A stretch of DNA of 61,033 bases from the IMG/VR virus record IMGVR_UViG_3300025900_000203, one strand, 5' to 3'. Numbering within the stretch: the stretch's first letter is position 1; every line of letters begins with the position of its first letter. Positions 1-61,033 of the stretch are shown one piece after another. The notes below the pieces were generated by a model. The model worked only from the letters and a program-made list of their open reading frames with translations. It had not been told where the DNA came from and made no database searches. Source of the stretch: an uncultured virus (IMG/VR IMGVR_UViG_3300025900_000203). Taxonomy: Duplodnaviria; Heunggongvirae; Uroviricota; Caudoviricetes. Made by a program: the position numbers and the translations under genes.

Positions 1-127
1 TCGACGCACGTCACTTGCTCAGCTTGTCGCCGGCACTCCTCACTCATCGCGAGCCAGTCGGCTGCGCGAAACGTCTGGAACGTAGCCGCCGCGTGATTGA
101 GCGCGGCCGAAACCTTCAGCGATTTTG

Positions 128-3100
128 TCAGCGCGCGCATGCTTCCACCGCCGACCGTGCGCGGTGACCGTGCGCGAGCGGAAGGGTGAGATCCACCGTC
201 CAGCTCGGGCCCCCGTAGCCGTCCATCGCGAGCTGGAACGCATGCCCCAGCGTCTCGCCCTTGTCGTCTTCGTCCTCCGAGTAGTTCGGCGACGAATCGT
301 CATTGCCAGCGGAAATGGAGTCCACGTCCAACGGTCTCGGCAGACCCTGCACCGCGATTACCTCCCCATCCTCTGAAGGAACGAAGATGCCTTCACCCGC
401 GAGGATCAGTGCCCCGACAGCACAACACCAGCGCAACTTCGGACTGTCCCACCGGACGGGATCTCCCTCATCGTCGAGAAAAAACTCTCCCATCGTCGGG
501 CCGAGCTTGCGCCCGTTGGCCTCTTGAAGAGCGATCGCGAGCAGAAGTTCATCGGTCGGAACACGATCTGCCGAGATCACGGACAACTTCTTCATGGCAT
601 CTCCTTACGTTGAGGTTGGATCAAGCGAGGGTGAGGGTGAATTGTTGATGGCTGACATAGGCGACAACATCGGAGCCGATCTCCTCCTCATCGTCCCACG
701 ACAAACACCACACGCGGTAACGATCGGTCATGACGGCAACCCTGGGCCCCAAATTTTCTGGATCTCGTCCGCGATGTCTTTCCGATCGATCTCGACGAAG
801 TGCTCGCTGATCTCGCGGACGGTCTGTCGAATTGCCCCTGCCGCGGCACCTTCACCGATCTTGGCCAACCGATCACGCTCGGCCGTGATTTGATCCAGCT
901 CGGCGTACGCGGAGACCACCGTCTTGCAGAGGACACGATTCTCGGCGCGGAGGCGATCACGCTCGGCGATCAACTCGGTGATCGCTTCGGTCGTCGGATC
1001 GTTCACGGCTTACGATCCTCATCCCACTGGGTGTACTTGAACCCCGCATCTTCCAGCATCGTCATGCCGATATTCGTGGCGAGCCACTGAATGACCGACG
1101 TCGCGACGAACCAATCTCGAGCGCTGGTGGCCGTCGCGTCTTGTAGGATTGCCGAAAGCAAGTGATCCGGATCCTGACGAAGGGCCATCTTCATCCACGC
1201 CGCGTGCATCTTCTTCTCGCGCGGATAGTGATCACTCTGCGTCCTCTCGAAGAGGGCGCCATAGAACCGCCAATTCTTGGCAGCTTCCAACGCCGCACGC
1301 GCCGTACAGCGGGGACAGTCACAGGGTTTCGGTCGCTCCTCCGCGTCGTAGTAGGCGCAATCGTCACGATTGGCGATCCGCCAGAGCGCGTTGTCGAGGA
1401 TTCGAAGTTGTTGCTCTTGATCGATACTCATGCAGGCTCCTTCCACTGTTGCCGGAGGATCAGACGTTCCCACAGCGTCTTCACGTCGTTAAACACTTGC
1501 GCATTCAGCGCCGGGCCAAGATCGTCAAGCGACTGTAATGCGGCGATCCCGTCAATGATCACAGCGCACTGCTGCCGGGACTCCGCGCACGTCTTGGGTA
1601 GCGTCGCCGACACGTCGAGCGCTCGCTGGCCATCGAGGAGACGGCGGCTGTCGATGTCCGTTGGCATGTTATCCATGGGTGACGACGTGCGCGCCGTCGA
1701 GTGTCCAGCGCTTCATGGCTGCGACAGCTTGCGCGATCGTCTTGTAACGGGTGCCTTTGTCACGCACCCACGCGTGACGACTCTCGTCCCAATAATCGTT
1801 GCTGCCAGGCCCACGCGCGATGCGGGTTACCTTGACTCCGGGGCCGCTCATGCGCGAGGACCTGCTTTGTAAGCTCGCGTATCGAAGGCTTGCGTGTCCA
1901 CCCGCACGTGGCGTACCGCCCGAGAAAGCACGTACTCCACGGGCCACGGGATATCGGTCCCCCGCATGTTCGCGGCGCGTTCGCCGGTGTACGTGCCAGC
2001 TTCATCAATCGAGCACACGTAGCCTTGGCCATTCGGAGCCCACCACGATCCGCAATTACCGACGATCTGCCGAATGTCCTGGATGTAGTACATCGCATCC
2101 GGCACAAGCGGATTGCCGAGGCCGTCGCTCTTCACTTCCGTAGGAACCTTCCAGCTCGGAGGCATCACTTCTTCTCCGTTTGTGAAGCCGCGGCGAGGAT
2201 CGCTTGCCGGCGCGCTTCCGAAGCCTTGAGCAACTCTGGCGAGAAAGCCCGCTGGGCACAGTTCGTGCAAACGGCCCCGATAACGACCGGGGATTGCTGA
2301 GGCGGCGGCTGAGGCGGCGACAACACCGATAGATACCAGCCGCGAACCGCGAGCAAGGTATCGAGGGCGTGCTGCTCGATCGGGAAGATCACTTCAACGC
2401 CCTCCCCGCATTCAACACAGGTCACAAGCAGTGCAAGCACAGGAGGCGTTGGCGTTTGTTGCGTCATCTTAGTTCACCATCCGGCTGTCTTGGCAGAAGC
2501 AACCACAATCAAGGTTATTGCAACGGTCGTGACTACTCTCGCGCTTTTGGCAATGCGCTTGGAAGTATGGAAAACACCACGGGCATACACGGTGGCCATT
2601 CGATGCGACGAGGAGCGGAGCACGGCGGCGCTTCGTCATCGTCCGGCCTTGAGGCGGTCGTACGCTTCCTTCAGCTTCTTCTTCGACGCGCGCAACTCCG
2701 CTACCAGGCGCTCGAGCTCGGCATGTGCCGCGCGCGTCGTTTTCAATTCGGCCTGAAGATCCGCGGTGGCTGCCTCCACGGCGTCGCGCACAGTTGTGGC
2801 CTGACGCTCGGGGTCACGCTCCTTCTGGAGGGCACGGAGCGCTTCCGTCTTCTGAGCGTTCTCTTCCTCCAGCTGGCCAGCCGCGCGTTGAATAGACGCC
2901 ACTGCGCCGTGCTGCGCCTCGATCTCGACACGCATCTCTGTCTGAATGGCCTTGAGTTTCGTTAGCTCCTCGAACATCGTCGAGAACCGCGAGGTGCCGA
3001 GATTTGGAGCATCCGCCGCCCAGACAATCATGAACTGGTCCCCGGCTTGCGGAGCCACCACGTCGGTGTCGTGGAGCACCTCGAGCGTCGTCGGACCGCG

Positions 3101-4023
3101 GTGATCGCTGTTGCGGACACGGAGCACGATCGACGTAAGCGGCTTGCCTTCTGGATCTCTCGCGAGGCTCATGACTGCTCCCTAGTAACTACGAGCGCCG
3201 CGTCCGCGACACGGCGTGCATGAAAGCATCGGTACTTCTTCGGAGTACGGCGTTTGTGGCCCCCAAGCGATCCCACGATGGGGGTGCCCTTGTATTTGCA
3301 CGGCGCATTCGGAGCGGCGTGGCACAAGCGGCACGGAATCGCGGAAGGTGAAACGCTCATACGTCTTCCTGCTCTTGCAGGAGTTGCCCGATGAGATCTG
3401 CGGCGCGGCGATGGCGATCGCCCGTTGGAGTCGGCCCCACGATCACGGCTAGCGCGCGCAGGCTGTCCACCGCAGCGTGCAGCTCGAAGCGATCGTCGCT
3501 GGACAGCCTTTGCGAAAGGCGGCCGGCGCGATAGATCTCTTCAGCAACCTCGATCAGTTGCTTGTGCTGCTCGCTCACGAGGATATCGGGATCCTCGCCG
3601 ATGATCATGGTGACGTCGAACGAGCGGCCATAACCCGTAAGTGTCAGCCCTTGGATCTGAAAGCTCCACGTCATGTGGAATGTTCCCGTTCACCGCGCGC
3701 ATACGTCATGTGGAATGCTCCCGTCGTGAACGCCCGCAGAGGAAACAGCCGGTGTAGGCGCAGTCCCCGTTCGCATAGGGCGTGTCTCCAGCGCTGAGAT
3801 AGCTGTGGCTGGTCACCAGAGGATGTGCGTGCGGTGCGATGTGAACTTGCGATCCCTCACGGAGGTCACATTGGGTGCCACAGGAGCATCTCCAGTACAG
3901 CGGCGCGATCCTCTTCATGCGGACGAGCTCTTTGCAGCGCAAACAATACGGCGTGTAACTCGGATCCTTCGCGACGTTGTCGAGAATGACAGCGCGCTGC
4001 CATGTGTCCAGCGTGTCGCTCAC
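128..4023 (-). other. Run of short, translationally coupled hypothetical phage-type CDSs (128-595, 728-1006, 1003-1431, 1428-1676, 1669-1851, 1848-2165, 2165-2467, 2636-3172, 3169-3360, 3357-3674, 3706-4023)
   Basis: Co-oriented minus-strand ORFs, most with 1-8 nt stop/start overlaps and several with SD-like GGAG. Several carry CxxC pairs. No family recognised. Confidence 0.7.
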
Positions 4024-4406
4024 GACACCTCTGTGATCGAAATCGCCATCTCGACCAGACCGATGAGAATTACATCGCCGGTTCGGAGTGGTGCGCGTGT
4101 GATGTTCATGCCGTTAACACGGCACCCGAACGGAGATCCCAAGTCGATCAGGTAGACCTCCGTTCCCTCGATGACGGCATGCATGCGCGCAACCGAGGGA
4201 TGCTCAATCTGAAGATGCGCGGAGGGCACCTTCCCGATCTTGATGGCGTGCTCGTCAAGCGTGACAGGAATCTTCGCGGTCACTGGATGCTTGGCTGCTC
4301 CAAAAAGCCCGGACGACACGTGCACCGTAGCCGGTGGAGTGAGTTGATCAAGGTTCGTGAAGACGAACGTGATCGGCACCTTCGTCGTGCTCGTCGGCGT
4401 GCTCAT
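4020..4406 (-). CDS. FHA-domain protein
   Basis: IKIGK..AHLQIEHPSVARMHAVI..LIDLGSPFGCRVNG..LRTGDVILIG matches the FHA pattern. ATG at 4406 overlaps the upstream stop (ATGA). Confidence 0.85.
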   Translation of the reverse strand: MSTPTSTTKVPITFVFTNLDQLTPPATVHVSSGLFGAAKHPVTAKIPVTLDEHAIKIGKVPSAHLQIEHPSVARMHAVIEGTEVYLIDLGSPFGCRVNGMNITRAPLRTGDVILIGLVEMAISITEVS

Positions 4407-5131
4407 CGATAGCGAAGGGTAGTGCTGAGCGACGGGCCATCTGCAGGGCCGTGTGTATGCTGTTGGGGCGTTGCACCGTACGTCGGCAGCGCTGTCGAGA
4501 ACGTCGGCACGGGCATCACGTGCGTGTCGTCCACGATCTCGATGCGCGAAATCGACATCCAGCGACCGTCGAAGAGCTTGCCCTCCTTGTCGACGGGTGG
4601 AGAGATCGCGATGCGGATGTGGCTGTCGCACAACTCGAAGCCGATCGAGGAGAGCACGCCCGTCATCCCAGAGATGCGATCGCGTCCGCGCTTCCCCAGC
4701 ATGCCGAACGCCGTCGCGTAGTTCGGAAACGACGGTGTGGGCATGACGCGGACGTCATCGATCAGCCAGAGACGATGAACATCCAGCATCCGACCGTCGA
4801 CAAACTTGCCATCCTTATCGACCGACGGAGCGATCGCTGCCTGGATGCAGCCGTAGAGATCGAAGGTGAGCGCGTCACAAACACCTTCCTGCGCGGAGAC
4901 CTTGTCTTTGACGCGGCGGCCGAGGAGCTCGAAGAAGGCGGAAAGATCGGGCACGGGATTGGGCACGTTGGTTCCTTGGCAGATTCGTGGATGCGCGGTC
5001 ACGGGAATTCGTGAACGCCAGGGTTCGTGGCAGAGCTTCAGTTTTCCGTTTGTGTCTTGATGTGCGTAGTGCTCGAACACGGAATCCCACACGCTGGGCT
5101 CACCGGCCGCGCAGTGGGGACAGGTGGTCAC
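4403..5131 (-). CDS. Hypothetical protein with an internal tandem duplication of a ~65 aa domain
   Basis: GRRVKDKVS..VDKDGKFVDGRMLDVHRL..VMPTPSF repeats as GKRGRDRIS..VDKEGKLFDGRWMSISRI..VMPVPTF. Confidence 0.75.
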   Translation of the reverse strand: MTTCPHCAAGEPSVWDSVFEHYAHQDTNGKLKLCHEPWRSRIPVTAHPRICQGTNVPNPVPDLSAFFELLGRRVKDKVSAQEGVCDALTFDLYGCIQAAIAPSVDKDGKFVDGRMLDVHRLWLIDDVRVMPTPSFPNYATAFGMLGKRGRDRISGMTGVLSSIGFELCDSHIRIAISPPVDKEGKLFDGRWMSISRIEIVDDTHVMPVPTFSTALPTYGATPQQHTHGPADGPSLSTTLRYR

Positions 5132-5874
5132 TTGCGGATCTTCTTCTTCGAAGCACGCTTCTTGGTGACCTTGGCCGGCTTCTTCGCCTTGGCGCTTGCG
5201 GGCGACTTTTTCTTCACCGCGGTCATCGCTCGCTCGCGAGCAGTTTCAATCTCTGAGAATCCGCGGAGAATGCTCTGCTGAAGATCGCCGAGACTCTTCG
5301 CGATCGTCGAGATCTGCTGCAACACCGTGAGCAGCCCGGTGCTCAGGGCCTCCCACGCAGGCTCAGCGATTTCTGGCGTGGGCGCGGGCGTAGGCGTTTC
5401 AGTCGTCGCCACAACAGGCGGTGTGATTTCGGGCGGGGGCGCGGGCGCGGGCGTTTCAGTCGTCGCCGCAACAGGCGATGTGGCAAGAGCTGCCCGCACT
5501 TCTGCTACGACGTGTTCACGCGAGATCGTGCGTTCGTTCCCGCCTTCGGCATCGTCGGAGCGACGCAAGTCCTTCATTTTCATCATCCCGGCCCCCAGCT
5601 CGCCATAGCCAAGGATCAGCACGATGGGGATCCCTGCCTGATCGGCGTACTTGAGTTGCTTCCCGAGTTTGTCCTCGCCAGTGTAGATCTCGACGACCAA
5701 GTCACCGTCGGTAACGTTCAGATCGTGCTTGAGCGCCTCGTATTCATCGGCGAGTGACTCGTCGACGTTCAAGATGAGCACATCCGCAGTCGCGGCTTCT
5801 GCGGAAGGCATGATCGGCATATCTGAAAAAGTCATGTGTCTCCTAGTCATCGTTGTCGAGATCCTTCGGGACAT
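5128..5874 (-). CDS. Stand-alone HisRS-type (class IIa) anticodon-binding domain with Pro/Thr linker and Lys-rich tail
   Basis: KLGKQLKYADQAGIPIVLILGYGELGAGMMKMKDLRR resembles the HisRS C-terminal domain. No catalytic aaRS core. The true start may be downstream (5835 or 5818). Confidence 0.75.
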   Translation of the reverse strand: MSRRISTTMTRRHMTFSDMPIMPSAEAATADVLILNVDESLADEYEALKHDLNVTDGDLVVEIYTGEDKLGKQLKYADQAGIPIVLILGYGELGAGMMKMKDLRRSDDAEGGNERTISREHVVAEVRAALATSPVAATTETPAPAPPPEITPPVVATTETPTPAPTPEIAEPAWEALSTGLLTVLQQISTIAKSLGDLQQSILRGFSEIETARERAMTAVKKKSPASAKAKKPAKVTKKRASKKKIRK

Positions 5875-6178
5875 ACTCGTCGGGCACGTTCACGGACCAA
5901 GGACCTTCCACGTCGCTACGTACGGCATCCACCTGCCCGCACGTTGGACAATGTTGACGCTCGGCAATCGTGCCGAAGCACTCAGGCCCTCCACGACCAC
6001 GATCCTCGAAGAGGCCGTACGTGGACTTGCGATCCTCTTCATATGGACCGATCTCGGTCAAGAGGTCCTTCCACTGCTTCCGTGCCCACTGCATCGCAAG
6101 CTGCACGGATGAGAAGATCCGATTGACCGGACCGCCGACCGTGTGAATCTGATACGAAAGTTTGACCGGAGGACTCAC
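5843..6178 (-). CDS. Hypothetical protein (CPTCG motif)
   Basis: Coupled ORF in the minus-strand operon. Confidence 0.6.
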   Translation of the reverse strand: MSPPVKLSYQIHTVGGPVNRIFSSVQLAMQWARKQWKDLLTEIGPYEEDRKSTYGLFEDRGRGGPECFGTIAERQHCPTCGQVDAVRSDVEGPWSVNVPDEYVPKDLDNDD

Positions 6179-6762
6179 GTCGGATCCTTCGAGGAGATCA
6201 AGAAGCCCGCAGCGACCTTGCTCGCATTGCGCTCTTTGAACTCTTGCAGCGGCTTGGCGAGTACACGGTCAACCTCGCGGCACTCTTCGCCATCAGCTGA
6301 GAGACCGGCTGCCGCGGCGAGTGCGAGCGTTGTCACCGCAACGCCGCCCAGCTCCTGGCCGATGTTTCCCACCGGCCGTTCGAACACGTATGTGATGAGC
6401 TTGTGCGCGATCGCTTCGTCGCCACCACAGGCTTGGAACGCTTCGATGGCTTCTTCCAGAAGCCGAAGCCCGCGCTGTGGAAGGCTCGTCGCTTGCTCCT
6501 GTCCAAAAGCTTGGGCTGTCCAATGGGCGATGTGTGCTTGCCGCGCGTCGCGGTCTATCGACTTCGCCTCAAGCCAGGCAGCGAACGCGCTCGTACATGC
6601 CGCGCGCAGTCGACCGCGAAGTGGAACGGTGACATCGGCAGAGAAACGACCTACGCGCAACTGAAGGATAGCGCTGTAATAGAAGGCCTCTGTCACTGGG
6701 CAATCTTCGACGAGGCCGCCGGTGCTCTTGCAGCGACCACACGGCGTTGGTGAGTTGCTCAT
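6175..6762 (-). CDS. MazG-like all-alpha NTP pyrophosphohydrolase
   Basis: RGLRLLEEAIEAFQA and GQELGGVAVTTLALA fit the EExxE..ExxD/G MazG-like pattern. Confidence 0.65.
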   Translation of the reverse strand: MSNSPTPCGRCKSTGGLVEDCPVTEAFYYSAILQLRVGRFSADVTVPLRGRLRAACTSAFAAWLEAKSIDRDARQAHIAHWTAQAFGQEQATSLPQRGLRLLEEAIEAFQACGGDEAIAHKLITYVFERPVGNIGQELGGVAVTTLALAAAAGLSADGEECREVDRVLAKPLQEFKERNASKVAAGFLISSKDPT

Positions 6763-8380
6763 GGAAGTGCTTTCCGCGCCGCGTCGATCGTAGCGATCAA
6801 ACGATCTTGTGCTTCGTCAGGCACTTCACCCGCGCGCGCATCAGGAGCTCGCGAGGAATCACGCCATGCCAACGCCGCCGCAAAGACGGAGGCCATCGTC
6901 TCGATGGAGATGGGATTACGTCGCTGTTCAGCGATGTAATCGACGATCCCTGCCGTGTATCCGAGACAGAAAGCCGACTTCTGCAACGGGTCGAGACGAT
7001 GCGGTGGGCGCTCTGCTAGATGCAGCAATTCCGCTGCGCGTGCCTCCCTATGGGAATTGAAGGCGTCGAGGATCACTTGCTGCTCAGGTGTGATGATCAT
7101 GAGGTTCCTCCGTGGAGTACAGCTGCATCACGGCCGCATGGCGTTTTACTGCATCCGCTTCGTAGCGTTGCCACCAAGCCTGCCACGCGCGACGCCCGCG
7201 ACGGGCAGCCCGTACATGAAGCGCGTGCGTGCCGCAGATCAGCACCGCGAGCCCAAGGCACAGCGGACCGTCGATCACGATCACAATCCACCTCGCGCTG
7301 CCGTCATAACCGCACCAAGAGCCAAATTCCACGCGAGCACGCTTGGCCAATGTTTCCAGCGGAGTCGTTCCCACTGCTCGGAATACCAAGCGGCATCGCC
7401 GGCGAATCCTCCGAGCTGCGCCAGTACGCAGCCTGGAGGCATCTCGAAATCGAGGCTATCCAAGTGATCGGCGACGCCATATCGGCGACGCCGATCATGT
7501 TCCTCGTGATCAGTCATCCAGGCTGTTCTCCGTCGCGACGACGAGTACTTGTGCAGTCACGCGCAGAACACGCTGATCCACGTTCCCATTGGCACACGCG
7601 CGAGCGAAACGGACGGCATCTGACTTCTTTGCAAAGCCTTTGACCTGCGTGTTCCAATCATGATCAAGCGAGCCGTCGCACAGCACGATCCACATCTCGG
7701 CCGTCGCGTCGAAGTGATCCATCGACTTCTTCTCGAGGAGCGTGTCGTACGCAGCCGATTTCATGCCGAGGCCGCGAACCACCTCTGCACCGCGAAATCT
7801 CTTGGGTAGTGCTTTCGTCCTCGATCGGCGTTTCATAGCGAAGGGCCTTTGTAGCGACAAGCGCCGCTGAGCGGAATGGGTGATCAGGTACCCGGGATCT
7901 CGCGAACGAATCTCTGATGAAACTCTTCGTCCGGCATTGCCGAGAGGTAATTGCCCTGGTCATCACTCTCATCGAGCACGACCCACCAACCGAATTGAAG
8001 CGCGCACGTGTCAGCGGTATCTAGCGCCGGATAACCCCAAAGAAGACGTACCTCAAGAAGCCCATCCTTCAGCGCTGCACTGAAAGAGCGCCGTTCCCCA
8101 TCGAGCGGAGACCGCAACCCCGCACGCAATGCGGATAGCGCCTCTTCCACATCTCCCATCCAGCGTGTGGCGTGGAAGACCTTCTTCTTCCACACCCTCA
8201 CTTCTTGGCAGCCTTCGCATGGGCACGCTGAATGAAGTCGAGGGCGGCAAGTGCCTCTTCGTACCGTTTGTCCCAGCTATGATCGTTTCGCTTGTGTGAA
8301 GCGACCCGCTGATCGAGTACACAGGCACGGGCAAAGCCGAGGCCGTCGATGATCGCATCAGTGATGTTAGGTCGGCTCAC
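6759..8380 (-). other. Run of small hypothetical CDSs (6759-7100, ~7084-7389, 7281-7517, 7510-~7836, 7884-8201, 8198-8380)
   Basis: Coupled minus-strand ORFs. Frame assignment around 7084-7389 is uncertain. Confidence 0.55.
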
Positions 8381-9084
8381 GAACCCTCCACGATGCGCTG
8401 TAGCGCTGCAACCTCAGCCCCATCGATAACACCTAGGCTTTTCTCGATCCCGGTACCAACGAGGAATGCCTGCACATAGGGCAGGTAAGCATGGACGTTT
8501 TTCGTCGTGACACCCGATGCGAGGGCGAGAGGCTTTTCTTTGTTCGCGAGGCCGTGTCGAAGCTCGATGAGCTTATGCACGTCGACGGGCTTTCCAGTAC
8601 CAGGTCCACTCGTGCAGAGGACATCCACGTAAGGAGAAGCTGCCGCAGCGGCGGAACAAAGTTGATCGTATGCAACCTCGCGCTGGTACTTGAATGCCAC
8701 GCCGCCGAAATAGAGACCTCCCCATCCACGCTCGTGTCGATCTTTGACGAAGGCTGCGGCGGCAGGTTGCTCTTTTCGGCGTTCGTCAACCTCCGCCGTA
8801 TCCGTCCAGATTCCGTCGATCTTTCCATAAAGCGTCGAAAGTGCAGCGGCTGCAGACAGGCCGAGTAAATTCACGCCGACCCACAAGGCAGGAAAACGTC
8901 CCTGTACCTCGCGAAGAAGCGCGAGGAGTTCGTCCTCGCGCATCCCTTGGTTGATGAGAAAGATGCCGCGAATGCCGACGCGGACGCATAACCGGATGCT
9001 ATCAAGCGCGATCACACGGCTGACCGGATGGATCACCGGCAGCAACACCCGCGACACACCGAACGTCTGCGCGATTAGGTTCAC
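8377..9084 (-). CDS. BtpA/SgcQ-family TIM-barrel protein
   Basis: LLPVIHP, WVGVNLLG, YFGGVAFKYQ, DVLCTSGPGTG, LALASGVT..NV..FLVGT. GTG at 9084 overlaps the upstream TGA. Confidence 0.8.
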   Translation of the reverse strand: MNLIAQTFGVSRVLLPVIHPVSRVIALDSIRLCVRVGIRGIFLINQGMREDELLALLREVQGRFPALWVGVNLLGLSAAAALSTLYGKIDGIWTDTAEVDERRKEQPAAAAFVKDRHERGWGGLYFGGVAFKYQREVAYDQLCSAAAAASPYVDVLCTSGPGTGKPVDVHKLIELRHGLANKEKPLALASGVTTKNVHAYLPYVQAFLVGTGIEKSLGVIDGAEVAALQRIVEGS

Positions 9085-9242
9085 TTCTTTGCCTTCTTCG
9101 AAGAGAGCTCGACATGAAGGTTGCAGGTGCCGCGGACCCAATCACTGAGGGTCAGCTTCGATTTCTCAGCCGCCGATCTCCAAGCACGGCTCTCGCGCCG
9201 CTTCAGACGGATCTCGATGCGATCGGTTCGCGTGGAAGCCAC
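9081..9242 (-). CDS. Small ribbon-helix-helix-like DNA-binding protein
   Basis: RTDRIEIRL..W..AA....LTLSDWVR. GTG at 9242 lies 6 nt after a TTGACT-17-TATACG promoter (leaderless). The ORF track extends to 9347. Confidence 0.65.
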   Translation of the reverse strand: MASTRTDRIEIRLKRRESRAWRSAAEKSKLTLSDWVRGTCNLHVELSSKKAKK

Positions 9243-9248
9243 CCGCGA

Positions 9249-9292
9249 CGTATACGGATCTTTGTACGGACAGTCAAGCCGTTGTACGTACA
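9249..9292 (-). promoter_or_regulatory. Sigma-70-type promoter overlapped by TGTACG(G/T)ACA operator boxes
   Basis: Minus-strand TTGACT-N17-TATACG. Boxes at 9263-9272 and 9283-9292; the same pair occurs at 37826-37853. Confidence 0.6.
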
Positions 9293-9478
9293 GCGCGGCT
9301 GTGATACCGATCAAGCCTTCCATGAGCTTTTGGAATTCGCTCGACACTGTTCCACTTCGTCAGATCGACGCGGAGATCGCATCTCTCGAGAAGTTGCCGA
9401 TGGGAGATCGCGCCGTGTCCGATACCGATCGGCTCGCCGATCTTCGTCGGGCCCGGCGTCGCATCACGGGGAGCCGTC

Positions 9479-10102
9479 GTGGCGACTTCTGATCGCGTGC
9501 GCTTGATCGTGTCCCTCTCCGAGGGCGGGTTTCAGATCCGACCCGTGCCACCACTGCCGGACGTCGAGCCCGGCGAGCAGTTTCATGTCACCTGCTGGCC
9601 ACAGTGCGATGTAAAGATCCGCGAGTTGCTCGTCCTCGACTATCAACTCATCCGCGTTGTTACAGAGGATCTGACCACCGAGTCCTTTTCAAGGGTGGAA
9701 GTCGACGGCGCTCCACCCTTGAACCTCTGGACGCCCGAGCAAGAGATCCCGGTCATGGGAGGTCGAAGTGTCACGCTTACGTTGCAGAACGAACAACGGC
9801 GATCGCTTCGGCCGTACAGCGGCACGTTCGTTCGTTTCCTTCAAAGGACTTCAATGAAGAGCTACCGCTGCAAACATGCCGTCGAGGCCAAGCGCTGGAT
9901 GGATACCGACGAGAATCGGGATAGCTTCGCCCTGTGGTTCGAGGAGCATGACGCCGTGTTCGAAACACGTGGTCCCGTGATCGTGCTGCCCGAAGAAGGT
10001 GAAGTCACCGAAGGTGAATGGGTCGTCTACTGGGACGGCGAGTTTATCGTGATGTCGGAAGACATGTTCCTCGAGACCTATGAAGAAGTCCCGTCGCCGT
10101 GA
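9479..10102 (+). CDS. Hypothetical two-domain protein; C-terminal phage K(Y/F)R..VEA..W domain
   Basis: The C-terminal MKSYRCKHAVEAKRW..FLETYEEV is paralogous to 14695-14976 and 39181-39813. Confidence 0.6.
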   Translation: MATSDRVRLIVSLSEGGFQIRPVPPLPDVEPGEQFHVTCWPQCDVKIRELLVLDYQLIRVVTEDLTTESFSRVEVDGAPPLNLWTPEQEIPVMGGRSVTLTLQNEQRRSLRPYSGTFVRFLQRTSMKSYRCKHAVEAKRWMDTDENRDSFALWFEEHDAVFETRGPVIVLPEEGEVTEGEWVVYWDGEFIVMSEDMFLETYEEVPSP

Positions 10103-10350
10103 ACATCGACGAAGCCATCGACGAAGCCAAGAGGCGTGCGGCTGAGCGGGACGCCGAGCTGCGCAAGCTCGAAGACACGTTCATGAAACTCGGACAAACG
10201 CATGCGGGACCTGTGCTGCTAGCGACAATCCGCGCGCTGGTCGAGATGATCTGCCAAAAGGACGGACCACACTTCGCGACGATCAATAAGATCAAGCTCT
10301 ACACGGGCGTGATCTCGATGCTCCAGCACCAAGGGATCTCACCGCCGTGA
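10099..10350 (+). CDS. Hypothetical protein
   Basis: GTGA overlaps on both sides. Confidence 0.65.
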   Translation: MNIDEAIDEAKRRAAERDAELRKLEDTFMKLGQTHAGPVLLATIRALVEMICQKDGPHFATINKIKLYTGVISMLQHQGISPP

Positions 10351-10737
10351 CACCGCTGAAGATCATCACGGATGGATGCCGATCCTGCGGGGCGTGCTGT
10401 CAGCACGCGCGGCAGTGGCGAGGTGCTCGCGTACGGTTACGCGGACGTGACCTCGAAGGATCGGGATCGTTTATCGCCCCATGTACGACGGCAACTTCTC
10501 GAAACTGTCCACGGCAATGAGACGTGGTACTCGACACAGGCGAAGGAATTGTCGATGGGCGGGGCAGCCTGTCTGTATCTTCGCGGTACTCCTGGGCAGC
10601 GCTGTTCTTGTGCGATCTACGAAACCCGTCCCGAGATCTGTTCTGACTTTCGTATTGGAAGCCGCCGCTGCCATGAGGCGCGGGCGGCGTTGAACACTCA
10701 CTTGCAAGAAATGGAATCCGATGCGCCCTCTCCATGA
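10347..10737 (+). pseudogene. YkgJ-family cysteine-cluster (CxxCxxCC) protein split by a frameshift
   Basis: GTG 10347 frame gives MTPLKIITDGCRSCGACC. The C-terminal CLYL..CSCAIYETRPEICSDF lies in the +1 frame (ORF 10372-10737). Confidence 0.7.
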
Positions 10738-11002
10738 TCGTGTTGTCGTTCGTCGTACCGAGGCAGAATCCAAGACCCCTGGCGGTCTCATCATCCCGGA
10801 AAATGCGAAGGAAAAGCCCGTCGAGGGTGTCGTGATTGCCGTTGGAAACGGGATCCGCGACAAGGACGGTGTGCGCGTGCCACTCGATCTCAAGGAAGGA
10901 GATCGCGTGCTGTTCGCGAAGTACAGCGGCACCGAGGTGCGAGCGCTCGGCGAAGATCACGTGATCCTACGCGAAGACGACATCCTGGCCGTGCTCTCGT
11001 AA
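10721..11002 (+). CDS. groES: Co-chaperonin GroES
   Basis: [59 protein letters not shown]. Confidence 0.97.
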
Positions 11003-11006
11003 CCAC

Positions 11007-11652
11007 GTGCTGGGCGATCCAACCGATCTGAAGGATGCGTGCAACGCGCGCCTCTTCATTGGCGACGACTACGGAGACAACCGCGCCACGATGCGCTGTC
11101 AACTCGCGCCTGCGCATGACGGAGTGCACTGCGAACGCTTCCAGCGGGCGGGCGGCGAGATCGTGATCACGTGGGTTGCCGACGAGCGACGGCGCTGCTC
11201 CTTCGGTTGCGGGCAGTGGGAGCACCTACACGAGATCGATCAGTGCCCTGCTTACTTGGAGGATGTGTGAGCTTCATCGTCGGGCGACCAAGCGATCGCA
11301 GGATCTTGTGGGCGCTGATTCGTGTGCTTTTCTCAAGGAGCTTCGGCCGATGACGAAAGACAGTTGCACGAACTACTCCCCTGCAGGGTTCACCGGGCGC
11401 TGGCAAGACTGGCATCGCGGACACGGCTGTCCACTCGATGACAGCAAGCCCCGCAGTGATGCCGCAGTCGTCGAGATCCGACAGATGACGGAGAACGGCT
11501 CGATGGGCGGTGAAAATGGTTTCCTGACGGATGCCGAGCTAAATCTCCTGCGAGTTCGCACGACCTCAAGCGATACGCTCCTCATCCGCGCGATCGCCGA
11601 ATTGCAAGCACGGCGTCAGCAAGATGCGATCGACAAGCTTCGTGGCAAATGA
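11007..11652 (+). other. Two hypothetical CDSs (11007-11270; ~11350-11652)
   Basis: Coupled plus-strand ORFs. Confidence 0.55.
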
Positions 11653-12002
11653 GACGGCCTTGTTCCAATTGTCCCTGGCGCGTAGACGCCCCACGCGAGC
11701 ATTGGGATCCGCAGCACTTCGTCGACATCTATCGAAACTGCCAGGATGACGGTCTTCACGTCATGCTCTGTCACAAAGCCAACGAGCTTCCGAAAGAGCA
11801 GCGTGGAGACGTGCCGTGCCAAGGCTGGATCCGTGTGATGGGATCTTCGGCGATCGGGGTGCGGATCCTCGCGCTGCGCGGAAAGGTCACCCCCGCAGAG
11901 ATCGAGGATACAAAGGGTCCCGAGTTGTTCCCTTCGTTCGAGGCTATGCTGCGAGCGAACAAGATCAAGCTTCCACCTCGTTCGCGCTGGAGACCTCGAT
12001 GA
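11649..12002 (+). CDS. Cys-rich phage protein (PCxxCPW; DUF6283-like)
   Basis: RRPCSNCPWRVDAP..MLCHK..PCQGW. Confidence 0.55.
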   Translation: MRRPCSNCPWRVDAPREHWDPQHFVDIYRNCQDDGLHVMLCHKANELPKEQRGDVPCQGWIRVMGSSAIGVRILALRGKVTPAEIEDTKGPELFPSFEAMLRANKIKLPPRSRWRPR

Positions 12003-15000
12003 CCAAAATTCTTGACACAGCAGGCACGCTCCAACTCTTCGATACCGGCCGTCGCTGCTCCGTGCGAAACGTTCGAATCTTGCGCGTTCATTGCACGGAG
12101 TCGTGCTCCGAAGACACCTTCTTACACGACGCGATCATCGACGCGTTCTGGAGGACATCGAAGATGATGAACGGATACCACCAAGGCTGTGACCCTAACT
12201 CCCTTTGGCGGACCGACCCAGCCGCTGCCAAGCTCCAGCAATCCACGCTGAAGTCACTCCTCGACAAAGAGCCGATCGGCGCGTGTATCGCTTGTGGCGA
12301 GCTGGACTGCACCGGCGCGGAAAGAGGGAACTAGATGTTCCTTCCTTTCGAGAGTTGCCCGTATTGCAATGGCTCGTTGGAGACGGCGACAGATTGTTGG
12401 AATCCGTGGCATCGCGGCGTGATCGTTCATCAAGAAAGTCCACGAGACCGGGCGCGGTGTGGCACCGCGATCGACGATCCGCCGAATCAACTTTCGATCC
12501 GCTTGGACTTCGTATCGTGTCATAGGTGCCATTTCGAATGGTTCGCTCAAAGTGCGGAAGCTGCCACTCCTGGCTTGGGCCTAGCTTTCCGGCTAGCGAA
12601 ACAGCTCATCGAAAAGCAGAACGAGCGTAGTGTAGCTCAAGTGCAAGCGATCGAGGCCCAAGCCAAGACGATCGGAACCTTGCAAGAGACGCTCGAAGAG
12701 CAACGCAACGTCGTCCAAGAAGCGACGCGGGCTGTAGAGGCGACGAAGGAGAAGATCGATCGGGTGACCGCCGAACGTGATCGTCTCGCCGAGATCATCA
12801 ACTACATGCGAAATGACTATTCTCCGCTCGGCGCGCGCGGTTGCGCGCTCTGCGTATACGATAACGGACGGTTCATCCGCGCCTGCGCGGTGCATCGTTG
12901 GTACGAGGAAGTGCTATGAACGAAACTGAAATCCACAAGAACGGTACAAACGATCCGCCTCCTTCTGCAGCGGAGATCGCGCAGATCTACGAAGCTGCCA
13001 GTGAGCCCGGGGAGCCTGTACCGGAGCCACATGCACCGGAGCCACAATCCGCACCGGAACCACCGGCGACGCCAGCGATCGACAATCTGCGACTTCGCAT
13101 GAAGGTGTGGACCGACACAGCGACGTCCAAGCGCTATCTCATGCCCGCCGCGTTCATGCGAGATGTCGTCAACGGAAAACCCGTCAGCGATGTCATGTAC
13201 GCCTACGCACTGCGGGATGACGACACGAAGCTCGTGACGCTCACGGCACGCGAGTGGAACGCACTGCCGTACTTCTACTTCCACGAAGACGGCCCAGCCC
13301 CACGTGCCAGCGGCCATCCAGGGAACGTGATCTGACGTGGCACATCCCGCACCGACGAAGAAAGGTCTCTGATGCCGCCGCTCACACGGAAGACACTCGA
13401 CAAGCTCACCTGCCAAGCGCCAAGCTGCACGCACGAAGATCATGACGGGCTCGTGCTGCATGGGCGTTGCCACATCAAGTCTGCGAGTCTGGCGCGCTGT
13501 TGGCCGAATGGGATCGTTGCAATCGCCTGCAAGCAATGCGGTCAAGCGATTGCGGAGATTGAGCTCCACGCTGAAGAGTGCTCCAAGATGAAGCAGGCCC
13601 TCACGTGTACGGATCCATCGTGCAAGGAGCTGCCGGAGAACCACAGCATGGTGCTCCTCGCGCAGTGTCACCCGAAAGCAGGCGTTTTCATCACGTATCA
13701 AGCAGGGAAGATCCTCGTGGCTTGCGGCAAATGCGAAACGGTATGCTCCCAGCTGGCTGTGGCTGCAGGCGAGCAAGGCTTCGTGTCCTGATGCTGGCGT
13801 TCCTCGACGCTAGCGTGGGGAGCTTGGCACCTTCGGAGTCCGTCGCGAAGTGAGCCCGTACCGCGAGCCCTACGCGCTCCCACAACGATCGAAACGGCCT
13901 TGGTGGAAACGGTTGCTCTGCCGCCTCAGCTTCCACGAAGGTCCTTTCCTGATCGGCCTACACTGCATTGAGTGCGAAGCGTGCGGTCGAATTACAGGGG
14001 ACTAGCGTACAATGGAGCGTGACGCGATTTTGCGAAAGCAGGCGGCGACTCAAGCTGCGCGACGCGCTCACGCGAATGTGCAGCGGCAGGCTGCGCTATC
14101 CGCGAACCGAGGGATGCGATCCTTCAACGAAACGCCGCTCATGAAAATTGGTACGTGGATGCAGAGCCGACGAATCGCAGGTCACGAGGACTCGATTCAA
14201 GGGGCGCCTCGAGATCTACTTGAAGAAGCACATATCCACATCGAGCGTCGGCTCATAGCGATCGCGCTCCAGCGTGGACCAAGCGCGCGTACGCGCGCCA
14301 CGGAGCGTTGGCTCGGTCGATGGATGCAAATCGTTGAAAGTGAAATGCGTCGGCAACAGCCTAGGTGTTGCTTTGAGACGATCTAGAGCCGTCCCAAAAA
14401 CCGCGTTATTCTATCTAGGATGACGATCACCGCCAAGATGGATCGGGGCGACTACGCCTCCATGTTCCTTCGAATCAAACACGGTTTCGAGATCACCATC
14501 GAAACGCCCCTGCGTGTTTCGGCAGCGGTCGATCCTACGTACGCTTCCAAACTGCGAGACGCCCTGAAACAGGGCCTGGCGCGCATCGAGCAAGGGAGCT
14601 CAGAGTCGGAGATCTTGCTCGATTTGCCGGTTACAATCACGACGGACATCGAGACAGCGCGGCGGTTGCTGCGTGATCTGAATGACAGGCTGTAATGCGA
14701 GGGCCTAAATACCGTCACATCGTCCCTACCCTCGTCGACGCGATCCAGTTCACAGGATCCAATATCGAGGCCATCATCGAATGGCTGAGGTACCAAGATC
14801 ACCACAAAGCGGCCCGCGTGAATTTTCATTCAGATAACGAATGTCTCTCTATCGCGACGACCGCTGGAACAGTGATCACCTTCGCGAAGACGCATTGGAT
14901 CATCGTCCAAGCGGATGGCATGATCGCGCGGGCCACAGACGCCACGTTCCGTGAGACGTACGAGGTAGCCCAGTGACCGAGCATCCCATCGAGCAAGCCG

Positions 15001-15496
15001 TCCGTCGATCCCACTGCGCGCACAACGATCGAGAAGATCCGCGGCACCAGTGCATCGGCTCCTGCAACATCAGTCCGCAGGGAGTCACGCTCTCGTGTGA
15101 TCTGTGCGGAGATGCCCACAGGCCGATCGAGATCTCAGCCCCTGAAACCAGGCTTGTTTCGATCGTGCTTGAGGCACTCGGAATATCTCCTGAGGCGGTG
15201 ACTCCGGAGTACAAGTCTCGAGCTGCTGAGGCTGCCAAGCGATGGATCGCTGCACGTCGATGAACGACAAACGTATCTACCCCGCGAGTGCTGCAAGTGG
15301 CGGGAATATCGAATCGCTGCGTTCCGACGCGGTACTAGGTCCGTGCCCGAGCTGCCAAGCGACGTTGCGCTTTGGGATCGCGAAAGACCCGCAAACCGAG
15401 AAGCTTGTGCGGGTGCTCATGCATCCGATCCCGTTCTGTGGATACTTCGGTGAGACAGATCCTGCAGAAATCGTGCGACGTGTGACGGCGTCGTAA
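11999..15496 (+). other. Run of hypothetical CDSs (11999-12334, 12335-12919, 12916-13335, 13372-13791, 14012-14386, 14420-14695, 14695-14976, 14973-15263, 15260-15496)
   Basis: Coupled plus-strand ORFs. 13372-13791 is a duplicated Cys/His module. Confidence 0.65.
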
Positions 15497-15498
15497 TC

Positions 15499-15533
15499 TT
15501 GGAAAAGTTATCCACCTCGAAGTAGGGTGATCC
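15499..15533 (+). promoter_or_regulatory. Leaderless-type promoter TTGGAA-N18-TAGGGT-N5-ATG
   Basis: A near-identical arrangement precedes 23163 (TTGGAA-N17-TAGGGT-N5-GTG). Confidence 0.6.
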
Positions 15534-16460
15534 ATGGCCGAGGTTAAGAAGGTTTCGAGCGTGGATTGCGAAAACGAGAGCGAGCGTGGGAAACGGGGGC
15601 ACCGCGGGCATCGGGGCCACGCAGGTCCAACAGGTCCAACGGGTCCTTCTGGGAGTGGGGCGGGAAGTACAGGACCAACAGGAGCAACCGGATCAACCGG
15701 GTCGACAGGCGGTGGTAGTACAGGTCCAACGGGATCCACAGGTGGTGTGGGCAGCACAGGTCCAACCGGAGCGGATGGCGGGACCCCTAATCCAACGCTC
15801 GTCGCCGACTATTTCGACGACTTCATCTCCGTCGCAAACATTGGTGCGAGCGGCACTGGAGCTGCCCCGGGCAGCGTCTTCTGGAACCCGACGAATGGCA
15901 ACACGCTAAACATGATTGGGTCTGTGCAGATCCGCGCGAGCCTCATCGACTTGACGGGTCGTCTCTCGATCCTCACCGACAAGGGCAGCGCGCAGGTCGG
16001 AGATCCTTTCTTCTACTTCGGAACAGGGTCTTCCTTTTCATGGGAGTTCCGCTTCAAGGTCACGAACGTCTTCAGCCTCGGCAATGATGCACTGTTCGTG
16101 ATCGGCGCGCACGATGGCGTTGGAAGTCTTCCGACGAACATCTGTGGGTTCACGGCAGGCCTGGGAGAGAACGGCAATCTGAACTGGTGGGCGGTCTGCC
16201 GATCTGGTGCGGCTCCCACGAAGTCCGATACTGGCATCGCCGTCGACACGAACATCCATCGCTTCAGTGCGAGCGCGGACTACAACACAGGTACCGCCAC
16301 GTTCTTCATCGATGACGTGTCGGTCGCGACGATCAACACGAACGTGCCTACCGATCAGTTCCTTGATCTTCAGTGCACGCTGCTATCGATCGATGGGGAC
16401 ACCTTCGATCTGTACTGGGATTGGGTCAAGTTCCATATGGCGATGGCACGCCTACCGTAG
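15534..16460 (+). CDS. Collagen-like protein with C-terminal beta-sandwich (ConA/LamG-like) domain
   Basis: Leader [20 protein letters not shown]-x-T triplets, then a domain with DTGIAV..TNVPT. Confidence 0.8.
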
Positions 16461-16509
16461 ATGCCGCTCCGAAGGGCCATCACGTCGGAGGCCTGTGGTA
16501 CGACCGCAC

Positions 16510-17068
16510 GATGCAGATCCTCCTCAGAATCTTGCTCGCGCTCGGATCGATCAGCCCGAAGAAGATCCAGCAACGGATCTCGTTCGCGCTACATCACGTC
16601 GCAGACAACGCGCGGTTGCACGAGGTCGCGAGAGGACTGCCAGATGTCGAGCCCGAGAAGGCCGATCGGTTTGTCGACGCGGCGATTGCGAAACAAACGT
16701 CGCAGGTGCCAGCGTCGTTGCTCGTCGCGCTTGGATGGGGAGAGTCCAGGTTTGACGAGCAGGCCCAACCTGCCTGCGGCGTGATGCAGGTCTATCCCCA
16801 GGATCTCGACGAGTCTCCAGCCACATGTGTCCACTGGCGAACGAACGTAGCTGCAGGAATGGAAGCAGGTGTGCGCGAGATCGAGATGATGCTCGCCGAC
16901 AACCGCGTGCGCGGCGATCTGCAAAAGGCGCTGCTCTACCGAGCCTGCGGTAACCGCGCGTTCGACGGAACATGCGATGCGAAGAAGTACACATGGGTCA
17001 CAGCGGCGATCGCACGATGGCATGCGATCGCCGCACGATCGTCACGTGATTTGATCCCGGATGTGTGA
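16510..17068 (+). CDS. Lytic transglycosylase (SLT)-like protein
   Basis: Hydrophobic N-terminus. LLVALGWGESRF and ACGVMQV correspond to SLT motifs I and II. Confidence 0.65.
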
Positions 17069-17100
17069 TGCCGAGCGGGAGGCGGATCGAAGAAACGCGA

Positions 17101-17514
17101 CTATGCAAGACTGATAATCGCGATCGAAAATCCCTGATCGATGGCAGTGCCCGCAGAGTCCACCATGAAGACGTTGATGACCCCGAGCGATCCGAACAGG
17201 AACGAAACCGTTCCACTGTTGAAACCGCCGTTGACCGTCAGAAGCACGACGAGGTTGTTGTTGGAGGCCGGTGGCGTGCTCAACACGAGCGTATTCTGTC
17301 CGGTCGCGATGTTTGTGAAGGACGCGAATCCCGTCTGATCGACCGGGGTTCCGTCGGCCGCCACCTGCGCCGCTGCCAAGACTGGAGGAAGCCCTGCCGG
17401 ACCAGCAGGTCCTGTCGCTCCTGTTGGACCTACATGGCCCCGTTTGCCGCGTTTCCCACGCTCCCCGCGCTCTTCACAACCTGCGAAAGCGGTTGCACTT
17501 GAAATGTCTGCCAT
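17101..17514 (-). CDS. Short collagen-like protein
   Basis: [45 protein letters not shown]5-ATG upstream. Confidence 0.8.
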   Translation of the reverse strand: MADISSATAFAGCEERGERGKRGKRGHVGPTGATGPAGPAGLPPVLAAAQVAADGTPVDQTGFASFTNIATGQNTLVLSTPPASNNNLVVLLTVNGGFNSGTVSFLFGSLGVINVFMVDSAGTAIDQGFSIAIISLA

Positions 17515-17597
17515 GACAGAGGCTACGCTTCCCGAAGAAGCCACACAACAAAACGGCAACGCGGTGAACTCCGTCCGTTCCAAATCCACGTGAGGCC

Positions 17598-17870
17598 TTG
17601 ATGACATCCTGCGAGATTTGCCACTCCAACGTCCCTCACGACGCCGAACACTACACAGTGACCAAGGACCGTCCCGACGGGTACTGGATCTGCCACAAGA
17701 ATGTCGGCAAGGTGCAGTGCGCGAAGTGCGAGCACGTCTGGACCCCCAAGACGCTTAAACTACCGTCGCGTTGCCCTGCATGCTCTGAGACCTGCGATTT
17801 GTTCTGGGCCGACGATGGCGGCTGGGAACAAGCGGCAAGAGAGCGGTCGGCGCGGAGAGATGACTACTGA
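17598..17870 (+). CDS. Zinc-ribbon-like protein
   Basis: CxxC motifs (CEIC, CAKC, CPAC). Confidence 0.55.
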   Translation: MMTSCEICHSNVPHDAEHYTVTKDRPDGYWICHKNVGKVQCAKCEHVWTPKTLKLPSRCPACSETCDLFWADDGGWEQAARERSARRDDY

Positions 17871-17872
17871 GC

Positions 17873-18601
17873 CTAGCGAATGCTAGCTATGCCTGCTTCG
17901 CGAGCGGCACGCGCGACAGCGCGGTAAACCGCGCTGTGAATCTGTGGAGTCTCTCCGAAGTTCCGTGGTGGATCGACCTTGACGCCTTCGTCAAACCATC
18001 CGACGCCGTGCCCTTGTGACTGCATGGCGCCTTTGTAGCCTGCGTCGTTTGGCGAGAACTTTGCGGCAATCTCGTTGAGTTGCGCGTCCGTGAGTTGATC
18101 CTTCACAGCCTTCGTGAACTTCTTGGCGACAGTACGTGCTGCAGGCGGAACCTCGGGGAGCACATTCTCCCAGTTTCCACCAGGTCCTGGCGTGAGCTCG
18201 ACGTAACGGCGATCTTCCTCGAGTAAATTCTCGACTTCGTTCATGTACGGACTCGCCCAGAATCCAAGAGCGGCACCTTCTGTGAAGTCAGCCCAGTCGT
18301 AGCTTTTCTTGCTCACCATGCCGGTAGCGCCTTCGAATGCGCGACGGGTTTCCTTGGGGACGCGAGCGAGCGCCTTCGCGAAAGCTGGCGACATCGTCGA
18401 AGCCTTCACGGCACGCAGAACCTCCGCAGCTCGCGTCGCAGCCCGCGTCGGATCATGCGCGTGCTCAAGCAGGGCGTCCATCGCGACGTCCCAAACGTCG
18501 CTGCTGCTGACCGTCGAGTGCGCGGACCGCCGCTTCGTAGATGACTTCCGTTGGAGGAAACTGTGGATATCCCGATCCAGTTGCGCGGCGGACTTCTTCA
18601 T
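17873..18601 (-). CDS. KSxAQLDxEI-motif protein (putative virion-packaged protein)
   Basis: Starts MKKSAAQLDRDIHSFL; AHST site follows. Confidence 0.75.
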   Translation of the reverse strand: MKKSAAQLDRDIHSFLQRKSSTKRRSAHSTVSSSDVWDVAMDALLEHAHDPTRAATRAAEVLRAVKASTMSPAFAKALARVPKETRRAFEGATGMVSKKSYDWADFTEGAALGFWASPYMNEVENLLEEDRRYVELTPGPGGNWENVLPEVPPAARTVAKKFTKAVKDQLTDAQLNEIAAKFSPNDAGYKGAMQSQGHGVGWFDEGVKVDPPRNFGETPQIHSAVYRAVARAAREAGIASIR

Positions 18602-18608
18602 CGATCCC

Positions 18609-19148
18609 TCAGATCTTTTTGTGCGTTGCCAGGATAGTAGAGATCCGTGCCTGCACGTCCTCGATCCTCCGATGAAGATCGTGCACGCGTTCAGCGGTGT
18701 TGCCCGCGTATCCCAGCGCGTTGAAGAGGTTGTCGCGCTCGACCTCCAAGGCCTTCAGCTCTTGCTTGTAGGCGGTCGACCTGCGGGGCTTCTTCGCGAG
18801 AGCATGTGCGATCTCGCGATCTAACTGCGCGCCGGACTTTCGCTTCGTCGAACGCGCCGTCTGGATCGATTCAAGATACTCCTTCCCCAACTCCGTCGTC
18901 ACGAGCGTGTCCTCACGATAGGGAGCGGACCCTTTCCTAGGCGGCTGTTCATAGCCGCCACGTCGTTCGACGTAACCTGCACGTTGGAGTCCGCCGAGCA
19001 TGTCCTGCATGTCGTTGTCCCACGACAGGAGAATCGATGCAGCGGTGGGTCGACGGAGCGCTTGCAGCACACGCAACGCGGCATCCAATTCACGCTGGGT
19101 GAGGATATGGCCGCTTCGCGATGGTGGATCGGGAAGAAAACGGGTCAC
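18609..19148 (-). CDS. KSxAQLDxEI-motif protein
   Basis: Internal RKSGAQLDREIAHAL. GTG 19148 overlaps the upstream TGA. Confidence 0.7.
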   Translation of the reverse strand: MTRFLPDPPSRSGHILTQRELDAALRVLQALRRPTAASILLSWDNDMQDMLGGLQRAGYVERRGGYEQPPRKGSAPYREDTLVTTELGKEYLESIQTARSTKRKSGAQLDREIAHALAKKPRRSTAYKQELKALEVERDNLFNALGYAGNTAERVHDLHRRIEDVQARISTILATHKKI

Positions 19149-20185
19149 GCGAGGTACCTCGGAGTCTCCAACTGATCGCGAGAGAGGAAGTTGGCACGCT
19201 CCGCAGTCCGCAACCACGTCGCTGCCGAGATCTCTTCAAGCATCTCTTTGGCCCGCCGCTTATCCTCCGCGTCTCCCGCGTAGCGGCCGAACGCGAGACC
19301 TTCGGCGAACTGTTCGAGGCTGACACGATCGTCTTTGAGGCGGTACTCGTTATCGATGTAACGAATGGCGCGGGCCACTTCATCCGTGGTGGGCATCCGT
19401 GCCTTGGAATGCTTCTCCGTGAGCAGCTCGGACCACGCACGTTCCCACGCCGGATCGCCGAGCTTGGGCTTCCCCATGAATTCGGCAATTTCCTTGTCCA
19501 ACTGCGCCGGCGACTTTCGCGCCGCGTGGGACACGCGCTTTTTACGTGCGTGCGAGCTGTGCGAGCAGCCAGACGAGCAGGCAGGTCCGAACCACCGACC
19601 ATCCTCGGTTACGGCCTTGCCCGCCTTCACCGCCCGCGCAAGCGCGTAGTCGACCGCGATCGCCGATTCGTGAATCGCACGAGCCAGACCCTCCGCGTTG
19701 ATCTCGGCACCATGCTTCATGTTCGAAAGATAAGCGGCGACGCGCGCATCGAGGCTCATCGATGCGTGGGCCGGCTTCGTCGGAACCTTGTAGCCTGCAC
19801 TGCGCGCTTGCGAGAGACCGATCGCGATCGCTTGTTTGCGGGACGTTACCTTTCCACCGCTGCCGCTACGCAACGTGCCGTGCTTGAACTCATGCATCGT
19901 CTTCTCCATCTTTCCCGCCACGCCCTTCTTCGTCGCATGGGACAAGACTTTCCAGCCGACATGGAGAGGGTTTTGCCAGTGCTCCTCCGCCTCGGCACGT
20001 GTCGCAGGCCGCACGATCGCATCTGGGCCCCAATTCATGAGGAGCTTTTTGCGAGGACCACCCCCTGGGTACACACCGACGGCGCCGGTGACGCGGCCGG
20101 TAAACGTGTAGAGCGTGCGGTCGTCGCCGCCGATCCATCCGCGTTTCTCATCGTAGTGCGGCAGGCTTGTCTTCTTGGTGGCCAC
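19145..20185 (-). CDS. Modular protein with a DUF6496-like domain and KSPAQLDKEI motif
   Basis: KMEKTMHEFKHGTLRSGSGGKVTSRKQAIAIGLSQAR flanked by SHAT and AHAS. TAGGCT-N6-GTG upstream. Confidence 0.75.
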   Translation of the reverse strand: MATKKTSLPHYDEKRGWIGGDDRTLYTFTGRVTGAVGVYPGGGPRKKLLMNWGPDAIVRPATRAEAEEHWQNPLHVGWKVLSHATKKGVAGKMEKTMHEFKHGTLRSGSGGKVTSRKQAIAIGLSQARSAGYKVPTKPAHASMSLDARVAAYLSNMKHGAEINAEGLARAIHESAIAVDYALARAVKAGKAVTEDGRWFGPACSSGCSHSSHARKKRVSHAARKSPAQLDKEIAEFMGKPKLGDPAWERAWSELLTEKHSKARMPTTDEVARAIRYIDNEYRLKDDRVSLEQFAEGLAFGRYAGDAEDKRRAKEMLEEISAATWLRTAERANFLSRDQLETPRYLA

Positions 20186-20264
20186 GAGCCGAGCCTATCA
20201 GAAGGACTAAGCGACGGCGCGTTTGTGGCTGACGGCACGGTGTCCGTGGCAAGGTTTGAAATCC

Positions 20265-20669
20265 ATGTCGAACGTTTTGAAGTCGAACCCGCGCGTCGAG
20301 ATCCTCTTCAAGACTCGCGGAGACACGACACGAGGCAAACGCTTCGGCTACGTCGTCGGTGTGAACACGGCCGGCGGCATGCACCTCTTCGATCAGTCTC
20401 GGGCCTCGGAGCCTGGAGAAGCGGCCTTCCTTGTGTCGAGGTCAGCGGACGGTAAGAGCGGCGCGATCTGGTACTCGCATCAGGGGATCCGCTTCACGAA
20501 ACCGCCACAAGAGTTGACGGAGCTCTCTCCTGATGAACGGGTAGGTGTCGATCTGATGCTCCAAGGTCGGCGGGACGATGTCCTGGAGAAGATCGTTCCG
20601 GATGTGGAGCGACGGCACGTGGTCCGATCGGTAGGTACCGCGCTTGGGACGTTGAAGCGGCCCCGTTAG
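20265..20669 (+). CDS. Hypothetical protein
   Basis: ATG 20265 within ORF 20223-20669; codon usage typical of the window. Confidence 0.6.
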   Translation: MSNVLKSNPRVEILFKTRGDTTRGKRFGYVVGVNTAGGMHLFDQSRASEPGEAAFLVSRSADGKSGAIWYSHQGIRFTKPPQELTELSPDERVGVDLMLQGRRDDVLEKIVPDVERRHVVRSVGTALGTLKRPR

Positions 20670-21020
20670 TATGGCAGTAGGGCCGCGTTCTGCCGTTCTC
20701 CCCACCTAGGTCGTTTCGGGGAGTACAGGAGAAATCCGTCATCAAACAACAGGTTGGACTACAAAAATGGAGTCCTGTTCTCCCCGATCAGCCGTTCTCC
20801 TTGGATCCCTATGAGTCCCCTTGACGTGCTCTCTAGGGCTTCTATTTACCTCCTTACCAGGCCCTTCTTAAAGAAGGGGGAGAACAGGGGGAACATGAAT
20901 AGGTACGAACACTTGAACCAGGCGCTATGGGAGCACGATCTACCGAGGGGAGGATCAGTCGTAGATCCTGCAGATCTCCGCACCTGCGTAGATTTCGGCA
21001 CTGTCAGGTAGGCTAGCGCT

Positions 21021-21152
21021 GTGAACGCGCGCGCTATCAGCGAACGGCCTCGACAATCGCACCCAAAGCTGGATCCTCGGGCACTCCAACTCCAGAGCAA
21101 AGACGTGCTGCTCCAGCGCTGGGAGCGCATCGTTGAAGGCTTCCGCCCGTGA
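21021..21152 (+). CDS. Small 43 aa protein missing from the ORF track
   Basis: TAGGCT-N6-GTG start, MNARAISERPRQSHPKLDPRALQ..FRP; stop overlaps the next GTG (GTGA). Confidence 0.5.
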   Translation: MNARAISERPRQSHPKLDPRALQLQSKDVLLQRWERIVEGFRP

Positions 21153-22385
21153 GCGCGCACGAACAGGCGGATGGCATTCCTCTCCCGCATGGGATGCAGC
21201 CACCCACAAGTGCAATGTCTCCTGAGGATCTCGGCCAGTTGCTCGCTGCGATGAATGCTGGACCGGCACCCTCAGGATCTTCAAGATCTTCAACAACTCG
21301 GCGGGGCCCGCTGTTTCGCAAGTTTCTTTACGCCGTGCTCGTCGCGGCGATCGGCATAGGCGCATCGTTCGCCTCGTGCATCGGACAATCGTTTTCACTG
21401 CGACAAGCACGCGCACTCGAGAGCATCGAAACACAACTCCAAGGCCTCCGCACCGATCTCGCTACGGGGCGCCGTTTCGAAGGTCATTGATCGTAAAGGA
21501 CGTGCGTGACCTTCAAATCGCCCATGAGAGCTGCGAAACGACTGCCTGATATGCCGACTCCGAAACGAGATCGTGGCGCGGCGGCTCTTCCGGAAAAGAA
21601 GCCGCGAGGTCGCCGCGTACGGCTCACCCATCTGGAAGTGAAACGCGGCGATGCATTGTGTCTTCGGATTGCGGTAGCGGATGGCGCGCTTGCAGAGATC
21701 GGCGATGAGCTCGGAGCCCTCGTTCGAAAGCTCGCGCCAAATGTGGCGACGGCGAACGTGGAAACCACCTCGACGGGAAACGAGTTTGTGATCTCTCAGC
21801 AGCACATGGAGAACGACGACAACTACCATGGCGCGGTACGCACACACCTCACTGCGCTGATCGGCGCGCTTTGCGACGAGTCCCTGGAAGACGCGCTGCG
21901 CATCACACGAGAGGAGCGGGCTCGTCGCTCCGAAGGAGGTAACTGATGCACTGGGGAATTCTGCTCGCTGTCTTTGTTGTTAGCGTGGCTGTAGGAGCGA
22001 CGCGAGGGTCTCGATCTCCGCGGGATAAAAACTGATGGGTCACAAGACATCCCCAAAGCGCCGTCGCCGCCCTGCGATCGTGTGGTCGCCCTTCATGATG
22101 CAGTTGGCGCAGATCTCACGAGGAAAGAACACACTGGTCTTGGGTGTCTCGCCTGGAGAAGATCATTGGCTCGCGATCGCGCTGGAAGCCCCGACTTCAG
22201 CCACTACCGCAGCGGCCGTGCTCAGCAGCCACGCGCACAAGGATCTTGGCGTATTCAAGAATGCGGATGCAGCACAACGAGCCTGCGAAGGCTTTGCAGC
22301 ATCCTGGCTCCGCAGGAAAATGCCAAAAGAAGATTGTGCCTGTGAGGACATCGCGGGACCAAAACGCCGACGGAAACGCGGATGA
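21149..22385 (+). other. Three hypothetical CDSs (21149-21490 with a TM helix; 21506-21946; 22035-22385)
   Basis: Plus-strand ORFs; FLYAVLVAAIGIGASFA is a hydrophobic segment. Confidence 0.6.
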
Positions 22386-22418
22386 CAAACTGAAGAACTT
22401 CCGTTACAACGTCTGCAA

Positions 22419-23120
22419 TTGATGAACGCACGACCTTCTGGCCGTTTCGAGCGGCGCCGTCCCGATGCGGGCCTGCGGATCAACCAACGTATCCGCGCTT
22501 CTGAAATCCGTCTGATCTACGAGGGCGAGCAACTCGGTATCATGTCCCCGCAGCAAGCGTTGCGGATCGCTGATGACAAGGGCCTCGATCTCGTCGAGAT
22601 CTCACCAGGAGCGGCTCCTCCAGTGTGCCGGATCATGGATTACGGAAAGTACAAATTCGAGGAAGCGAAGAAGAAGCAGCTCTCACGCAAGGGCACCGCA
22701 ATCTTCGAGACCAAGGAGATCAAGTTCCGTCCCAAGACGGAAGAGCACGACATGGACTTCAAGGTGAAGCATGTCCGTCGCTTTCTCTCCGAAGGTCACA
22801 AGGTCCGGCTCATCGTTGTCTTCCGCGGGCGCGAGCTAGCACATCCCCAGACAGGGAACGCGGTACTCGATCGTGTGGTGGCACGCTGCGAGGATCTCGC
22901 GACGGTGGAGGTGCGGCCAAACATGGAAGGTCGGCGCTTGCTCATGATCATCGCGCCGCGCCCGAGTGTCGTGCAGAAGGCCCAGGAGCTGAAGAAGGCC
23001 AAAGCTGCCGCTCTTGCGGCCGAGCGCTTGGTGCGGAAAGATGATCGGCTCGAGCTGGAGGACGATCTCGACGAGGCTGCGATCAACGCGGACGTCGAAG
23101 ACTCTGAAGACGCTGAGTAA
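22419..23120 (+). CDS. infC: Translation initiation factor IF-3
   Basis: RINQRIRASEIRLI..GLDLVEISPGAAPPVCRIMDYGKYKFE..KEIKFRPKTEEHD..GHKVRLIVVFRGRE; extra acidic tail. Confidence 0.97.
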   Translation: MMNARPSGRFERRRPDAGLRINQRIRASEIRLIYEGEQLGIMSPQQALRIADDKGLDLVEISPGAAPPVCRIMDYGKYKFEEAKKKQLSRKGTAIFETKEIKFRPKTEEHDMDFKVKHVRRFLSEGHKVRLIVVFRGRELAHPQTGNAVLDRVVARCEDLATVEVRPNMEGRRLLMIIAPRPSVVQKAQELKKAKAAALAAERLVRKDDRLELEDDLDEAAINADVEDSEDAE

Positions 23121-23162
23121 CGTGATTTTTGGAAGGATTTTGTCCTCGGGGTAGGGTAGTCC

Positions 23163-23600
23163 GTGGCGGAAATCAAAAAGATCGGCAGCCTTGTCCCTGA
23201 GATCTCCGAAGAGGATTGCGAGCGCGGACCTCGTGGGCATCGTGGGCATGAGGGCTCTACCGGAGCGACCGGACCCACCGGAGCAACCGGGCCTTCAGGT
23301 GGCAGCAGCGCGGACTTCGCGATGGCCTCGATCGGCAACAGCGAAGGGCCGACGATCATCGCGCAGGTCAACGTTTCTGCCGTCAGCTTCGACGGAACTT
23401 CGACGACGCTGACACTCACCACGCCTGTCCCGGATCCGACCAAGGCGATCTTGGAAGTGACGTTGTTCTCGCCGGCAGGACCGCCCAACGCGGTCTATGC
23501 GAGCATGATCGATGCGAGCCATGTCGGAATCAGCATCCTCAATGTCGGCGGTGCCCCTGTCTTCACGGCCTTCTTCCTTCGACTGGCCTTGGTTCCATAG
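23163..23600 (+). CDS. Short collagen-like protein
   Basis: MAEIKK..DCERGPRGHRGHEGSTGATGPT. Confidence 0.8.
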   Translation: MAEIKKIGSLVPEISEEDCERGPRGHRGHEGSTGATGPTGATGPSGGSSADFAMASIGNSEGPTIIAQVNVSAVSFDGTSTTLTLTTPVPDPTKAILEVTLFSPAGPPNAVYASMIDASHVGISILNVGGAPVFTAFFLRLALVP

Positions 23601-24045
23601 CCAACTCGTCGTCGAGCACTCGCTCATCGAAGCCATCTTGTCCCGCGCCTTGGCTCCCAGCGCAGGGATCGGCGAACGCGCCAATGTCGTCGATGGCGGT
23701 TGGCGATCTGGAGAAAGTATCGCCTACTGGCCAGAGGCAGCGCGCACACTGGAAGCTCTCCGCGAATGCCTCGCGACCAAAGAGCTCCGTGCATGGGCTG
23801 TCGTTCACCGAGGCGACGGCAGTTATCACAACTGGCATCGCCACGATGGAACACACTGGCGGTGCTCGGGGGTCCTCTATCTAACCAATGGAGGAGCACG
23901 CACCTTGTTTCGACACGACGGCAAGATTCTGCGATCCGTCCCTGCGCTAGGGCGTGTGATCACATTTCCTTCAAAGATCGACCACGCGACCGAGCGGCAC
24001 TACGGTCCACCACGGATCACGGTGGCCTTCAACGTCGCTCCATGA
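23512..24045 (+). CDS. 2OG-Fe(II) oxygenase (TIGR02466-like); start uncertain
   Basis: WAVV..HNWHRH..SGVLYL..GRVITFPS..H..RITVAFNV. Confidence 0.7.
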   Translation: MRAMSESASSMSAVPLSSRPSSFDWPWFHSQLVVEHSLIEAILSRALAPSAGIGERANVVDGGWRSGESIAYWPEAARTLEALRECLATKELRAWAVVHRGDGSYHNWHRHDGTHWRCSGVLYLTNGGARTLFRHDGKILRSVPALGRVITFPSKIDHATERHYGPPRITVAFNVAP

Positions 24046-24971
24046 ATCGAGCGAGCTGTCAGAGTCGCATGTGAAGCTAGGGTCGTGGAAATCGGAACCG
24101 TCCGCAGTGAATGCATCGAAGCCTTGATGAAGCTGGAAGCGTCGCAACGTGTGAGCGTTCTCCAAGGTTTGATCAAGATGTTCAACGTGCCTGCACGCTG
24201 CCAATCGTGCGGTCTCTCGACGGAAACCGTCGTGCAGTGTGGAGCGTGCACAACACCGTCACCGACAGCTGCTTAGGTCGGGCATTCTGGGAGATCTGCC
24301 GTCATCCCGGCAGCCCCACCGAATCAAGGAGATCCTATGAAGCGTTACGAGCAAAAGATCATGACGTGGTGCACGAGTGGTCCGCATGGCGCTGCCACGC
24401 ACCATCCACCAGGACCTTATTGGCGTGTGGTCGGATTTGCCATGGCGAGCGCCAATGGCTCCACCTACGCAACGATCGTGTACGAGCGCGAAAACACGGA
24501 TGGCGATCCCACAGCGACGCAATAGCGCGACGGCTTCATAGCTTTCGAAACGCCGCTTCCACCACCCGTTTGCAGTGCAGATCGCCGAGGCCGTTGTCGA
24601 GGACCCAGCAAGAGACGTCTGGGCTGACATGACAGACAGGGCACTCGATTCGATAGGCGCGCTGTGTCAACACCTTGATGGCACGGTCGAGGTCGACACG
24701 ACGAGCAATCGAGCGAGGCTTGCGCAGGAAAGCGGACTTCAAGCTTTCCCCCGCGGCATGCGTGCGAGCTGTGGAACCAACAACCGTTCCGCACCCCGTG
24801 CTGCGATTTCGATCACCCGCGATCGAGTCGAGCGTCGTGGAAGCTCTTCGTTGAACGGTGTCGATTCCTTCGGACCGAGCGCGTGATCGATCGCGCGTTG
24901 TGCAGGACTCTTGGGTGTGCGCGCCATGCCCCATCTTGAACCGTCAATGTTGAAGCTTTCAAGAGACCCTC

Positions 24972-25000
24972 TTGACATCTCTTGCAACCGTCCGCAGGAT
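24972..25000 (+). promoter_or_regulatory. Sigma-70-type promoter for the pth / tRNA-like array
   Basis: TTGACA-N17-CAGGAT, with ATG 7 nt downstream. Confidence 0.55.
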
Positions 25001-25092
25001 GATCTCCATGTCGCTGCATTGACCGAGAGCGCCTTGTGCGTTCTCCTAGTGTTCCGCCGGATGCTCCGAGTCCATCGTCGAGCGTCACCGAC

Positions 25093-25404
25093 GTGAGTCC
25101 CAAGACTCACTTCATCATCGTCCGAGAGGATCTCCCCAAAGGATTTCTCGCCGCCCACGTCGCGCATGCCGCCGGCGAAAGCGGACCGGCACCGCCAGAG
25201 TCCATCGCGGTTGTGCTCGGCGTCGCGGACGAAGCCGCGTTGCTCGCGATCGCGGAGCGACTCACTGTGCATGCGGTCAAGCATGTACTGATCCGTGAGA
25301 ACGCGGGCGTGTATGCCGGCCAGGCGACCGCCATCGGCGTGCGTCCCACGCACGACCGCAAGCGTGTCGGAAAGGCGGTGTCGAGCTTGCGACTCGTCCG
25401 GTGA
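25093..25404 (+). CDS. Peptidyl-tRNA hydrolase, Pth2-like
   Basis: HFIIVREDLPKGFLAAHVAHAAGE..AVVLGV..HVLIRE..GQATAIGVRP..L.L; GTG start overlaps the upstream TGA. Confidence 0.8.
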   Translation: MSPKTHFIIVREDLPKGFLAAHVAHAAGESGPAPPESIAVVLGVADEAALLAIAERLTVHAVKHVLIRENAGVYAGQATAIGVRPTHDRKRVGKAVSSLRLVR

Positions 25405-25412
25405 TCGATCAT

Positions 25413-25475
25413 GGAGCCGCGGCGAACTCACGTGAACCGTCGCCTCGCGACGCTAGCGTCGTCGCGGCTCCGCCA
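25413..25475 (+). ncRNA. CCA-terminated acceptor-stem / minihelix-like RNA
   Basis: 13-bp stem GGAGCCGCGGCGA / TCGTCGCGGCTCC followed by G-CCA; internal hairpin CGTCGC-CTC-GCGACG. Confidence 0.45.
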
Positions 25476-25477
25476 AT

Positions 25478-25548
25478 GCCTTCGTAGCTCAACGACAGAG
25501 CGGTCGGTTCTAACCGACGAGACGGTGGTTAAACTCCATCCGAAGGCT
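25478..25548 (+). ncRNA. tRNA-like RNA with a 6-nt anticodon loop (TTCTAA)
   Basis: Acceptor GCCTTCG/CGAAGGC, D stem GCTC/GAGC, stem GTCGG/CCGAC, T arm GGTGG-TTAAACT-CCATC. Confidence 0.75.
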
Positions 25549-25551
25549 CTT

Positions 25552-25624
25552 GGGGATGTAGCTCAGTGGCAGAGCGAAAGACTCGAAAGAGTTTTTGGTG
25601 GTGGTTCGATTCCATCCGTCCCCA
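25552..25624 (+). ncRNA. tRNA-like RNA with the anticodon arm replaced by an 8-bp stem and GAAA tetraloop
   Basis: GGGGATG/CGTCCCC, TAGCTCAGTGGCAGAGC, AAAGACTC-GAAA-GAGTTTTT, GGTGG-TTCGATT-CCATC. Confidence 0.8.
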
Positions 25625-25645
25625 CGTGATATAGGTACAGCGATT

Positions 25646-25718
25646 GGAGTCCGAGCTGCCGGGTGCAGCACCGCGAGTAATGATCGCGGGGTGATCGGTT
25701 CGAGCCCGATGGACTTCG
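25646..25718 (+). ncRNA. tRNA-like RNA with a 6-bp anticodon stem and loop GTAATGA
   Basis: GGAGTCC/GGACTTC, GCTG/CAGC, CCGCGA/TCGCGG, ATCGG-TTCGAGC-CCGAT. Confidence 0.7.
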
Positions 25719-25750
25719 CTAGCGCTTGTCTCGAAAAGAAGCGCAACCCG

Positions 25751-25824
25751 GGGCGCGTAGCTCAGTGGCAGAGCGGAAGTGGTGATGAAACTTCAGGTTG
25801 CGGGTTCGATCCCCGCCGTGCTCA
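25751..25824 (+). ncRNA. tRNA-like RNA with a 9-nt anticodon loop (GGTGATGAA)
   Basis: GGGCGCG/CGTGCTC, TAGCTCAGTGGCAGAGC, GAAGT/ACTTC, GCGGG-TTCGATC-CCCGC. Confidence 0.8.
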
Positions 25825-26533
25825 CGCAATCGTCGGAAATGATCTTCCACCACGGCGGTGTGTAACCGTCTAGCTCGCAGCGTGGGCCGTACGTTCCGCC
25901 CAGCTCGAAGAGCACCGCGCCGGTCCGCTCATCGATTCCGTAGAGGATCGAATCTCCGTGGGTGCGTAGCGATACCATGATCGCTTGTCTAACGATCTTC
26001 CTGATTCCTGTGAGCGCTTCATCGATCTTCGCACGCTCATCCAAGGCAGCTTCCAGGAAGAGCTCTTCGCGACGCTGAAGGAACACCAACGCGCGTTCCC
26101 CTAGGTCGAGGATGATTCGCGTAGGATCTGTGGGGCGTAACGCCCACGACTGAAATATCAATGGCAGTTGAACCGTAACCTCACGGCTCCAAAAGACCGC
26201 CAAAAACTGCCGCCCTTCTAGGTACGCGTCGCCAATGTACTCGATGTCGAGTTGCACACGCGCCTCCACGCGCAACGTCTCGAAAGATAGATCTAGCTTC
26301 GAAAGAGCCTCCGCAGGCACAGGCCCGCTTAGAAACTGCGATCGTCCGTCGATTCGAAGATCGTGGATGATCCAGTCAGCAGCATCCCTAACCGTCAAGC
26401 GCTGCGGTTGGAATGGACGCTGCGGTCTCGACTCGATCGTCAATACACGTGGCGTCGGGATGTGGCATCCCCACACCTGAAGCTTCGCAACACCGTCGCC
26501 TAAATAGGTCTTGAGATCTTCCGCGGAGAGCAT
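25793..26533 (-). CDS. Hypothetical protein with a beta-rich SRPQRPFQPQRL module
   Basis: 246 aa ORF; the 3' end overlaps the last tRNA-like gene on the opposite strand. Confidence 0.55.
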   Translation of the reverse strand: MLSAEDLKTYLGDGVAKLQVWGCHIPTPRVLTIESRPQRPFQPQRLTVRDAADWIIHDLRIDGRSQFLSGPVPAEALSKLDLSFETLRVEARVQLDIEYIGDAYLEGRQFLAVFWSREVTVQLPLIFQSWALRPTDPTRIILDLGERALVFLQRREELFLEAALDERAKIDEALTGIRKIVRQAIMVSLRTHGDSILYGIDERTGAVLFELGGTYGPRCELDGYTPPWWKIISDDCVSTAGIEPAT

Positions 26534-26861
26534 CCAATACCGTCAGGCTACAACGATTTCGTGATGAACCTACTGGGTAGACTGCTACCCACACGTTAGC
26601 GACTAGCGACCAGCGTGATGCTTGCCCTGGTAATACGCGTCGTGATGGTACGGACCGCTCGTATCCTTGACGTGTAGATCGAGAGGGCTGTTGCGACGGT
26701 CTGCTTTATCCCAGGCACGTTGCTGCTTGACGCGGCCAGCGCGGCGATGGCCGCAGCACCCACAGTTTCGACCGGCCGAGCACTTGGGACGACGGGATCG
26801 GGACATTTGACCGTAGCTTACAGCCAGCGCGTGGGTAGATCTCGACCCATGTTCGTTGACC

Positions 26862-27491
26862 ATGGCTTCTGCGACAGTCCTTGCGATGAGCGTCGAGAAC
26901 CGCGAAAGCTTCTTCCAGCGTCTCTACCCCTTCTTCTCCCCGAAGATCCTCCGCGACATCGAGCTGGCGTACATCCTCGCGAAGTCGGCGCACCGATCGC
27001 AGGTGCGTAAGGAACTAGACGAGCAAGGTGACCCGGTGCGGTACTTCGAGCACGTCCGTCGGGCGACCCTCATCGGGATCGATCTCGCGCAGATCGTTCG
27101 ACCGGACACGGTTATCGCGAGCATCCTGCACGACGGAATCGAAGACACCCGTGATCTACGTCCCGAAATGATCGAGCATGTCTTCGGGGTCGACGTGTGC
27201 GGGATCGTGAAGGTGCTCTCGAAGGATCCGAAGGAAGGGTACCTCGACCGATTCTACGTGTGCACAGACTGGCGGCCGTACTTCGTGAAGGCATGCGATC
27301 GTCTCGACAATCTTCGCTCGATGTCTGGATCGACCCTCGAGTTCCGTCGAAAACAGGTCACCGAGACCCGGGACAGATACTTCCGGTTATTCGATCGCAT
27401 GGTCACGCTGACGCCGGAGGAGTATCGCGACGGAGTTCGGCGTCTGCGGGAAGTCATCATCAAGACGACGGCGGAAATTCCCCTAGCGTAG
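26862..27491 (+). CDS. HD-domain protein, RelA/SpoT hydrolase (small alarmone hydrolase)-like
   Basis: AYILAKSAHRSQVRK..YFEH..IASILHDGIEDT..VKVLSK..VKACDRLDNLRSM. Confidence 0.85.
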   Translation: MASATVLAMSVENRESFFQRLYPFFSPKILRDIELAYILAKSAHRSQVRKELDEQGDPVRYFEHVRRATLIGIDLAQIVRPDTVIASILHDGIEDTRDLRPEMIEHVFGVDVCGIVKVLSKDPKEGYLDRFYVCTDWRPYFVKACDRLDNLRSMSGSTLEFRRKQVTETRDRYFRLFDRMVTLTPEEYRDGVRRLREVIIKTTAEIPLA

Positions 27492-27917
27492 TCAGCCGCG
27501 CTGACGTCGCTGACGCCGACGCATCCGCCGCTCCAGCGCGCGGCGTGCCTCCGGTTGCAGCGCCTCGAGCCGCAAGCGCTCTCGCGCTGCCTCTGCTTCG
27601 CGGGCTTGCTGTCTTGCTGCCTGCGCTTCCAGGTAGCGTGCCTTCGCACTCGCCCACAGCGCCACGCTATCGTCGAGCGACGGATCAACGGCGAGCGAGA
27701 AACCAAGAGCGCGGAGCTGCACCGCGAGGGTGCGGAGGTAACCACGCCGTTTCTCTTCAGGGACAAGCGCGACGAGGGTTGCATCGGCGCCAAGTGCGGC
27801 GAAGACCACGTCGCTGAAGACACCGTCCGCCGGCAAGTGCTCCTGGATGCGATCGATCGCGACCTTCTCGTGGTCATCAAGCCGTGCGAATAGCTCAATC
27901 GGCGATGGCGACACCAT
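27492..27917 (-). CDS. Hypothetical protein
   Basis: 3' part of ORF 27492-28256; likely start MVSPSPIELF. Confidence 0.5.
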   Translation of the reverse strand: MVSPSPIELFARLDDHEKVAIDRIQEHLPADGVFSDVVFAALGADATLVALVPEEKRRGYLRTLAVQLRALGFSLAVDPSLDDSVALWASAKARYLEAQAARQQAREAEAARERLRLEALQPEARRALERRMRRRQRRQRG

Positions 27918-27942
27918 CGTCGGTCCGAACGTCCATTTCACT

Positions 27943-28374
27943 TCAGGTCGCGTCGCCATGCTTGACATGACCGTGCCACGAACAACCCGCAAGGAGTGCC
28001 ACCGAGGGTGTCCTTCCTTCGCTTGGAACGAAGGTGAGATCTCCCAGGCCTGTTCCCGAAGGTGTCCATCGCCCGGGCTTCGGCTCCGCGTCGTCAGGAA
28101 CACGGCCGACGAACCAGCAAAGCACCGCGTGCGTGCCCATAGGTCCGCCGTTCGCTGCGTAGCATTTCGGGCACAGAAACCACACCCCGTCTGCGTCGGC
28201 GATCTGATCGACGGTGTGAAGGTATACGGCCTCTCCTTCACGCTCCTCGATATCATCGTCGGTGAAGGGCCCCGTCGGCCGATCGACCAGCGCCGTGGGC
28301 TTCATGTAGCAGCGTCGCTCAACGCGGACTTCACGCCGAAGGAAGCGTGCTTCCAGATCAGGTACGAGCCGCAT
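27943..28374 (-). CDS. Cys/His protein (DUF6527-like)
   Basis: GVWFLCPKC..H..RWTPSGT..DLTFVPS..CSWHGHV. Confidence 0.6.
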   Translation of the reverse strand: MRLVPDLEARFLRREVRVERRCYMKPTALVDRPTGPFTDDDIEEREGEAVYLHTVDQIADADGVWFLCPKCYAANGGPMGTHAVLCWFVGRVPDDAEPKPGRWTPSGTGLGDLTFVPSEGRTPSVALLAGCSWHGHVKHGDAT

Positions 28375-28375
28375 G

Positions 28376-28738
28376 TCAGCTGTACTGGGTGAGCGGCTCT
28401 TCGATGCGTGCCTGGATCTTCCGCCAACCCGGCAGGTTCTGATCCATCAGCTCATAGAACCGACCGTCGTGTCCGTCCGTACGATGGTGCACGAGCTCGT
28501 GCACGACGAGATATTCGACGGTCTTTGGCGGGAGCTTCGCGAGCGCCGTATTGAACACGGTGTGCCCGATCGTTTTGTTCGTCGATCCCCAATAGGTCTT
28601 CATCGGCCGCAACTCCCAGTTCAGCACATGCACGCCGAGGATAGGTTCCCACTTGTCGATCAAGCGTTGGAGCTGACCGCGGAGGCGCTCTTTCTCTTTC
28701 GACTCTTCGAGATCTCGGTGAAAGATCGAGTGCTTCAT
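28376..28738 (-). CDS. YgjP/DUF45-like zinc metalloprotein (M48-like)
   Basis: MKTYWGS..FNTALAKLP..EYLVVHELVH....H...FY..M....PGWR. Confidence 0.85.
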   Translation of the reverse strand: MKHSIFHRDLEESKEKERLRGQLQRLIDKWEPILGVHVLNWELRPMKTYWGSTNKTIGHTVFNTALAKLPPKTVEYLVVHELVHHRTDGHDGRFYELMDQNLPGWRKIQARIEEPLTQYS

Positions 28739-28788
28739 CGACAGCCACCATTGTCGCCGACGCCAACGTGCTGTGCAACACTTCACGG

Positions 28789-29343
28789 ATGGCGCGATCA
28801 CTCCGTCCGTACGGCCCAGGCACCGCTAGATTTTCTACCTGCAAGACGTGGCGCTACGCGCTGACCCGAGACTTGACCGCCCAGCCGCATCCAACCCCGC
28901 GTCGCGGGATCCTGCTCTCGATCGGACTCAATCCGTCCACAGCGACGGATGACGATGACGATCCGACGATTCACAAAGAGTCTGGATTCGCGGTCGATTG
29001 GGGGCACGCGCTGTATCTGAAATACAACGCATACGCTTACCGCGCGACGTTGCCGAAGGACATGTTCGCGGCGCGGAAGCGCGGCGTCGACATTGTCGGC
29101 CCCGACAACGATCGTTCCATCCTGGAGGCAGTCCACCGCATCCGTCACGAAGGAGGACTCGTGCTCGCGGCTTGGGGGAAGCATATCGAGCCCGATCGTC
29201 AACAGGTTCTCGGAGCACTTCTCCGCGAATTTCAAGTCGTCTGCGTGGACACCAACAAAGACGGCAGTCCTTCGCACCCGTTGTACAAGAGCGCGGACTA
29301 CATCCGGCCATGGCGGTGTCCAACCCTTCCGGTCCCGTTATGA
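28789..29343 (+). CDS. DUF1643-family protein
   Basis: WRYALTR..IGLNPSTA..DDPTI..N.YAYRAT.P..GPDND..LAAWG..G.P.HPLY. Confidence 0.85.
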   Translation: MARSLRPYGPGTARFSTCKTWRYALTRDLTAQPHPTPRRGILLSIGLNPSTATDDDDDPTIHKESGFAVDWGHALYLKYNAYAYRATLPKDMFAARKRGVDIVGPDNDRSILEAVHRIRHEGGLVLAAWGKHIEPDRQQVLGALLREFQVVCVDTNKDGSPSHPLYKSADYIRPWRCPTLPVPL

Positions 29344-29545
29344 GTCTGCGACCCTTCCTCGATCATCTACGCGACGCCTTTGGCAACCCATCGAAGGCGC
29401 GAGTCTCGTACATGCGCGAGCGCGGCTGGAAAAACGATGAGCTGTGGTACGAGGCCTGGCGGAACGGACTTGGTGACGAGGTCGATGCCGCGTGCGCGAT
29501 CGTGCCACTCGGCAAGCTCGATACCCCTAAGACCACCAAGAAGTC

Positions 29546-29896
29546 TTAGCGGCAAGACTTCTTCTTCTCGGCAAGGCACTCCGCGATGTCAGCATCCAGA
29601 TCGGCCTCGCTCTTACCACGGCTCTTCTTGGAAGGCTTCGCAGCCGCCTTCGGTGTCTTGGCGCGTGTGCTTCCACCGAGCTTCCGTTCCTTGCGCGCGA
29701 CATCGCCGTCGCTGTCGAGGAAGTAGAGGTACCTCGAGTAGTCCAATTCGAGGTTGGTTGCCGCAACCTTCTGCGGCTTACCCTTCGGCATCCCTGGCTG
29801 CTTACGCGGCGTCGCCCAGACGTCACCGTCTTTGATGTAGTACATCAGGTCGTTATCACGTTCGATCCCGAGGCGTGCGATCTTATCAGTCAACAT
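29546..29896 (-). CDS. Basic protein with C-terminal KSEADLDADI motif
   Basis: TAGGGT-N6-ATG; a variant of the KSxAQLDxEI motif at the C-terminus. Confidence 0.7.
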   Translation of the reverse strand: MLTDKIARLGIERDNDLMYYIKDGDVWATPRKQPGMPKGKPQKVAATNLELDYSRYLYFLDSDGDVARKERKLGGSTRAKTPKAAAKPSKKSRGKSEADLDADIAECLAEKKKSCR

Positions 29897-29980
29897 GGGA
29901 GGACCCTAACCGAAGGATTACCGTCGCTGCGAGGGGAAAGCTCAGAAGATCTTCTTAGGATCTTCACAGGTATCCTTGGG

Positions 29981-30212
29981 CATGACCAAGGACCATACGT
30001 TCGCCCGCCTCTTGGAAGGGGATCAGCCTGGAGAGAGTCGGATCCGCTGCTCGTGTGGCTGGACTTCGGTAAGTGCACCTGGGCACCTGCTCGATCTCGA
30101 CATTCACTTCGCCGAAGTAAACAACGTCTCCTATGAAGAGCAGAAACAGCGCACCGCTGAAGCGCTGCGAGCTGCCGGCATCACGTGTCCTGATCCGAAG
30201 CCTCTCAACTGA
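29981..30212 (+). CDS. Hypothetical protein
   Basis: ORF 29976-30212, CSCGW motif; start approximate. Confidence 0.45.
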
Positions 30213-31359
30213 GAGTGACGTCGTGCAGATCGAGGCGACTTCCGAGAAGTTGTCGCAGGTACGTCAACGCTTTCTTCTCGAGCTGTCGGATACGCTCGCG
30301 CGAAAGACTCATGTCGGTACCGATCTCGATCAACACCTCAGGCTCTGCATCTCCGAGCCCGAACCGCCGGCGAATGACTTGGGAAAGCTGCGCAGGCATG
30401 AGGCCAAGGGCCAACTCGATGCGCTCATGCTCTTGACGACGAATGAGAACCTCATCCGTTCTGGGTTCGGTACTCGCGAGGGTGGAGGGTAGCTCGCCAT
30501 CTTCACCAACCGAGTCGAACGCTGGCAGCGCCTCCGCGTGCCGGAGCCAGTCACTTTCCAACGACTGGATGCTCTTCTTGGAAACTTTGAGCCGTGCGGC
30601 CAGCTCGTCTTGTGTGGGATCACGGCCGAGCTCCGCAACCAGGACTGTCTTGGCAGACCGCGACCGGAACGAAAGCTCTTGAAGATGTACCGGAACGCGC
30701 ACGTCTGCTCCGAGGTTCTGTCTCGCGCGTACGACGTAGTGCCGGATCCACCATGTCGCAAAGGTGTTGAACTTGAGCCCGCGACGATGATCGAAGCGTG
30801 CAACCGCCTTGAGCAGCCCGAAGTTACCCTCTTGGATGAGGTCACTCATGGAGAGCCGGGTCTTGAAGTGGTAACCGTGTCGCCGAATGGTCGCGATGAC
30901 CAAGCGAAGGTTGCTGGTTACAAAGCGTTCGCGAATCCGATCTGCCTCTACAAGCAACGGCCGCAACGCGCGCAACTCTTCTGCATGCCGATCGCTGGAA
31001 GCGGCTTCGGCAATCACGCGGTTCGCGAGATGACGATCGAGATCCGCAGCCCGTGCGGCTTTCGCACTGGACGGCTTGATGGGCGGCTCAAGCTCCAACA
31101 ATTGTTTCCGAGCCGCGAAAGCTAGCGGGCCTTTGAGCAAAAGTTTCCAGATCGTGATCTCGAGACTTTCGAGCCGTTTCGCCAGGACGATCTCTTCTTC
31201 TGCCGTTAGGAGCGCGTGTCTACGAATTTCGGCCGCGTAGAGTTGTTCAGCGTCTGCACGACCTCGCTCGAGCGCTTGGCGCGGCGGCTTCCTCGGCAAC
31301 GTGGCTGCGGGTTTACGTGGCAAACGCTTCTTAGAAAGATGAGTGGAGGACGCTCCCAC
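30205..31359 (-). CDS. RNA polymerase sigma-70 family factor (RpoD/RpoS-like, lacks region 1.1)
   Basis: LLTAEEEIVLAKR, SNLRLVI, DLIQEGNFGLLKAVARFD..GLKFNTFATWWIR, LSRERIRQLEKKAL. Start uncertain (31359 or 31404). Confidence 0.93.
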   Translation of the reverse strand: MGASSTHLSKKRLPRKPAATLPRKPPRQALERGRADAEQLYAAEIRRHALLTAEEEIVLAKRLESLEITIWKLLLKGPLAFAARKQLLELEPPIKPSSAKAARAADLDRHLANRVIAEAASSDRHAEELRALRPLLVEADRIRERFVTSNLRLVIATIRRHGYHFKTRLSMSDLIQEGNFGLLKAVARFDHRRGLKFNTFATWWIRHYVVRARQNLGADVRVPVHLQELSFRSRSAKTVLVAELGRDPTQDELAARLKVSKKSIQSLESDWLRHAEALPAFDSVGEDGELPSTLASTEPRTDEVLIRRQEHERIELALGLMPAQLSQVIRRRFGLGDAEPEVLIEIGTDMSLSRERIRQLEKKALTYLRQLLGSRLDLHDVTLS

Positions 31360-31404
31360 GATCCCCGTTCTACACGAGAACGCCGTAGAACTGTCAGCCT
31401 TCAA

Positions 31405-31560
31405 CTACGACGGCAGATCTGACCCAATGAGATCACGGGCGGCTAACTGGATTCCTGCTCGCGTGAAGAGGTCCAACATCGAAGAGGCTGCCACCTCACC
31501 TTCTAGATGGAGACGGGTTGCGATGAAGATCACGAGCGCGAGGACAGGCATCCTGGACAC
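31405..31560 (-). CDS. Small 51 aa ORF missing from the track
   Basis: TACGCT-N6-GTG; VSRMPVLALVIFIATRLHLEG..DLPS. Confidence 0.4.
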   Translation of the reverse strand: MSRMPVLALVIFIATRLHLEGEVAASSMLDLFTRAGIQLAARDLIGSDLPS

Positions 31561-31589
31561 CCAGGAAGCGTACGCGATCTCGCTCGCCG

Positions 31590-31626
31590 AAAACGGCGAA
31601 GGCCCCAGCGCGATGCTGGAGCCTTC
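31590..31626 (-). terminator. Probable intrinsic terminator after the Ro60 / Y RNA unit
   Basis: GAAGGCTCCAGC-ATCGC-GCTGGGGCCTTC followed by GCCGTTTT. Confidence 0.55.
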
Positions 31627-31633
31627 TAAGAAA

Positions 31634-31770
31634 CGACGGATGAAAAGCGATCAAGGATGTTTAGCGCTCTACCGGGCTGAGCTATGTCCGCGGCTTACAC
31701 CACGTCCAGCGGGATTTGAACCCACGACCTCTCGTTTACAAGACGATAACCCTCGATCAACAACCCGTCG
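31634..31770 (-). ncRNA. YrlA-type Y RNA (permuted tRNA-like module)
   Basis: Terminal stem CGACGGGTTG/TCATCCGTCG, T arm GTGGG-TTCAAAT-CCCGC, closed acceptor, D arm TAGCTCAGCCCGGTAGAGC; downstream of Ro60. Confidence 0.85.
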
Positions 31771-31777
31771 AAAACAA

Positions 31778-31848
31778 TGCTGGATGAAGAGTGCAGAAGC
31801 GGTTGGTTCAATGTTCGAGATTGGTAACGCTTCTACGACAACCCAGCA
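31778..31848 (-). ncRNA. Short Y RNA-like hairpin
   Basis: TGCTGGGTTG..TTCATCCAGCA terminal stem with the same motif; inner stem GTAGAAGCG/CGCTTCTGC. Confidence 0.7.
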
Positions 31849-31856
31849 AAAACGAA

Positions 31857-31919
31857 TGTCGGATGAGAACGATGCAGCTCCGGCTTCAACCAGGAGAACA
31901 GAGCTGCGGCAACCCGACA
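31857..31919 (-). ncRNA. Short Y RNA-like hairpin
   Basis: TGTCGGGTTG..CTCATCCGACA; inner stem GCAGCTC/GAGCTGC. Confidence 0.7.
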
Positions 31920-31949
31920 AAGAGAAGATGCCCGAGGCAGCTCTCCGAG

Positions 31950-33614
31950 TCAAGAGCGGAAGAAGTCGGCCATCAATGCAGGAGCTGCTGCATCGAAACC
32001 GACCACATCGATCATGCCCGTATCCGTTGGATCCGCGATCGTAAACTCGGTCGAGGTCATGCCCACGACTGCGAGCTTCGTCGCCCGTCCCGAGCTTCGT
32101 CGATAGCTCTGGAGTGCCTTGTGTGGATGGATCTCACCAGCCCACGTCTCGTTATCGGTGTAGATGGCTACAGCATCGACCTTGGCCTTCGTCTTCTCGG
32201 CCCAGATCATCGGCAGGGCACAGTCTGTCCCGCCCATCGGGATCTTCTCGATCACACGGATCACATCGTCGAGCCGCATGCGTGGCGTGATCGGAATATC
32301 CATGAGCCCAGGTTGCCCACCACCCCACCGTCCTCCATAACCGCCAGCGGCCTGCGAGAATCCGACGATGTGATAGTTCGGCTCGACGTTCGCCGTCACG
32401 AGCGCCATCGCGGCAGAAGCCTCACGTGGTGTGAGTCCCTGACATCCTGCGATCGTGCCACCCGTCATCGAGCCCGAGACGTCGAGCGCGAGCAGTGTCG
32501 CTTGGTTCGTTGGGGTGACCGCGCTGAACGCGGCATAGAAGCCCGCGTCGAGCGCGTCGACGATCGCTTGGACGGGCGTCCACGTCGATTGCCCTCGCTC
32601 GCCGTGCCCCTGTCCGTACGTCTTCAGCGCCATGAGCATCTGGATCGGATGCACACGAGCCTTCTGGAGCTGGTCGGCACTCGAGATTCGCGCGCAGATT
32701 CCAGCGACATGGGCCCCGAGCGGTGCGATGACGCCGATCCGCGTCATCGTCGCGAGGTTGCGCACGAGCGCGGTCAATCCCATGTGCGGCAGTAGGGCTT
32801 CCCAGACTTCCGCCTTCGTCAGATGCGCGGTGGGCACTGCCTCGCGTGGCAGCTCGTGCTCACGGATCGCAGCCACGACCTTCTTCACATCCGTCTCGTG
32901 CTTCAGCTCCTCGAACGCGAGGGCGATCGCCGGCAGCGACTTCCGTTGATCCGCGTCGAGCCCTTCGTAGCCGTACGTCGTCCAGCAATAGAGCGCGTTG
33001 CGCGCGGCGAAGTCTCCACCACCCGTCGCCTTCTTCGGGTTTGGGCGCACGAGGTTTAAGAGATCCCTGGCTGCCCAGCCATCGCGCGACGGGTACTTCA
33101 CGATCTGATGAGCCACAGCCTCGACCGATCGAGCGTTGAACCATCGACCGATCGCGCGGCGCATGCCAGCACCCCAGCCGCCACCCTCGATCAGGCTCGT
33201 GAACATGGCGAAGTGGTAGAGGTGCGTGCCGATCCGGCAGACACGCGGCAGGGCCGTGTAGGCCGCCTGCTTCGTCGCGAGATCCCCGAGCTTAGCCGCG
33301 AGAGCGAGTGCAAGAATCGCGGGATCGTTCTTGGGAGCCCGCCCGCTTTCCGAGAGCGCGACGACTTCGCGCACGAGCCGCGGGCCGTCGAGCTGGATCA
33401 GGCGCTCGACGCACGCGGCATTCTCGCGCACGAGCTTCCGCTCGGAGGCGTAATACGTCCCACCCTCAGCGCCGAGCACGAGGAAACGCTGGAGCCGAGT
33501 CCAGTCATCAACGACGAATGTGTAACCCCCGGCGTTGTTCAGGACCTGGCGCGGATCGGCCTTCTCCTGTTGCGTTGGTCCCGTGACAGCGCCCTTCAAG
33601 TAATCGAATCCCAT
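31950..33614 (-). CDS. rsr: Ro60 / TROVE-domain RNA-binding protein (Rsr) with vWA domain
   Basis: NNAGGYTF..RLQRFLVLGAEGGTYY, GRAPKNDPA, VCRIGTHL, LPREAVPT, ARVHPI, LALDVSGSM (MIDAS), GGTDCALPM, YTDNETW. AGGAGA SD before ATG 33614. Confidence 0.96.
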   Translation of the reverse strand: MGFDYLKGAVTGPTQQEKADPRQVLNNAGGYTFVVDDWTRLQRFLVLGAEGGTYYASERKLVRENAACVERLIQLDGPRLVREVVALSESGRAPKNDPAILALALAAKLGDLATKQAAYTALPRVCRIGTHLYHFAMFTSLIEGGGWGAGMRRAIGRWFNARSVEAVAHQIVKYPSRDGWAARDLLNLVRPNPKKATGGGDFAARNALYCWTTYGYEGLDADQRKSLPAIALAFEELKHETDVKKVVAAIREHELPREAVPTAHLTKAEVWEALLPHMGLTALVRNLATMTRIGVIAPLGAHVAGICARISSADQLQKARVHPIQMLMALKTYGQGHGERGQSTWTPVQAIVDALDAGFYAAFSAVTPTNQATLLALDVSGSMTGGTIAGCQGLTPREASAAMALVTANVEPNYHIVGFSQAAGGYGGRWGGGQPGLMDIPITPRMRLDDVIRVIEKIPMGGTDCALPMIWAEKTKAKVDAVAIYTDNETWAGEIHPHKALQSYRRSSGRATKLAVVGMTSTEFTIADPTDTGMIDVVGFDAAAPALMADFFRS

Positions 33615-33630
33615 GTTCCTTCTCCTGGTT

Positions 33631-33909
33631 TTAAGTTTCGTGAAAGTCTTTGACCGGCTTGCCGTCCAGCAAGTCCAGCATCGCTTGTAGCGTTGGGCGA
33701 TCGAATCGCATGTGGTTAACGAAGAATTTCTCTCCGTCTTTCCCGACACGGTAATCGTCTCCGACCCAACCTCCCTGGTCCTTCACCTCAACGAGTTGAT
33801 GTCCATCGCTGAACGTCACGAGAGCGATCTCTGTTAGAGGACCGTCGTACCAGTCGAGGCAGATCCACTCGGAGTACGATCGGCGATCGGCTTTTTCGTC
33901 AGGTGCCAT
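33631..33909 (-). CDS. Hypothetical protein, first gene of the Ro60 unit
   Basis: TACTGT-N6-ATG; DWYDGPL motif. Confidence 0.65.
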   Translation of the reverse strand: MAPDEKADRRSYSEWICLDWYDGPLTEIALVTFSDGHQLVEVKDQGGWVGDDYRVGKDGEKFFVNHMRFDRPTLQAMLDLLDGKPVKDFHET

Positions 33910-34792
33910 CGCGCTACAGTACAGACCTTGTGACTCACTACAAGCCGGTCTACGAAGCGATTCGCGCGAAGCTCAACGCAGAAACCGAGCATCGTCCGTT
34001 CCGCACCCTCAAGGAATGGATCTTGGCTGAGAGAGCCTGCGTGATGATGGAGGTCAACTACCAGCGAAGGCTCCTCGCCTACGATCCGGTCAGCGTCGCT
34101 TGTATCGAGCGTGCAGAGAACCTGGCGGTCGGCCACAGCGACTACATCTCGAAATACGCGCACGCTGCCACAGACCTGGTCTTCCGCAAGGAGACTACGT
34201 GACGGCGGAAGAGGAGCGCGTGCTCCGCGCTCGGATCGCCGAGTTGGAGACTGAACGCGAAAAGATGCTGCCGATCTACGAGGCGCATCTCCGCACGCTC
34301 AAGAGGATCGAACAAGATCGAGCACGTATCGCGGCCCTCTCCGAGTTCGATCAGCACCGCGAACAATGCCACGCCGCGTACGAGTACGCCTGCACAACCA
34401 ATGTTCGAAAGAGTGGCGAGTCACCCATGCCTGAAGGTGATGGCTGGGAGGCGAACAACATCATCCCGGCACATCAGTACAAGGATGGAATTGTGCAGGA
34501 AGAGTGCTGGTGTAACTGGACGCGAGACGCGTTCACGGAAACCAACTACTGGCGGCGGAAACGCGCGTGATCAGTTCGCGCGTTGCTTCGCGTCGACTTC
34601 GACAGGCACCATGAAATCGCCGCAGCGATCACATTTCGGAGCCAGCTCTGCAGCAGCTCGCGGATCGCTTCGCTTCAGCGAAAGCTCTGCGTAACAGCCG
34701 GGGCACCCCCAGTGGTAGATGGGCTCCGTACATGCGACGAGATCTTCAGAACGGAAGCTGCGCTGCTTAAATTTCACGGCGGCCCTCCTCAT
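33903..34792. other. Hypothetical CDSs (33903-34202 +, 34199-34570 +, 34571-34792 -)
   Basis: Two coupled plus-strand ORFs and one convergent CxxC-containing ORF. Confidence 0.55.
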
Positions 34793-34830
34793 GAGCCTAC
34801 CGCAGTTGCGGCACGGTAACGTTCGTTCGG

Positions 34831-34903
34831 AGCTTGCGGCGAGACTTGAACTCGCGACCCCCTGATTACAAGTCAGGTGCTCTGCCAGCTGAGCTACACA
34901 AGC
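34831..34903 (-). tRNA. tRNA-Thr(TGT)
   Basis: GCTTGTG..CCTGA-CTTGTAA-TCAGG..GCGAG-TTCAAGT-CTCGC-CGCAAGC. Confidence 0.95.
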
Positions 34904-34918
34904 AGTCGCCTGTTATCG

Positions 34919-34991
34919 TCGAGGTGACGTGACTCGAACACGCAATCCCCGCGTCCCAAACGCGGTGCGATACCAATTTCGCTACACCTCG
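34919..34991 (-). tRNA. tRNA-Pro(TGG)
   Basis: CGAGGTG..CCGCG-TTTGGGA-CGCGG..GCGTG-TTCGAGT-CACGT-CACCTCG. Confidence 0.93.
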
Positions 34992-34996
34992 ATACG

Positions 34997-35068
34997 TGCC
35001 TCCGGTCAGACTCGAACTGACACACTTTCGGTTAAAAGCCGAATGCTCTGCCTTAGAGCTACGGAGGC
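34997..35068 (-). tRNA. tRNA-Lys(TTT)
   Basis: GCCTCCG..TTCGG-CTTTTAA-CCGAA..GTCAG-TTCGAGT-CTGAC-CGGAGGC. Confidence 0.93.
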
Positions 35069-35103
35069 GCTTCGTCGTCGTCAACTATTCAGTTGTCATG
35101 GTG

Positions 35104-35174
35104 TTCGAGGTCAAGGACTCGAACCTTGATTGCCTGGGCCAAAACCAGGTGTCTTGCCTTTAGACGAACCTCGA
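35104..35174 (-). tRNA. tRNA-Gln(TTG)
   Basis: TCGAGGT..CCTGG-TTTTGGC-CCAGG..CAAGG-TTCGAGT-CCTTG-ACCTCGA. Confidence 0.92.
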
Positions 35175-35182
35175 TCGGGCCG

Positions 35183-35214
35183 AAAACGAGAAAGCCACCC
35201 AGTTGGGTGGCTCC
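35183..35214 (-). terminator. Attenuator-type intrinsic terminator just upstream of the tRNA operon
   Basis: GGAGCCACCC-AACT-GGGTGGCTTT-CTCGTTTT. Confidence 0.75.
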
Positions 35215-35240
35215 AGATCGCGACGGCTGTAAATAGCCTC

Positions 35241-35360
35241 CTACGCGTCTGGAGCACTCGCTTTGGTTGTGGGCTGAGGTTGACGCGCTGTGCTCGGGCA
35301 CACTGCGACCATAGAGCGGATGCGCTTGGTCGATGCAGTGAAGAGCGAAACGGTCAACAC
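35241..35360 (-). CDS. Leader peptide (39 aa) of the tRNA operon
   Basis: GTG..TAG: MLTVSLFTASTKRIRSMVAVCPSTARQPQPTTKASAPDA; starts 6 nt after the -10 box. Confidence 0.7.
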   Translation of the reverse strand: MLTVSLFTASTKRIRSMVAVCPSTARQPQPTTKASAPDA

Positions 35361-35366
35361 AGGCTA

Positions 35367-35395
35367 AGACTAACGTGGAGACCGTACGCTGTCAA
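35367..35395 (-). promoter_or_regulatory. Sigma-70 promoter of the tRNA operon
   Basis: TTGACA-N17-TAGTCT. Confidence 0.8.
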
Positions 35396-35455
35396 TGAAT
35401 CGTGACGATCTCGCCAGTGGACAACGATCGCGGCAGTCGTTAAACAGGAACTGCT

Positions 35456-35785
35456 ATGAGCACCAAGTTCAGCATCGGCGACGTCGTGACATGGACTTCC
35501 AAGGCTGGTGGACACGCGCTCGAGAAGCAGGGAACTGTCATCGAGATCGTGCCTGCGGGATCCACCCCCACGGCCAACCTCGGGCACCATGCCGGCGGCT
35601 CTGCACGATTGCACGAGAGCTACATCATCGCGGTTCCGCAGAAAACGAAGTCACGGACGGGGCATGCAGTGCGGCCAATCAAGAGCAAGCTGTACTGGCC
35701 CCACGTCGGGGTGCTCCGCCGCGTCGAGCCGCCATTCCTGCCGCCGCAGGCGGTGGCTTCTGATACGGCAGCTCAGCTAAACTGA
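35456..35785 (+). CDS. Hypothetical SH3-like phage protein
   Basis: KFSIGDVVTWTS..KQGTVIEIVPAG..HESYII..LYWP. Confidence 0.65.
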   Translation: MSTKFSIGDVVTWTSKAGGHALEKQGTVIEIVPAGSTPTANLGHHAGGSARLHESYIIAVPQKTKSRTGHAVRPIKSKLYWPHVGVLRRVEPPFLPPQAVASDTAAQLN

Positions 35786-35788
35786 GGC

Positions 35789-36316
35789 ATGCCGAAGCGC
35801 TCTCGCGCCGCCAAACTCGATCGCGAGATCGCCGCAGTGCTGCGGAAATCTTCTCACGCCACGGTGGCGGAACCTTGGGAACCTTTCAACCTTCCCGACT
35901 GGCCCGTCATCCTAGATGCGCTGCAAGAGCACAATCCTAAAAAAGCGGCGATGGTATGGCAGGCGCTGCAGAGAGAAGAAGGGGGAGCACCGCGGCCAGA
36001 CTCTTTCATTCGCAAGTTTCGCGCGCTGCCGAAGGATGTCCGTTGGCAGTTCGAAGATCTCACTGCCCGCACCGCGGATCGTTATCTGGAAGCGCTCCAT
36101 GCAGCGCGGCATGAAACGAAAGATCCAGATGCTCTGATCGAAGCCGTGAAGGCAGCGAAGAAACACGTGGCGGCAACCAAGCGTGTCCGTCCTAACGGCT
36201 TCGTCGACACCCGCGGAGCGTTTGATCCTTCGATGCAAGAGTTGCGAAACCTCCTCGCTACCGAGGAGAAAGCGGTCAAGTACATCAAGCAGCAGCGAAA
36301 GAAGTCGCGGCACTGA
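35789..36316 (+). CDS. KSxAQLDxEI-motif protein
   Basis: MPKRSRAAKLDREIAAVL then SHAT; the following domain is similar to that of 17873-18601; TAAACT-N5-ATG. Confidence 0.75.
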   Translation: MPKRSRAAKLDREIAAVLRKSSHATVAEPWEPFNLPDWPVILDALQEHNPKKAAMVWQALQREEGGAPRPDSFIRKFRALPKDVRWQFEDLTARTADRYLEALHAARHETKDPDALIEAVKAAKKHVAATKRVRPNGFVDTRGAFDPSMQELRNLLATEEKAVKYIKQQRKKSRH

Positions 36317-36363
36317 CGGCGGAAGATTCGCGTGCGACGTGCCTGCACGATAGCGTGTAGGTC

Positions 36364-36768
36364 ATGTCGTACACGGTCCAGCTCTTCTACTTCCGGCAAA
36401 CGGGCAAGTTTCTGACGTCCGCCGCGACGACGAGCTCGCAAGGCAACCTGATCGAGATCTGGGAAGAGATCGATGATCTACGGCGCCTCGGACGTCTTCC
36501 AGGTCTACGGCTCGGCGCGGGACGCGATCTGACGATCCTCGTCGATGTTACCGATCATCCGAACCGCCAGCTCCACCTCGTGATGCCGCCGTGTTTCGAT
36601 GAGGATGACGTCACCCCCTCACGGACCCCTACCGGCGAAATGCCACCACTCGTCCGCGTTCCCCTCGCGGAGATTCCACGGACAACAACGCGTGACATTC
36701 TCCGGCAACAGCCTCCTCCAGAAGAGGAGGTCACGCCAGTCAACGTCCCGCGGCCTCGCAAAGACTAA
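36364..36768 (+). CDS. Hypothetical protein
   Basis: TAGCGT-N7-ATG. Confidence 0.65.
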   Translation: MSYTVQLFYFRQTGKFLTSAATTSSQGNLIEIWEEIDDLRRLGRLPGLRLGAGRDLTILVDVTDHPNRQLHLVMPPCFDEDDVTPSRTPTGEMPPLVRVPLAEIPRTTTRDILRQQPPPEEEVTPVNVPRPRKD

Positions 36769-37825
36769 GCGGCGTTCGCGCATCGCCTGAGGGCAGCGCC
36801 CCCGAACGTGTGCACCTTCAGCCATCCTCAGTGCACCAACACAAGTCGCGATCGCATCTGCACGTCGCGCAGATGTTGCCCTTCGCCGTCGGAGGCTTGT
36901 CGGTCTCCGCGACGCGGAGAATTCCAGCGAGGCCCTTCGCCACGAGCAAGATCTCACGGCCCTTCTGCTGGTACTCCGCCAACTTGTCGAGGTTGTTGCC
37001 CATGAACAAGATCATGTCGCGATCCGCGACCAGGTTGGCAAGCAGCGCAAAAGCTGCCTGTACCGATTCCATGGCCGCGGGAGTGATCGGCGGGATATCG
37101 TCCGCGCTCTGTGGAGCGAGCAGATCACCGTGCTGGCACGGAACACGCCGCTGCGGCGCTGCATGATGGAAGCGCATGCCGTAGCCAGAGCGATTCGGCG
37201 TCTTGTCACGGGATGTGAGCTGGAGCTGGAGAGGTTTCATGGTCTTGACCTTGAAGAGTCCACGTTGCGAAGGGTGGGCCAGCCATCTAACACAGCTGAT
37301 CTTGCACGAGGCTCTCGCAAGTCTGCGAACCTCCACGCGCTGGGTACTCTATTACCCGTGTCTCGTGGCCTGGGTGTGCCGGCACCCGGATACAGCGCGT
37401 GTCGCGTGTCGCTAGCGGGACACGACGTGTGTCTTGCTTGGTGAAGGAAGTGACATCTCCTAGAGGTAGCCGAGCTGCATCAGATCGATATCGCTCGGCG
37501 TTCGCCACGCGCCATAGCGCGTCGTCGGATTCTTCGCAAGCCTCGCCAATTCGACCGCAGCACGATAGCAGGCGGCCAACGCGATCTTGTGCGCCGCCGC
37601 CCACGCTGGAGAGTTGCAATCCTGGATCGCGTCGCGTGCTGCGATAGCCGCGACCGCGGCAGCTCGAAGCGTCGCGAGATCACTCGTGGTGGGACTCGTA
37701 GAAGTTTCGCTCGTCATCGCCTCGCGCAAATACACACCCAATGCCAACGAATTTCAGCTGCAACGTGCAGATTTCCCTATGCGGGTACGGGGCTACCCGA
37801 ATCTCAAGGGCAACAACGCGAGCCG

Positions 37826-37853
37826 TGTACGTACAGCCGCGCTTGTACGGACA
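37826..37853. promoter_or_regulatory. TGTACG(T/G)ACA operator pair
   Basis: Same two boxes as at 9263-9292; directly upstream of the operon starting at 37883. Confidence 0.55.
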
Positions 37854-37882
37854 ATGACCGTGTGTTATCGAGAACGGGCCCC

Positions 37883-38528
37883 ATGATCAAGATCGCCCTT
37901 CGTCCAGGTTCCAAACTCTCCGAGAGCTTTGCGAACCGCCGCGACTGCTACAAGGTTGTCGAAACCGATCATGTCTTCGGCTATGTCGTGAGCGGTGGAG
38001 GTCGAGGGGGCGCGGCAATGGTCTGCCCGCTCTACCGGGCCGACCTTCACGTGAAGGTTGGAAAGACGTGGCACGTTGTCTCGTCATACGAACAGGGTGA
38101 GCGGCTCAACGGTTTCACGTTCGACCACGACGATGAAGGCTGCACCTTCGCGCTGATCGCGGCGCAGTCGATCCGCGCTCTTGAGGAGCGTGCTCGCGTT
38201 GCCGTGCAGGCGCTTGCCAAAAAACGAAAAAAGAAGGTCTGATGTGCGGGACGAGCTTCTGACTGCGAAGGATGGCACCCTCTATTCGTTCAACAACATT
38301 CGGACACAAGGATGGCTCAACGGGCACACGAGTGGGCTCGCGGAGGCTGTCAACTGGCTTAAGGAACAAGCCGTTGCCCGCTTCCGTGAAGGCAAAGACG
38401 ATGCAGCCAAAGACCTACGACGGCTCGCAGAGAACATGGAGCATGAGCTACGTCCGGGCATGGAACAACGGGCCAAACGCCACGAACGTGAGCACCCTGC
38501 AATCGTTGAAACCGAGGCTGCGGAGTGA
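37883..38528 (+). other. Two hypothetical CDSs (37883-38242; 38244-38528)
   Basis: Adjacent plus-strand ORFs. Confidence 0.55.
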
Positions 38529-38897
38529 CAACGTACTTCATCAGCGGGCATCTCGATCTCACAGATGCCGAATTCCAAGAGCACTATGTTCCGCGGATCG
38601 ATGCAGCTCTCGCAGAGGAGTCTGCTTTCGTCGTAGGAGACGCCAGAGGCTGCGATCGGATGGCCCAGCTCTATCTACGGGAAGCGTGCGATTCGCGTGC
38701 AGGTGTTCCACATGTACACAGCCCCACGTCATAACGTGAACGGTTTCTCGACGGTCGGTGGTTTCACTGCGGACGATGCGCGGGACGCTGCGATGACCGC
38801 GCATTCCGACAAAGACATCGCCTGGGTGCGTCCGGGCCGGACGCGCAGCGGTACCGCAGCAAACCTCGCACGTCGCTATTTCAATGGAGCCCCATGA
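38525..38897 (+). pseudogene. SLOG-like nucleotide-binding protein split by a frameshift
   Basis: FISGH..FVVGDARGCDRMAQLYL (frame of 38525) continues as VQVFHM..RDAAMTAHSD.DIAWVRPG..SGT..N..RR in the +1 frame. Confidence 0.7.
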
Positions 38898-40079
38898 ACG
38901 AGCGCTGGCTACGGAAGGCTCTTCGTGAAAAAGGTCTTTGCGGAGAGCTGCTCGGCGACAACGCTGTTTGTATTCAAGCAGGCGGGCACGACACTGGGAT
39001 CCATGAACAACGCTGGGAAGTTTCCAGCTGCTCCAAAGAAGATCCATACGAAAAAGATTCCCGAGAAACGATCGTGCTCTACCAGGTAACTGATCGAGTT
39101 CGTTACTTCTCGACGAGCGTCGAAGCCCATGCGGCATGGCTCGCCGGCGTTCTCAACGCGCAAGGAGAAGAAGAGGACTGATGCCCAAGTTTAGAAAACG
39201 TCCCGTGGTAATCGACGCGATTCAATGGAATGGCAAAAACGTGGCGGAAGTTTCCGCGTTCCTTGCAGGGTCGACGGCACGCTTCGATGACTCCGGCGGC
39301 TTGAAGATCCCAACGCGCGAAGGTGAGATGCTGGCCAGCATCGGTGACTGGATCATCCGTGGAATCAAGTCGGAGATCTATCCTTGTAAGCCGGAGATCT
39401 TCGAGGCGACCTACGAGTCCGTGGAGCCTGTAAAGGACTGGGTCATCCAGAACATCCACGCCGGCAACGTTGCACAACCTTCTGGTGAATCCACCAAGGA
39501 AGCGCCGACGGCCTACCATTCACCGCGGCTCAAGCGCACGATCATGGACGGACCTGGTAATCGAAGCTCGATTATCGATTGCTCCTGCGGAGCATGCTTC
39601 GACGGCGTCTACGCGTACATCGGGCACGACCGTAGGATGTGCGACTGGTACGCACGACATGCCAGCATTGTGGGCGGTGGTGAGACCGTTGCGAAGATTC
39701 TTCGTCAATACGACGAAGCTCTCGACGTAGCCAGGTATCCGGATCATCCGCGGACACGCGGAAAGAGCGCTGCAACACCGGAAACTATCCTCGATACGCT
39801 GCGCAGCCCATGACCCCGGATGAAAAGAGCCGCGTACGGCGTGACGTCGAATATGAAGGTTTCGACTACACCTTCGAATCTTACGACTTCTACGAAGACA
39901 TCAAGGATCCAGAATTTCACCGCCTGCGCGCCGCCTATCTTCAGGCGAAAGCGGCATTGCAGAGCTACATCGAGGAGCAGCCTACACGCCGCGCTGCGCG
40001 CACACGTTGCTTACGGCCGGAGTGTGACTATCCAGAAGATCACGAAGGTCCATGCTCTCCTAGACTCGGCACACGCTAG
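38894..40079 (+). other. Hypothetical CDSs (38894-39181; 39181-39813 with KFRKRPVVIDAIQW..GDWIIRG..YPCKPEIFEATYE domain; 39810-40079)
   Basis: Coupled plus-strand ORFs. Confidence 0.65.
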
Positions 40080-40117
40080 TCCGGAACTGCCCGAGCAGAC
40101 ACTCGGCGGCGGCGAAA

Positions 40118-40558
40118 CTAGTCGGTCGCGGGAACTGGTGGAAACGCGAAGCTCCACCATCGACATTCCTCGACGAAGTGATCTCTGGCTGCCACGTCGA
40201 GCCGACCATTTGAAAGCACCGTCGCGTAGTCAATCCCCTGCGCGAGCGTGTGACCTTCAACGTCAACGCCCACTCCTGCGGGTGGATGGGCCACCTGCGC
40301 ATGCGTGAGCCACCACAGGCGTGAGGGAAAGAACCAAGAAGTGCCATCCTCTGCGAAGCCGATCGGAAAATCGAAATACCGATCGCGGTCCTTTCGTTGT
40401 GAACGGATCGCGACCGTCCAGAAATTTTGGATCCACGGTTTGGCGAGATGCACGCTGATCATGCTGCGAACAGAGGCCGGCAACGAAGCATCGACGAGGA
40501 AGCGATGCTTGCGGTCCTGCAAGAGCTCCGCAGCGATCTGCGCGATCTGAATGCGCAA
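40118..40558 (-). CDS. Hypothetical protein
   Basis: 146 aa ORF downstream of the phosphatase. Confidence 0.5.
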   Translation of the reverse strand: MRIQIAQIAAELLQDRKHRFLVDASLPASVRSMISVHLAKPWIQNFWTVAIRSQRKDRDRYFDFPIGFAEDGTSWFFPSRLWWLTHAQVAHPPAGVGVDVEGHTLAQGIDYATVLSNGRLDVAARDHFVEECRWWSFAFPPVPATD

Positions 40559-40565
40559 GGAGACC

Positions 40566-41048
40566 TCAAGTCTTGGCGGAGCGGAGATCGATCACGGCGC
40601 GGAGTAGTCCTTCGAACGAAGGATTCGACAGCGCCAAAACTCCTCGAGCTTGACGAATCCGCGTAACGATTTCATCGGCAGACATGCCGAAAACATCGTG
40701 CATGGCGAGAGCTGCCACGAGAGAGGACCGATTGAGCCCCATCTGACACGTCGCGAGCACGCGCCGCCCAGCTCGGAGCCGCCGCGCAACACGGTTCGCG
40801 GTTCGTGTCGCAAGCGCGATTTCGTCCAGCCGCATCAACCGCCTCGGATCATCGTCGAGTGGTGCGTGAATGATTTCGGTGTCCGGAAACAGCGCGGCGG
40901 GAAGTTGATATTCTTGCGCCGCCAGCACGATCACATCGATGCCAGGAATACTTCCAGGCTTTGGCTTACTGCCTACCCAAAGCCCGGGGGCTACTTCGCT
41001 CATCTCTGCGCGATCATCGCTGGGATAGACACCATGCATGGGCTTCAT
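40566..41048 (-). CDS. Dual-specificity / tyrosine phosphatase
   Basis: EVAPGLWVGS, PLDD, and the CX5R loop VLATCQMGLNRSS. Confidence 0.88.
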   Translation of the reverse strand: MKPMHGVYPSDDRAEMSEVAPGLWVGSKPKPGSIPGIDVIVLAAQEYQLPAALFPDTEIIHAPLDDDPRRLMRLDEIALATRTANRVARRLRAGRRVLATCQMGLNRSSLVAALAMHDVFGMSADEIVTRIRQARGVLALSNPSFEGLLRAVIDLRSAKT

Positions 41049-41153
41049 CTTAGTACCGCGTTCAGCGTCGTTCGATCGCGCGCACGCTGATCAAGATCAG
41101 TAGCACGAGGAAGGCGATCGAGAGCACGATCGTCATGTCCGCTTCGTCCTGGC

Positions 41154-42146
41154 TCATAGCTCTTCGTTCCAGCCGTCTGGATCGACAGGGACGAGGCCTG
41201 CCTTCGTCATCTCGAAGCGTCCCACCACGTTGGTAGCGCCAAAACGATTCTTCCCAGTAGCACAGCGCAGAATGCGCTCGTTGCCTTCAAGCTTCAAGCC
41301 GCAGGACAGCTCAATCACGACATCCACATCATGCTCGATCGTCTTGGGACCTTGGATGTCACCGTCCGATGTCACGTGGCCGATCAACCAAACCGTCGTG
41401 TCCGTGGTCTTCGCATAACGAACGAGCCTGGCCGTACACTCCTTGAGCTGTCCTGTCGATCCGGCGCGGCCGTTGACGTCTTCACAGACCATCTTTTGGA
41501 TCGAGTCGATCGCGATGGTGCGCGCGCGCATCGCGCGGGCGTAGGCGAAGATCTTCTCGAGATTGCTCTCGGCGAGCACGAAGAGTTGCTTGGACACCGC
41601 ACCGATCCGCCGTGCCGTACCTGCTACCTGGGCCGTCGTCTCTTCACCCGTCACGTAGAGACACCGATGCCCAAGTCCGACGAGCATCTGAAGCGTCAGG
41701 CTCGTCTTCCCACTGCCTGGAAGTGCGGAGAGCAGCACGACGGATGCCACGACGAGCCCGCCTCCAAGCACCTCATCGAGCGGTGAAATTCCTGTGGAGT
41801 CTCGGATGAAGGATTCTTCCTCGATGTCCGAGATAGGGACAGGCCCATTCGGCAAGATATCGATCAGCTCGTTCCGCGGATCGGTCAACTCTGGCTCGGG
41901 GGCTCTGGCGATCGTGAGCCGAGGCCGCTCCAGCACGACGACAGGGAGATCGATCGGCGACGCGCGCGATGCCATTGACATAACCGCGCTCGTCGTCATC
42001 TTGAGCCCTTCTAGCGAATGACATCCCGCGCAGCGGGCTGCCCATGCGCGATGGGCATGTCCACACGCTGTGCAAACGAATAATCGCGACGGGCTTGTTG
42101 GATCATTCACCTCGGTACCGCGTGGAGGCGTCGGGTCCTGCTTCAC
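41154..42146 (-). CDS. radA: RadA/Sms-like ATPase lacking the C-terminal Lon-like domain
   Basis: C4 zinc finger FVCTACG..RCAGC, LDEVLGGG, PGSGKT, YVTGEE, IDSIQ, GHVT..GPKTIEHDVD, KNRFG; TACGGT-N6-GTG at 42146. Confidence 0.88.
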   Translation of the reverse strand: MKQDPTPPRGTEVNDPTSPSRLFVCTACGHAHRAWAARCAGCHSLEGLKMTTSAVMSMASRASPIDLPVVVLERPRLTIARAPEPELTDPRNELIDILPNGPVPISDIEEESFIRDSTGISPLDEVLGGGLVVASVVLLSALPGSGKTSLTLQMLVGLGHRCLYVTGEETTAQVAGTARRIGAVSKQLFVLAESNLEKIFAYARAMRARTIAIDSIQKMVCEDVNGRAGSTGQLKECTARLVRYAKTTDTTVWLIGHVTSDGDIQGPKTIEHDVDVVIELSCGLKLEGNERILRCATGKNRFGATNVVGRFEMTKAGLVPVDPDGWNEEL

Positions 42147-42165
42147 GGCTCCACCGTAGCGCGGA

Positions 42166-42235
42166 GCAGTACAGATCGTCATCCAGCTTCGTGGCCATCC
42201 GCAGTACAGATCGTCATCCAGCTTCGTGGCCATCC
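42166..42235. repeat. Perfect 35-bp tandem duplication
   Basis: gcagtacagatcgtcatccagcttcgtggccatcc x2, containing the stop codon of 42214-42624. Confidence 0.95.
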
Positions 42236-42624
42236 ACCGCGGAGATCTCTAGTCGCGGTGCGAGGTGCCGAAGGTGCGGAGCCAGCACGACACGCGCTCC
42301 ATCGTTTTGAAGTTCCCGCGCACTTTCCACGACGGCCTCTTCGTAGGCCGTGGTCGTTGGATAGCCACGCTCCTCCGCGAGCTGCGCGAGCGTCAACGGC
42401 TGTGTAGGCGCCACCACCGTGAGATCCGAGGTAGGTAACGTCGGCTGCGGAACTGGAACTGGAACCTCGGAAACTTCGACGATGTCGGAGCGTCGTGGCC
42501 ATTTGTACCAGACCACCGCGCCGACACCGACGACGAGCGCGATCTTGAACCATCGGCTTGGCCGAGAGCCTTGCGACTCGAGCTGACCTTCACCGTAAAA
42601 GCCGCGTCCGTAACCCGCTTTCAT
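42214..42624 (-). CDS. Membrane-anchored hypothetical protein
   Basis: TM segment IALVVGVGAVVW; TACACT-N7-ATG. Confidence 0.65.
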   Translation of the reverse strand: MKAGYGRGFYGEGQLESQGSRPSRWFKIALVVGVGAVVWYKWPRRSDIVEVSEVPVPVPQPTLPTSDLTVVAPTQPLTLAQLAEERGYPTTTAYEEAVVESARELQNDGARVVLAPHLRHLAPRLEISAVDGHEAG

Positions 42625-42639
42625 CCGGTACAGTGTACT

Positions 42640-43062
42640 CTACCCGTTGCTGAGCTGAAGGTTGCTGCTGCGCTTCGGCTCTTCCTTCGGCAGTGCTTCG
42701 ACGAAGTCGATCGCGGCTTGGCATAGGTTCGCCATGCCTTCCCGTACGATCCCAACTTCAGCGTCGACGCCATGACGGGCTGCCGCGTAGGCAAGAGCGG
42801 CGATCTGCAGACCTTCGCTCCGGGTTTGCGGATGGAGCCGCCGCCCCTTGGCCAGGGACCCCGGCAACGTCTCCACAAACTCCAGCGCAAGCTTGCAGAG
42901 TCGCTCGACACCTTCCCGCACGAGCTCTTCATGCGCGTCGATGCCATGCCGCGAAGCCGCGTATCCAACAGCCGCTAGCTTGAGCCGTTGCCGACCACGC
43001 CCCGCGGCAAGAGAGTCGCCGTTGGCGCTGCCAGTGCCGATGGAGCGAGGAGTGGGCGGCAT
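42640..43062 (-). CDS. Hypothetical protein with an internal duplication
   Basis: LKLAAVGYAASRHGIDA..LCKLALEFVETLP repeats as LQIAALAYAAARHGVDA..LCQAAIDFVEALP. Confidence 0.7.
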   Translation of the reverse strand: MPPTPRSIGTGSANGDSLAAGRGRQRLKLAAVGYAASRHGIDAHEELVREGVERLCKLALEFVETLPGSLAKGRRLHPQTRSEGLQIAALAYAAARHGVDAEVGIVREGMANLCQAAIDFVEALPKEEPKRSSNLQLSNG

Positions 43063-43140
43063 CGATCACGATCTGTAGCACGAACCAAAGATCGACGTGG
43101 CGGTCGTCAGATCCTAGGGGCATGAGCCGTCCTAGAGGAT

Positions 43141-43761
43141 GTGAAGGACGACGATCTCGATGTGGCCTTTGATGCTTGGACAAGCGGTGACGCGGTGGCT
43201 CTCTCCGCCATGGGGGTCACAAGCGCGAGAGATCTCATCGCTGTTGCCGAGCGCATACATCGACGCGGCGATCCTGCCGCAGCGCGGCGCGTGTTCAAAG
43301 CCGCCCGCAAGCGAGATCCTCGCGTACCGCTTTTAGGAAACGAACGTGTTTTGGCATCGCGTCGATACGGAACAGTCAAACGCGAGATCGCCGACTTGCT
43401 GGACTGGAATCCGCGATTCCTTCGGGTGTCCATCTACACGCCGCGCTCAGTGACCTCGAGCGCAATGCGGATCATCCGCTGCAATGTCGCTCCGACGACT
43501 GCCTGGTTTGGCTGGTGGACAGAAGAAGACATGGTGACCGCAGCGCGACGGCTCGCCTGGCACAACATCATGGCGGACGCGGTCGTCGACTCGTGGGAAA
43601 CAAACGAACGGATCGATCGGCGCGGAATCACAGCAGCGGCCGTCGAATACGTCGATCGAATGCTCGCGGACAAGGGTATCGGCGAATTGTTTGGCACCCC
43701 TGGTCACCATCGCGTGACCGCCAGCGGCTTCGCAATCGTCGAGGGCGAGTGGGTCTGGTAA
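43141..43761 (+). CDS. Hypothetical protein
   Basis: 206 aa ORF with an SD-like GAGG. Confidence 0.6.
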   Translation: MKDDDLDVAFDAWTSGDAVALSAMGVTSARDLIAVAERIHRRGDPAAARRVFKAARKRDPRVPLLGNERVLASRRYGTVKREIADLLDWNPRFLRVSIYTPRSVTSSAMRIIRCNVAPTTAWFGWWTEEDMVTAARRLAWHNIMADAVVDSWETNERIDRRGITAAAVEYVDRMLADKGIGELFGTPGHHRVTASGFAIVEGEWVW

Positions 43762-43791
43762 GCGGCTACGATTACGAAGTAGGATCGCCCT

Positions 43792-44109
43792 ATGTCGGCT
43801 CAGCTGAAACACTGGAAGGCTATCGCCGCGAGCAATCCGGGACAGCTGATCCGCGAGCTTTCGTACGGCAACCTTCCATCGTGGGAGCTGTCGTTCGCAG
43901 CCGAAGCCGCAGGCGCTGTGCCTGCCGCGCGCGAAGCGTTACTCGGGCTGCTGGGTCACCATTCACCCACCGTGCGCGAGGGCGCGATCTACGGGTTGTC
44001 CCGGCAGATCGACGACGATCCGAAGATCCGTGAGCTGCTTGTCATGCTCGCCAGGGCAGATCGATCGGGCTCGGTACGTGAAGCGGCTACCGAGGCACTC
44101 AGCCCGTAA
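43792..44109 (+). CDS. HEAT-repeat-like protein
   Basis: LLGHHSPTVREGAIYGL..DRSGSVREAATEAL. Confidence 0.75.
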   Translation: MSAQLKHWKAIAASNPGQLIRELSYGNLPSWELSFAAEAAGAVPAAREALLGLLGHHSPTVREGAIYGLSRQIDDDPKIRELLVMLARADRSGSVREAATEALSP

Positions 44110-44186
44110 GGTTTCTGGCTCGCGCCACCTTACAAGCACGCCGAAGCACTCAGCCAGTGAGGTTTCTGGCGAGCCACCTTACAAGC
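44090..44186. repeat. Imperfect ~47-bp tandem duplication of a gene 3' end
   Basis: ccgaggcactcagcccgtaaggtttctggc..ccaccttacaagc versus ccgaagcactcagccagtgaggtttctggc..ccaccttacaagc. Confidence 0.85.
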
Positions 44187-44203
44187 GAGCTATGCTCGCG
44201 GCT

Positions 44204-44674
44204 GTGAAGAAATCGGCTGCTCAACTCGATCGCGAAATCCACGCAGCATTGCATGCTCCGGCACATGCCCGCGCACGTACAACGCGCGACGAATACATCG
44301 TGCAAGGGAACTACGGCTACGGTGACGGCTGGGAAGATCTCACCGCTGAAGAAACACGCAAAGAAGCACTTCAGCGTCTCCGTGAGTATCGTGAGAACGA
44401 AGGCGGGACACCGTTCCGCTTGATCAAGCGTCGGCAGAAGATCGCTGGGACCTCAGCTCCGGCACACGCAAGCAAGAAGAAACTGGAGCCTGCGGAGGCC
44501 AAGCTCCTGCTCCAAGCTGGAGGTATCGACTTCTCTCGAGACTTTCACGCACTCTCAAGCAACGAAGTCGATCTGATCCTCGCGACAGCAAAGTCTGCAG
44601 GCTATCGCAAGCGCAAGGACGCTCCTGGATCCACAGCCCGCATGTTCTACCAGTACCTCGCGCGGCTTCGGTAG
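44204..44674 (+). CDS. KSxAQLDxEI-motif two-module protein
   Basis: TATGCT-N7-GTG; MKKSAAQLDREIHAAL, with AHAR and AHAS sites separating two small domains. Confidence 0.75.
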   Translation: MKKSAAQLDREIHAALHAPAHARARTTRDEYIVQGNYGYGDGWEDLTAEETRKEALQRLREYRENEGGTPFRLIKRRQKIAGTSAPAHASKKKLEPAEAKLLLQAGGIDFSRDFHALSSNEVDLILATAKSAGYRKRKDAPGSTARMFYQYLARLR

Positions 44675-44948
44675 CGATGCTGACGGCATGGGGTGTGTTG
44701 AGCTTCGGTGAAGCGGTCAAGCCGGCACCCTTCTGCGACTGCCCACCATCGCAAGCGACGCTGGATTTGCACCTTCGCCAATGCTCGTTGACTGATCCGC
44801 TTCGAGAATCTCCGCAACGTATGCGGGATCGATGAGAGGCTGTGCCGGCCCAGTATCCCGAATGAGCAGTTGTGTCTTCCCAACGATTTTGAAGAACTTC
44901 ATGACTGCTCCCTATACTTGGTTATGCGATACAGATCACACACACGCG

Positions 44949-45563
44949 TTAGAGCTTCGACACGATGAGCATGTCCGCCTTGGGGCGGCTCACGAAGAAG
45001 TAGGGATTGTCGCCGAGGATCGCGAGCAACTCGTCACGACATTCACCGTAGCCAAGTCGCGGCTGATTCAGATCGAGGCGGTTCACATCCTCGATGATGT
45101 AGAGGCCGTGGCCCGCCGCGAGATGTGGCCAGAGGTTTCGCAGCGACGCGAGCTGGTGCGGAACGAGATGCGATCCATCGTCGATGATGATCCGAAATCT
45201 CTCTGAGTTTGGAAGCAGTACCTGTGCGACCTGATCCGTCTTCGTCGAATCGACCAGGTGCGTCTCGATTCGGGGTTCATCAACGATCATCGTATCTGGC
45301 TGCACATCGAACCCCACGATGCGCGCGTGCTCGAAGTAGTCCCGCCACGCACGAAGCGACGCGCCCGGACGATAGCCCGGGAGATCGTGACCGTACATCG
45401 ACGAGTGTGCACCCGGAGTGACGGTGCCGATACCGATCTCGAGCAACGTGAACGCTTCGTAGCGACGCGCCTTGAAGAGCGCGTGGTAGATCGGGCCGTA
45501 GCTGTTCTGACTATGCTTGTCGGACGCGTGCTGATTGAGAAGCTCGATGAGGTCTGGCTTCAC
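44949..45563 (-). CDS. Class I SAM-dependent methyltransferase (sugar O-methyltransferase-like)
   Basis: SDK..Y..IY, LLEIGIG, GASLRAWRDYF..IVGFDV, IIIDDGSH, GLYIIED. Confidence 0.85.
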   Translation of the reverse strand: MKPDLIELLNQHASDKHSQNSYGPIYHALFKARRYEAFTLLEIGIGTVTPGAHSSMYGHDLPGYRPGASLRAWRDYFEHARIVGFDVQPDTMIVDEPRIETHLVDSTKTDQVAQVLLPNSERFRIIIDDGSHLVPHQLASLRNLWPHLAAGHGLYIIEDVNRLDLNQPRLGYGECRDELLAILGDNPYFFVSRPKADMLIVSKL

Positions 45564-45916
45564 GCGCGACCATACCGATCTTGGAGGCGGACGACATCAT
45601 CGAGCTCCGGCGTCGACACCTCGAGCACCTCCGTGTCTTCGATCGCGGTCATCCGATGCCGCAACCCGGGCGTGATGCGGAAAGGCATACGAGGTCCCAA
45701 GACGACTTCCTGCGGCTCTTCGCCTTCCGCGAAAAATTCGAAGCGCAGCTGGCCGTCGAGCACCATGATCGTTTCGTCTTTGACCTGGTGGTATTGGAGC
45801 GAAAGCGATTCGCCGCCGCGTACGTGGAGAATCTTGCCGACGTAGCGATCGGTCACAGACCAAATCAGCTCGTGACCCCAAGGCTTGTTGACGATCTTCG
45901 GTACTGCGGATGTCAT
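45560..45916 (-). CDS. Cupin (mannose-6-phosphate isomerase type II C-terminal-like)
   Basis: VNKPWGHE..YVGKILHV..LSLQYHQVKDET..PGLRHRM..LEVSTPELDDVVRLQDRYGR. Confidence 0.88.
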   Translation of the reverse strand: MTSAVPKIVNKPWGHELIWSVTDRYVGKILHVRGGESLSLQYHQVKDETIMVLDGQLRFEFFAEGEEPQEVVLGPRMPFRITPGLRHRMTAIEDTEVLEVSTPELDDVVRLQDRYGRA

Positions 45917-45941
45917 GCTCGCGCGACCTTAGCACTCCTCA

Positions 45942-49370
<3,429 letters not shown>

Positions 49371-49374
<4 letters not shown>

Positions 49375-50180
49375 GTGGCCTCAGTGATCTGTCACCTGGG
49401 TCCTTCGGTATGGGCACGGGCACCCGAGGCACGTTGGTCTCGGGCACGCGTGTTCAGATCCAAGACGACAACAGCGGATCCGGATCGACGCCTGTCTTGA
49501 CCTTCGCAGCGGAAACACCGCGCACGCATCCGTTCGCGATGTATCGAACAGGGCACATCTTCCTGTGGGGAAGCAACGATAGCCCGGGCGTCGGAGCGGA
49601 TTCGTCGTCGAGCGACGATACGCACCCACAAGCGTCGGCTTGGTTCACTGGAACCGTGTCCTCCACCGCGCACGTCACCGCGACGTCCGGCGGGGCGATC
49701 TTGTTCTGTGTGCTCACAGCGACGAGCCACAAACGAATCTACGATGTCACGTGGCGCATCCCGATCTTGAGCACGGGCGCGGAACAATTCTTCTGCCGCC
49801 ATGGCTACGTCAGCCAGTTCTTCGGAGCGTCGGTGACCAACGGCGCGTGGATGGAGATCGACAGCTTCGTCAGCGGTAACGCGAAGTTGATCACCTCTGC
49901 GGCAGGTGTCCAGACGGTGACGGACACGGGCGTGACGATCGTGGCAGGTCAGTGGTACCGCACGCGAATCGAGATCACCAACAACACCAAGGTGGATTGC
50001 TGGGTAGTTACCGAGAACACGACGCTCGGCGCCCCGACAGTCTCCAACACGACGAACATCCCGAGTGGCACGGGTCAGGGCTTGGTGCCCAACTCGATGA
50101 TGGAGAAGGTCGCAGGATTTGCATCGCGCGAATCGGATAACATCTACTTCTTCTGCGGCATGGACCGCTATGCTGCTTGA
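49371..50180 (+). CDS. Beta-sandwich protein paralogous to the 47227 C-terminal domains
   Basis: IPILSTG..F..G..WMEIDS..TDTGVTI..TNIPSG. Confidence 0.7.
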
Positions 50181-50878
50181 GCCCTGAGAGGATTTACGCC
50201 ATGACCATCACCCTTCAAGAAGTCAAAGCTCTCGTTCACGCACATCTGGCGAAGCACCCCGAGGTCGCGGCGAAACTCGAAGTCTCGATGCCGACAGTGC
50301 ACAGCGCGACGTACGACGAAGACGCGGATGGGAAGCACGTCCCGCGGATCGGTCCCGATGACGAAGCGATCAAGCACCCCATCACCCGCATCGAGCTAAA
50401 GCTCGGCCGCACGACGCAAGTGATCCCGCTCGTCGAGGGCAACGGATCAACGCACACGATGACGCCGCGATCGCGCGAGTCGCTTGAAGCGATCATCAAG
50501 CAACAGATCGGCTACGCGATCATCGAAGCTACGAAGAAGCCGATGACACTCGAAGAGTATCGGGCAGACCAACGTCAGCGCGACGTCGAGGCCGCCGAGC
50601 GCGCGCGCGTCAGACGTGCGGCACACGAAGCTGAGCGCCGCGCGTCATTGACGCAAGCGCAGCGCGAGCAAGAAGACTTCGTGGCCACGCACAAGGAGCA
50701 CGACTACCACACGACGGTCGGGACGTTGGGAGATCCGGGGGCGTTCCTTCGTGCAGCGGCTTCTCTCGGTGCGATCTCCGAAGAGAAAGCTGCGGAGGAT
50801 CACGAAAAGCTCAAGGCGTGGGAGAAACGATCGAACGACTATCGCAACCCGCCGTCGAGCGACGAAGAGAAACCGTAG
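50177..50878 (+). CDS. Hypothetical coiled-coil protein
   Basis: 233 aa ORF coupled to the upstream gene. Confidence 0.6.
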   Translation: MSPERIYAMTITLQEVKALVHAHLAKHPEVAAKLEVSMPTVHSATYDEDADGKHVPRIGPDDEAIKHPITRIELKLGRTTQVIPLVEGNGSTHTMTPRSRESLEAIIKQQIGYAIIEATKKPMTLEEYRADQRQRDVEAAERARVRRAAHEAERRASLTQAQREQEDFVATHKEHDYHTTVGTLGDPGAFLRAAASLGAISEEKAAEDHEKLKAWEKRSNDYRNPPSSDEEKP

Positions 50879-50928
50879 TCGCGGCGCTATTCGACCCGCT
50901 CGACGATCGAAGCCGCAGCCCTATTCGC

Positions 50929-51819
50929 CTATTCAACCCACTCGACGATCACGAGCCCGTCCGTCCCAACACCGCCCGTAGCTCCTTTGCCCCCAGCGGA
51001 TCCTGTAGCGGCGAGGGTGCCGCCACCGCCACCGCCACCACCTCCAGTGCCGCCGCCCCCGGCTGCTGCGGCAGTGATGCTTCCAGGTGCATCCCCACCA
51101 GCGGCACCTGAAGCGCCACCGTTTCCACCGTTGCTGCCTGTCGCGTTGGCATCGGCATCACCAGGATTGCCCGGCACGCTCGCGCCACCACCGCCACCGC
51201 CACCAGCGCCGCCATTTGTTCCGACGGTTCCCGAGGCACCGTAGTTGAAGAATGGCGCCATCGCGCCACTCGGGGCGGTCGAGCTGGATCCGTCCACGCC
51301 TGCAGCACCGCCTGGGGCTCCTGTTCCTGGAGTCTCACCAAAGGCACCGACGCGGCTGCCATTCGCGATAATACCGCCGGCTGCAAGAGAGCCTGCACGC
51401 CCGCCGTTACCGCCCGACGTGCCGTTCCATCGTGCGAGCGCGACAAGGCCGGGAAAGGTTTCGAAGGTCGAGTTGGTTCCGTTGCCGCCGCTCGAGCCGC
51501 CCGTGCCTGTGGAGCCACCCGCTGCAGCCGTACCGCCCGCGCCGCCCGCACCACCAGATCCTTTGGCACCCGCAACCGCGAGATACACAGAGCCCGGAGT
51601 CACCGTAACCACCACACGCGTCAGTGGATAAGAACCTCCCGGGGTGCCTGCACCGCCGCCGCCCGCACCCGCGCCCGTACTACCACCGCCACCGCCACCA
51701 CCTCCGCCTCCGCCCCCCGTACCGCCACGTCCCCAGAGCGTGATTTGAGTGACTCCAGCTGGGGCGGTCCATTGCGTCCCCGCTGTAGCGGTGAATGAAA
51801 CGCGGCGAAGTCGCGACAT
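50929..51819 (-). CDS. Glycine-rich virion-type protein
   Basis: WTAPAGVT..GRGG(G)n..V.PG.VY..G.V.VEWVE; paralog of the adjacent gene. Confidence 0.8.
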   Translation of the reverse strand: MSRLRRVSFTATAGTQWTAPAGVTQITLWGRGGTGGGGGGGGGGGGSTGAGAGGGGAGTPGGSYPLTRVVVTVTPGSVYLAVAGAKGSGGAGGAGGTAAAGGSTGTGGSSGGNGTNSTFETFPGLVALARWNGTSGGNGGRAGSLAAGGIIANGSRVGAFGETPGTGAPGGAAGVDGSSSTAPSGAMAPFFNYGASGTVGTNGGAGGGGGGGASVPGNPGDADANATGSNGGNGGASGAAGGDAPGSITAAAAGGGGTGGGGGGGGGTLAATGSAGGKGATGGVGTDGLVIVEWVE

Positions 51820-52679
51820 TACTCCACCCACTCGATGATGAGTGCCCCTGCAGTACCAGCACCGCCCGTTGCACCGGCTCCACCATTTGAGCCCGTGGTG
51901 GCTTTCAAGCCCCCACCTCCTCCGCCAGCGCCGCCGACACCACCCGATCCTGTGATGCCGGCTGCCGCTGGCGATGTCGGGGCATTACTTCCGTCTGCTC
52001 CCGACGCGCCCCCCGCACCGCCGTTGCTTCCTGCCGGAGGCGTCGCATCACCACCGATCGCCGAGGAAGAGCCACCGCCTCCACCACCGCCGCTAGCACC
52101 ACCAGCAGCACCACCACTTCCTGATGCAGGCACGAGCCAGAAGGGCGAGATCGCACCGAGCGAGCTACCTCCGTTGCCGCCAGCCGTGTTCACGAGCCCG
52201 CCGCTGCCCCCTGTGCCAGCCGTAATCCCGTAGAGACCGTTGGCGCCCGCTTGGCCAGCACCTGTCGTGGCGAGTCCGCCAGCACCACCACCAGCACCGC
52301 CGGCACCAGGATTGAACTGTGCCAGTGAACCAAATGTCGTAGCCGTACCTGCGTTACCCGCAGTACCTGGGGTGCCTGTGGCACCACCTGCCGCTGCGAC
52401 TGCTCCAGCACCCCCGCCACCACCAGATCCGCCACCACCAATCGTGATGGCGTAGACGGTGCCAGGTACAACGGTCACAGGATACGCGATCGTCGGGCAC
52501 GACCCGCCAGTGCCTCCAGCCCCACCCCCTCGAGCGGCGGCAGCTGTGCTGCCACCGCCACCGCCACCTCCTCCACCTCCACCGCCAGAACCGCCACGGC
52601 CGTGCAGCGTAACGAGGGTGACTCCTGCCGGAGCTGTCCAGTTACCTGTAGAGGCAACGAATCGAGTGATTTTTGCCAT
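51819..52679 (-). CDS. Glycine-rich virion-type protein
   Basis: GNWTAPAGVT..VVPGTVYAITIG..GALIIEWVE. Confidence 0.8.
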   Translation of the reverse strand: MAKITRFVASTGNWTAPAGVTLVTLHGRGGSGGGGGGGGGGGGSTAAAARGGGAGGTGGSCPTIAYPVTVVPGTVYAITIGGGGSGGGGGAGAVAAAGGATGTPGTAGNAGTATTFGSLAQFNPGAGGAGGGAGGLATTGAGQAGANGLYGITAGTGGSGGLVNTAGGNGGSSLGAISPFWLVPASGSGGAAGGASGGGGGGGSSSAIGGDATPPAGSNGGAGGASGADGSNAPTSPAAAGITGSGGVGGAGGGGGGLKATTGSNGGAGATGGAGTAGALIIEWVE

Positions 52680-52688
52680 TCTAGATCT

Positions 52689-53819
<1,131 letters not shown>

Positions 53820-53832
53820 CTATACCGCTTGA

Positions 53833-54246
53833 GTGGTTCGCGCGCTGTCGTCTTCGATCACGATCCCTTTCCGGCATCTGATCCTGCATCACCACGAGAT
53901 CGGCCTTCACCGTGGTCGTCGATGGGGCTTTCGTGAAGTCTTTGGGCTCAGCAGCCTGAAAAACATGCCCTTCATCCGGCTTGCAATGCTGGTGAAGCAA
54001 GCGTATGAGGGCCGGCCTCCAGCGCATGAAGGTTGGCCCGCACAGCGGGAAGCGCTTCAGTGGATCGTCGACAAAGGGCGGGACGGCATTTACGCGCTCG
54101 ATCCGCGCCAGAACATCCGCGTTCGACGGAACATCGGCGTTGGGTACTTCATCGACGATGGCCATCATCGAGCGCTAGCGCTCTACATCCTCGGAGAGGC
54201 TTCCATTCGAGCGACTCTCACGCAACTCAAGACGCGACAGGCCTAG
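53833..54246 (+). CDS. ParB/sulfiredoxin-like domain protein
   Basis: YFIDDGHHRALA. Confidence 0.55.
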   Translation: MVRALSSSITIPFRHLILHHHEIGLHRGRRWGFREVFGLSSLKNMPFIRLAMLVKQAYEGRPPAHEGWPAQREALQWIVDKGRDGIYALDPRQNIRVRRNIGVGYFIDDGHHRALALYILGEASIRATLTQLKTRQA

Positions 54247-54362
54247 CGACGGACATCGAACACGATCGTGATCCGTGGCAGATCCCAGGGTAGATCTCGG
54301 CAAGCTCAGCGACGGACATCGAACACGATCGTGATCCGCGGCAGATCTCCAGGGTAGATCTC
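54245..54362. repeat. ~55-bp direct repeat (duplicated gene 3' end)
   Basis: agcgacggacatcgaacacgatcgtgatccg(t/c)ggcagatc..cagggtagatctc at 54245 and 54308. Confidence 0.9.
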
Positions 54363-54854
54363 CAAGCGATGCCACGTCTCACCACGACAGAGCACGAGCC
54401 GTCCTGGTTCCGGATCGATCGCTAGCTCGTGTTTCGTGGGCCTCCCATCACAGGGACATTCGCAGATCGTCGGGATCCGTGGATCGCCGCTCGTCACATA
54501 GAAGACCCCGAACAAGTACGCGATGCGGTGCTGATGTCGCGGGTGCTGGCTTCCTGCACGGTTCACCATCGCCCATGCCACCGGCGCGCGATGCCCGATC
54601 ATGTCGACAATCGTTCGACGAAGATCTTGCACCGGCGCGTCGGGCCAGGCGAAGACATCTTCGCTCGATTTCCAACCTCCGACGTTGAGTGAACCGACCC
54701 GCTTGCCTCGATCATGCTTCATTCGATCGAGAATCACTTCAGTGAGCGCCGGACATAGCTCGGGGCGCACGCCATCATATACGAGCGGCTGTTCACGAGC
54801 CTGTGCCGTGAGTCGCGACAGCGGATTATCGGAGCTACGTGTCGGAGCAACCAT
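54306..54854 (-). CDS. 2OG-Fe(II) oxygenase (TIGR02466-like)
   Basis: SLNVGGWKS, AWAMVNRAGSQHPRHQH..GVFYV, PEPGRLVL..WH..RITIVFDV; TAGAAT-N6-ATG. Confidence 0.8.
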   Translation of the reverse strand: MVAPTRSSDNPLSRLTAQAREQPLVYDGVRPELCPALTEVILDRMKHDRGKRVGSLNVGGWKSSEDVFAWPDAPVQDLRRTIVDMIGHRAPVAWAMVNRAGSQHPRHQHRIAYLFGVFYVTSGDPRIPTICECPCDGRPTKHELAIDPEPGRLVLCRGETWHRLEIYPGDLPRITIVFDVRR

Positions 54855-55114
54855 GCCGAAATTCTACTACGAACCTTGCAGCGGTGTGTGCGCTCCCTAG
54901 TCGCAGGGTCGATCACTTACGAGCGAAGCTGCGGCCAACAGCTCGTCTCCACGCCGCACGAAACGAATCGCTGCATTTTCTAGATCGAGCAACGCACCGT
55001 TCTGCGAGAGATATCCACCGCCCCTGCTGCCGGAAGCATCCGCGAGGATCATCGCACAAAGATGGATGGCAGCCCTCCGCAGCGCTTCACGCTCCTCGTT
55101 GAGAGCCTCGTATG

Positions 55115-55215
55115 GAATGCTTGGAGAAGCGGTGTCGACGACGATCGGCATGCATGGAAGATGAATGCTTGGAGAGGCGATGTCGATGAGGATCGGCACG
55201 CTTGGAGAGGGCGAT
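55115..55215. repeat. Degenerate direct repeat (2.5 copies)
   Basis: gaatgcttggaga..g.tgtcga.ga.gatcggca.gc at 55115 and 55163, partial copy at 55200. Confidence 0.75.
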
Positions 55216-55289
55216 CAGCCTGCATGGAACTAGTGCAGATCTGCCTGGCTTGACGGTTGTAGAGCCGTCACATAGCGTCGATCGTTAGC

Positions 55290-56854
55290 ATGCTGCTCAC
55301 TCGTAAGGCCGTCGACTCCGTCGACATCGAAAAACTGCGCGACGTTGTCGGTGCCAGCGACTGGTTCTACCAATCGCCAGGCAAGGAACCGCATCGGCTC
55401 CTTGCCTACCTCTCGACGCTCTTCGACGGGAAAACGATCTTCGACATTGGAACCCATCTCGGTGACAGCGCGCTCGCGCTTTCGTACAACGTAACGAACC
55501 GCGTCGAATCGTTCGACATCATCGACAAAGTGAGCGCAAAGCGCAGAGAGCGAAACAACGTTGGCTGGCATATCGGAGATCTGTTCGATCCGGCGTATCG
55601 AAATCCGTGGGCAGCGAAGCTACTCGAGAGCCCGCTCATCTACATCGACGTCGACCCGCACCACGGGATTCAAGAGTTCGAGCTGGTGCAATGGCTCCGC
55701 GAGCACCACTACAAAGGCTTCATCGTCCTCGACGACATCTGGTACTTCAAGCCGATGCGGAACAATCTCTGGTACCGCATCGAAGGCGCGTGCAAAGCAG
55801 ACGCAACATCGATCGGTCACTGGAGCGGCACCGGAATTGTGTCTTTCACGGAGACGATCGAGATCGAAGGTCTCGTGGATACGAGCAACTGGACGCTCGT
55901 CACAGGATATTTCGATCTCACTGTGATGCCAGACGCGAACCCCGCGATCAAAGCGCGTCCTCCGAGCCTCTATCTCGATGAGCATGCCGCTTCGACGCTT
56001 ACGCTTGAGCAGAACCTCATGGTGTTCTGCGAGCCGAAGTTCGCCGACAAGATCCTCGCAATCCGTCCCAAGCATCTGCACGAGCGCACGAAGATCGTGC
56101 AGATGTCCTTCGAGGACTTCCCGCTGACGAAGTACCGCGATCAGATCATCCAGAACCGCGGAGGCTCCAGTGGCTGTCCCTCGGATCCCCGTAACACGGC
56201 AAGCTACTACCTGTTCTGCATGTCCCGGTTCGCGATGCTGCAGCAATCGATCCAGGAGAATCCATTCGGCTCCTCTCACTTCGCTTGGGTGAACATCTGC
56301 ATCGAGCGGATGGGCTACAAGAACTTGGTCCATCTCCACGAAGCACTCTCCGTCCAGCGCGAGAAGTTCTCGACGTGCTGGATCGAGTACGTGTCGAAAG
56401 AGACCACGCAGAGCCTTGCCGCGAACTTCGGATCGCGTTGTGTCGGCCGCACCTCTATGTGCAGCGGATTTTTCACAGGCTCCGCGCCGTACATGCAAGA
56501 GGTCTGCAAGCGTATCGAAGCGCAGTTTCTCCAGTGCCTCAAGGCGGGCTACGGACACGCGGACGAGCAACTCATGTACCTCGCCTACTGGGACAACCCC
56601 GAGCTCTTCGACTGGTACATCGGCGACTATCAAGAGATGGTCACAAACTACGCGGGCGTATACGACCGCCCAGAGCGGCCGCTCCATCACCTGATCCGAA
56701 ACAGCTACAACGCAGGGGACTATCGCATCTGTGCCCAAGCGATCGAGCAACTCACGACCTCGATCGATGCGGGTAAGTGCACGCTAGGTCCCGACGATGT
56801 GAGGCTTCTCAACGTCGCGAAGAGGAATCTCGAAGCGAAGATGACGAGCGTCTA

Positions 56855-56855
<1 letters not shown>
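55290..56855 (+). CDS. Methyltransferase fused to an HtrL/WlaTC-like glycosyltransferase domain
   Basis: N-terminal IFDIGTHLGDSA..IYIDVDPH..GFIVLDDI; C-terminal TLVTGYFDL..NPFGSSHFAW..SGFFTG..DEQLM. Confidence 0.75.

Positions 56856-61033
<4,178 letters not shown>

Follow-up and report, generated by a model that had tools for sequence, protein, structure and literature searches.

A structured leader and terminator-like hairpin at the head of a four-tRNA cluster in a rhizosphere phage

Leader-peptide attenuators of the trp, his, thr and pheA type place a promoter, a short open reading frame (ORF), alternative helices and an intrinsic terminator ahead of the genes they control, and in the trp/his class the stop codon lets a terminating ribosome cover the 5' strand of the competing helix. 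Both characteristics are predicted in the locus described here, which lies on the minus strand of 61,033 nucleotides of DNA from an uncultured virus (IMG/VR IMGVR_UViG_3300025900_000203), hereafter called the window; it belongs to a large phage of ~60% GC found in rhizosphere metagenomes. While the genes controlled by trp/his-class attenuators encode biosynthetic enzymes, those controlled here would be tRNAs. The predicted start is leaderless, the competing helix would remove just two pairs of the terminator core, a lack of translation would lead to read-through instead of super-attenuation, and the codon run is mixed and partly cognate. Furthermore, an attenuator would have no need of the 8-bp helix predicted between the U-run and AAAGCGAG.

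Mycobacteria provide a second point of comparison. PMC4633059 holds that a 5'-terminal ATG or GTG is both required and enough for translation there, and 10.1101/834739 describes leaderless short ORFs as attenuators. The locus resembles these systems (10.1101/834739, PMC4633059) in its predicted GTG-first transcript right after a TANNNT box, and the short unannotated ORF heading a polycistronic unit is likewise a trait described in 10.1101/834739. [quoted passage not shown] If the host of this phage followed the mycobacterial rule (PMC4633059), a non-coding RNA beginning with GTG would be unexpected.

Bacterial Y RNAs carry a GNCGAA motif near the 5' end (PMC4201824). Like YrlA and other Y RNAs (Rfam RF02553), the leader is a structured RNA near a Ro60 gene and tRNA genes, but it fails the family model. 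The locus also shares with the lambda nut and rrn boxA sites a boxA-like word soon after the start, a hairpin next to it and a terminator downstream; unlike those sites, its word agrees with the motif at only seven of eight bases and is partly paired in the predicted fold, and no cognate factor was found in the ORFs scanned. Phage T4 encodes two small stable RNAs, RNAC and RNAD, with its tRNA genes. PMC9697503 lists both as structured RNAs of unknown function; like the leader they are phage-encoded and structured, with no relation to it in sequence or structure.

Phage tRNA genes are usually seen as codon-usage helpers or as spares against tRNA-cutting defences, and the control of their expression is almost unstudied. 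At the level of abstracts, the literature yielded no description of phage tRNA genes controlled by a leader peptide or a terminator, in keeping with the statement in the first-pass annotation of this DNA that no described attenuator of a phage tRNA operon was known to it. In the window, a single route into a four-tRNA cluster is visible. It leads through a leader that is highly structured and at the same time predicted to open with a start codon, and then past the hairpin that is the strongest terminator-like one in 60 kb.

Organisation of the leader unit and its neighbourhood

The window's best promoter match and its best terminator-like hairpin stand on either side of the leader unit (Table 1). 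The promoter reported in the first-pass annotation is present with its 17-nt spacing and the GTG six bases on. Its pattern, TTGACA-N16-18-TANNNT, has one match in the window against 0.25 expected, and at least one match appeared in 22 of 100 shuffles; the −10 box shares its TAGNNT form with the boxes that stand 5-7 nt ahead of many gene starts. From this geometry we infer a transcription start at G35360, driven by a strong host-type promoter. No second promoter match was seen between the terminator hairpin and the tRNA genes, so read-through must occur, and since the 109-aa gene diverges from the unit, transcription into the tRNAs cannot come from an upstream gene. The sequence supports a promoter-proximal terminator that would separate the only visible promoter from the tRNA genes.

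Table 1. Features of the leader unit and its surroundings (positions in the window)
Feature	Position	Strand	Remarks
−35 box TTGACA	35390..35395	minus	Sole TTGACA-N16-18-TANNNT of the window
−10 box TAGTCT	35367..35372	minus	17-nt spacer after the −35 box; TAGNNT type
GTG at predicted transcription start	35358..35360	minus	6 nt past the −10 box; start deduced from geometry
Putative 39-codon ORF with TAG stop	35241..35360	minus	GTG start; TAG at 35243-35241
5' domain (predicted)	35279..35358	minus	80-nt irregular hairpin, 29 pairs, begins at transcript base 3
CA-rich stretch CAACCTCAGCCCACAACCAAA	35262..35282	minus	QPQPTTK in the ORF frame; 35278-35265 single-stranded in the predicted fold
3' domain closing helix (predicted)	35183..35264	minus	AAAGCGAG (35264-35257) / CTCGTTTT (35190-35183); makes a three-way junction
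'2:3' helix (predicted)	35212..35255	minus	35253-35244 / 35222-35212, extendable to 35255/35210; inner hairpin; TAGGAGG in internal loop
Intrinsic-terminator-like hairpin	35181..35214	minus	Core GCCACCC/GGGTGGC (35211-35205 / 35200-35194), loop AACT, three weak extension pairs, tail TTTCTCGTTTT
Four tRNA genes	34829..35174	minus	Gln(UUG), Lys(UUU), Pro(UGG), Thr(UGU); 58.6-69.7 bits against Rfam tRNA
tRNA-Gln(UUG)	35174-35103	minus	ARAGORN and Rfam
tRNA-Lys(UUU)	35068-34996	minus	ARAGORN and Rfam
tRNA-Pro(UGG)	34991-34918	minus	ARAGORN and Rfam
tRNA-Thr(UGU)	34903-34829	minus	ARAGORN and Rfam
Small Cys-pair (zinc-ribbon-like) ORF	34571..34792	minus	3' of the tRNAs; GGAGG ahead of an in-frame GTG at 34777
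109-aa gene	35456-35785	plus	Divergent from the leader-tRNA unit
Ro60/TROVE gene	31950-33749	minus	1.4 kb downstream of the leader
YrlA-like RNA	31634-31767		Directly after the Ro60 gene, on the strand of the tRNA unit; full-length match, 28.9 bits, below the Rfam gathering score of 69

The hairpin GGAGCCACCC-AACT-GGGTGGCTTT with tail CTCGTTTT, likewise noted at first pass, is in place and ends 16 nt before tRNA-Gln. It has the predicted traits of an intrinsic terminator, namely a GC-rich stem-loop of 7-10 pairs and a T-rich tail between the leader ORF and the tRNAs, with a folding energy of -13.5 kcal/mol for the core and -17.1 kcal/mol when extended. As a class, terminator-like matches carry little weight, because bases 1-60000 contain 41 of them against ~44 expected by chance; among those 41, the leader hairpin is the only match with 10 pairs, the next best having 8. 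The tail TTTCTCGTTTT is interrupted, and partial termination would fit this interruption.

ARAGORN and Rfam agree on all four downstream tRNA genes, whose specificities are those named in the first-pass annotation. The small Cys-pair ORF beyond them matched no protein family and is probably part of the same transcription unit. The window has another tRNA cluster at 25478-25825, at which the leader-terminator module is absent; there, a 122-codon ORF and a 13-bp hairpin directly precede the tRNAs, the strong hairpin standing 7 nt ahead of the first of them. The sigma-factor gene of the phage lies downstream, on the strand of the tRNA unit, and the nearest clusters of its product are from Thermodesulfobacteriota, Planctomycetota and Myxococcota, none being actinobacterial. 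Relatives of the Ro60 protein occur mostly in actinobacterial phages, the best match being a Sinorhizobium phage, and no tRNAs were found near the Ro60 region of Sinorhizobium phage Phosso. Helicase matches in phage records were uninformative on the host. The 109-aa protein had no match in phage records.

Several searches were directed at related loci. Among viral contigs, the 109-aa protein led to 28 stretches with two distant relatives, neither locus having a tRNA; an alignment of the 109-aa family led to 8 stretches, the Ro60 protein to 2 and the 73-aa ORF to 29, all without a relative, and exact words from the leader and tRNA-Gln had no match. A two-anchor tRNA pattern and an 18-mer each retrieved one locus (L006 and L007, respectively), and both proved to be unrelated phages. 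In metagenome contigs, 108 stretches included two loci (L003 and L004) with a 100% identical protein; L004 is identical over 661 of 661 aligned columns and L003 differs at 3. Genome contigs gave 42 stretches and no relatives, with no match in a second scan. At the protein level, the 109-aa gene product has three relatives at 73-76% identity, and a protein identical to it occurs on contigs of up to 231 kb. Contigs from three DNA sequencing runs differ from the window at 0, 1 and 7 positions over 1301 bases, and no RNA run was listed among the sequencing runs containing the locus. The sole leader variant among near-identical copies is a minus-strand A to C change at 35327 that results in K12Q and disrupts an A-U pair; as a single difference, it says nothing about constraint.

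The leader frame and its codon run

The 39-codon frame at 35360-35241 was correctly located and read at first pass, and it opens exactly at the predicted transcription start. Its TAGTCT-6-GTG arrangement fits the leaderless-gene layout of this phage. In the window, a TANNNT box stands 5-7 nt ahead of ATG or GTG at 18 of 526 coding-like ORF starts, compared with 11 of 886 other starts (odds ratio 2.8, p 0.0065), with six cases at each of 5, 6 and 7 nt as against 29 across the other 22 spacings tested. TAGGGT, TAGGCT, TAGAAT and TAGAGT are examples of such boxes ahead of tail-fibre-like and other long ORFs. Because the same box-to-start layout occurs at many gene starts of the phage, a leaderless GTG start of the frame is plausible, its translation being a prediction.

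The frame has a coding score of 0.033 per codon, between the mean of 0.468 for real genes (sd 0.210, 279 windows) and that of -0.579 for off-frames; it does not differ from the -0.026 scored by a second frame in this stretch. ORFs of this length are abundant, as 5 kb of this 60% GC DNA are overlapped by 84 that measure 25 aa or more. The leader peptide had no match among 1.84 billion predicted-protein representatives or in a word-indexed search of predicted proteins, and the protein search with the ORF on the opposite strand had none either. Exact look-ups of three leader ORFs returned no record, the first residue being taken as coded, such that versions starting with M could be missed.

Within the frame, the QPQPTTK run described at first pass, CAA CCT CAG CCC ACA ACC AAA, occupies the CA-rich stretch, with a CCA codon four codons on, at 35252-35250. 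The correspondence drawn between this run and the downstream tRNAs holds for the amino acids, as seven of seven codons encode Gln, Pro, Thr or Lys; it holds less well for the codons, only three of which (CAA, ACA and AAA) are the A-ending cognates. By standard wobble rules, CCT, CCC and ACC are normally decoded by other tRNAs. Each of the four amino acids is present just once or twice.

Dinucleotide shuffling of the leader produced runs of at least seven Q/P/T/K codons in 32 of 20000 cases, and shuffling of the 21-nt CA-rich segment by itself, in the fixed frame, did so in 1.1% of 100000; the chance probability of a QPQPTTK run beside exactly these four tRNAs is ~0.002-0.01. The six frames of the window contain 12 runs of this length, of which eight are almost wholly proline. 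In the leader segment 19 of 21 bases are C or A, and since all four tRNAs decode [A/C][A/C]A codons, their codons tend to turn up in any CA-rich linker. This composition lowers the surprise of the run without removing it.

Predicted fold of the leader RNA and the effect of a ribosome

The leader RNA (35362-35175) has a predicted folding energy of -81.5 kcal/mol (z -5.4), reached by none of 200 shuffles. The predicted fold consists of two autonomous domains joined by the CA-rich single strand, and each is more stable than all 200 of its shuffles: -35.3 kcal/mol (z -4.3) for the 5' domain and -41.3 kcal/mol (z -5.2) for the 3' domain. The 5' hairpin has the start codon at its foot. A helix starting at base 3 is what stable RNAs typically show, and it does not sit easily with a leaderless start. 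In the full-length fold, the U-run is paired with AAAGCGAG in a perfect 8-bp helix, and the 2:3 helix (-25.8 kcal/mol) has a pairing probability of 0.95-0.98 without a ribosome.

Known RNA families gave no account of this structure. The leader had nothing in Rfam except one snoRNA-type match with E=8.2 on the opposite strand, and there was no Rfam T-box match between 33500 and 35700 with E up to 10. As a candidate trans-acting small RNA the leader was rejected: no second site complementary to the single-stranded linker occurs within the window, and across 82 candidate start regions the best linker duplex reached -24.4 kcal/mol, compared with a mean of -25.8 kcal/mol for shuffled seeds, 70% of 200 being at least as good.

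The first-pass annotation had read the leader as an attenuator in which a helix 1:2 or a helix 2:3 decides the fate of the terminator. The 2:3 pairing does form at high probability in the predicted fold, and its overlap with the 5' arm of the terminator is only 5 nt (GGAGC). The 1:2 helix cannot form as proposed, since GAGCAC with GTGCTC (35257-35252) and CGCGTC with GACGCG (35249-35244) cross and cannot share one hairpin. In the unconstrained fold, GAGCAC (35295-35290) and CGCGTC (35287-35282) instead form the 3' arm of the separate 5' hairpin, and the 1:2 pairings have a probability of 0 without a ribosome.

The influence of translation was modelled by folding the RNA as the 3' arm of the terminator just emerges, with only RNA 3' of the ribosome allowed to pair. 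The upper five terminator pairs keep a probability of 0.81-1.0 at every ribosome position, and the main 2:3 helix one of 0.89-0.99 unless it is covered by the ribosome or outcompeted (0.67 at codon 11). The two structures coexist, and their competition is limited to the two lowest G-C pairs in the 7-bp core; as predicted, the 2:3 helix is not an antiterminator mutually exclusive with the terminator. These two pairs have a probability of 0.43 without a ribosome, 0.41-0.63 with the A site at codons 21-31 and 0.99 at codons 32-40, where, as the position of the stop codon implies, a terminating ribosome would cover segment 2. The predicted effect of a ribosome on the terminator base is ~2.4-fold at most. 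Folded behind a ribosome mask, the leader shows the polarity proposed at first pass when the stall lies within codons 21-31, but the switch is small and confined to two of the seven core pairs.

Read-through upon stalling at QPQPTTK was the central proposal of the first-pass annotation, and the model agrees with it for part of the run. CAA27 and ACA31 are well placed, and ACA24 also lies where a stall favours the 2:3 helix, but stalls at ACC32 and AAA33 give the full terminator at 0.99, as does a stall at CCA37. With AAA33 and CCA37 on the termination side, the cognate codons for Lys and Pro are misplaced for tRNA sensing. A ribosome that holds the 5' arm at early codons raises the GAGCAC/GTGCTC pairing up to 0.64-0.81 and the terminator base to 0.93-0.99; in this model the 5' hairpin could serve as a relay giving read-through when nothing is translated.

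Explanations for the leader-terminator unit

The sequence elements exist and are improbable as a chance combination, and together they make up a genuine gate of leader and terminator before a phage tRNA cluster, unusual in its layout. Two accounts of how it works are nearly tied. The best explanation, which we put forward tentatively and which draws on modelled folds, is an RNA-determined leaky terminator with a structured RNA; it is placed first for the excess of structure, the paired U-run and the small size of the predicted switch. All transcription into the four tRNA genes would pass the leader and terminator of this promoter-proximal unit. RNA from G35360 would fold into the 5' hairpin domain, the CA-rich linker and the 3' three-way junction, with the terminator 16 nt before tRNA-Gln. 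The terminator would leak, and most likely the RNA fold would be the main determinant of its strength. Part of the polymerases would stop at ~35187-35183 and leave a presumably stable, structured RNA of ~175 nt, while the remainder would read through into the tRNA precursor; RNase P, by cutting this precursor at 35175/35174, would release the same leader from it. The presence of a ribosome on the 39-codon frame could tip the balance two- to three-fold at most. In favour of this reading are also the 5' helix beginning at base 3, the persistence of the upper five terminator pairs at every ribosome position, the interrupted tail and a coding score no better than that of another frame; against it stand the GTG-first transcript with the leaderless layout of this phage, the codon run beside exactly these four tRNAs, the position of the stop codon and the failure to find a target for the linker within the window. 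If only the RNA matters, the phage would make a new abundant small RNA together with its tRNAs; if ribosome traffic sets read-through, its tRNA supply would be coupled to the translation state of the host. Under either reading the unit is a compact 220 bp and directly testable.

Ribosome-coupled attenuation in all its forms, the tRNA-specific version included, also falls short of even chances; it is kept this close by a GTG placed at +1, the recurrence of leaderless layouts in this phage, the position of the stop codon and the codon run. Its more general form, which we regard as rather unlikely when taken by itself, would report a general failure of translation and not particular tRNAs: a ribosome at codons 32-40 would cover segment 2 and allow the full terminator, and with no ribosome, or one stalled around codons 21-31, the 2:3 helix would take the terminator base and read-through would rise. 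The exact 6-nt spacing of the GTG, common to many gene starts, the graded probabilities of the lowest terminator pairs, the release of GAGCAC by early-codon ribosomes with the 5' hairpin as a possible relay, and the mycobacterial precedent (10.1101/834739) are all consistent with it. Against these stand the modest size of the change, in just two core pairs, a start codon adjoining a -35 kcal/mol hairpin, the helix that pairs the U-run, which has no role in this model, and, as regards the mycobacterial analogy, a phage sigma factor with non-actinobacterial closest clusters. The special form would tune the attenuator to its own four tRNAs: if host decoding of Gln or Thr (perhaps also Pro or Lys) failed, for instance under anticodon-nuclease attack, stalls at codons 24-31 would let the 2:3 helix undermine the terminator and switch on replacement tRNAs. 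A seven-codon run limited to the amino acids of the downstream tRNAs, rare in both sets of shuffles, the placement of CAA27, ACA31 and ACA24, and the apparent novelty of such control at abstract level speak for it. Because codons are misplaced or non-cognate, we nevertheless consider this form improbable; stalls at ACC32, AAA33 and CCA37 would do the opposite of what it requires, a CA-rich linker tends to spell such codons anyway, each amino acid appears once or twice only, and the tRNA cluster at 25478-25825 lacks the module. Sensing of the very tRNAs that are gated is weakly supported.

Ribosomes need not be the agent. Factor-dependent temporal control, in which host polymerase is blocked early and a phage or host factor bound to the leader RNA or the polymerase later mediates antitermination in the manner of lambda N/nut, put or boxA/Nus, would make use of CGCTCTTCA at 35348-35340, which matches seven of the eight bases of the lambda boxA motif and lies shortly after the start with a hairpin next to it. 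A sigma factor of the phage itself is encoded nearby, and this reading could give a task to the 5' domain, whose structure far exceeds chance and has no assigned role. It seems to us no less doubtful than tuning to the four tRNAs, for the motif is short (~1% of such leaders should contain any given 7-mer, and several motifs were considered), the word is partly base-paired in the predicted fold, and no antiterminator gene appeared among the 33 ORFs scanned. That the unit has no regulatory role, the hairpin serving to process or stabilise the precursor or being fortuitous, with the ORF and codon run due to chance, would agree with the ubiquity of ORFs of this length and with the hairpin before the first tRNA of the other cluster; we give this little credence, as pure chance is an unlikely source of z values of -4.3 to -5.4, a unique promoter and the only 10-pair hairpin with a T-run. 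Least credible by far is a leader acting as the Y RNA partner of the Ro60-like protein, suggested by the Ro60/TROVE gene on the same strand 1.4 kb downstream. The leader has no YrlA or Y RNA match with E up to 10, the GNCGAA motif (PMC4201824) is absent from it by eye, and the full-length YrlA-like match sits elsewhere, directly behind the Ro60 gene itself.

Ro60 gene and YrlA-like RNA

The Ro60/TROVE gene is directly followed by a full-length match to the YrlA family of Y RNAs, in which both the T-arm and the D-arm are present in the permuted order that is typical for YrlA, and this match is probably a Y RNA of the phage. A second, weak YrlA match (26.1 bits; 34872-34951, minus strand) covers the spacer between tRNA-Pro and tRNA-Thr together with the 3' half of the former and the 5' half of the latter; it is most likely an artefact, since the neighbouring tRNA pair imitates the T-arm, stem and D-arm order of YrlA. 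Genes related to RNA and translation form a cluster, encoding an HGTP_anticodon-domain protein, an HD-domain protein, a YgjP-like metallopeptidase and a sigma-70 family factor.

Coordinates of the features discussed
Feature	Position	Strand	Remarks
HGTP_anticodon-domain protein	5128-5874	-	
Hairpin, 13 bp, GC-rich, without T-run	25413-25471	+	3' end 7 nt upstream of the cluster's first tRNA
tRNA gene, first of pair	25478-25549	+	49 bits against Rfam tRNA
tRNA gene, second of pair	25552-25625	+	53.8 bits against Rfam tRNA
tRNA-Ile, anticodon AAU	25646-25719	+	ARAGORN call; below Rfam tRNA gathering score
HD-domain protein	26856-27491	+	
YgjP-like metallopeptidase	28376-28801	-	
Sigma-70 family factor	30205-31404	-	
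51-codon frame	31405-31560	-	GTG start 6 nt downstream of TACGCT
YrlA-like match	31634-31767	-	28.9 bits, below Rfam gathering score of 69
Ro60/TROVE gene	31950-33749	-	Adjoins YrlA-like match
TAGGAGG, perfect Shine-Dalgarno-like	35237-35243	-	Internal loop of 2:3 element
Example starts, box 5-7 nt upstream	15534, 23163, 43792	+	
Example starts, box 5-7 nt upstream	54854, 53777, 29896, 20185	-	

Promoter-like boxes and possible leaderless starts

Across the whole window, a TAGNNT/TANNNT box lies 5-7 nt upstream of the start codon in 18 of the 526 starts of coding-like ORFs, against 11 of the 886 other ATG/GTG starts (p 0.0065). This excess suggests that leaderless genes are widespread in the phage and that its host has actinobacterial-type promoters. 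Either chance or a second leaderless upstream ORF may account for the 51-codon frame. This frame is flanked by the YrlA-like RNA on one side and the sigma-factor gene on the other, and its end abuts that gene's long ORF, with which it shares the reading frame.

Leader stop codon and the other tRNA cluster

The stop codon of the predicted 39-codon leader ORF overlaps the TAGGAGG motif in the 2:3 element, a helix of the leader with an inner hairpin, and no start codon occurs 5-10 nt downstream of this motif.

For the first two genes in the other tRNA cluster, ARAGORN reports 'anticodons' of two and four bases, which correspond to 6- and 8-membered anticodon loops, respectively. The loop of the first reads TTCTAA, so that a CUA (amber-reading) anticodon is conceivable. 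The AAU anticodon of the tRNA-Ile is uncommon in bacteria. The hairpin preceding this cluster begins with GGAGCC, in common with the hairpin preceding tRNA-Gln.
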